Shown here: positions 1 to 64,000 of the stretch, in pieces
How positions within the stretch are numbered: the stretch's first letter is position 1
How the letters are laid out: every line of letters starts with the position of its first letter
From: Dimorphilus gyrociliatus
Taxonomy: Eukaryota > Animalia > Annelida
Reading direction: 5' to 3'
Assembly (NCBI GenBank): GCA_904063045.1
Contig: CAJFCJ010000007.1
Span: forward strand, 2,115,404 to 2,179,403
DNA length: 64,000 nt
Translations under genes and position numbers: made by a program
Notes under the pieces: generated by a model
The model's database searches: none
Seen by the model: the letters and a program-made list of their open reading frames with translations, nothing else
Told to the model about the DNA's origin: nothing

Positions 1-72
1 ATGGATTTAATGGGAAAATCCTCCCTTGCCGGACCCGGAGGAGTAGTCTCAAATCGTCAAAACGTGTCATGA
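1..72 (+). CDS. probable 3' end of a gene extending left of the window (..MDLMGKSSLAGPGGVVSNRQNVS*)
   Basis: GC-richer open frame 1-72 ends in TGA. It is followed by AT-rich UTR-like sequence with AATAAA near 354. No family recognised. Confidence 0.3.
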   Translation: MDLMGKSSLAGPGGVVSNRQNVS

Positions 73-627
73 AGAACTTTAGATAGCAGAAAAGCTTAAA
101 AGTCAAATGTCAATTGCTTATTGTAAACATTTCACCTTTTTTCCTCTTTTCTGTTTAATCGAAAACAAACTTTATTTTTAATTTTATCAATTAATTAGTT
201 AATTAATTTAGATATACAAGAATGAATATTAATTAGATGATTTATGAATATACATATATTTTGGCAATTTAGAGTAAGATAATGTTTGACTGTTTGAAGT
301 TTATGTAAAATTTCTTCCATTTCTCGGTAAAGCAAGGTAGATGCCGTTACGTTAATAAACTTACAGAGCCATCTATATTAAACGAAGGATGAGGTTAAAA
401 AAGTGAGTGCATCTTTTCATCATCACCGATCGTTAGTGCAAACGAGCATAATTCTCTATTAGTTCCGTCTACCGAAAAAATATGCTCAATTGACGACTTA
501 ACGAGGCGTCTAGGCGTTTCCCTAGTAGACCAAAAAAGAAATCTCCGGCATTTTATTCGTATATAAGCATTTTTTTGGACGGAAAATAGGCCTAGTCGTA
601 GGAGAATAAACGGTCGCCGTTAGGCGA

Positions 628-635
628 TGACGTCA
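628..635. promoter_or_regulatory. palindromic CRE (TGACGTCA) upstream of the calmodulin-like gene
   Basis: Exact CREB/ATF consensus inside a CpG-rich patch (~500-720), about 210 bp before ATG 845. Function is inferred only. Confidence 0.35.
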
Positions 636-844
636 AAGCGTCTCTTTGCTCATTCGCAGTCTGAAAATGCTCTAAGTCTAAATCTCGTTTATGTCATTAA
701 ACGTGCAAAATAATCGGCGTTATATTCTTCAACAACTACTTTTTACTTCGACTCTTTCTACTATTTCTAATTCTTTTGTTACTTTTATTATTACTATTTT
801 TGCTATTAGAATTATTTTGCGAAGATAAGCAGAATCGTGACAGG

Positions 845-3800
845 ATGACGGCGTCTGACATTCAGAATCGAATATTAGAGATCGGAGAACGAATTAGGAA
901 TACTTATAATCACGCGTTTGCAAGATTAAAATTGGCCTTCAAAAGTGACCAGTTTAATAACGATTATTCTACTATAAAAGTCCTACCTGGATTTTTGCAT
1001 GGATTATACCCGTTTTTAAGCTTGGGATGTAATACTAATAGTCTCATTGCTATCAGTTCAGCAATGACGAATCCTTCCACATCACTGACCTTTGCTAGTT
1101 TGTTTGACGAAGAAACCGCCCAGAAGATTCATGGTAAGAACAGTTTTCATTCTTCGCAAGCAAGTCTTTTTTCCGTTTCAGTAGCTTTTCTTTTTTTGTT
1201 GTGCAAGTTTATCTTCTGTCTTACTAACTATTAGCAAACTTAATCACAAATCTTTTAAACAATTGATATACTTAAATCTCTTTTCATATTATTTTTGTTT
1301 CTTTTAACGGAAAGAGTTTATCATAAATGTCTGTCTAGTGAAAGCCAAAAATGAGCGTATTTTACTTAAGCGCCGAAGTTTGTCACGTTGAAAGCTATTA
1401 CTTCATTTAGTTGGCTTCAGAAATCCGAGAAATGAGTGGATGCTCCAGGCATGCACGACAGTGTTCCAGCTTTACTTTTTCGCCAAACTGGCGTGTTTTC
1501 TTTTCCCTCTCTCTCTCTCTCACCCTCTCTCTTCGTTTATTATGAACAGGGATACAATTAGATATAAAACAAAGCCACAAAGCTATTGAAAATATAAGCA
1601 AAAAGTATACAACGGTTATAAACATGTATGAAAGCGATACTAGGCGAGAGCAGAAACTGCTTCTATCAGCACGAAACGTGTTTCATTTCATTTTAAGTAA
1701 ACAATATAATTAAACTTGAACTTTACAATGTCTAATAGATATTTTAACGCTATTAGTCATTGTCATTTTCTGTTCAAGTCTTATTCAACTTATACCACAC
1801 TTGAATTAGAACGACTTTTCCAAATCAATTAGGCTAATTTGTTTTCACTTTTCCTTATAGAAAAGCTTTGCAGAAGTCGAGGGAAAAGCAATAATTTCTT
1901 TCTTGTCCCGAAGGGGAATCGCTTAATTCAGAATATATGTACAATTTGCAGAAAAAAAAAGAAGAAAGAGACTTAAATTTGACTACGTTATCTCTGTCTC
2001 TCCATCTCTCTGTCTCTTACTCCTTAGTAGTAGCAATTAACGTAGTCTTTACACATTTCAATTGCAATCACAAGTTTTAATATATTTTAATATAAAGAAA
2101 ATCATGAAAATCCAAAAAAAAAAAAATAGAAAAATAAACAAACCCTCGATTCTCTTTCGAATTAGGAAAAAGGCAGGAATTATACATTCTATAGAAAACT
2201 ATAACAAAGCGTATTGATTGACTAGAATGATATCAGGCAACGGACCATTTGGTTTTTTTCTTTTTTTTTTTGAAGGTATTGAAAATTTTAAACTTAAAGG
2301 AAAAAAAGGAACAAAAAAAAACAGATAGGAAAGAGAAAGGATGAAAAAAAGAAAAAAGAGTGAGAAAGAGAAAGAGAAGGATGAGAAAAATAAGAGAGAC
2401 AGTGGAAAAAGTATCTCTCGGAACTTTCCAATTGGAAGTCTTTAGCACAAAAAAAAAACAAAGATTGAATGTTTTTCCTTTTTTTTTTATATATTTTCCC
2501 TTTTTTCGTAATTTCTCACTATCAATACAACAATTTATAGAGTAAGAGATAAATAAGTGAATGTTTAGAGTGAGCATATCTTTTTACATAGAGTTTATGT
2601 ACTGTATGCTGTATTGAGATTGGAACTACTGTATATGTGTAATAGAACAAGTGCATTCTGTTTCTAGTACAGTTTTTGTTCTAAAAGAAATATCGGTAAA
2701 AGTAAAAAAAAAGGAAATTACTTTATTCTAATTAGTTATTGAATACACTCTTTATTCTTCTTAATGGGGAATATTTTAAATAATATTTATCAACCTCCAA
2801 GCCTACAATCCAAGGAAAAGACCCGCATTGAATAAATTGAAATAATTATCAAGGTGACATCGTTTTATATTCCTCTTAATAATAGATGTCAGAATCATAG
2901 TATATTTTGACACAATTTTCCTCTTTCGCTCATATTATGCTGCTCTTCCTTTTCCTTTATCATAAATTCAGAAAGGATAAGGATAATAGAAAAAATAAGG
3001 AATTTTTTATCATTACACTTTGCTTAATATACTTGTGTACTCAATTATTACATCTTCTCAATCAGGTGCATTTATAAAAATACTTTTCTTTGTAATTTTT
3101 TTTATTATTAAAAATGTCTATATTAAAAATATACATTGTATTAAAATTCTATATGTATATACTATATATATATATATATATTAGATATATTGAATTATTA
3201 CTATTCGTTCTTTTATTAGAATATTCAAATGAGATCCTTAAGAATTTGTATAAATTTGTTTACAATAAATCCTTATGATAATATTCTATAATTTAGAAAA
3301 TTATCTTATTACAAACTTTTCTCTTTCAAAGATATACTAAAATCATCTTTCGTGTATATGTTTCTTTTTTTATAAATAATACGCCAACAATCGTGCTTTA
3401 GAACAAACTATTCGTGATGTATGACTTTAATAGCTTGATCATGACCTCTGATTGAAGTTGTGTTTGTGAATAGATAAATATATGTACTTTTGTCACGCGC
3501 TATTTTATCATTTTTTCCGGTATTAAAGGATAAATAGCCAGTATGCGTTTGTGAAAAGTCCTCCCACTTTTTCCCCTTTGCTTATCCTGATTGACTGGAA
3601 AGGAAAGAGGCAGAGAAAAAGTATTCACGGATTCTAGTCAGCGTCAAATAGCAATTTATTGTTCTTGATCAGACGGTAATTTTACTACTGGCCCTAGTTT
3701 TTTACTGACTGCGAAATGAGAAAGTCTATTCGATAAAAGTAGAAAGGGCTCTTATTAAACTAGTTTTCATTCCACATCAGGAATTTCCTTGAAGAAGCGT

Positions 3801-5446
3801 TAACGAGAGAGAGAGAGAGAGAGAAGCATAGGGAGTGGGCAAGATTTTTAGATGATGCATGAGAAAGCTTCTCCTCCTACTATCCAATTTTTCTTTCACT
3901 AGTAATTCTCAAATCGTATTTCCATCTGAATTTTGCATTTATGTTGCTTCTCTAAGCCTTAAGTAAACGTCTCACTATATCACAAAAGAATTTAGCATGA
4001 TGTTAAGCTAAAATCCTGTAAACACGCATGATAATATATCATGTGTATTAAATATCGATTTCTATTGGATTACATAGATGCATATTTAAGTTGAAAGTCC
4101 CCGATGCAGTATTAAGCAGCAAAGAGGGCGATTTCGTCAATTCTCTTTAAATAATTCAAAGTAAAAGGAGAATAGTTGCGCAAGTATTAAAAAAAAAAAG
4201 ATAAGGAAAGAATGATAAATAAAGCCAATTTATCCTTATACGAGTTCTAATGGTACTATACCATAGCCCCTCTTATAATACATGATGAACTTTAACCTTG
4301 ATTAAGTTCTAGCCTCCTTACTTATGCATAATCATGATAAAATCTCTATACTCTATACGTAAATTTAGTAAAATATACACAAAATAATCTTTTACATCAG
4401 ATTCTCATTTAATTAACTTTGATTTCTCAAAAGATTTATCAGAAACACTTTGACTGATCTATTTTTAAATGAAATATATTGCAAATTACTCATAAACTTT
4501 ACCTGGTCGTTTGACATTTTGCATATGACCATCAAGTTTTTCTTATTTCCTATAGACAAAACATAAAAATGCGGATATTAAGAATATGGTAAACCTAATC
4601 TTGATAATAGGCAATATTAGGTTTGTAAATAATGACGCTTCTGTGTGTAGAAAGTTCCGAGGATTGTTTGTCTTATAGTTTGTCTCCTTTGTATTTAAAA
4701 TACATATGATGTAAGAAAGAAACGTTGAACGTGAACTTTTAGATATCTCCGGGGGTTAATTTTTGCTTTTTATATAGGCAAGGTTGTAATGTCAAATGTT
4801 ACTGGTTTAGTTCTTTCTTGTCCTTTCATGTGTTTTTTTGCATGCTAAAGTCCATATTGGTCTAAGTTAATTTGCACTAACGGAAAATAAGTCGTGAATA
4901 AACAAGTTCTAACCGCGAAATTTTAATGGTAACAAGCTTTAAGACACATTAAAATCTTTATAGCGCTTTATTATCCAAGTCTATCTGTTAATTTCCCAAT
5001 AAATCTTCCTTATGGTGTTTCTTATTTTGACAGGCTTCAAAGAGGCATTTAGTCTATACGATAAAGACGGTGATGGTGCGATAAGTTCAAAAGAATTGGT
5101 GACTGTTATGCGAAGTTTAGGTTTAAATCCAACAGAGAATGATATACTTGAGATTATTGCCGAATTCGATTTAGACGGAAGTGGGCAGATAGAATTACCT
5201 GAATTTATCAATATGATGCTGAAATATACTCAAATGGACGATGAAAATGAAATACGCGAAATATTTAGGGTGTTCGATCGAAATGGCGACGGCTATATTT
5301 CCGCTGAAGAATTACGACATACAGTTATTAATATGGGTTCAAACATGACAGAGTCTGAGGTAGAAGAAATGTTTGAAACGGCAGATATAAATGGTGACGG
5401 ACGGATTAGCTTTAGTGAATTCGTCAGGATGCTACTCTCATCTTAA
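845..5446 (+). CDS. calmodulin-like protein (4 EF-hands) with ~96-aa N-terminal extension, 233 aa
   Basis: Exons 845-1133 and 5034-5446. A phase-1 intron (G|gtaag ... ttgacag|GC) joins [19 protein letters not shown] in frame. The loops [36 protein letters not shown] and [12 protein letters not shown] are all canonical. Confidence 0.85.
3805..3824. repeat. (GA)n microsatellite
   Basis: Direct reading of the sequence. Confidence 0.9.
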
Positions 5447-7795
5447 AGCACGACAGAACTTTTAAAAGTGATTTTAAAAGGAGACAAAAATGGCAAGCAG
5501 TCGGCTTGAGGCGCCTCATTATAGGGACAAAGACTTTGTAGAAAGTTTTCTCTTCAAATCTTCATACCTTAAATCTCATGCTGGTTTTATGTTAACTTTA
5601 AAGAAACGAAGATCGCCCAAAGGTCGTTGACGCTTTTGCCAAAGGATGGTTGCTATTCCTTTCATTTCTTTATACATACATATATCTCTTTTATTTGTTT
5701 ACGCCTACCTCTGTTTTATATTTAAAGTTTTATTTCCATCAAATTTCTACATAATTGTTTATCTTATGTCTGTCTTTTTCTATCTCCTCTTCCCTGTTGG
5801 CAAAATATTTATAAATTTTGTTGATAAATCTATGCAGACAGTTGTAATAGAAATGAAAAAACAAACAAACAAACAAACAAACAAAACAAACATACAAATA
5901 ACAAGCGGTTTTCCTATAAAAGTCTTTAGTCAAAGGCATAGTATAGGATGTGGAAGTTGTAGGATATTGCGATTCACTCAACCAAAACTCAATTTAACTT
6001 TCCTTTCTGGTTATTCAATTAATTGCATTTGTTCCAATCAAAGTGGTGTTTATAATATTGACGATAAAAAATTCATTTCAATTTATTCTTCCTTCCTGTC
6101 TTTTTTTTTATTTTTTTACAGTTTCATTCACCACAATGTCTCTTTTATTTTCATTGAGATATTTAACGGTTTGCATTCAAAAAGGCAATTACTCAATCTA
6201 TTATATTTAATTATGTTACTGGAATAATAATCCATATTTGTAATACATTATAATAATACATAGATCGACACTATAAAATTTTATTAAGGCTTCTTTTTTG
6301 TTTTTTATTTGCTAACCACCTGACATACTATATCCGTCTATTCTCCACCTACCAGCCTTACTAGCGTCACCATCAATTAAGCGTTTCTTTTTATCTATCA
6401 TATGTACTTAATGTAAACGCTGTTTTCTTTGATACTGATAATACAGAATTATTCGGTAAATGAACCTCCTGCGTGACGTCTTCCAATATACAAAGGGATG
6501 TTTGTCCAACAAAAAGTTAATTAACATTTTGTTAAATAAGAGAAAAGATGGATTTTATCCTTTTAAAAGGTTAATAAATTCTGTTTCGGATTTTCTAAAC
6601 CTATCAAATTTTTTCTTGGAATGTATTTTCCAACTTTTCATTGTCATCATCAAAGAGCAAAAGTAATCTTAATTCCGAAAGGAGGAAGGGAAGAAGGAAG
6701 GGGGATTCGAGGGAAAAAGAAAAGTAATGCTAAGAAGACTAGTTAGTGGAGATATGATAGAGGGAGGATGAGGAGAATGAGGAGAAGGAGAAGGAGATAA
6801 AGAGAAAAAAAAAGAGAGAGAGAGAGTTAAAAAGAAAGAATTTCATCTATCTTATATACCTTTATCGTTTTACAACGGAAAATAATACCACTTTCTTTTT
6901 TCCCTTTTTATTATAATTGCATTATTAATTAATTTTTTTCCTTAAAGAAATTTAGTTATTATAAAATAAAATAAAAAAAAAAAACTATGTACTTAAGAGA
7001 ATCCAATACCTTTGATCTTCCTCTAAAAATAGCTTTATGACTCTTCTCACATTGAACAAAATTTGGACAGTAATTTAAGCTGTATTTGTACTTTTATATA
7101 GATATATATATATATTAATTTATGAATTATTAATAATTCTTTAGTGCAAAGTAGATGTTTTTTTTTAAAAAAAAAAAAATAAATAAGTTTCGTTCCTTTT
7201 TTTTATTTACTTGCCTATTGATTCTATGACTAAGAAGAAGTTATTCGTTTTATGCATTATCTGTCTAATGTACAAGTAAGTTATATTGATTTCAATACGG
7301 TGAATGTCACTCAAAAGGAATCAATATAACATCTAAGGGCAAACACCTGCGCTTCTGCATAAAGCGATGGTTGTTTATTTATTATTTATAAGTTGTCTGA
7401 TTAAGTTTGCCTAGAAACGTTTGTAATTTCAGTGAGTTATATTGTCAGGTTAGGATCTAACTACGATATGAGATTTTTTGTTAGAGGATTTAAATTCTAT
7501 TGTATGATGACGCTTTTAAAGTCACGTTCCGTCGTGCCATTTAGGAAAGTGGACATGTAAACTTCTTTGCTAAGTGCGTGAAATCTCGCTGTGAAATATT
7601 TTTTTCCGTCCCTTGATACGATATCTTAAATTATTCTACGAACGCAGTGCTTTCATTTATCCTAGAAACCAGACAACTTCAATGACACATCAAACTAATC
7701 GAATAAAAACGTTAATAATCAAAACAGAAAATTACATTATCAGTATTTTATTGAGTAAGAAGATATGATATGTCTTGGAATTAGAACTAGTACTT

Positions 7796-7801
7796 TCTCT
7801 C

Positions 7802-7842
<41 letters not shown>
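7796..7842. repeat. (CT)n/(CTGT)n microsatellite
   Basis: Direct reading of the sequence. Confidence 0.9.
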
Positions 7843-8913
7843 TGTATAAATACAGCATACAGTCTTTTAATATCGAGATCTATTGAGCTGCTTTAGAAGG
7901 AGCTAAAAACGAAATATTAAAATCATCTATTAATACATTTTCCAAACCAAGACGTCAATAACAATCTACTTTTTTGGCTAATGAATTAGATTTTCAAAGA
8001 GAGCCAGAGAGCAACTGAAAATAGTGACAGAGAGAAACGTATCTGAGAGGTTGTTTACTTTCACTTTATATCTTTGATATAGATGTTTAGCAACGCTTAA
8101 TAGAGTTACAAGAACGATTGCTGTTTTCATTATATAAAAGGATGTAGCTTAAGTAAAAAGATAAGTTTTGTCTTACAAACGACCTTGAAGTTCGTTTGCA
8201 CCGCAAAGACTTTACAACATACCTATTTCTTCGTAAAAGTGGCTAGGTGACACCTATCGGATAAACAGGATGGAATTTTCTGAATTATTTATCTATCTAT
8301 TACTCCTATTATTACATGACTATACTTATATTTGAATATTTTTTCAACAAAGATAGAGGATAAATAGTTTCCTCCTATTTGAATTTCTTCATCTCACATA
8401 GTTAATAATTTCATTCCTAAGCTTTCTTAATTTCAATGATGACGTCATTAAGAACAAAAAAAAAACACTTATATTGTGATATCATGATTTCATTAACATG
8501 TTAAATATATTGATATTACATAATATAGAAGAAGAAAAAAGATAAGCAAAGCTGCTTTTGTCCATCTCTTACGTCTATTATTTATAGACTTTCTTATATT
8601 CTTTTATACTTGTATAGTTATTATATAATTAATTTTATTTAATGCTTTTATGTCTCTTCTTCAAAAACTAAACGTAACAGAATACAAAAGGATATAATAA
8701 TGTTTTACAATTTAGAAAGAAACTTATTTTATTTGTTGTTCTTTTATGATTAATCTATTTTTTCTTTTACTATTTATACTTCTGTAATAACTCTATATAT
8801 TTCTTTAATCATAGTTTCTGTGTATCTGATTTACTTAGAATATTATTTTAATGATCAAAATCATCAAAGCTTATGTTTCTCTTCATTCAAAACTAGAAAT
8901 GACTTCCCCCTCT

Positions 8914-8923
8914 TAGATGGCGC
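8914..8923 (+). promoter_or_regulatory. CTCF-like motif (TAGATGGCGC)
   Basis: Matches the CTCF core (A/T)GRTGGCGC, about 140 bp upstream of ATG 9061. Confidence 0.35.
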
Positions 8924-9060
8924 CACCGTATAGAAACTCTATATAGAAATATAACTACCTGGTTATTTATAATTTTTGACTACAAATTTTTAGCCTCTTA
9001 TTGCGCAGTATTTGGCAATAGATTAAATAAAATGAGTTGAATCGAATAAAGACAAGAAAT

Positions 9061-10229
9061 ATGGCAACAAAATTGAATGTCATAAGAAAATTACTCTTCT
9101 CGTGTCAGAAGACGTTATTTTCTAAAATCATCAAAAATGCTGGACGACCTCAATTCATTCAAAAATCAAGATTGATAAAGCAGCAAACCCCTCTAACTAA
9201 AAGACCTTGGTTAGAATTTTCGAACCGCCAATCGCAGTTATCAAAACTAACTAAAATTGGCAATGCCCCAGGTTTGTTACTGGGGTTTGGACTCGTCTAC
9301 CTTCAAAACAATGATGTAATATTTATAAAAAATTGTTTCTTTAAGCATTTTAACACTAGTTATCTTTTATATATATATATATATATTTAACAGCTTGAGC
9401 ATGAAAATTTCATTGGTTCTCTTCACAATAAATTTTTCATAAGGGAAGCAGTTGATAATTTTCTAAATCATCAATCCGAAGATGAAGCCGAGCTTTCAGA
9501 ACAATCAATGAGTAGCGTCGAATGCAAAAGTACAACTTCCTTCCAGTCGGAAGGTAATTTGACAGTATTTCTATGAAATTTCATCAATAATACTTTCAAT
9601 AAATTATAGATAACAAAGAGAATAGTGACGAAATGCAGAAATTTTTCAAGGACTCTTCATTCCTGGAAGAAGTAACGAAAGAGAATGTTTCGAAAACAGA
9701 TAATGGTAAATTACTATTACTTTTACTAGTTTTACTTCTCCTTTTATTAATTAAATTGAAAATAATCAAGTGTTTATTTGCGTCAAAAGAGAAACAATCA
9801 GGAAGCGAAAATGACTGGAGTCTCCTCGACGACATAGTTAATAGTTTATGTGAAGAGACTCAATCACTACTTACAGACGTTCGCAGAGATTACGAAGTTG
9901 TTTCTCATGTTTCTTCGGCACAGCAAGAAACTAATAAAAATGATAAAGGAGACAACTCCCTCATCAATTCGAATTTTCGTCAAATTCAATCTTTCAATTT
10001 GAGTAGCGATATGTGCCACGATACTATTTCGTTTAAACCTATGGAAGAAGAATTTTGGTCATTGCTGAATTATTTTCTTGAAAATGATCCTGATTTCATA
10101 CTAAAAGATCAGGGTTTGTAAACATGAACAAGATGTAACTTAATCTAAAATTTAACTGCTTTTTTTTTCCAATATATTTTTATAGTCTTCCTGGAAAAAC
10201 TTCAATCCTACTTTGATATATCAACATAA
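9061..10229 (+). CDS. uncharacterised 292-aa protein with mitochondrial-presequence-like N-terminus and single TM segment (PINK1-N-terminus-like, no kinase)
   Basis: Exons 9061-9315, 9394-9553, 9610-9705, 9790-10113 and 10186-10229, all GT-AG with matching phases. Basic, nearly acid-free N-terminus, then hydrophobic GNAPGLLLGFGLVYL, then an acidic Ser-rich middle. Confidence 0.7.
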
Positions 10230-10497
10230 AAGTCCAACGGAAGGAGAAAGTTGATAATTACTATTGAATATTATGTTTCTAATAAAAACAATAAAGATGC
10301 ATATTATATACATATGCTTTTGAGTATCGTATTAATTATATATACAGAACTGTATATAGTTTATATAGTATGTACACGTATACAGTATATATGATGTAAG
10401 GAATAAACAGAGAACGTTTATATTACAAATGAAACATTTTACCTATAAACTCTTCTTTTACATTAGAATATAAAATGTTTTTAAGAAAATAACAAAT

Positions 10498-11577
10498 CTA
10501 AGACTTGCAATTCTTTTTGTAACAAACTAAGCTACACAGAGATTTTCCCGTTTTGGAACAGGAATATTTTCTTTTGTTCGAACAACCAGGCATATCACAT
10601 AGTCTTTGAATCGGTACTTGCTCGATTTTTTTCTTTGGTAAATAAGGACTTTCCATTGAAGGTGGAAACGTTATACATATAGCTTCTGTGGTATATTTTA
10701 CTTTGACGCTGTCTTTCATATTCTTTTTAGTGTGTTTCGTTCGATTGCTTCTTTTCGTGTCTTGTTTTTTTAAAAGTCTTTCTATCGTATCTTTTTTCTC
10801 TTTTTCTCTCTTTTTCAGAGCTTGTTCTCTCCTTTTTTGAGCTCTTCTCTGTCGCTGTTCAGCAGTCATGTTTTTACCTGTTGACTTAGTTACTATGCTG
10901 GGAACTTCCGGTTCAAAAGCAAAATCATCTTTAGTCAACATAGACCTCTGCCTGGCCGTCATTAATGAGACATCCTTTTCCTTCTTTACTCGCCCAGTAT
11001 CGTCTAGTTCTCCTTTTTCGAGAGCATCTAGCCATTCTTTTTCTTCATCAGACGTTTCGTCTCCAGCCTTCTTTGTTCTAAACGTATCATCTTTTCCCAA
11101 TTTTCTTTTAAGAGACGAACGATTCGATTCGGACGAATTTGAAGCGGCTGCAATAAATGAAAAAGTTTAAAGATAAAGTCAGCAAAATCCTAAAGAGACT
11201 AAACCGAGGCTATTAAACTTTTACATATCGCCTTTAATGAAAAAATAATGTATCAATTTAGCAAATTAGGCCATGTATCTATTTAAAATAGTCATTATTA
11301 TTAAACAGAAAAGATTATTCCGTTATATTTTTTTAATTTTAAAACAATTCTTAGAATAAAACAAATGATCAATTGATAACTGAATAGAAATTATATAATT
11401 TTTTAAACATTTATCCTAATTCTTTAACAAATATGAAAAGGAGGTAAAACCTTTTTCCTTAGAAGATGGTGATTGCTCCAATTTTACCTTTACTTTCAGC
11501 TTCTTCTCTTTTTCCGCCTATTTGACGAATATTTTGTCATAGTTGTTATACAGAGTGTATTAACTTAAACTTACCAT
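10498..11577 (-). CDS. INO80B: INO80 complex subunit B (Ies2/PAPA-1 + zf-HIT), 239 aa
   Basis: Exons 11577-11575 (ATG|gtaagt), 11517-11451 and 11147-10498. Motifs: KKLKVKVKL, EEKEWLDALEKGELD, LMTARQR, KKDTIERLLKKQ, and C-terminal HIT zinc finger CDMPGC..KYSCSKTGKSLCSLVCY. Confidence 0.9.
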
Positions 11578-11892
11578 TTGATTTCAGAGTATTAAATATT
11601 CGATTATTACAACAAAACAAGGATAGGAGCAGACGATTAATTTGGAAATCTACGAAAAATATTACTTGAAATACCAGTTTTGTTTTTCGACATGATTTCT
11701 TTTCCAAATCTCCTTTAGAACTTTAATTTGATTTTTCTGTTTGTAGATCTTATAAATTTGATAAATTTATTATCATTAAATGAGAAAAATAGATAACGAA
11801 AGTTTTGAGCATTATCCATCCTCTCTTGCTTATTAGGAAGATTTTTAGAAAGTTCAAAATTCGTGAGAGCGATAAAAAAGATAATCGGACCT

Positions 11893-13527
11893 ATGGCGTC
11901 TTTTGCAAAAGTGCCGGTAATTGATGTTCATTCAAGTAATATAGAGGAGCTGTATAACTCTATTATTCTTGCTGTAAGATCTGCAAGTTTTGTTGCTATC
12001 GATTTGGAGCTGAGCGGAATAGGTGATAAGAGACGAGTAAATACAAAGTGAGAATATACTGATTATACATTCAATACTAATTATTCTCTTATATTTATCC
12101 TCTCTAGTATAACATTTAAGAGTTTACTTTTGACTATAGCAATCATAAGTTGTATTATTATCAATTTCAGGGATATTGCAGAGAGATATGAAGCAATTAG
12201 CGAAGGAGCCAAAACTCGATCTGTTGTTTCACTTGGAATAAGTTGTTTCTGCAGACTACCGAGCTTTTCAAAGTCGGAAGAAGAAAGCGCATTAAGATTT
12301 GCTATACAAACTTTTAATTTGTTTTTACTTTGCAAAAACAATCACATAATCGAATCTTCGTCTGTAAAATTCTTGGTTCAGCACGGTTTTGATTTCAATA
12401 CTCAATATAAATACGGTCTCCTATATTCGCCAGGCGATGATACGGTAAATATAAGACTACTATTATTTGAATATTATAAGTTTCGTATAATTAAAGAATA
12501 TTTTCTTTAGAATGAAGATATAGAAACAGATCAAAAGTCTTTCCGTAATATTTTAAATGAAATATTACGCTGCAAAGTTCCTATAGTATTTCATAACGCT
12601 CTAATCGACATAGTATTTCTGTATCAAAGCTTTTTATGTGAGCTACCAAAGAACTTTTCTACTTTTATAGCAGATTTGGACTTAGCATTTAAAGGTAGAT
12701 AAGAAATAAATTTTCTGTTAATTAACTATTATAAAGATAATTTTCAGGTGGCTTATATGATACCAAGTACTTGGCAGCTTTCATTGACAGAATGCAAGCC
12801 ACATATTTAGAATATTGCTTTCGCAAATGGTATCTCAACTGTTTATTATTTATTGAGAATAATTTAAACAATAGATATGTTTTTTAGTCAGAGTGAAAAT
12901 GTCAAAAATTGCGATAATCTAAAGAGCCACGTAATACCAACGTTCCCAGCTTATCCTAGTTCAATGTCCTCAATAAGTTTTCTTCACTGTGAATTACCTC
13001 GAAAACCAGTAAATGATACACATTGCGTTTGCAAGCGTTATGCGGTAACAGTTTTTCATTAGTTGAAAGTTTTTCCTAAGTAAACCGACATTTCTTTTTT
13101 TTTTTCACAGTCTTTTGGCTGGTGTTTGGATGCGGAAAATTGTAAGTATTCGCACGATATTGATGAAATATTGGCCGTAGACTTTAAATTTGACAAAGTC
13201 AGAAAGAGAAAACTTCAGGAAAATGAATCAGTAGATGATGATAGATATCAACCTAAGTCAACAAAAGCTAGATCATCTGGCCATAGAGCAGGATTTGACT
13301 CTTATATGACCGGTTTCGTCTTTGGATTTCTTCTAAGTCGGCATGGAACAAGCTGGCGAGAGAACCCAAAGAGTAAAAAAGTAGAAGATATGGGGCTTCT
13401 TGAAGCCAAAAATCAGATTTATTTAGTTGGGAAAGATTTTGGACTGCAGGTTAAAAAGTCAAATTTCGCCAAGGTATCCGAAGCCTGTAGAAAAAAATGT
13501 AAACGGCTATACGGCGAATGCGAATAG
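11893..13527 (+). CDS. TOE1: TOE1 (CAF1-family DEDD deadenylase with CCCH zinc finger), 422 aa
   Basis: Exons 11893-12047, 12171-12444, 12511-12694, 12748-12829, 12888-13044 and 13111-13527. Catalytic motifs AIDLELSG, HNALID and HRAGFDSYMTG. C-x8-C-x5-C-x3-H finger CKRYASFGWCLDAENCKYSH and basic KVRKRK. Confidence 0.92.
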
Positions 13528-14079
13528 AACAAATTTCCATTCAGCAGAAGAATATTAACACTTTTTTATTGGTTAATGTTCAACAATACAGTTTTTTTTT
13601 CTATATTTAACGAAAGAAAGAAACTTTCAATAATAAAAATCTTTTTATTCAGGATAGCAACAGCAGAAGGAGAAGAGCAAATATTTTCTTTTTGTAAATT
13701 TTATAAGGGTTTTAGCATTTCCTATTAAAAAAATATAATTGAACAATTATTGAATATTAATTAAAATGAATAAAAAAGCGTTATATCAAGATTACATACT
13801 CTTTTTTTCTCTTTTCAACTTTTTATTACACTTATTACTTAAGCTATCGACCTTTGTTATAGTAACATACAATAAAGAGTGTTTCTTATTTAATGAAGAA
13901 TAGCGTAAACTTAAGGAGAGAGCAAATTTCTTTGTGTCCACTTTGAGGAAGAAAGGCGAGAGGGGGAGTGGGAGGAAAAGGTTGAATAACGTAATATTTA
14001 TGCAATTGTACTTTAGGCGAAGAGAACAATTCATCTATTATATAGACTCTATTTAGATAGACAGGAAAGGGAGAGAATA

Positions 14080-14101
14080 CGTGTGTGTGTGTGTGTGTGT
14101 G
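14080..14101. repeat. (GT)n microsatellite
   Basis: Direct reading of the sequence. Confidence 0.85.
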
Positions 14102-15592
14102 GGAGGGAGGATAGATTAAAGAGAAAAGGAATAGGCCTGTATTTACTTGTGTATCTAGTTACGTAACAGAAACTTTTTATTTTTAAAGGTATTCTGTTTA
14201 TTGAAATATCCTTGTAGGTTCTTCCTAAATACGTAACAAAAAGTGTTGATTCAATGAAATTAATCTGATGTATAGACATTAAATAATATATTATAGAGTT
14301 ATTACGTGAATGTTTTTAATGCTTTTCAAATAATTCTCAAAGATTATAATTTCATCAATAAAATAGCCATATTTTCGCTCAATATTTTATTAACAATTTA
14401 TATTTATTTTCAAAAGAACTTGTCTAAGAGTTTATAATGAAAAAAATTGCTTTTTAATTTTCAAATAAGCCTATTCTAAAATTTATTCAATACGGTCACG
14501 TGTTTAAGGCCTCTTGTTCGGACTAGGAAATACAAATAAAGTTATTCTCTTTATCGTTGCCTCAAATTTTATGATAAACCAAATACTTTTATGTAAAGAA
14601 ATATCTTTAGTATTAGATATTTTGGAATGATCCATCGATTACAAATGATTAAATATTATACAAGTAACGACTGATTAGCTCAACGAAAACCGGTTAGTTG
14701 TTCTTTAAAAAATCGACTAATTACTTTCTGCTTTTTATTAATCAAAACAGCAAAATTGTCTTTTATTGTTACACTTTATTTAAAGAAAAATGAACCAAGT
14801 CTTATTATATTATATTATATTACTATTTTATTATCCATAATTGAAAAGATACCTTTAAAATTAAAATTATTGAATGTATGTATTAATTAATGAATATTCA
14901 TATTCTATTAAATTAACGTGCTAATTTTAAATTATCGTATTGACTGTATTGTTAAAGAGGGAAAATGGTATGATATATATTGTAAAAATGAATAAAAAAT
15001 CACTTATCTACAGATACATATGGGTTATGAAGTATGAATGTGTACTATGCTTATACACTAATGTATGTATACATGTATAGAACCCTTATAAAATGTCTAA
15101 TCCAATATTTCTAAATAGTATTGAAATAATAGCAATTTTCAACGAAAATACCATCTAAAAACATTCTTAATAACTATTGATATATTCCTGTTTTAATAAC
15201 AATAAAAAAGTACTCTTTATCAATTAATATAATCTACGTAGTTTGATAAATTTAAGATAAATATTTAAAGCTGGAATCTTTCTACTTTAAAGGTATTTTT
15301 TTTATTCGAGTCGTTCGTTTAAAGAACAAAATGTTATATATCGTTATCTGTTCTATTAACATATCAGTTTTTTTTTTATTATTATAGATTTTCTATGTTT
15401 TTTTTAGTTCTATATAATTTATTGTTTATGCCACTTTGTTTGAAAATTTCTCTTTTCTCTTCCTTTATTTTCATAGTTTATATTAATAAATATATAAATG
15501 TATATTCAGGTATCTAAAGTGGATTTTTTTCAAAGAAAATCCTTTGATGAAAGAAAAACAATTACAGAGATTCATTATTTTAAAACCAAAGA

Positions 15593-16288
15593 ATGTTATA
15601 CGAGTCGGTTTCTACTGTGGATACAAATCTACAATTAAAGTGTTCGAGAGACAATACATCGAATCTTAGCAATGATAATCGAAGCGAAGAAGTATCAAAT
15701 AAAAAGAGTGTAGGAGGAGAATTAGAATGGGAAGAATGTATAAAATTACGATATACTGAACGTCCTTCAAACATTCTCTGTAATTCACCTCCACCAGCTA
15801 ATGGAACAGAATCAGGAGAGGCGGAAGTAGATTCGAATGCTAATCGTAATTCAACTAAAACCATAGTGGATAATTACGATATTGAAATGGAAAAATTAAA
15901 CGATGATAGTCAAAATTCAATGTTACATTTAACTATCGCTCCCACTCCCAGATTGGGATACTATGCAGATATCATGATGGAGAGAAAAGGAATTAAGGGG
16001 AAACACTCAAAGTTTGATGAAAGGAGAACAAATACATTACAATTGCCCGAAGTTAGCCAACCTATTGTTCAAAGACGACACTCTTCGGCCTCTAACTCGT
16101 CTGTTGGCGATAAAGATAATCTATTAGAATTGATCACTAATTGTCGGGAGATGGAAGAATTGAACCTTAATTTTGAGAAAAAACTCTTTGTTAAAAAAGA
16201 TTACTTTTTAAGCACTGCATTCGGTTTATTATTAGGTATTCTGACTGCTTTATTCGCTAGATCACTGGTTTTAGTTTTATTTGGTTGA
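15593..16288 (+). CDS. uncharacterised 231-aa disordered protein with C-terminal TM anchor
   Basis: Long ORF, GC-richer than its flanks, with a Ser/Asn/Glu-rich body and terminal FLSTAFGLLLGILTALFARSLVLVLFG. The start is uncertain; a splice acceptor lies at ~15509. Confidence 0.65.
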   Translation: MLYESVSTVDTNLQLKCSRDNTSNLSNDNRSEEVSNKKSVGGELEWEECIKLRYTERPSNILCNSPPPANGTESGEAEVDSNANRNSTKTIVDNYDIEMEKLNDDSQNSMLHLTIAPTPRLGYYADIMMERKGIKGKHSKFDERRTNTLQLPEVSQPIVQRRHSSASNSSVGDKDNLLELITNCREMEELNLNFEKKLFVKKDYFLSTAFGLLLGILTALFARSLVLVLFG

Positions 16289-16768
16289 AAAATAATAATT
16301 CTGTAGCGGATCGTTGCCTTTCGTTAAATCTCTCCCAAAATATCATTCAGATGTCGACACAATCGCTTGTATTTGCTTATATTCTCTGATTTTATTTAAG
16401 ACAGAGCTACGATTGATGGCGATTGACAAAAATAAATAGTATTTCATAAAAAAATATATATTAGACTAATCATGGTGCTGTTAATAAATGGAAATTCAAT
16501 TGAATTTCCTTCGAACAAAGAGATTGACGAGAAAACAAAGAGTCCAAATCTATTGTATATAATTTTGTCAATCTATTACTTTCGGCTGTATAATGAAGGT
16601 ATTCTTTCTTATTTTATCGATTTATATACTAATATTTTAACAATCCGCTAATAATGTCAGAGAAAATTATCATGCACCTTGTGTTTTTTGTCACCTATAA
16701 GTAATGTTTTCAACAGTGTACTTTAAAATTTAGTCATTTCATAAAAAACAATGCTAATTCGAGTCTTT

Positions 16769-19700
16769 CTAAAAGTAGCCTCTGCACAATGGACATGTAG
16801 ATTTATTACTTGTGTTGAACCATTTATACTGTAGATAGCAAAAAAAAAAAAGATATGATTAATTAGGTTATTGATGCAATTAGAGGTGATATGAGATTAT
16901 TACCAAACACCCTGGATGGAATTTTTTGCGACATGTAGAACATTGCAATTTTGGTAGTTGATAATTTGTCGGATGAAGTACACTAAAGCATATCGTACAT
17001 TCTTCTACATCATCGAATAATTTTTTAACATTATTTTTCCAAATTAATAGACTCTCAAGAAGCGTTCCGTTTTGAAGTGAAAGAAACGTAGTCATCTGTA
17101 ATATCCATTTTCGCCATTTATTCTCATCTGCGCCAATCTTTCTACTTGCTTTTACAACTACAGGTGTTAATGGAGTGTCAGCCGGAAAGGTAACTTCCAC
17201 TTCTAAAGTAACTTCGTTATGTATATAGGAAGCAACGACTTCTCCTGAAGTTTCTCTTAATAAAATCTTTAAAAAATTAATTTATTTATAAATCTGAGCA
17301 TTGCTGAAGTGGAAAGTAACTAACCGTAAATTCATCGTTAGATATAGATTCAGCCTTTAATTGTTTAATTTCCTTGGAAATTAAGATTTTCGAGGCAAAA
17401 GAAGATGTAAACTCTTTGAAGCAGTTACAGATGACTTTATCCTGCAAATTATACCATTTTCGAACAAGGGCTGGAAGACGCTCTAACAGACGTAAATAAA
17501 GGCTGGAGGCAATCCATTCAACGTATTCACTTGTCGCTTTAGGCGTTTCTATGAACAAAAGATAATTAAATAGTAATGGCAAGAAAAGGACGCCTTGATT
17601 TTCTAAAATAATCAAATTCTTACTATCAAGCCATGACGATTTTGAAATTCTGTTAAATAAGTCAAGGATTTTTGAATGAGTACCAGGAAGTTTTGGGTCA
17701 GGCATTATTGAGAATAAAACATGTATAGCTTCCTGAATCAAATTATTCTCTTTCAAATATGCATAATGGGTAGCCTCACAAAATGTTAATAAAACATTCC
17801 AACAATAGATAAACCCAGTCCAATCATAAATTTCGTCGGTTAGTTCCTTAATGCTTATTCTTTCCCCAAAGGCTGTATTGAATTTTGCTATTTTTAACGT
17901 TAAATTCATTAAAGTTGTTAGCATTATGTCTGGCGGAGAGCTGATTGAAACATATAAATCTCATCAGTTAGAAAAATAAGGTACGAAATTCTTACTGTTT
18001 ATCATAATCATTATAGTCATTTTCATCGCTCACAGTCTTGGGTATTAGCTTTGTAACCCTGGTAACGCATAATAAAACTTTTATAAAGAAAAGGCAGTAA
18101 ACTAAATAGTGACATATTACCTTTCAAGTATTAAGGCAGCACAATTTTGTGTAAGAACATTTTTTCTTTCCAGCAAAGGGAATACGTGATTAAATAAAGT
18201 AACAACTTTATCTGGTAAATAACTGGTAGTATCCAGTAGGGGTGGTAATTCGTGCTCGAGAAAATGAGTAGGAGGTAGAAAATTAATAGCCCCAGTAAGT
18301 GACAAGAGGACTTCCTGATAAGCATAAGTTGAATTGCCTTCTAAGACTTGTGAAATATACATAAAAACTTCAAAGAGATGACGATAAATGTCAGCGCTGA
18401 AGAAATTAATCCATTCATCTTTTAATTCAGTTGAGCTGGAGGATGAGTTGAAGAATTTTCCAATTTCACTACATAGACTGAAAGCTTCAATAGCTAATGC
18501 TGCCGTTGATAAATCTACTAATAAACTCTCTTTTTCTATAACCTGTTAATATATTTTGTTTAAAAGTAATGACAGGTGGGAATTCAAACAGCGATTGCCA
18601 ACTTACAGGCACATAAGCAGAAAGAGCGCAAAGTAAAACGTCCCAAAATGGGTGTTCGATCGCATTGACGGACACGCATATTTTAAAAAATTTTATTAAC
18701 TCTATGTTCCATTGAACTTCATTCCATGGACATTCTTTTACATTACTGCAAAGTAATCATTTTTTGTTTAATTTCAAAGAAAATTTAAAAATTTGTTATA
18801 AACGCATACTTATTCTCGTTGAAAAGGTAAAAATTGGGACAATTTTCTTTCCATATAGTTATTTTGTCAGCTAACACTTTGCAACAAGAAATTACTTTGT
18901 CTTTTAACGTTGTATTATCAGGTTGGTGAGCGACAACGTGTTGACACGTATAGTTAAAAAGTTGCAATTTATCAAGATATCCAGCTGAATCTAAACAGAT
19001 ATACGTGTAAATATTTGCAATGTATATGAGTTGGTTTTTGCTAAAAAAAATCCTACAGTTAAATAGATTATTGCTTGATTTCAATTATTTTGTTTAGTCT
19101 TGTTGTTTATAGGAGAAGAGCATACCTAAAGTTCACACATATAAATAACAAATCAGATATTATATATAATGACCCCTGGTAGCGAAAAATTACATTCCAA
19201 TGTTATAATGGACATGGAAAAACACGAGAAGAATATTCAACAAGTGAAGAAAAGATTATATAAAACTCTCTTTTTAATATTTAACATACTATCAACATTA
19301 ACAGGTTTGTTTTAATTAACTTGTCACCTTCATCTATTACCAGAATTCACTCAGGAATCTGTTTGACTGCTATTATTTTATGGACATGGTATAATGCCGA
19401 TGACAACATTAAGAGATCCTACTCGGTTTTCTTCTTTTTATTAATGGTAAGCTAATATACTTGAACAAGAGAACTTTTTTTTTATAGCCCAATTGTAGGC
19501 AAAAAATATGTAAAGGGACAAAATATCAAGCATAAATTAACAACTATCTTATTCAATTATGATATAAATTTCATTGTGAATGTTAAATTTAGTTACAATA
19601 GAATTGCTGTAACATATTATTGTTAATTAACATCTACAAGTATATTTTCATATATACAGTAGATACGACAAATTAAATATAGCTAAATAACGGTTGCCAA

Positions 19701-22700
19701 AGCGAAAATTTATGGTCAGTTTGTGACACGATGTACTGAAAAACTGAATAAACGTGTAGATATTACTAATTAACTTACTATGGTTACTATATGATAACTG
19801 AATTGTTTCTATATCGAAATTCGATAGTAAAAAGAGATTTCATCGACAGGTTCAAATGCCTACCTTTTCGGGTTTGTTAACAATGTATCAAGGTCCTGAG
19901 AAAACGGTAAGATCGATAATAGATGCTATATTAGTTCAAAAATGTTTACTATAGAAAGCTTAAACGTTGCAGATAGAACACCATTGTTTAATGCTACTAG
20001 TGTCTATTACTGTATTATGGATTAGTTCACCTAGTTTGTGGAAAATTCCGGATCTATTAACATTTGATTATTTAGAATCAAATCTTGTCTTTTCAAATCA
20101 TGCCTTTACCAATTTTCTCATAGAATGGATCGAAATCTTACACCGATCTTCAACAATGCTAAGCGCTTATACATGTTTTATTATTAAATGATGGACACAA
20201 GATATTGGATAAAATTAATAATCCGATTTTTAAAAAATAAGTTCAATAGCTATCCACTACTAAGAATATTTACTTCAGTATAATATTTAAAGAAGAATTC
20301 CTTATTAATGTTAATTATTAATAAGTAATCATCTCGCTCTTATAGGATTTTGATTACTATTAATTGTGATTGTGCTTACAAATATGTGATATTTAATTTA
20401 TTAAGAAAACCTATCACCTTTTTTAAAGGAAATACAAATGCAAATAAAGTTGAATTGAGTAAGCTGATAATTCAATTCTAGGATTTTAATAAATATAACT
20501 CGGGAATTTGATGTATTTTCTTACTAGGCTCTTACGATGTGAAAAAACAATATCGGACACTTACTTTAACTATAGTTACGAATAAGTAATGGATTGAGAT
20601 CATTCAAAGAAATTATGGAAGTAGATAGTTTAATTGTTGTGACTGTGATATTTTGCAATAAACCACTGAGAAAGAGAGTATTTAAGCTGTGACTTATTTT
20701 ACTATAAATCTTCAGTTTTAGGATAAAACTAAAAGCACCTTCCTTTCAAAATTAAAACCTTTTAAGACGTTCTCTAGCACGAGATTATTAATTTTAATTG
20801 TCTTACCATGACTGAGAATCAATTTGGGATCTTTTATAGTATTAAAGATTCTCTCGAGCTCTTCAAAAACATGCAATCGCTCCTCCGGTTCTTCAATTAA
20901 GTACTTTATCCATACTTTATTCAACTCTAATCCAGTAATTTTTGAAGTTTCCTTTGTAGTCATAATTTTCCTAAATATGTAATAAGTAAATAAAACATAA
21001 AAAAGGATAAAATAACAAATTATTTACCTTAAGGACATTTTTGAAATTTTTAATTTATTGCCCTTCGAAATAATCTTCAGTAAATATTGTATTCCGTACA
21101 AATAGATTTTTCCTCTATCTAAACAAGAATTTATAAGATCCTCAAAAAATTCCTTATCGTCCTTTTCATTTATTGATTCAATTAGCGTAAATATATTTTT
21201 CTCAAGAAGCAGGCAGCAGTCAGAGAAATCATCTTTCTATATAAGAGAATAATCGCATTTTAGTCGGCAAGTAAAAATCAATATAAATGTACAAACATTC
21301 ATAAAGTTAGTGACTTTTAGTTGTTCACCAAAAGTGATTGCTGCTATACAATCAACAATTCGTTCCTGGAAGATATTCTGTCTATTCGAAGAAGACAAAT
21401 TAAAGGTATCACAAATTTCTTTTGTTAATATCTCAACGCAGGACCAAAAAACTAGAGGAGCCATACATTTTGGAACAAAGGTTAACGGGATTTTTGAGAG
21501 GCTAGAACGATCTTGAATTATTAAGGAATTTGAATCAATAACAGCTCGTTCTGTCCACTAAATAAAAACATTATCTATAAATTAAAGATTAAAGCATACT
21601 TTGTTGAACTTCACCTTATGTGAAAGTTCAGCCTCAAAATTTAACTTCGTTTCATCGTAGTAATCGAAGAACAATGCGCGCGTTGTGAGACTGTCACTGG
21701 CTGCTATAACGCGCAATATTGTTCCGAATTTTTCAACGTATATATTCAGCCTATTTAATTTATAAATGTTTTTCATTTTTTAAAGAATTATAAATATTTA
21801 ATAAAAAAATAGAATAAATACTTTTTCATTGTATCACAGTCATTATGAAGAGAAAACGAAATTTTCTTCCGTGCATTTTGAAAGAAAAAGGAGTCATTTA
21901 TAGATTTTGTCAAAGCAATGCAATTGGCGCCCGCGCACCAGCTTTCGTCTATTAGTTTTGACATTTTTTCTATAAAAATAAAAGATTTAAATACACGAAG
22001 CTAGACATCTTATTAACCTTACCTGATAAATATGACCGAAACGATAAATCAAAGAGTTTATAAACAAATTTCTCTGCTTTTTCATTTTTAGCAACGTTCT
22101 AAAATATTTAGAATGTAAGAAAAGAAAAATTAATAAAAGATATTTTAACTTACAGGTAACTTTTGGAACAGTAATAAAGAGACTTCACAAGAACATTTTA
22201 TAGCTTTTCTTACATCAACGTCAATTTCTTTTAAAGAAATATTGTCAGGGATATGTAAATTGATGTCATCCAATAATTTCTCTACCAATTTTTCTGATAA
22301 TACGATCCCTTTAAATATATTTCATTTATAACATTGTATTACAAGGTTGATTAAATTATTTACCCTTCATGTCATTTTCTCCCAAGCATATGCACAAAAT
22401 ATTCCATAGCTGTTCGTTGTATTCAGTTAACAATTCATTGAAAATATTGCTAAAGAATGATGTAAAAACATCTCCATCAAAGAATTTAACAGCATTATGA
22501 TCTAGCTCTATTATAACTGTAGATAGGAAAAGTGACAAAGTTGAACCACTTTTTAGGAGCTGAAAATAAGGTTATTATTTTTTAGAATTATTTATAAGGA
22601 ACTAATAAACTTACTTCAAAAGCACTCTCAATCAATTTCAATTTTCGATCATTTTCTACGCGTTGTAAATTTATAAAAAAAAGACTTATGACATTTTGAT

Positions 22701-25026
22701 TTCCATGCTTTTTTAATAAATGCATAATACTGTCTTCATAAAGTCTGATGTTTAAATCGGCTGGGTCTTGCCCATTGTAAACATCTTTTAATATATCATA
22801 GTATAAGAAATTACTGGCTATTTGGCAGTAGAATTCAATATAATTTAAATCATTCTCCTGACGAATATCTTTACGGGTAAGAATGTATACAACAATTTCT
22901 TTTAGATTCGCATTAATTTCAGTATTGAATTCATATTTCTTGCTAATTTTTTCCATTTTCTCATTTTGCGAAAAGTTTACTGATTTTTCAAATTTATAAC
23001 TTTCGTTTCCTCCAATATGACTTAAGAACTCAGCGCCGAATTTTAAACATTTTTTAGAAGATGAGTTTTCAATTATAAATTTAAAATGTTCTCTTAAAAT
23101 ACTCCATAAACCGTCAGAAACCAATTTTCTGTCCGTTTGATCGTCTTCTTTACCAATTTTCCATAAGTACGATACATGCTTTATAAAAGCAGATTGCACA
23201 TGAACGTTGTCATCATTTAGCGCGTCTTTAAAGAAGGATTTGATCTGTTCACAAACTCTATCTTATTTTTTTCACTATTGAAGCATTGTTTATACGTACA
23301 ACGTCGTAAATAACATAATTAATGATCTCGTCGTTCATATCTTCATTCTTTTTATAAAGTGTAAAAGAATATCTACATACTTCAGCCATACATTGAACAA
23401 TAGCTGATATTTCGCTTATGCTTGATGTGATTTTATCCTGTTTCAGACTGAAAATTAGGTTGAAAATTAAATCTCAGACTATCTATTGTAGTGATATAAC
23501 AGACCCTGCCAATAAATTAGTAAATAGCTCTCTATAAAAACCAATATCACATATTTCCTTCGGTAATTTGCTTACAAAGGGTAGTATATTAGGCATAACA
23601 ATGACAGAACATCCATTTGCAGCATTTCGAAGAATAGACCATAATTTAGGTAAAGTGCTTTTTCGTAGATTTACATGCTTAAACCATTCCTAATTATTTT
23701 AATTAGAGTGAATCTCATATCTATCTCGTCAAAGAAATTCTTTATAATTACCTCTATATAGCTAATTGTATGCAAGACTGCATCCCATATAGAGCCAACA
23801 ACCGTAGGATCACCCTCTTCTATGTTATGTAAAACGCTTTGCGTTATTTTAACGGAGAACGAATTTGCCAAGGACTTTCTATGTTGACATAAAGCAGCAA
23901 TCAATTTGTAAAATGCAGATTTTATCTTAAAAAATAGCATAGAATCTTGATTTAGATAAATTATATATACCAAAATGTAAGTATTTACCAGACATGAACC
24001 ACTCTTTGCCATTTTCCAAAATTTGTTAGATTCTAAAAGTTCGGATAGCTTTTTGTCTATTTTCTCATTCGGCATGTCATTCAACTCAGAGAGCACTAGC
24101 TTAGTAGCTAAGAGACTAACAGCAATAGTCCTCTCATATTTAGCCTCTGAATCAACTGTAGATGTTGTTCTACAATATGTTGCAATAAAAATGTTTTGCG
24201 TTATAAACATGTAGTTACACTAACTTTGCATCGCTGAGAGTTTGAGCAGTTTGAACAAGTAAATAATCATTTAAGGTCTGAAAAAAAAGCCTATATAAAT
24301 TTTGAAGTATATCAAAATTAAGATAGAGAATACTTCAAGTGTGCTCTCGGCGCAAAAGATTATGGCTTCCTTTCGCTTTTTTTCTTGAAATACATTGTTT
24401 AATCCATTCCTAGCTGCATTTGAAACTGAGACATCTGGATCACAAATACCCATAAGCCATGTTGGTAAAATTTGTTTTATGACAGGGGCAAGCTCTTTTT
24501 TCAATTTCATTGCAAAATAATGTTGAGCATTATGTCCTCCCTCCCTAACTCTTCTATCCCAGTCCTTATTTAAATATGGAATTAATTAAAAGTTATAAAA
24601 TAAAATAATTCCAACCGTGCCAATTCTAGAATAAATTCTAGGCCAAAAATGCAACACAGTTTTGATATCGTCTGTCTCTTTATTTTCACAAAGGCTACAA
24701 AACTCTTGCAACGCTTTTACTTTTGTAGTAAAGTCTTTTTTGTGTAGTTTTCTCAAAGTCATACGAAAATCAGAATCAACGCTGTTATCGATTTCATCGT
24801 TGCCTTGGGCAGATGGTACGTAGCCTAAATCACCAGATAAAGAAGAGAAGCCGATGAACCCTGATGCTGTTGCTCCAGTTTGTTGGAGATATTCTGCTGC
24901 TCTGGCACTACTGGATGGCTATAACAATTCATTCCTATTATCGTGAGATAGACAAAATAAGTCTTAATTAACAATTAATACCCTTGTATTTCCTTTCGTT
25001 CTATTTTCTTTCTTCTTCCCTCCCAT
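16769..25026 (-). CDS. LTN1: E3 ubiquitin ligase listerin (ribosome quality control), roughly 1750 aa, ~26 exons
   Basis: N-terminus MGGKKKENRTKGNTR|PSSSARAAE..GFIGF..DLGYVP..DSDFRMTLRKLHKKDFTTKVKALQEF. C-terminal RING CTICFSVLH..LPKLQCSTCRKKFHPGCL|YKWFNTSNKSTCPLCRGYF*. First exons 25026-24982, 24918-24616, 24564-24334; last exon 16828-16769. Some internal boundaries are approximate. Confidence 0.93.
19208..20191 (+). CDS. candidate nested antisense gene in LTN1 intron: small multi-pass membrane protein (~154 aa), tetraspanin-like N-terminus
   Basis: Exons 19208-19304, 19355-19446, 19850-19906 and 19973-20191, all GT-AG and phase-compatible. Translation: MDMEKHEKNIQQVKKRLYKTLFLIFNILSTLTGICLTAIILWTW..YSVFFFLLMVQMPTFSGLLTMY..HCLMLLVSITVLWISS. 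The exon 2-3 link is the weakest part. Confidence 0.5.
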
Positions 25027-25404
25027 CACTAAATTTTGTAACCAAATCTAGTAGGAAGTGTGTAAATCCTTCGATTTCCTTTGGAGAATTATCTTACGTT
25101 GTTAATTTCGTTACCTCGTGTGGTGCAACATCCAAGATTTCGCAAGGGGAAACTGGTAGTAAATTGATAGGGAGCAATATTTAAATCTATTCAATTGAAA
25201 AGGTTACATTTACAGAAATATTTTAACTTTTCGCTAACCTTAACCAACACAAAATGTTGCCTTGATATTGTTATCCTCTTTCATCACTTTTTAGAAAATT
25301 AAATACTTTTCTAGCAATTTTCTAAAAAGCATTCTAAACTTTATAATATCGCTCACTGAAATTTAAACTTTACGTTTATAGAACATTAGCATTTAAAGAG
25401 CTAT

Positions 25405-26599
25405 ATGAAGATGAAGAAAGCATATTGTCCTTCTCCAGCCTATGATAGCGATGCAACTCATCCGGAAAGTCCTTATCCGAGTCGGAATTGGGTTGATGAT
25501 TTAGATCTATTTAATGATATTAAAGCGACAGATTCTATTGTGCCGCGCCATGCAAAGACAACCTCCGTCAGCGTTCAGACTGTTGTATCCGGAAGTTAGT
25601 TGAGTTAGCTTTTAAAATGTTTGTTTTCTATCTTTGCGAAAACATAGGTTTGAGAAGTGAATCTACAAAGAAAATCGATTCAACTGGTCGAATCCCAAAT
25701 TGCATCGAAAAATTAGAGTAAGAGCTAGTCGAATTTCCATAATTAGCTTTTCACCACCATTGTTTACAATTTTAGAGTTCTTGTCAAAAAAGCTCAAAAC
25801 AATTCAAAAAAATTGCCTCCCTATAGTATTGCTTTGTTTCACACTTATCTTATTCAATTAGAAACGTTTTTAAGAGATTGTCGAGAGGAAACAACTCACG
25901 ACACAAAGCGCTGCATAGAAATTTTTTGTGGTAAGTTTAACATGTTTACAATTGTAGAAAAACGACTCATAAACAAATTGTCCAATTTAAGATTCAGCAT
26001 TGTATTTAACGAACGACGAAGCTGAAATTTTGATAACTTCGGTTGGAAAATTCATGAGTAAAATCATATGGTTCATAACTAGTGGCAAGAGTCACTATCA
26101 GGTAAAGTTCTGTCTTGTTTTTTTAAGAAATTAAGTAACATTTCATACAGATACTACAAGAAAAGCGTCAGACAGTTCTTTTGCACTTTGCTCATCATGA
26201 ATATTTTTCATTCCAACTAATAGAAAAACTTGTTACTTGCTTGTGCACTTTAGCTCAATCGATCTTGCTAACTTACTTTGGATTATTGAACTCAGAAAGC
26301 GTATGCGAAGCGCTCGAAAGAGTACACTTCATTGCCCAAATAGCCATCGAATGCTTAGTAAATACGGAAATCAAATTTCATAGGTAAGAGAGTTTATTAA
26401 TATTTTATCTCTGATAGTTTAATTCTCACACAGAAATATTTCTGATAGTCAACTAAATTGCCTAATTCAAGGATTGGAGTGTGATGCTGGGTGTTTAGTA
26501 GACATCAACGACACTTTAGTGCAACTGATGAATACAGTTACTTCGGCCTTCAAATTTAGACAACTTCAAGTTCTTCCTAAAGCAAAAGATTTGTCATAA
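25405..26599 (+). CDS. uncharacterised 305-aa protein, head-to-head with LTN1
   Basis: Exons 25405-25594, 25648-25717, 25776-25930, 25998-26101, 26151-26383 and 26434-26599. Canonical 49-67 nt introns keep one frame to TAA. Disordered Pro/Ser N-terminus followed by helical-looking sequence. Confidence 0.75.
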
Positions 26600-28583
26600 A
26601 AGGAAATTGCTACTTGTCCTTGAGTTTCGATTAAGATGGCATTAGTATCTGTTTATGACTGTTCCTTTTATCAACATCTATTAAATAAAAAGTAATTAGC
26701 AATTAAAGATTTTTTAGATATAGCGCGATGGTCATTCTGTTGTAGAAATTGCATATGGAATGTTTTATAAATTGTACAATACAATTGCTAATATGTTAAT
26801 GGCAACAATACAGATGAATATGAATGGAGAAAGATAAGTTCTAATATAAGTCATTGTGTAAGATTGCTTGAGCAAACTACATAATCGTTTACGCCTATTT
26901 CACGTTGTTCCGTTCGATTATATGCAGAAATGCAATAAGTTTTATGTTCTGCCCAAGCGATTATGACGTACGATAAATGAATGGCTCGAACGAATTGACA
27001 TAACAAATTGGCGCGGAAAAGACGATTTCAGTCTCGAAATGTAACAATAATATCCACGGTTTACTGAAAATACGCGAAAGACGATAAGCGTAATAAGTGA
27101 TGTCTCTATTGGCGTTCCCTTGCACCTTAAAGGTCAGAATACGCCAGAGGAGTAGCGTCTAAAAAACCGTAGTTTGATTAAGTCTGTTTCTAGAAAAAAA
27201 AATTTTATTCGACCGCCAACGAACATTAAATTGCGCTTGGCAGCGCCGCATTGCATTTGGATACACCGTTCGTCTCTGGGGATTGTTGTAGATTATGCAC
27301 AAATGATGCTACAAGTATTGCCGCGTCGATCGAATCTTGCACTATCGTACAGTAGTAGTGATTTTCCCCGTATTTATTTATTTATTTATTTATTTATTTA
27401 TTTTTCATTCAAATTCCCCTGAAATCCCAATTCCATCGTTGTCACATTTATATGGGAATAGTGTGTGAAATGGTAGGACTAGAGTACTTTCTTTCTTTTT
27501 TCACTTCACTATTTTCCTCGTTAGATTTAATGCTTGCTTAGTGTTTAATGGCCCCTACCGACTATAGGGGAGGGCCGTATTTTTTAGAAATATTTTCATA
27601 TATCTTTCCTATCCAGTTTGCCATTGAAGATAATAAAATTAAATACATTTAGTATTATTGTTTATTGCTAATATTATTGTAATTATTGCTATTATTATTA
27701 CCTTTATTAGTGTAGATATTAAATATTTATGAATGAATGTTTAATAAGGAAATGTATGTTATACCAAAAGGTAAGACTACAAGCGCTTTTCGAAACGTGT
27801 GAAAACAAAACGCAAACAACTGTTTGATCGATTTAAAAAGGCAAAAAGAAAATTGTCATGCTTCACAGAGAGCGCACATGAACCGAAACATGAATTTTAG
27901 AACGTACGCTTGTGGCTGTATCTCAGCGCCCATCGGCAGTTATTTCTTATTTATCGCAGCTTTAGATTTTGTTTATTCAACTATTGGCTTTTCCAACTAT
28001 ATACCTTATTTACAAGTTACTTGTATTCACATATTTTTTCATTTCATCCCTCTTTCCAATCACCAAACACCGTGATATAAACCGATCGCTTGCCACGAAC
28101 GATTGCTTTTTTTTTGAGAAATACACAAATTTAATAACGTTAGTTTGTAATATGAGACAGATACCGGAAATGATTTTTCGCTTTTTACCTTTAGTAGGAG
28201 AAAGAATCAAGTGGCAAGATTTTTAGAGAGAAACGAGCCTTACATGTCAGTTGTCTTCATTTATATTCTTCACCATTTATAAGTTTCCCCGTTTAGACTC
28301 TTTAATCATGTTCATTCTCTTTATAAAACACTTAATTTTCTAGTTTCGCTGGCTCAGCCGGTCTTTCAGTCAATTAGCCAAATTAACTAACCCTTGTGTT
28401 ACAGTTACAATGCAACTAATCTAGAGCATCAGTTTTCCCTGTACTCTTTTTTCAACTTTTATTACTTGATGACCAAGACACTTACTATGTTTTCTTTTAA
28501 ATTGATAAGCAACGTTTATTTCTATTACGATAGCACACTGTTAAGAACCCAATATTTTCCATAAAATATCGCTCTAATGATAA

Positions 28584-28595
28584 CGCCACCTGGTG
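28584..28595 (-). promoter_or_regulatory. CTCF-like motif (CACCAGGTGGCG on - strand)
   Basis: Near-consensus match about 80 bp upstream of the first iGluR ATG. Confidence 0.4.
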
Positions 28596-28671
28596 AATAT
28601 AAATGTAGAGACTAATCGTCGCAGAGAACGCATTCAGGATAGACATCCGACGGAATGAAGCTACGTAAAGG

Positions 28672-38741
<10,070 letters not shown>

Positions 38742-38937
38742 TAAAAGAAACAAGCTAATTTTTTTTTAAATTCTCATTTTCTTTTTCTGCATTTATCATT
38801 GTTATCTTCGATATAGTTTCAGTACAAAATACAAATAACATATATTTCCATTTTCATACATAAATAATATAAATTAAAAAAAAAATGATGTATTGTTTAC
38901 CTATCAGGCCAAGATCTAAGTTTGCAGTATATACTGC

Positions 38938-38939
<2 letters not shown>

Positions 38940-38984
<45 letters not shown>
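38940..38984. repeat. (AT)n microsatellite between the convergent iGluR genes
   Basis: Direct reading; a second (AT)n run lies at ~39488-39527. Confidence 0.9.
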
Positions 38985-38985
<1 letters not shown>

Positions 38986-39482
38986 GTGTGTATGTGTACT
39001 CAAACCCAAACTAAGGAATTTTAATTATATTTGTAAAAATAATATAAATATAATAAAAGGATTATATAATAATTCTTAATGCAAGACCTTGGTGGGAAAA
39101 TATATTTTATGACACATACTGAGCAAACATTTAGCATGAACGGCAAGTGATGTGAATAAAAACACTTTTTTTTTTATCAATTTACATAATACAGTTTATG
39201 TAACGTTATCGTTTGGTTTATTTTTTTCTTTTTTTTTTTTGAATATAGCAATATATACAGTATACATTAATTTGCATATGAATATATATATATATGATTT
39301 ATATGCTTTGTATACTTTTTTTGTAAATAGTAATGTAATATGTTGGCCGATATGGGGTTAATTTTAAAGAAAATAAAATCATGATACCTGTGTAAAGTGT
39401 AATGCGTTTTTTTTTCTTTTTCACAAAAGGAGAAGGCACTGATATTCTTTTTAATTTTTCTTTAGCAAAATTTAAACTTTGC

Positions 39483-39528
<46 letters not shown>

Positions 39529-39765
39529 TGTATTACACGAAAAATATATTGGTACTATACATATTGAAGCGCTGAAACTGCAAATTGCATTAAGAATATA
39601 TTACAATTAAAATTGAGTAATATGTATAATACACGATACATGTTATACTCGCGGAATACGATGTTTTAAATTGGCACATTTGGAAACGAATAAATTTCAG
39701 GTGAGCAAAGAGCACCAGGGCATGAGTATTTGATTATTGTACATCTACTATATATTTCTTTATGC

Positions 39766-42700
39766 CTAAGTTGAGATGTATTTTGAAGAGGCCGAACGAC
39801 CGCTTCCGTTGTAAGTGTAGGATCCAGTGAGAGGCATTAGAGTAAGACCATTATCAGTAACAGTTGTTTTTCTTGGCCTCTTATGTTCTGGATTACTTAG
39901 TGACTTGGTCGACGATCCTGTACATCGAACGGCGAATCGTAATTCGTCCGCCATCTCTTGACAGATGGATCTCTATATGAGGGAGGGAGGAGTTTAGTTA
40001 AAAAGAACGATGAATATTATCTAATTATATCATAGATATAATTAGACGCCTGTTTACTAACCCTATCCTCTCCAGCATTCTTATTAGCTTTCCAGACAAA
40101 TTCCAGAACGGCTACGATAAGTGATAAGGAGAGCCCTCCCAAGAGGACTACAAATATGCCGCCCACGTTAGCAATAGATAGCGCGTTAGCGTCCTTTTGC
40201 TTTTTATCGTCCGTTTCACATTGTCCACCGCCGCCCTTCTCTTTCCACCATTTATTATAAAAGATTTGCAGTTTTTGGTCTTCGGCCAATTTGAGTATAC
40301 TACTAGAAATCTTATCCCTCCATATCGAACCCATCGGCGTTCCTATACCGTATCCTTTCGAATCTAATAGACCGCCGACTTGCATAAGATCACAATCTCT
40401 CTCCACCTTATATTCATTCATAGTGCTTTCAAGTAGAAAAGCGTAGTTACCTTTTTTGACCCTCTTAATACCTTCCTCTGTCGTGTTTGCAAAAACAGAC
40501 GGGGTTGTTTTTTCCATAAATTTCCACATACGTTGATAAGTTTCAATTTCGGAGTCGCGGAAAAAAGCCATGGTTGAACCACCCCTCAATGTTCCATATC
40601 TGATAGCTACTTGTTTGGCCAAATCATCTGCACTCTCAATTGGTGAAACCATCCGTTCAACGGTAAGAAATGCAGCTAAATTAGCAGTGTAAGAAGATAT
40701 TATAATTAATGTGAAGAACCACCAAATGCCGCTAACGAGACGCGTTGAGACAGCTCTAGGTGCCACCTCCGAACCCTGCTGCATTAGCGAACCAATTGTG
40801 AACCAAAGGCTATTGAGCAAAGTAAATTGATTTTCCACAACATCAGAATCCTTATCGCAGGGATGCGGGTTATACCATTCGTAAGGAGAGAAGCGAGCAA
40901 CGATAAATAAAGTAAAGCTTACGCCCAAATAGGCAACTAACACGTATAACCATATTTGAAAGGATAGAGGTGACAAAAAAGAGAACAAGTATGGGTCCTT
41001 TTTCTCTGGTTTCTTAAATATGATTGATATGCCTAAATTCATAAACGGTTTCGTAAAATCAATAACTCGCTCTCGATCGTACGTTATAGTCAATGAAGCG
41101 ACAGCTAAATCGGCTCTTTTATTAATTAATTCACCGACCATTCCATTCCAATTACCGGATTTATCCTCAACACCGTAATTCATGTCGGGTACAAGATAAA
41201 TGGAGTAATTAAAATTGTGCATTTTCGAAATAGCCTCAAGCAAATCCACGCAATAACCTTCGAAAGTTATATTGCCCTCCGAATCATTCTTTACAAAGAT
41301 ATACGGCTCCTCCTATCATGTACATAGACAAAAGGTAAAAAATTAGTTTACGAGGATCGACGCGTGTAAACTACAAATTTAAGATAATGTAATGGAATAC
41401 CAACCGCAATAGTAGTCACACGAAGCGTCTTATTTTGCAAAGAATCTGTGATTTTATCATTCAATTGAGAGTAATTTCTGGTTATGTTTAATCCGGTCGA
41501 TACGTTCCAATAGCCGACTTTTTCCGTTTCACCGCTGAAATTTATTTCCACTAAATCCATTTGTAAGTTTCTCCGTTTACCGTCAACGAATTCTATTCGT
41601 CCGGTTAGGCCGTCCAAACGGGTATTTGCCAATAAGTTGTTTATGGTCGATCCATCTTCCCAAGCGTCGGATTTCGAACAAGAAAGGGGAATTGGCCTTA
41701 TAACGTGTCCTTTGTTGGCTTCCTCCAATGCGTTAGTTAACGCGAATACGGAATCGTAAATTAACGCCAATTCCGTCTTTATAGAAGTAACCCTCTTCCT
41801 GCCTCTGTATTCTCTTACAAACTTCTTAACCATGGCATTATTGGGGTTTATTAAACGGTATCCAGTTATATTTACTGGATTATGTTTCCTAACCTCCAAT
41901 AATTCAATGTCCAACGACGTTAAAAAGTACTTGTAATAGCTTGATAACATATCTAAACTTGATGCCTGATCTACTATAACTCTAACTTCATCGATATCGC
42001 AATCCAATACGATATTATTAAAGTTTTCTCGCTTCTTTATACGTTGTAAGATAGGCCTGTAATTTGGCGGTGATTCATCTGATTCCAACTTTCCGAACAT
42101 AATCTTGTTCCCCTTAATAGAAGATAATTTGAATATTTGCTCCAACCGTAACAAATTCCCAGCATCTTTGTATAAAATAACGAATTTCTCCCAGCCGGCT
42201 CGACTGATAAAAGCTGTAAACGCCTTTGATAGTAACTCGAAATCTGGATATAAGTTGATCGAAGATTGTTCGGAAGATTCCGACCTCCTGTAGGAAGTCT
42301 CTATGTGTGGAATTTCCATCGTGTGACACAATGATTGAACATGGGCGGATGGATGTGGCGAATGGGGCCCAAATACGGCAACAATACCATTCTTCGTCCG
42401 TAAGGCCCTGCAAACTATGAAAGCAGGAGATAAAATACAAAAGAAAAAGAAAAGGAAGTGAAGAAATAAAAAAAAAGTGGAAGAGAGTACTAAACGAGCA
42501 TTTTCTTGCCGCGAGGTTGTTTAATTAATGAGCTACAATGCCAAAACGAATTGGTTGGCGCGTCAATTTATAGTGACGCCGAAAAATGTAGACGTTTTCC
42601 GCGGCCAAACTCTTCGCGGAAAGAACAGAGCCTTAGGCTCTGAGAGGTGATGAAAAGAAAATTCCACTTGCAAATGACACACTACCGTTCCGTTCCATCC

Positions 42701-44002
42701 TCTAACCTCCCCTAAAAAAATATACGCGAAAAACTGCTCACAGCTGTTACCATCTGCATTCGGACCGCAAACTTTCAAACGCTTCAGTGCTTTCTCTGAC
42801 CGCCCCTTTTTTTTATTTGCTCATTCTCTTTGCATTAGTATTTTTTCGTACCTCACGAATATCAAGTGTATAATTAGCAATAATCGTAGTTCTGTAAAAT
42901 TTGCATAGACCATTCAATAAAACTTTCTTTACAATATAGACTTATGCTGGCGGACTGCATATTGAAAAAAATAGAACCGCAAATTAATTCAATCTCTCTT
43001 TTCAAACGCATCTATCACTCTGGCTCTAACCTTTTTTAGACGCTAAGAAACTGTCATCGGCAGGCGTGTGACTAATGTCGTATTGCAGGTGAAAGGCGCC
43101 GTTTCTATCCGAATTATATTTCTCCACAGCGAAACCAAACACAGATTCGGCATCTACTCGTTCGTGTTCGAAGAGAGCAGCTGTATTAAAATATTATAGA
43201 TATTTATTTAAAAAAATCAGTAGTAAACTTTTATCATTGTTTGTTCTATTGTTTAATTAGCAAAAGTATCCTGTAGAGTATTTAGAATTAAGACCATTAT
43301 ACCTGAAAAGCAAATATAATCACCTCTAAATCCACATGTAAAGCGCGAACATATAGATAGATAGATTTACTAGGACTCATGGGTATATTTAAGAATGTGA
43401 TACATGTGTATATATACTGTATATATATAATATATATATGAGTGTCTGTTGTGCTGTTGTGTGAGAGTGTGTGCAAGAGAGCTTTTGCATGTGCATAAGT
43501 TCGTATTAAATGTTTACACCACATTTATTTATGTATAAATATATCTCTAAAGGGATTTTTTTGACAAAGGAGCCAAATTGCAGTAGCCGCGAGATGAAAA
43601 CGCTAACGGCAAAGAAGGAGGGAAAGTGCAATGTTTACGTGACATTCAAACGCCGTCGGAAAATCTCTACGGGAAGGCTTAATCTAAAGCGGGGCCTTCG
43701 GATTATATACTATACGTATGTCCCGTATCGTATATACAATATATTTTTGTAATATATTATATACAATAAACGATATTTTACGCCTAATATATACTCAAAA
43801 TTATACAATAAACGATTATTTGTTCAGAAAGTACATTCCGAAAGAGCAAACAACCTTCTAACTTGTTAGCGCGAGTAATTCGTTTTCCGATTTGAGAATT
43901 TGTTGAGTCAGACTTATTGTAAACAGCTGCTTATAACTCGAATGCCGCCTCAATACTTTACATATATACCTATAATATATATATATATATATATGTATAT
44001 AA

Positions 44003-44038
<36 letters not shown>

Positions 44039-44417
44039 CATGTGGTATATATAGAATGCAAACACATATATACATGTTAATTGTTTGAATATAATTGATA
44101 TGCTTAAAAAATAAATATGAATATACATAAAATTACTAGTGCATATTCATATTGTTCCCTAAGGCCTATGAATGAAATGAAAACCATTCTTGTAATTGCT
44201 AAGAATTATGTCAGAATGTTGGTAACGTCATTAGCATTCATTTATCAATTGTATTTATTCTATACCAATTATATTTTTTTTCAGGTTGTAGGCTTAGAAA
44301 ATTACTAGAATGCTTAAATTTTTACTGACCTACTGTTAAAGTTGTCTTCCTGTCGCCTTCTACTAGGAGAAGATAGGTTTTAAAAAGAAGAGCGAAAAAG
44401 ACAGCCGATGGCGACAT
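39766..44417 (-). CDS. GRIK: ionotropic glutamate receptor, kainate-type (copy B), 901 aa, 5 exons
   Basis: Exons 44417-44330, 43180-43031, 42414-41405, 41312-40062 and 39972-39766 (sum 2706 nt). Signal peptide [106 protein letters not shown]. Confidence 0.93.
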
Positions 44418-45381
44418 TACATCCTCCTTTAGCCTGTGTGAATGGTTCAGCACGGTATAAAATAGTTGTAAAAACAAATTCAAATTATAATATTGAATAT
44501 GAAAAACTATTGCAGTATTGTGCTGGCGAGTTCGTAACACTTGTTCCCCACCGTATTCAAATACGCATGCGCATTGGAAAACAAGTGCTAAAGTATATAG
44601 AAGTCGGACTGTTTGTAAGCAACGATATGCTTTTTCTGCATGCTTATAAACACGCTGCCAAACTGTTGCCTTCTCTTACAGAATGAGTGAGTGAATGATT
44701 GAGCTAAGGAAAACGTTAAGGGAGGTAGAGTGCTAGGGAGCAAGGAGAAGGTAAAGTAAGTGAAGTGAGAGAATAAGAAAGGCAGGAAGACGGATAGCGA
44801 GCAGCAGAGAGAGACACACAAAGACTAAGGGGGTAGAGGGTTACCGGAGTTAAGAGGGATATAAAGGAATAAGAGAATAAAATATATTAAAAAAAAAATA
44901 ACTGTATTCGAAAAGGATTGAGGGGGTGAAAGAAAGTAAGAAAATCCTGTTCAAATACGTATGTTCTTTTCGTAATTGTGTGTTTTTAACATTTTTCACA
45001 ACGACCTATAAGCGGTTATCTAAATATTGGCTCAGAAACAATCAGAGACCAATTAGAAGAAAAGAACTAGCTTTCGATGATCAATATTCGAAATATAATT
45101 ATAGAAATAGTGTGAAAAAAAACGAGAACATTTTTATAAATAATCATACAGAAACGTACCTACTTACTACTTACAAAGGCAAGGCAACTAGACAAGTAAT
45201 TCGAAACTCTAAAATGCCGTTCCATTATTAAATATGAAAAAGCAGCGGATTAATAAAATTCGACCGCAAAGAAAAAGCCTACCCGATTTTTGTCGACTTT
45301 TCTCCACAAAGTATGCGAAAATATTAAATGTGATTTCGTTTTCTTTTTCTCTCTCTAGTCTATTTTCTCTGTCTCCTTCCC

Positions 45382-45384
45382 TCG

Positions 45385-45428
<44 letters not shown>
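45382..45428. repeat. (CT)n microsatellite upstream of iGluR-B
   Basis: Direct reading of the sequence. Confidence 0.9.
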
Positions 45429-45432
<4 letters not shown>

Positions 45433-45790
45433 TACACGCTTTATTTTTCTCTCGTTTCCTCTCTCTCACTGCTCTGTCTTTGTCTGTCACTGTTTCAGTA
45501 GAAAAGAGTTTTCTCTTTTGTCTTTCTGCTCTATTATCACTTTTTCCTTTATCTTGTGTCCTCTTAAAAAGTTTTATATTATCAAATACAAAGCGGTGTT
45601 TTTCATGAAGAAGATGATCCGTAAAAACAAGTAAAGAGTTATTCCCGTCCTAATATTTTGATACATATACATAAATATACATATCTTTTAAAATATAAAT
45701 ATGTATATATATGCTTATGTAAAATCGTTCTCAGCGGTCTGGCCCACTCTCCCTCCGGAAGCCAAAATACGCGGTTGCCGTTAACTAGTC

Positions 45791-45804
45791 GGAAGGGGGC
45801 GCTG
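45791..45804 (+). promoter_or_regulatory. CTCF-like motif (GGAAGGGGGCGCTG)
   Basis: AGGGGGCGCT core in a CpG-rich island 5' of iGluR-B. Confidence 0.35.
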
Positions 45805-46780
45805 TATTTAGCGCAGGTTTAGTGGAAATTAACGATCGTCCATTATAACTGATTATGATTAATTCTCCAACCCTTTCACACAATCGTCTCTTGCGTATAT
45901 AAGCCTTAACTCATACATTTATACTGAATATTGGAGCAGTGAGGCATTTAAAAAAAAATACTAATAGAGAAAAGAAAGTAAAGAAAAGGAAAAACTATCC
46001 GTCAACGAGCTATCAATCCGCCAAAAATTCGCGTCTTCCAACATTTTAGCGGATATCTTGTTTGTTATCGCAACTGCAACAGGTTTGCAGATTGTTTACA
46101 GTTTTTAATAAGGTCAATAGCTCCTCAATACCCTGTTTATATTGGCCGCAGAAATTTTCGTTATACAAGCTTGCTGACAAATTTATTCCTCAGCAAAATA
46201 TGTGCTTAGACGAAATCCGATACAGTCGATACTTGAGATAGAAAGAATGAATAAATGAAAAAATTAAGAGTAAGTTAAACGTTGGCTTTTCAACTAGCAC
46301 TTGTCTCTATGAATATTCTTGAAAGGAAAAGAAAAAAGAAAAGTATAATTTGTCCCCATTACTACCCAAACGTAGGCTTCGTCTCCACCCCCTTTTCCTC
46401 CCATTTTTTTTTATGGGCATTCTCTTTCTGGACAGAATGACTAAACTGAAAATAAACGTACTAGAGAAAAACAAAATTAACCTTATTTCCCCAGCGGTTT
46501 ATAATTAACTAACTAACAATAAGCTATCGTTTTCTCTTCATCGTATCACTTTGATTAACCGGCCTATGAGATGTAATCTCCGCCAACCAATGCTCTGGCA
46601 TTCTCCATAAACCAGAAACAGACGTTTGCGTATTCGGGTTATGTATATATTGTATATACAGTGTATAAACTGTAAAATTCTCAAGAGGCTTTATGTGTTG
46701 TATATAAAGTGAAGAATATGAGGATTAAAAATATATAGGTTTTCGATATACAATATATAATATACACTAAGTTGAATATC

Positions 46781-46812
<32 letters not shown>

Positions 46813-49434
46813 TATAGTATAGTATAGTATATTGTATATAAAAAGAAATATACTGTATACAGTAGAGTATATACAATTATTTCACCGCACATAAGCACAC
46901 GCGTAACTCTCAATATATACTTTATTTATGCTAAATATATACAGTATATATATACTTAATACATATACTATTTCGTTTATTAAAGAAACAATCAACTTTC
47001 AATAGCAATCGCAGCTGACAAACAATCAACTTCTACATGTTGAGTTCACCTTAAATCACATCTTAAATGTGCAATAAGTACATGGCATCTGCTTAGATAC
47101 TTCAGGTATATTATTGTATAACTATAGGTTGAACGCGAAACCGTATCGCATATGTATTTTATTTGAATTAAGGAAATAAATTCCTTTTCGCTTAGTCTTT
47201 CATTACCCCCGTATTAGCTGTCTTAAAAGATGGAAAAAAATCCACCTTCTATCACCTTCTGTACAGTTTGCCTAAACAGTTTTTTTCAAATTGAAGGCGT
47301 TGGTAATCTTTCTGTCGACGCCTGCTTTTCTACCGGCTTTCAGCATTTACCACACCTTAAAAGCGTCGAGCTTTTCCGGTAATAAAATGGTAAAGGTAAC
47401 TTTTAGCCTAGCCAATGGAAATACCGACTCCGCCTATTTATCTCCTGATTGAAAATAGCTTTGGGGAAATAGAAAAGGAGAGGATAGGAGTTTAGGAAGC
47501 TCTAATGCTATGGGGAGAGATATTTCTTTAAGCGTTCACCAATATCGTACAGGTGGCGCATCCGAAGTCTGTCTTTCCTATTATAGCTCCAGGCGTTACT
47601 GGTTTTCGTCCCAATCGACTTTGTCGAGTTTCTTTTGATACACTCATGAAAAGTTCTCCTTTTCCCCCTTTTCACCTTACTCCTTATACAACGAACAAAC
47701 CGAATCATACAGCATAACGGTTCGTCAAGTTTCAGGTTTCCCTCCTTAAAGATTTTCTCTTTTTAATTCGGATGAGAGCCATACTCTTATCGCCTCCCTC
47801 CCGCTAGAATAATTTATTACGCAATTGCTCGGGTAGCAATGGTTTTCTTTTCTATTTCCTAGAATAAACATACACCTCGAAGAAGGAGAGGGAAAAAATT
47901 TTTAAGTCAATTCTACTTTTTTCTGATTCTCTGGACGCCCGCAAAATCAGATCGGAAAACTACACCAGAAAATCCTTATTATCCGCCATATCATACCCTT
48001 GTCTGCTATTACTTCTAAAAATAAATGTATAAATGACAAGCTGTACGATGTTGTGGCAAGTTTCAGTAATTCTATATAAATATAATATAGGTTTGTATAT
48101 TAAAAACAAAATTTTATATATACTGCATGAATTCTTATATAGTGTCTATTATACTGTATGTATACTATATATATATATACAGTATATACTGTATATAGAC
48201 TATATTTCTCTAATCTATATATATATTTATATATACATTATATACTAAATATGTAAATCTTGAAGATAAATCTGCTATGTATTAAAGTATTTGGGTAAAA
48301 ATTTGAGATTATTAAGAATGGTCAGCAGATGCCAACACTTTTCAAGGATAGTTTTTTATTAAAATGCATTCTTTATATTCTAAATTTGTTTACTTTCAGG
48401 GAAATATTTTGAATACTTTCTAGTTAATTATAGCGTTCCTTCGCTGAAAAGTAGATGATTACTTTACGCCTCTTCTCTATGAAAAATTGCGGAATTGACG
48501 GATGAATAATGGCTTTTAAAGTAGTAAATTGGAAAAAAAAGCGTGGTTTAATAGGATTTTACTAGCAATTTGTTATATCTAAACAACGCAATTTTCTTCT
48601 TAGTATAAAGAGAAGAGTTTGCTTCTCATTGCTCGTATAAACTGAAAGTGTTGCATGATTAAGAAGAGTAAATCACAGAAAACCTTTTGCTCTTTCCAGG
48701 ATATAATAGCTGACAGTTTCCGATTTGGCAAACGTCAAAATTCGCAAAGTATTATAGCGCAATCATTTGCAATAAATAAGACTAATACAATATTGAAAAA
48801 GATAAAGAATTTGCAATAAATATTCTGACTTGCTAAAGATTTCGCATATTATCATATGAAGGGCCAAGGGAAAAGGATATTTATTTAATTTTAGAGGCCT
48901 TTTTAATTAACTTAATTCCCTTTAAGTACAAGTACAAATATAAAACTTTGCTATTCAGTCAAACTAATAACTTAATAAAGAAAAATGATACTATATCTTT
49001 CAACAGCCAATTGGTGGGTAATTGAAGAGAAAGACGGTATTAATATCTTGTTACTAATGCGTTAATCTTTTACTATTTCTACGATCAAGTAATATTCGAT
49101 AATCCTTTAATATGAAGTGACATATAAAAAAAAAGATCTTAAAAAAAATAATACTTATTAACATTTTTTTAACATTTCTATTAGTTAGATACAAAGAAGA
49201 GTTTTGTTCGTATAGTTGTCAAGCTATTTACGACAATTTTACAATTCATTCAGAATATAATCTGGGAAAAATTTTGTTTGGTTTTTTTTTCAAAGAATCT
49301 AGAACCATTAACTTTATTGTTTATTTTTTTAGGTAAACAAATTCCTTTATACACAAACGACATACCATACATTTGCAGTCTAGATTTGAATAAGAAATAA
49401 CAGTAATAGATACTAAGTAACTAAATAAATTCTG

Positions 49435-50760
49435 CTAAGAATTTTTCTTATTCGAGTCAGAATCTTGTTTCTTTTCTTCGTTATTTTCTTTTGTCTTCTC
49501 CTCAAATATTTCATCAAAGTCCTTTACGCCGTAAGCTAAGGAACCTTCTTCAGGCAATTCCGAATCTTTCTGGTTCACAATTTGTTTTCGACTCTCAGAA
49601 AACAATTTTCGAATTTCTTCAATTTCCTTCTTATCGACAGTCGTTTGCATTTTTGGCATGGTGAAAACATCTACGAAACAAAATTTAGTTAACCACAATT
49701 TCTGAACTAATTTTACGGTTCTATCAACTACAATTGCACTAAATTTAAAATTGGTCGATGAATACCTTCTCCAACGTTTGCTAAAAGCCTATTTACATCT
49801 TCATCAGTTCCCGTGAGAAGAGTTTCTGTATAAGTGGGAGGGATAAATGCTCCAGCAACTAGACGTCTTTCAGAATTTAAAAAATTAAAAGTAGCCAAAG
49901 CTTGCTCCTATTAGAAGTAACAATTATTCTCGTAGGATATTTTCACTAAATTTAAATATATATATATATTTAGATATAATTTATATATTCTTACTGTTGG
50001 TAATAACTCCAAATTAACTTTATGTTTCCGTAAAAAGGTTAATGCATTCATTTTTAATTTGCTTAAATTCTCACTTTCTCCTACTCCCAGAACAAGTATA
50101 TCTGAAAGATGTAAACAAATTAATTTGATGTGTTAAATAACCCTCTCTTTCCCTCTAATTTTTCGGGTATTTTATCTATTATTTACCTAATTTAGGCTCT
50201 AAAGTAGTAAAAAGTGAAAGGGATTCTTCAGTAACATCTTCAATACCACTAATCTAATTTTTATAAAAAAAACATTTATTGAAATTGCTAATTATATAAA
50301 AAAATGAACATACATTCCAAGCAAGAAAGGACTTGGGAAACAGAATGCAAGGACCCAAAATTCTTATACCATTACTTAATTTTATGCCATTTTCGTTAAA
50401 TGTATCGACAAACATGCCCTCTTGGTTTTCATTTAGTATATCAACAGTTGCATCATAGTCCCCCTTGTCGTAGTGCCGTTTAAAAGTCCTGGAAATATTC
50501 GAATTTAAAGAATATTGTATTACTATATAGCATTTTCATAATTCTATATCAAAATATACATTCTACTGAAATAGATTATGGAAAATTCAAAACACGTTCG
50601 TTATAAAACTTTTATTATCACCCAACTAAAATTCTATTTTTACGCATTAATATCAAAGTCTTCTCTTAAATCTAAAAAGACAGAAAAAACTGATTCATTA
50701 TACTAACTTTTGAATTAATGATATGCTTCTTAGATTCGTTGATGTTAATCTACGAAGCAT
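49435..50760 (-). CDS. NDUFAF3: complex I assembly factor NDUFAF3 with acidic C-terminal extension, 259 aa
   Basis: Exons 50760-50708, 50488-50314, 50253-50187, 50101-49995, 49907-49766 and 49670-49435. Presequence MLRRLTSTNLRS; motifs ILGPCILFP..WN, DVTEESLSLF..LEPKLDILVLGVG and ALATFNFLNSERRLVAGAFIPP. Confidence 0.9.
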
Positions 50761-52387
50761 TTTTTCTGTGTCGGTCAATTTATATTTTATGGACACTTCA
50801 AAGATATTTAGAACAAACTTTTCTCTTTCGTCCCGAGATCGAAACGTTTTCCTTACAAAAACTTCGAATCGCATAGTCCATAATTTCGAACGTTCTCCTT
50901 TAGATTTAATTACTTTTTACATTAATAGATTAAAGGAAAAGAAATCTATTTTTATCCAGTGTTCAACAGGTTTTAAAATGGCTACTACCTATTTCTGACA
51001 TACAAAAATGATGAGAATATCTTTTTTGCAGTAAATTGCGACTCGTCATGAAATCTGTGTATTTCACTCTAACCGTAAAGGTGGGAGGAAATCTTCGATT
51101 TCCATCATAAAGATTTACCACTTCACAAGAAGATTTAGCAAACTCAAAATTTAGACAAGCTATTATCCTTTGTAAGAGTCAGTGTATAATTCACCTAGAA
51201 TATAAAGAATCAAAGATAAGGGTGAAAATTAAAACATTTGAATAGGAATGTTAAAGACAATAAAAGTTATCTAAGAATAATTAGACGGGGATTAATATAT
51301 AATTATACGAATTTTTAATCCTAAAAATCCAATTGCCAAAAAGAAAAACCCGATAATTTCAATAAAAACCGTACAATAAGAAGTTCCATTTAACCTCATC
51401 CTCACTCACCAGATTTTGCTTCATCAGAATTTTATTTATTTGTGCAACTTAAAGATTATCTCAGTGGGACAGATTATGGATAGCTAAAAAGTGCAATTCA
51501 AACAATACTTTAAACAAAAAACCTGCGTGATTACTTCGTCAAAGTTATAGGCTTAAGACCATCGTAGTTTTGCAGACAGGTATTGCTAATAATAACGAAT
51601 TTAATGTTAAATAGTTATAATATAGTCAAATTAGGCTTTTTAGTTTACACTAGTTTATAGGTTAACTTTGTATTCTAGAATTATAATGCAGGCTTTTCTG
51701 GAAACTTTTGTAGTGTGATCCTAATGAATATTTATGATTTTTTTCTTTATAACTAAAGACATTTTCCCTTCACCTGGTTGGCTTACAACACAAGGTTAAT
51801 GTCTAGCTAATAAGAAGTAATTACTTCTCCTCCCAATAGAAATGTCATAATTTTGAGAATTAATTGGTGGTAAAAATAAATCAGTAAAAGACATTAAGCC
51901 TCATTGTTGTGATCAAGGAGAAGTTTTATTTAGTCGATGAAAAGGTTATTGTAAAAGGACTAACGTATAACGAGTATATTTAGAATGCTTATTGACTCTT
52001 CGCGTAAGCAAAATCTTAAGAATTATGTTAAATAAATGGTAATTAAAGAAATAGCTAAGCTCCTCCTGACCAACTGAAACAAGAGATAGTCGAGAGAAAG
52101 AAAATATTAGGTCTTTCATAAATTTTTTATTCTAAGGCAGTAGGTAAACTTTTAAAAGGTTAAAGTTCAAGGTTACAAACTGAAATATTTTCGGATTTCG
52201 ATAAGGTAAAGACTATCTGGAAGAGAAAGTAAACACATTTCTTTATTGTATATCGTTTGTTGAAATAATACAAACTTTTATAGGTCACCAAAAACGATGA
52301 GACGAAGGGAAAGAAGCTAATCGTTTTATATTTATAGCGTATGAAAATACTGCCTCTCAACCACATTCCTGTAGACATTTTAGTAAG

Positions 52388-52389
<2 letters not shown>

Positions 52390-52429
<40 letters not shown>

Positions 52430-52443
52430 CGAGAGAGAGAGAA
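52390..52443. repeat. (GA)n microsatellite
   Basis: Direct reading of the sequence. Confidence 0.9.
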
Positions 52444-53273
52444 GGAGTAATGGAGAAGAGAATTAATTACTTTACTAAAGAAAAACTAATTATTTCAAAA
52501 GCTGATTAATTCCTCCAAGGAAAACTCTTGATAAATATGGCAACAAACACCTTAGAATTAGTAAAAACATTGCTCATTATTTTGATACAAATAGTAAATG
52601 TTATATATAGTAAATAAGTAAAAATCATTATTTCTTTTAATTTCCTTTTTGTTGATATTCCATTTATTACGCAAACGTTTATAAAAAATTACAGTACATA
52701 TTTCTTAATATAAAGAAAATGACTTTTGTTAGATATATCCTTTTTCTTTTTCCTTTTCAAATATAAATTACATTTAAAATGTCAAAAAGAGACGCTATAA
52801 CGGTATTTCTTTCAAATGAAAGGTAAATATATTAGCTTGTGACATATAAATTAATCCTCTATATAAACTTTTTCTTTTTAAATATACGTAATACATAAAA
52901 TATGTATATGTTACGGATATTAGACTTTTATTTAAGATATTATACGAAAAGATAATCAAATACGAAAATAATTAAGAAGTTATTTTCTATTGTGATTTAT
53001 TTATTAAAGAAAAGCAATTAGTGATAGAAATTTTCAAACGAGCAAAAAAGATACATTGTAATAATATACGGATATGTTGATATATTTTAAAAAATAACTA
53101 CTAGATGGCCCTTCAACCTTTTTTTTTGCTATTAATAAATAGGCACTAAATTATTACGCATGTAGTAATAAAATAGTAACTGGAAATTTCTGTTTAACGC
53201 CTACCTAGCTTATAAATTATTATCTTTATAGATTTTCCTTTGTAACTAAAAAGGAAAATGTTAAACTTATTTC

Positions 53274-55235
53274 TTAATCATCATACGTTTGAGATTGTTG
53301 TAAAAGAAGCATGGTTAATTCATTTTTGTTTATCTTTCCATCTTTATCAAAGTCCCACTGATCCAGAATCGTCTTTTTCATATATTGGATATCGTCACTA
53401 TCATATTCACTTTGAACAAGTTCCATTAAGTCCTTTAAGAAACCATTTAGTTCCTCATTTTCTATACATCCATTACTGTCCTAAAAGAACGACAAAAATT
53501 AATGATCGTTAGATTTGACCTGACAATGTCAAATATAAAGAGAAGATGTACTTAAAGCCTGCTTTACAAGTATAGCGTAAACTTAAATATTGAATATAAA
53601 GAAGAGAGATGCTAAATATCTTTTATCTTATTAATATATTTATTCAAAAAGCTTCTTAAAACCTATTAAAGAATTTAATAACAACTTTTAAACTAGATGG
53701 TTAGAGACTAAAGGTTTGTTAATAATTCTACTATTGCTTTTTTTTAGTAATGAATTAATAATAGAATTTACCTGACCATTTTAATTTTAGATATATTAAT
53801 AATTTAATAACTTACAGTATCGTACAAGTTGAATACGCTGTCAATGTCGCTTGCGTTCAATTTTTTGGAGACCTTTTTAAACAAAAGGTAAACATTTATA
53901 AATATGAAAACAATATGCGTCAGCCTATTTTCTACTACTAATTACTAATTAGTCATTTAAATAAAAAGTTAATTAAATATATGATAATTATAATAACTAA
54001 CATTACTCATTTTGAATATAGGTCTGCACAAGAAATTTTCTTTTACGGGTAATAACCTGGTTTATTTTAAGAAATTTACTAGGTATTATTAGTAGCTAAT
54101 TGAGGCCTAGTATACGTACTTAGCCATTTCGCTCAACTGTAATTTCCCGTCTTTGTTCTGGTCAAAGAGCTGCAACTGAAATCAATGAAACGTTAGGTGA
54201 ACTAAAAATAAAAGGAAAGGAACTAAACGAAAAAATAAAAAAAAAAAAAAGGTAAAAAGGAAGGGTAAAAATGAGTTCGAACCATTGTTGTTGTGTACTC
54301 TAATAACTGTTCTTCGGTCACTTGATCCTCTCTGTTAGCCTCTTTTAAAAGATCTTCAAGAAAATCCTGTTAAAAAGAGCTTCATACAATATTATTCTAA
54401 CACTTTTTACATTTGATGTATTACTTGTAATCATATTATACTTTTCTTTATAGTTTACTCTACGATAATGAAAAAGGGGGATAAAGTTTTATACACACTT
54501 TTAATTCATCAGCTTCGATATATCCGCTACAATCCTTATCAAATTCTCTCCATACTCTCATAAATTCAACGCTAGATGTTAATGGATTTTTGAAACGGAA
54601 TAGTAAAAGAAAGTTTTCTTCAGTTGGTAAAATTTGCGCCATTTCAGAAATATCTATACGATCATCGTCATTCTCATCAAAAGCGTCCAAGAAACGCCCT
54701 TTCATATATTGAAAAGAAGTTTCCTGCATAATATTTCTTAAAGTTAATTAATTTAATGCTATATATAATACAACACACAATAATTATATAATCTATCATA
54801 CATATATATTAGGTTTATATAAATATAGTAACAAACATAAAAACAAACAATGATTAGACAAGTGAAAAATCGAATATAAAATTAAAAAAGAAAACAAAAA
54901 ACTAGTTTTTATTTTAATTTCAATATAAAAACGTTCGATTTCGTGTTTTTTCATTCCCTAGTTGTTTTTATTCTATAAAATACAATAAGCTAAATGTTAC
55001 AATCGTCGAATTCGCTTCCACTAAATTATTTTTTAGAAAGACCTTAATCGATTTCAAGTAGGAGTGAATTATCGATTCGATCGAAACGCCTATTCAACGT
55101 GAAAAATAAAAGGAAACATACATCGAAAGGTTGGGTGTTGACCATAAATTCCTTTAAGAAGGCGTCTAATTCGTTACCTTCTATGAAACCGTTACCTGTT
55201 TAAAATGAAAAGTAAAAGAAGGAAAGAGACAAGAA

Positions 55236-55267
<32 letters not shown>

Positions 55268-55680
55268 CAACAGTAATAAATATTTTTTCTTTATAGACTT
55301 TTCTTGAATGTAAGTTAAATATTGTTTACATGCATTAATAAGTAGGAATAAGATACTTTTATATACGTTTTTTTAATAATCCCATAAGGAATATAATACT
55401 AATAAATAGCGTGTAAAAGGATTAAAAGTTTATTCTTTTCTTCGTTTTTCTCCTAAAAAGAATAACTTAGTTAGGCTACAAAATCGTGGGAGAATGATTG
55501 ATTTTTATGCTTTTCGTCAGTCACTTTCTACTTAATTAAAAAGGTATATAGGAAAAAGAAATTACCATCTACGTCATAATGACTCCAAACGTCAATGAAT
55601 TGACTAGCTGTAACTTTTCGTAACTGCATTGTTGTTTCATCACGAAATTGTTTTAAAAAATTCTCTCCCTTTTCCGCCAT
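53274..55680 (-). CDS. Cbp53E: hexa-EF-hand calcium buffer, calbindin-32/Cbp53E/secretagogin family, 290 aa
   Basis: Exons 55680-55566, 55195-55122, 54723-54499, 54366-54283, 54175-54120, 54056-54002, 53872-53816 and 53480-53274 (873 nt). Motifs [48 protein letters not shown] and LLPVKENFLCR. Confidence 0.9.
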
Positions 55681-55720
55681 CCGACTCGCCAGCCAGCAAA
55701 AAGCGAAAGATGTTATAAAT

Positions 55721-55730
55721 GCGCCACCTA
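55721..55730 (-). promoter_or_regulatory. CTCF-like motif (TAGGTGGCGC on - strand) between the calbindin and tubulin start codons
   Basis: Direct motif match; function inferred. Confidence 0.35.
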
Positions 55731-55823
55731 TACAACGATTTTATCATTAAACTCTTTTTCTTTTTTTTTAGTTTCGATGACATAATCAATCGTTTTAAAA
55801 TCGATAAAAACATCTCAACAACA

Positions 55824-57179
55824 ATGTCATCGAGAGAGATTTTATCCATCCATATCGGACAGGCTGGTTGCCAAATGGGAAGGGAATTGTGGGAATTATA
55901 TTGTTTGGAACACGGAATTACAAAAGACGGGTATTTAATAAAAGAAAGTGAACTGGAAGATATAGCTTTCGAGTGTTTTTTTCAAGAAACCTCTTGTAGG
56001 CAGCACGTTCCTCGTTCATTATTTGTTGATCTTGAACCTTCAGTGATTGATGAAATACGTCGAAGTGAATTTCAGAAACTTTATCATCCAAGTACTTTAC
56101 TTGCTGACAAGGAAGACGCCGCAAGTAATTTTGCCAAAGGTTACCATGGATACTCCTTAAATTCATCTTTTTTTGAAAACGTTTCTGACAGCATTCGCAA
56201 ACAAGTGGAAATTTGTGATCACCTCCAGGGCTTTTTTGTCTTTCATTCGTTCGGTGGAGGAACAGGTTCGGGCTATACGGCTAAACTTCTTGAAACGATT
56301 ACGCAGGAATTTACTAATAGAATACCAAAATTCACGTTTAGCGTTTATCCGTCGCCAAGACTATCATCAGTAATTGTTGAACCTTATAACGCACTGCTAA
56401 CGACCCATACCTCATTCGATTATACAGACTGTTCAATACTGTTCGATAATGAAGCGATCTATGACATATGTCATAATCTTCTGGAAGTTGAAAGGCCGTC
56501 ATATTTGAATCTAAATCGTTTAATATCTCAAGTTTGCTCCTCAATAACTGCTTCTATACGTTTCGAAGGAGTCCTTAACGTAGATCTACACGATTTTCAA
56601 ACAAACATTGTGCCGTTTCCCCGCCTTCATTTTCCTTTAGCCTCTTACGCTCCCTGTTTGCCTGACGCCAATGTAAAGCATGAATCTCTTACGGTTCCAG
56701 CTATTACAACCTCTGTTTTTGATCCAGCAACACAGATGGTTAAATGTGATCCATGCGAAAACAAATTTATGGCCTGTTGTATGCTGTATAGAGGAGATAT
56801 TACTCCTACCGATGTAACAAATGCTATTCAAAAAATAAAGAATAGTAGAAAAATCAGGTTTGTTGATTGGTGTCCTACCGGATTTAAGATTGGTTTGAAC
56901 CATCAAGCACCGTCGTCTGCTCCTGATTCTGACATTGGAGGCGTTCCAAGAGCGGTGTGCATGCTGTCAAATAATACAGGTATTAAGGACGCCTGGACAC
57001 GTTTGACAGGAAAATTCGATATCATGTTTCATAAGCGTGCGTTTGTCCATTGGTATATTGGAGAAGGAATGGAAGAAGCAGAATTTTCGGCCGCCAGAGA
57101 GAATTTAGCAGCTTTGGAAAAGGACTATGAAGAAGCAGCTTGCGATACTGTTGATCCAGTTGTCGAAAAACATATTTAG
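55824..57179 (+). CDS. TUBA: divergent intronless alpha-tubulin, 451 aa
   Basis: [86 protein letters not shown]. Alpha-type hallmarks ([18 protein letters not shown]). Confidence 0.93.
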
Positions 57180-57226
57180 TACACCATAACAAGCCAATTT
57201 CCAATCTTTTGAGTCAGCAAATTCTA

Positions 57227-57946
57227 CTAAGAGCTCATAGTAGGGTGCAGATTATTTTTCGTATTCGAAATAAGTAGAGCGTCTAATTTATTCGTGCAGT
57301 TTCGTACCGTTTCTTTCATGTTCTCAAAGCCTAATCTTACACTATTTGAATAGCGAACACTACGATTCCATACTTGCACATGTCCGATTTGTCGCCTATC
57401 TATAGGCGCGAGCACTCTTTTCGATTCAGGCACTCCTCTTTTAGTGGGACTTGATAATCTATTAACTGCCTCTTTGCAGGTGGTTGGCCTCGCTAGTTGA
57501 CGATTTGACGACGTATCTGCTGACGACTTACGATCCTTTGGTAATTTCAAATTTAACTTTGCTGAACTTGGTGGAGGTACCGGAGCTATAATGGGAGCTG
57601 AAAGTGTTTCCCTTGCTCTAGAAGCCGCTGTTGAACGTGTAAGTCTGTCAACTATTTCGTAGAGCCTATCAGGATCTAAAGTTTTTCCTCTTTTTCTTCT
57701 AGAAACTTTTTTTCCCGACTGAGGTTTTTCTTTTTTTTTCTTTTTCTTTCTTTTCACCGTCGGCTTCGGTTTTCTATCAATGCTGCTGTCTGTTTCCTCA
57801 TCCGTCAATAGCATAGGATCATAGACAGCAGCTAAGTCTTTTTCACTCAATTCAACATCATCTCCACCTTCTTTTTTAATTCGAAAATCTATAAAGTGTG
57901 TATCGTCGTCCCGTTCAAAAATTACAATTTCAGGATCGTCCGTCAT
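57227..57946 (-). CDS. uncharacterised intronless protein (acidic N-terminus, poly-Lys patch, basic Ser/Pro-rich tail), 239 aa
   Basis: Uninterrupted 720-nt ATG-to-stop ORF with coding-like GC content in a gene-sized gap. No family recognised. Confidence 0.75.
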   Translation of the reverse strand: MTDDPEIVIFERDDDTHFIDFRIKKEGGDDVELSEKDLAAVYDPMLLTDEETDSSIDRKPKPTVKRKKKKKKEKPQSGKKVSRRKRGKTLDPDRLYEIVDRLTRSTAASRARETLSAPIIAPVPPPSSAKLNLKLPKDRKSSADTSSNRQLARPTTCKEAVNRLSSPTKRGVPESKRVLAPIDRRQIGHVQVWNRSVRYSNSVRLGFENMKETVRNCTNKLDALLISNTKNNLHPTMSS

Positions 57947-58205
57947 TTTTTGTGAAATAGAGCTAAAGCTGTTTAGACCATTTAATCCTACTATTCAAAT
58001 TCTCAATATTACAAGCTGATAAATTTATAGCTAGTTTTGAGACACAGATCGCCTTTGTTTCAAGTGTTCGTATGCCTTAGCAACTGCCCTACCCGTAAGT
58101 CTTTTATGTCAAGTTATAAGAGTTTTATTTATTCACGAGTTCAATAATTCATCTAAACAATAAGGTACATAAATAGAAGGTTCGATAACTATGTTATTTT
58201 AACCA

Positions 58206-58869
58206 TTAAATAACAGCGTCGGCGATAGGATTTGCGTGTATCCTGACGTTCTTAATTCGAACTTCTTTATGTGGTCTGTAGGTTTTTTCGTTTACTTCAA
58301 GTTTTTCCAAGTCATCAAGAACATCAAAACCATCGATAACTTTACCAAAAACTGTATACTTCAAATCGAGGTGTGGTTGTTTAGCGTAAGTTATGAAAAA
58401 TTGTGATTTGTTCGAATTAGGCCCTTTGTTGGCCATTGAGATCATACCGCGACAACTATGCTTGACGGATTCATCGAACTCGTCATCAAAAGGTTTTCCC
58501 CAAATACTTTCTCCGCCTTTACCAGATCCTGTTGGATCTCCAGTCTGAACCATAAAACCTAAGACAAATTTTAATAGGTTAAATACGTATTACGAACGTT
58601 AGCGGTTTTGTATTTTTGAATGCTTTACCTTTTATATTTCTGTGAAAAAGACAGCCATTGTAATATCCACTTGCACAAAGTGCCAAGAAATTTTCGCAAG
58701 TTTTTGGAAATAGTTCGCAGTATAATTCTAATTTTAGGTCCCCGTATTCAGTATTTAATGTAACTGACTGAAACGAGCGATAATAAATGTTAAATTGAAG
58801 AATTAATGAAACCGGCAAAAAAAAACGTAAATAATCCACACACGGTTATTTCTAAAAAATACCAACCAT
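58206..58869 (-). CDS. PPIL3: peptidyl-prolyl isomerase-like 3 (cyclophilin), 164 aa
   Basis: Exons 58869-58867 (ATG|gt), 58767-58629 and 58558-58206. MSVTL..[61 protein letters not shown], IHANP. Confidence 0.95.
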
Positions 58870-59098
58870 TCTCTTATATATTTAAATAGGTTTAGATGCG
58901 ATAAAGGCTCAAAATAAAACGCCGGTTATTTTTCAAACGCAAGGATTTAACGAAACTTTATTCACCAGTTTTCTTGCGGTACATAAGAGAAAAATAAAAA
59001 CGTAAACGCTAACGCCATCTACAATCGAAAGTATCTGACTGTAATGTAAAATGTCTTTTTACAACAATTAAAAGTTAATTTAAAAACAGAACTGGTAA

Positions 59099-61108
59099 TT
59101 AACAATCAAAAATTCGGTGATAGCCTATATGTTTGCTATGATTTTGAACTTCAAACATCTTTTGAGTGTCAATACTTGCTAGTTTAAGCTTTTCCAACTG
59201 CCTTTCGCACTTTCGTAAGCCAGGGGGTTCTTTCACTTCGTACTCTATTTCAAGGATATTCTCTCCGTTTTCTCTTAATAATTGGACGCAAGTTTTAAGA
59301 TTCTCTTTACATTCTTCTAATAGACCTGTTTGTCCACAATTAACCAGACTTTTCATCTGTTCAATACACTGTCTTTTGCAATTAGCAACTTCATATGAGA
59401 AATTCGATTTTTCATTTCTAAATAATTCATTAAGTTTATCAAGTTTTCTATTGTCTGACGATACAGTTGAAAGATATTTTAATGGATATAAGTCCAGATT
59501 TAATTCCCCTATATCAATGTTATATATTCTTTTCAAATAGTGTATAACTTTCCTATGAGACTGTTGATGGGATTTTAAAGTGAATTTTACAGTTTTATTT
59601 AGTAAATTTCCAGAAGATTCTTTAATTAAGAATAAACAATCTCTCTCCATGATATATTCTTCTAATTCATCGTTGAAAAAGTCTGTAATTACAACTGTAA
59701 TTATTTTGTCCAATATTTTTACTTTTATAACGAATAAGCAATAAGTAAACTGCATAATTTCATCAATTTCTTCAAGTTGTCTTATTTGATCGTTAAATTT
59801 TCTTTCATTTTCTTCGATGAACTCTCCAAGAAAAACTTTACGCATAAAATCAGACTCTCTCAAATTATCCGATTCGTCAAATCGGGCAAGTCTTCTATCC
59901 AAGAGGATTTGATTAATACTCTTCTCTGTATCATCTTTTAAAATGCAAGATAAACAATAGTCATTTTCCAGTTTCTTTACCTGTAATTTCAACTTTTTAG
60001 AATCAATATTTTTGAGGAAAAACGCAACGGCTCCCTGACTCCAGATTTGATGTAACGGTTGAATATGTGCCAAACGGGCTGGTACAGCCTGAGCAGGAAG
60101 TTTTAAGAATTTATCAGATAGGTGCCGAACATCACTTAAATTTATTTCTCTTATTTGACCAAAGTCGACTAGGTAAATGCGAAGAGTAGACTGAAATCGT
60201 AAGATTACACCTCTTCTCCATAGTTTTTTTAGAAACAAAACAGCGCAAGGTTTGCCCATATAAACATCGGCTGTCGTTAATCGATATCGTGTATTTATTA
60301 TTTCATCGTCGTAGAATGATTCCATCTCTTCTTGGAGAATTTCAAATTCATCTAAATTATTCTTACCAAAGATATGAATGTAAAAATCAGTTGGGCATCT
60401 CGTATGAACTACTTTAGCGAACAATGATTCAGGTAAACTCTTTACATCGATGAGATTGAAAGCTGTTTTGATAGTTTTAAGAGGATTTTCAATATTTTTA
60501 TAGTGGCAAACAGGATGATTATCTTGGTAACTTTTGTGAGGAACATAAGTAACATCTTGATTTGTTCTTAAATTTGGAACTGATTTTTGTTTATAAAACT
60601 TTGCTGTCGTCCCTCTATTCATATTTTCTTTATTATCTCTAGATGAATAGTTAAATCGTGTAATTACTCTTGTATCGAAACGCTGTGTTCTGCTCAAGTG
60701 ATATTCAGAATTATTCCTATATAATTTTCGATGTGAATAGTCATCGTTGTTGTTATAAAATACCTTCTTTTCAAAACGGACACCTTTTTCCGCTCTTTTA
60801 GAAAAATTTGAAGCTTTTTTCTTTTGTCCAGCAACTAGTTTTGCTATATGCCTATCTTTTTCACTGGCTACCGCATAAACGAAAGTGGCTCCTTTAATTT
60901 CTCTTAACCGTCCTATGTTTGGATTCTTTTGAAAAAACTCTGTTGCATTTTCGTATCCCATCTGTTTAAATGGAATAGGTCGGCACATAAAATCCTTAAA
61001 TGCTTTGTCTAGTTCCAATAGTGTCTGGCCATTTGGAGCAGATACTAAAAGTGCTCTTATCTGCTTTTCAATTTCTTCAACCTCACACTTCTGGAGTTTC
61101 TTGTTCAT
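59099..61108 (-). CDS. TDRD5: LOTUS (OST-HTH) + Tudor domain germline protein, TDRD5/Tejas-like, 669 aa, intronless
   Basis: N-terminal LOTUS (IRALLVS..L.ELDKAFKDFM.RPIPFKQMGY) with the extended-LOTUS helix DRHIAKLVAGQK. One extended Tudor/SN-like unit (VHTRCPTDFYIH..KKLWRRGVIL..IYLVDFG..FLKLPAQAV.ARLAHI). Orthology to TDRD5 versus TDRD7 is inferred from architecture. Confidence 0.78.
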   Translation of the reverse strand: MNKKLQKCEVEEIEKQIRALLVSAPNGQTLLELDKAFKDFMCRPIPFKQMGYENATEFFQKNPNIGRLREIKGATFVYAVASEKDRHIAKLVAGQKKKASNFSKRAEKGVRFEKKVFYNNNDDYSHRKLYRNNSEYHLSRTQRFDTRVITRFNYSSRDNKENMNRGTTAKFYKQKSVPNLRTNQDVTYVPHKSYQDNHPVCHYKNIENPLKTIKTAFNLIDVKSLPESLFAKVVHTRCPTDFYIHIFGKNNLDEFEILQEEMESFYDDEIINTRYRLTTADVYMGKPCAVLFLKKLWRRGVILRFQSTLRIYLVDFGQIREINLSDVRHLSDKFLKLPAQAVPARLAHIQPLHQIWSQGAVAFFLKNIDSKKLKLQVKKLENDYCLSCILKDDTEKSINQILLDRRLARFDESDNLRESDFMRKVFLGEFIEENERKFNDQIRQLEEIDEIMQFTYCLFVIKVKILDKIITVVITDFFNDELEEYIMERDCLFLIKESSGNLLNKTVKFTLKSHQQSHRKVIHYLKRIYNIDIGELNLDLYPLKYLSTVSSDNRKLDKLNELFRNEKSNFSYEVANCKRQCIEQMKSLVNCGQTGLLEECKENLKTCVQLLRENGENILEIEYEVKEPPGLRKCERQLEKLKLASIDTQKMFEVQNHSKHIGYHRIFDC

Positions 61109-61369
61109 CTTGACTAAAATAAAGGTGGATTTATCTGAACTTTATTTCATTCGTTGTTGTGACAAAGCTTCAAAGATCTCCCCCGCGCCGAATAATACAA
61201 AAAACGTTACTCTACCGGAAGTCAAAAAACTTTTAATATGCTTTCGTAAAATTATTAAAACGAGGTTTAACAAAGTAAATTAGAGCTTAAATACACTGAA
61301 ACTATAATCCATTTTAAAAAATTTTCTGAAGGTGAAGGTCTAAAGGTGAAGGCCGAGCACGTTGAAAAA

Positions 61370-62515
61370 ATGATTGGAAGACTGTTTTTACGACGCTTTT
61401 TCCCATTTGCTACACGACTCTCTATCAAATATCCAGGCAATTGTTTATCAAACTCGAGAAGACTAATTTCTCATAAAAGTCCCTCGAGTAATAAAGACAT
61501 AATAGCTGTTTCGCTTGTCTCTCTTTTATCATTTTTCAAACTAAAAAGTGAGGAGAAGGAAGATCCCATTGTTATGACTTTAAAGAGGGGAAGACTTGCA
61601 GAAATGAGAGACGATTACGAAACAGCAAATAGCTATTACCACAGTGCTTTACGCCAAATACTGCAAGATCAAAAATCTGGGGATAGAACGGATAAACAGA
61701 TAGCTGAAGCTCGACTTACTACATTTTGCTTTATGGTGGCCAATTTAGACATTGTTTAAGTTAAAATAATTAGTTTATTCCTTTTTTTTAAAAAAAAAAT
61801 CTTACACAAAATTCTCTTACTAAAAAAACAATCTTTGTTGGCCAACATGGAATTTTCAAAAGGACACTTTGGAGAGGCTGAGAAACTTTACAAGCAGTCG
61901 TTATTGCTGCACAAATATCTGGGTCGTGAAACCGACGATCTAGCTTTTATCGAGATATCACTTAAACTTTCAATGATTTATGCATCAACTGGACGAAAGC
62001 CAGAAGCTGAAAGTGGGTACGAATACTGTCTAAACTGTTTAACAAAACGTCGAGACTCGGATGATGGGCTAGATGAAGACGGACAGGCTCTTTTGGGATT
62101 AACATTAGACTCTTATGCCAGATATTATATGGAACTGTCAAGATATGATAAAGCTGTGTCTTTTATTAAGGATAGTCTTAAAATTGCTAGACAAGTGTTT
62201 GGGGATAGCCACGAGCAAGTTGCATCTTTATATAACGATTTAGCAGCCATAGAATGTGAATTAAGAAATTTTGATGAAGCCAAGAGTAATTGTCTAAAAG
62301 CCATAGAAATAAGCGAAAATCTAATTGATAAAAAGTATGAAACAACTTTATATAAGTTAAATCTTGCAGAAGTTCTTTGGCAGGTAGGTGAACTGCCAGA
62401 GGCTTTATTGTATTTGAAGCAAGTAATTAGCACTTCTAAAGCATATGATTACTCCGATCTGTTTGAAAAGGCTGTTAAATTGTACAAAGAACTGAATAAG
62501 AAGTTAAAAATTTAG
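61370..62515 (+). CDS. TTC19: mitochondrial TPR protein TTC19 (complex III quality control), ~349 aa; splice junction unresolved
   Basis: Presequence MIGRLFLRRFF, DPIVMTLKRGRL, LANMEFSKGHFGEAEKLYK, FIEISLKLSMIYA..AESGYEYC. The two halves share one frame split by TAA 61757-61759. Putative intron 61736-61831 lacks an AG acceptor. Confidence 0.85.
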
Positions 62516-63532
62516 AGTTTAGAAAAGACAGGCTTCTCCTTTGACATTACTGCTGTAGCTGCCTCAACAACATCATGGCTTTGTAACATTGCACTGTTCA
62601 TTGTTGCCTGTTTGATAATATAGTTTTAAATTGATTTAGAATAAACTACTTAAAGTATTGTTTCTTACAATATGATTTAGTCCGTCTTGAACTGAATGAT
62701 CTCTTGAGTAATTCATGCTCAATTTACTTGTTTGGACTGCAATAGGACTTAGTTCAGATATTTGTGTGGCCATTTCCAAAGCTCCTTTCATCATGGCTTC
62801 TTTAGTCGGGAAAACTTTATTAACGAGGCCGGCCTGGAGTGCTTCATCCGAATGCATTTGTCGACCAGAATAAACTAATTCTCTCACCAAGCTGTTGTTT
62901 CCAATGACTTTGGGTAGTCTCTGTAAAGTTCCTATATCGGCTGCTAAACCGACTTTAACCTCCTTAATCTCAAAGAATGCATCTTGTGTGCAATAGCGTA
63001 TATCGCATGCAGTAACCATGTCTACTCCACCGCCTATGCAACCATTATGAATTGCGGCAATTACAGGCTTGCGACATTTTTCAATAACATTAAAACTCTC
63101 TTGCAATTTAGGAATGACCTTTGTGAGCATGAAGCTCTTTCTTCCAACATCTTCAATATCAGCTCCGTCTTGTCCAAGCGCCATGAGAGTTTGTAAATCT
63201 ATACCGCCTGAGAACATCTTACCAGCTCCACTCAAAACGATGACCCGACAATCGGGATCGAAAGACAAAGTGTTGAAACAGTCGATCATTTCACTAGAGA
63301 TAATAAACAGAAATTTAGTACTTATAAAAAGATTTTAGTTTTTAGCTCACTTAAAAAAATCCATGTTCATAGCGTTCCTTTTTTCCGGTCTATTAACTTC
63401 AACATGTTTAACAAATTCACTATGTTGGGTAACATTCAAAGCCTTATAGTTTGCCATTGTTGACATTTTATTTGAAAGGAGAGTTGATGACAGAATTCTT
63501 GGACTGAAAGCGGAGATAACGTGCTTGAACAT
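62512..63532 (-). CDS. ECH1: delta(3,5)-delta(2,4)-dienoyl-CoA isomerase (crotonase family), 300 aa
   Basis: Exons 63532-63351, 63293-62669 and 62607-62512. NRPEKRNAMN, GKMFSGGIDL, KPVIAAIHNGCIGGGVDMVTACDIRYC, EVKVGLAADIGTLQRLPK. N-terminal presequence and C-terminal SKL (PTS1). Confidence 0.95.
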
Positions 63533-64000
63533 TCGAATTGTTTATAGACTTCGTACAGTGCAAAAACTAGGATCCCAATAGATCTATATAAAAGAGTGAG
63601 CGAAATTAGGGAATTTTAAATTAATATATTAGTTGAGGAAAATAAAAGAAATATTCTTAATTACAAACCTAATTACTTTGAACAAGAGAGAAAAACACAC
63701 CTTTTTATTAAAGTTGTATTTATAATTTACACTAAAGACCCTGGTGTGTATCATTAGTGAGAGAAATCGGTAATTGCTATATAAATCTTTTAAATAGTCT
63801 TTCAACCGAAAGCCTCTTTTAGCAATAAGCCATACAAGAGAAATATTCATTTATATTTATATTAATAACATGAAAACTTTAATAATCTATCAGTAATTTG
63901 ATATATAGAATTATGAAATTAATTTATGTAATCCTATTTCTCTTACTTATTAAAGAATAATCAGAGATATATATATATCTAAAGTCAGTTTCTGTAAGGT

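Follow-up and report, generated by a model that had tools for sequence, protein, structure and literature searches.

The glutamate at position 254 of alpha-tubulin (E254), which activates GTP hydrolysis on the beta-tubulin below, is regarded as invariant. In FtsZ, hydrolysis on the adjacent subunit is activated by an aspartate of the T7 'synergy' loop (NxDxxD), at the place of alpha-E254. FtsZ is a prokaryotic homopolymer with another interface geometry; it shows that an aspartate can be catalytic at this position, but says nothing on how fast it would be in a tubulin lattice. Among animals, C. elegans TBA-6, human TUBAL3 and Drosophila alphaTub67C are cell-type-restricted alpha-tubulins with non-canonical tails that serve specialised arrays; to our knowledge, all three keep E254 and are far less divergent than the dinophilid protein described below.

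The exchange of E254 for aspartate has been characterized in engineered human TUBA1B, in which E254D made lattice hydrolysis approximately 4-fold slower than the wild-type rate of about 0.2 per second (Roostalu et al. 2020, eLife, PMC7018511). The mutant lattices also showed longer EB3 comets, almost no catastrophes and readier nucleation (PMC7018511), and the biochemistry cited in the initial annotation of the present locus agrees with that paper. All literature found on E254D in tubulin concerns engineered human tubulin, and a natural case was not found there. A natural change of the GTPase-activating (GAP) residues has been described in the coccidian alpha3-tubulin, which has T at 251 and Q/H at 254, an N-terminal insertion (MPREI), unconserved H1-S2 and M loops and an aberrant tail (PMC10056924). 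Morrissette et al. (2023, PMC10056924) propose that its GAP activity is slowed or missing and that its polymers are stabilised.

The DNA examined here (the window) is a stretch of 64,000 nucleotides from GCA_904063045.1, the published genome of the annelid Dimorphilus gyrociliatus (PMC10735302), and contains an intronless gene for a divergent alpha-tubulin (contig CAJFCJ010000007.1:2171227-2172582, on a scaffold of 4.62 Mb). The only long open reading frame of the region (55719..57179, plus strand) encloses this gene, homology to tubulins begins at the ATG at 55824 (MSSREI...), and this ATG is taken as the start because the orthologue described below has an in-frame stop three codons 5' of its own ATG. 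The same stop rules out the ATG at 55719, and the 35 extra codons that it would add are not protein. The 451-residue translation is free of stops and contains an intact GGGTGSG signature (FGGGTGSGY, residues 143-151), just as the initial annotation had described. Coordinates of the main features are collected in Table 1.

Table 1. Features of the divergent alpha-tubulin gene and its upstream region, in window coordinates.
Feature	Position	Strand	Basis
Intergenic region/5'UTR, 194 nt, shared with a divergently transcribed EF-hand gene (ATG at 55629, minus strand)	55630..55823	.	
Divergent alpha-tubulin coding sequence, intronless, 451 codons plus stop	55824..57179	+	translation, Pfam, PDB matches
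N-terminus MSSREI (canonical MREC(I)); two-residue insertion displacing the TTC5 tetrapeptide, kept in the orthologue	55824..55841	+	
Two-residue insertion H108 G109 just past the T3 loop; T3 loop with N101S and Y103F	56145..56150	+	alignments
GGGTGSG tubulin signature (T4 loop), intact	56253-56273	+	translation
T7 loop/helix H8 motif; equivalents of N249 and D251 kept, T253 to H, E254 to D	56574..56606	+	alignment
Codons CAC GAT, H256 D257 (canonical 253 and 254); CAC GAC in the orthologue	56589..56594	+	direct indexing
C-terminal tail, short and non-acidic, without a Glu-rich tract or terminal Tyr	57138..57176	+	translation, alignment

Several lines of evidence assign the protein to the alpha-tubulins. 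Both Pfam domains were found well above their gathering scores (Tubulin, PF00091, 1.1e-54; Tubulin_C, PF03953, 6.4e-42), and all hits in the protein database were alpha-tubulins. By using phmmer against all PDB chains, the best 60 of 172 matches were found to be exclusively alpha-tubulins (E 1e-183 to 1e-170), with alignments spanning residue 4 to about 445, that is, end to end. The alpha-specific S9-S10 loop (canonical 357-371), which contains an 8-residue insertion relative to beta-tubulin, is kept at its full length with no gap against alpha chains. Domain content, affinity to alpha- over beta- and gamma-tubulins, the GGGTGSG signature and the length of the S9-S10 loop are therefore those of an alpha-tubulin, and only the E254 feature is missing. 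An AlphaFold2 model from a shallow, low-diversity alignment of 31 sequences was uninformative on the fold (mean pLDDT 44.6, pTM 0.42).

The missing residue can be read directly from the DNA, in which CTA (L255) is followed by CAC at 56589-56591 (H256) and GAT at 56592-56594 (D257). In the phmmer alignment to solved alpha-tubulins, H256 and D257 stand opposite T253/E254 or N253/E254. Thus, of the canonical catalytic pair, the equivalent of D251 is present, while E254 is absent and replaced by Asp in both the window tubulin and its orthologue. The E254D substitution named in the initial annotation is confirmed at the same two codons. The second-best PDB match, 9smx (chain 9smx_BA), is a TUBA1B that reads LNVDLTDFQTN, and judging from its own sequence we take it to be an engineered E254D protein.

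Natural D254 is very rare. Among the best 120 database hits, which contain 138 copies of the motif, HD at 253-254 was found only in the window tubulin and its orthologue, and the remaining 136 copies, in 118 of the 120 hits, have E at 254 (dipeptides: TE 115, NE 16, LE 2, AE 1, SE 1, IE 1 and HD 2). When 241 million JGI metagenome records were scanned for DNA coding for NVDLxDFQTN, three loci emerged (L004, L005 and L006), one of which is a tubulin gene. This gene (L004; protein P0121, Ga0127508_1010163, 38-1450, minus strand) is GC-rich and encodes a 470-aa alpha-like tubulin reading LNVDLADFQTN, whose identity is 49% with the annelid protein (BLASTP) and about 57% with canonical alpha-tubulin. 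It resembles the annelid tubulin in its natural D254, its divergence and its lack of an acidic tail; on the other hand, its GC-richness, separate long branch and singleton status set it apart. A database search for relatives of L004 that might form a second D254 lineage found none above about 60% identity, leaving it an orphan. L006 was rejected as a chance match. L005 (Ga0126334_10037370, 300-335) was also rejected as a tubulin gene, as its contig has no ORF of at least 80 aa; its exact LNVDLGDFQTN coding stretch lies after a possible splice acceptor (ttacag), runs into non-tubulin sequence and a stop, and could be either a chance match or a degraded tubulin relic.

In a word-indexed search of 5.8 billion proteins, the closest relative of the window tubulin was a protein of 471 aa with 85% identity (P0010), encoded on contigs of three independent Logan assemblies (SRR23372228, SRR23372229 and SRR23372216). 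All other hits were at most about 60% identical, and orthology with TBA-6, TUBAL3 or alphaTub67C is not indicated. With regard to the words themselves, the 5-mers VPFPR, PFPRL, FPRLH and PRLHF also occur in beta-tubulins, and canonical alpha-tubulins share 5-8 words. The window and the P0010 locus have a common gene order, namely EF-hand, tubulin, an approximately 240-aa Lys-rich gene, cyclophilin (PPIase) and Tudor/OST-HTH, and P0010 carries the same LHDFQTN as the window tubulin.

The alignment of the two coding sequences spans 451 codons without a gap; it has 54, 26 and 196 differences at codon positions 1, 2 and 3, respectively, and no frame disruption. By the Nei-Gojobori method, dN was 0.088, dS 1.47 and omega 0.06, a ratio that is approximate because dS is near saturation. 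The cyclophilin exon next door has the same omega (0.061), and the values are higher for the Lys-rich (0.107) and Tudor (0.102) genes. The saturated dS, along with only 84% identity of the cyclophilin exon between the two species, indicates a deep species split. The Asp codon differs synonymously between them (GAT and GAC), and canonical positions 244-273 (T7-H8 and H8-S7, with the catalytic loop inside) are 100% identical. As far as the two species compared can tell, the tubulin gene appears to be under strong purifying selection. A survey of orthologues for D254 and dN/dS had been suggested in the initial annotation, and D254 turns out to be kept in the syntenic orthologue at an omega that rules out relaxed selection.

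Transcription of the gene could be followed in public sequencing runs. Run X3 (organism A, 2017) contains six joints with CT..AC ends, corresponding to minus-strand GT..AG introns of the neighbouring genes, and is therefore considered RNA-derived. The run includes a 1263-nt contig (depth 54) that agrees with the window at every position of 55562-56824, and the CAC GAT codons reported in the initial annotation thus recur in RNA-derived sequence. Nearby intron stretches have depths of 0 and 15, compared with 54 over the tubulin, and DNA carry-over thus does not explain the signal; such assembled contigs show the presence of a transcript rather than its level, strand or tissue. Lack of expression is ruled out by this contig together with the RNA contigs of the spliced neighbours. 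Moreover, two marine metatranscriptomes, X1 (coral) and X2, contain pieces of the divergent part of the gene (182 nt and 175 nt, about 99% identical, with 2 mismatches each), and the spliced EF-hand transcript is also present in X2. Compared with window positions 54100-59900, both datasets contain pieces 98-99% identical to several D. gyrociliatus genes, and the worm or a very close relative therefore inhabits the sampled coral/marine systems. Stage-specific expression was also sought in the supplementary files of the D. gyrociliatus genome paper, in which neither tubulin nor the scaffold is mentioned.

These data bear on the question of whether the locus could have arisen from an error of sequencing or assembly, from contamination or as a retropseudogene under relaxed selection, to which its high divergence and its lack of introns (the neighbours have introns of 70-400 nt) might lend some colour. 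Such an origin is scarcely credible, given the same H-D in an independently sequenced relative in three runs, the conserved synteny, a 4.6-Mb host scaffold on which the gene lies among spliced annelid genes, an RNA contig identical at the site, the low omega and the excess of third- over second-position differences. A base-call error in particular is ruled out by the H-D of the orthologue and the zero-mismatch RNA contig. The gene would have originated by duplication, and its absence of introns is suggestive of retroposition without proving it.

The substitution at 254 is embedded in a highly altered protein. In a comparison set drawn from animals, fungi and protists, the 92 canonical alpha-tubulin domains were 76-100% identical to the reference (median 94%), whereas the window tubulin was only 52-58% identical to these domains, with about 43% of positions differing. 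The initial annotation had placed the change in an otherwise intact ORF; the reading frame is indeed intact, but at this level of identity the protein can hardly be called a normal alpha-tubulin. The canonical set has 228 columns conserved to at least 97%. The window protein or its orthologue departs from them at 52, and at 37 of these 52 both species show the same replacement, including N18R, N101S, Y103F, H107Y, E254D, L259I, Y262F, A281V, R308C, K326T, E420A and D424N. E254D is accordingly one of 37 shared replacements at near-invariant positions, and not an isolated change.

The changes are unevenly spread along the protein. Identity to the canonical consensus is lowest in the H3 region (29%), M loop (31%), S9-S10 loop (33%), H1-S2 loop (37%) and H10 (44%), most of which are lateral-contact and lumenal elements, and reaches 71-78% in T7-H8, H8-S7, H10-S9 and H11-H12. 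The H1-S2 loop is 2 residues shorter than usual and has Ser or Thr, with no Lys, at the K40 position. In tubulin autoregulation, TTC5 recognises the tetrapeptide MREC/MREI (PMC10403363), which is displaced at the N-terminus here. The tail of the orthologue is 20 aa longer and unrelated in sequence, and likewise non-acidic. Therefore, the features of a canonical isotype, namely at least 76% identity, an acidic Glu-rich tail ending in Tyr or Phe, MREC and K40, are all absent from this protein.

In a quick maximum-likelihood tree (LG+C20), the two dinophilid proteins were grouped with 100% support on a stem branch of 1.97 substitutions per site, with terminal branches of only 0.13 and 0.20 and a median canonical branch of 0.13. 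The pair stood apart from the other two long branches, the second domain of a Fasciola protein and L004, and its placement beside a Caenorhabditis sequence is probably due to long-branch attraction. Such branch lengths form the pattern of a burst of change that then gave way to tight constraint. The Fasciola sequence (residues 251-701 of P0075) belongs to a fused gene model of Fasciola gigantica, whose second half is a divergent alpha-tubulin about 59% identical to canonical ones. It has a non-acidic tail as well as N101S and Y103F (DAASNFARG) in common with the dinophilid protein, keeps E254 (LNMDIAEFQTN) and forms a separate long branch in the tree.

On the basis of sequence conservation and of analogy with the human mutant, these observations may be read as a functional, transcribed alpha isotype that, as far as the databases show, is restricted to the Dimorphilus lineage and would hydrolyse slowly and form a stable lattice, a reading to which we give about even chances. 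According to the proposed mechanism, the gene would have been duplicated and passed through a burst of change before strong purifying selection set in. The protein would still pair with beta-tubulin and enter the lattice, since the longitudinal interface strand, N249, D251 and GGGTGSG are kept. The shorter carboxylate of Asp would then activate GTP hydrolysis on the beta-tubulin below more slowly than Glu, and where this alpha-tubulin is incorporated, the GTP-like lattice would be longer-lived, catastrophes rarer and nucleation easier. The remodelled lateral-contact loops (H1-S2, H3, M loop and S9-S10) and the loss of K40, the acidic tail and MREC suggest that it might build a specialised, long-lived microtubule array outside the tubulin modification code and mRNA autoregulation. 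The sites of use proposed in the initial annotation (axoneme, centriole or sperm structures) are conjectural, and if anything, the missing acidic tail speaks against a conventional axonemal role.

A different account of the catalytic site should be considered, in which Asp would work at the normal rate through a co-evolved interface (T253H, A247V, K326T and others). Selection would then have acted on lateral contacts or protofilament number, or on escape from tail/K40 modification or from TTC5, and E254D would be a tolerated passenger that was later locked in. The strongest remodelling does lie in H1-S2, H3, the M loop and S9-S10 rather than in T7-H8, and the native catalytic Asp of the FtsZ T7 loop indicates that Asp can support hydrolysis in the superfamily. 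The position of E254D as one of 37 shared near-invariant changes also fits this account, and for the same reason the behaviour of the human single-residue mutant is not directly transferable to the annelid protein; with about 43% divergence and the adjacent T253H, the geometry of the active site may be compensated. On the other hand, the invariance of E254 in the other 136 motif copies implies that a change of E to D is normally not tolerated, and T, N, A, S, L and I all occur naturally at 253, so that H253 need not be compensatory. In addition, the single change in human tubulin clearly slows hydrolysis (PMC7018511). Taken together, we consider compensation less likely than slow hydrolysis.

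A role outside the lattice has also been weighed. The protein might bind beta-tubulin or microtubule ends and serve as a terminal or capping subunit, a component of a non-microtubule polymer or a buffer of beta-tubulin, in which case its catalytic residue would be under different constraints. An identity of only 29-37% to the canonical consensus in the lateral-contact elements and the absence of the tail used by motors and MAPs would be in line with such a role. However, the longitudinal elements (T7-H8, the interface strand and H11-H12) are the best-conserved part of the protein and hardly differ, if at all, between the two species, which makes a non-lattice role less likely; M-loop H283 is kept as well, and constraint on the catalytic loop would be odd if the protein were never placed above a beta-tubulin E-site. 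Overall, we regard this possibility as quite improbable.

With respect to a slow-hydrolysing lattice subunit, a further proposal is that the GTPase-activating residue has been attenuated and not destroyed, yielding a selected, encoded microtubule stabiliser or GTP-cap extender that escapes tail/K40 modification and TTC5 autoregulation. This proposal is put forward tentatively. The annelid tubulin and TUBA1B E254D agree in the residue change itself and in the catalytic position that it affects, and both keep D251 and N249. However, the human protein has one laboratory substitution in a canonical isotype, whereas the annelid protein is natural, selected and approximately 43% different, has His at 253, and is without K40, an MREC N-terminus and an acidic tail.

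By published description, the Toxoplasma gondii/coccidian alpha3-tubulin resembles the annelid protein as a natural, lineage-restricted and divergent isotype with altered GAP residues, an insertion in the regulatory tetrapeptide at the N-terminus (MPREI as against MSSREI), unconserved H1-S2 and M loops and an odd tail. In alpha3, both D251 and E254 are replaced, the catalytic site is probably dead or shifted and the tail is very long, whereas the annelid protein keeps D251, has a conservative change of E254 to D and has a short tail; moreover, one belongs to an alveolate and the other to an annelid. Shared descent is very unlikely in view of the annelid-restricted distribution, and the likeness consists in a combination of features. 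The annelid isotype and alpha3 together suggest a set of changes that recurs, namely an altered GAP residue, disruption of the autoregulation motif at the N-terminus, changed lateral loops and a non-canonical tail.

The natural E254D isotype is both rare and real, with a conceptual precedent already in Apicomplexa, and its presumed activity is judged by analogy. A residue regarded as invariant is thus replaced by a naturally fixed and selected Asp in an animal, implying that in specialised isotypes evolution can tune the catalytic residue itself, beyond tails and MAP-binding surfaces. The protein offers a natural counterpart of the laboratory mutant for studies of GTP-cap size, lattice expansion and stability, and if hydrolysis is indeed slow, it would provide a natural in vivo system relating hydrolysis rate to cap size, lattice spacing and stability. 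This importance is tempered by the divergence of the protein, which bars reading the effect of Asp straight from the human mutant.

Besides the tubulin itself, its surroundings show several further features. The block at 55576-55835 takes in the first coding exon of the EF-hand gene and the start of the tubulin coding sequence. It shares about 91% identity with the orthologous locus (L001, approximately 7676-7947), while flanking synonymous sites are near saturation, and this conservation suggests strong constraint on a bidirectional promoter or 5'UTR. The block contains TTCCGCCATC, GCGCCACCTATACA and an ATCAATCGTTTTAAAATCGAT element. The EF-hand neighbour is secretagogin/calbindin-like.

On the other side, at window 56879-57946, the tubulin gene is convergent with a minus-strand, Lys-rich gene of 239 aa, and in the relative the coding sequences of this pair have 44 nt in common (L001, 9308-9351). 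There may thus be antisense overlap at the 3' end of the tubulin gene. In X3, a further RNA contig of 4158 nt (depth about 620) joins part of the tubulin 3' coding region to the 239-aa gene, the spliced cyclophilin gene and the Tudor gene. The latter, two genes away from the tubulin, is a single-exon Tudor/OST-HTH gene on the minus strand (59099-61108, 669 aa) of a TDRD5/7-like, germline type, and it evolves fast between the two species (58% amino acid identity, omega about 0.10).
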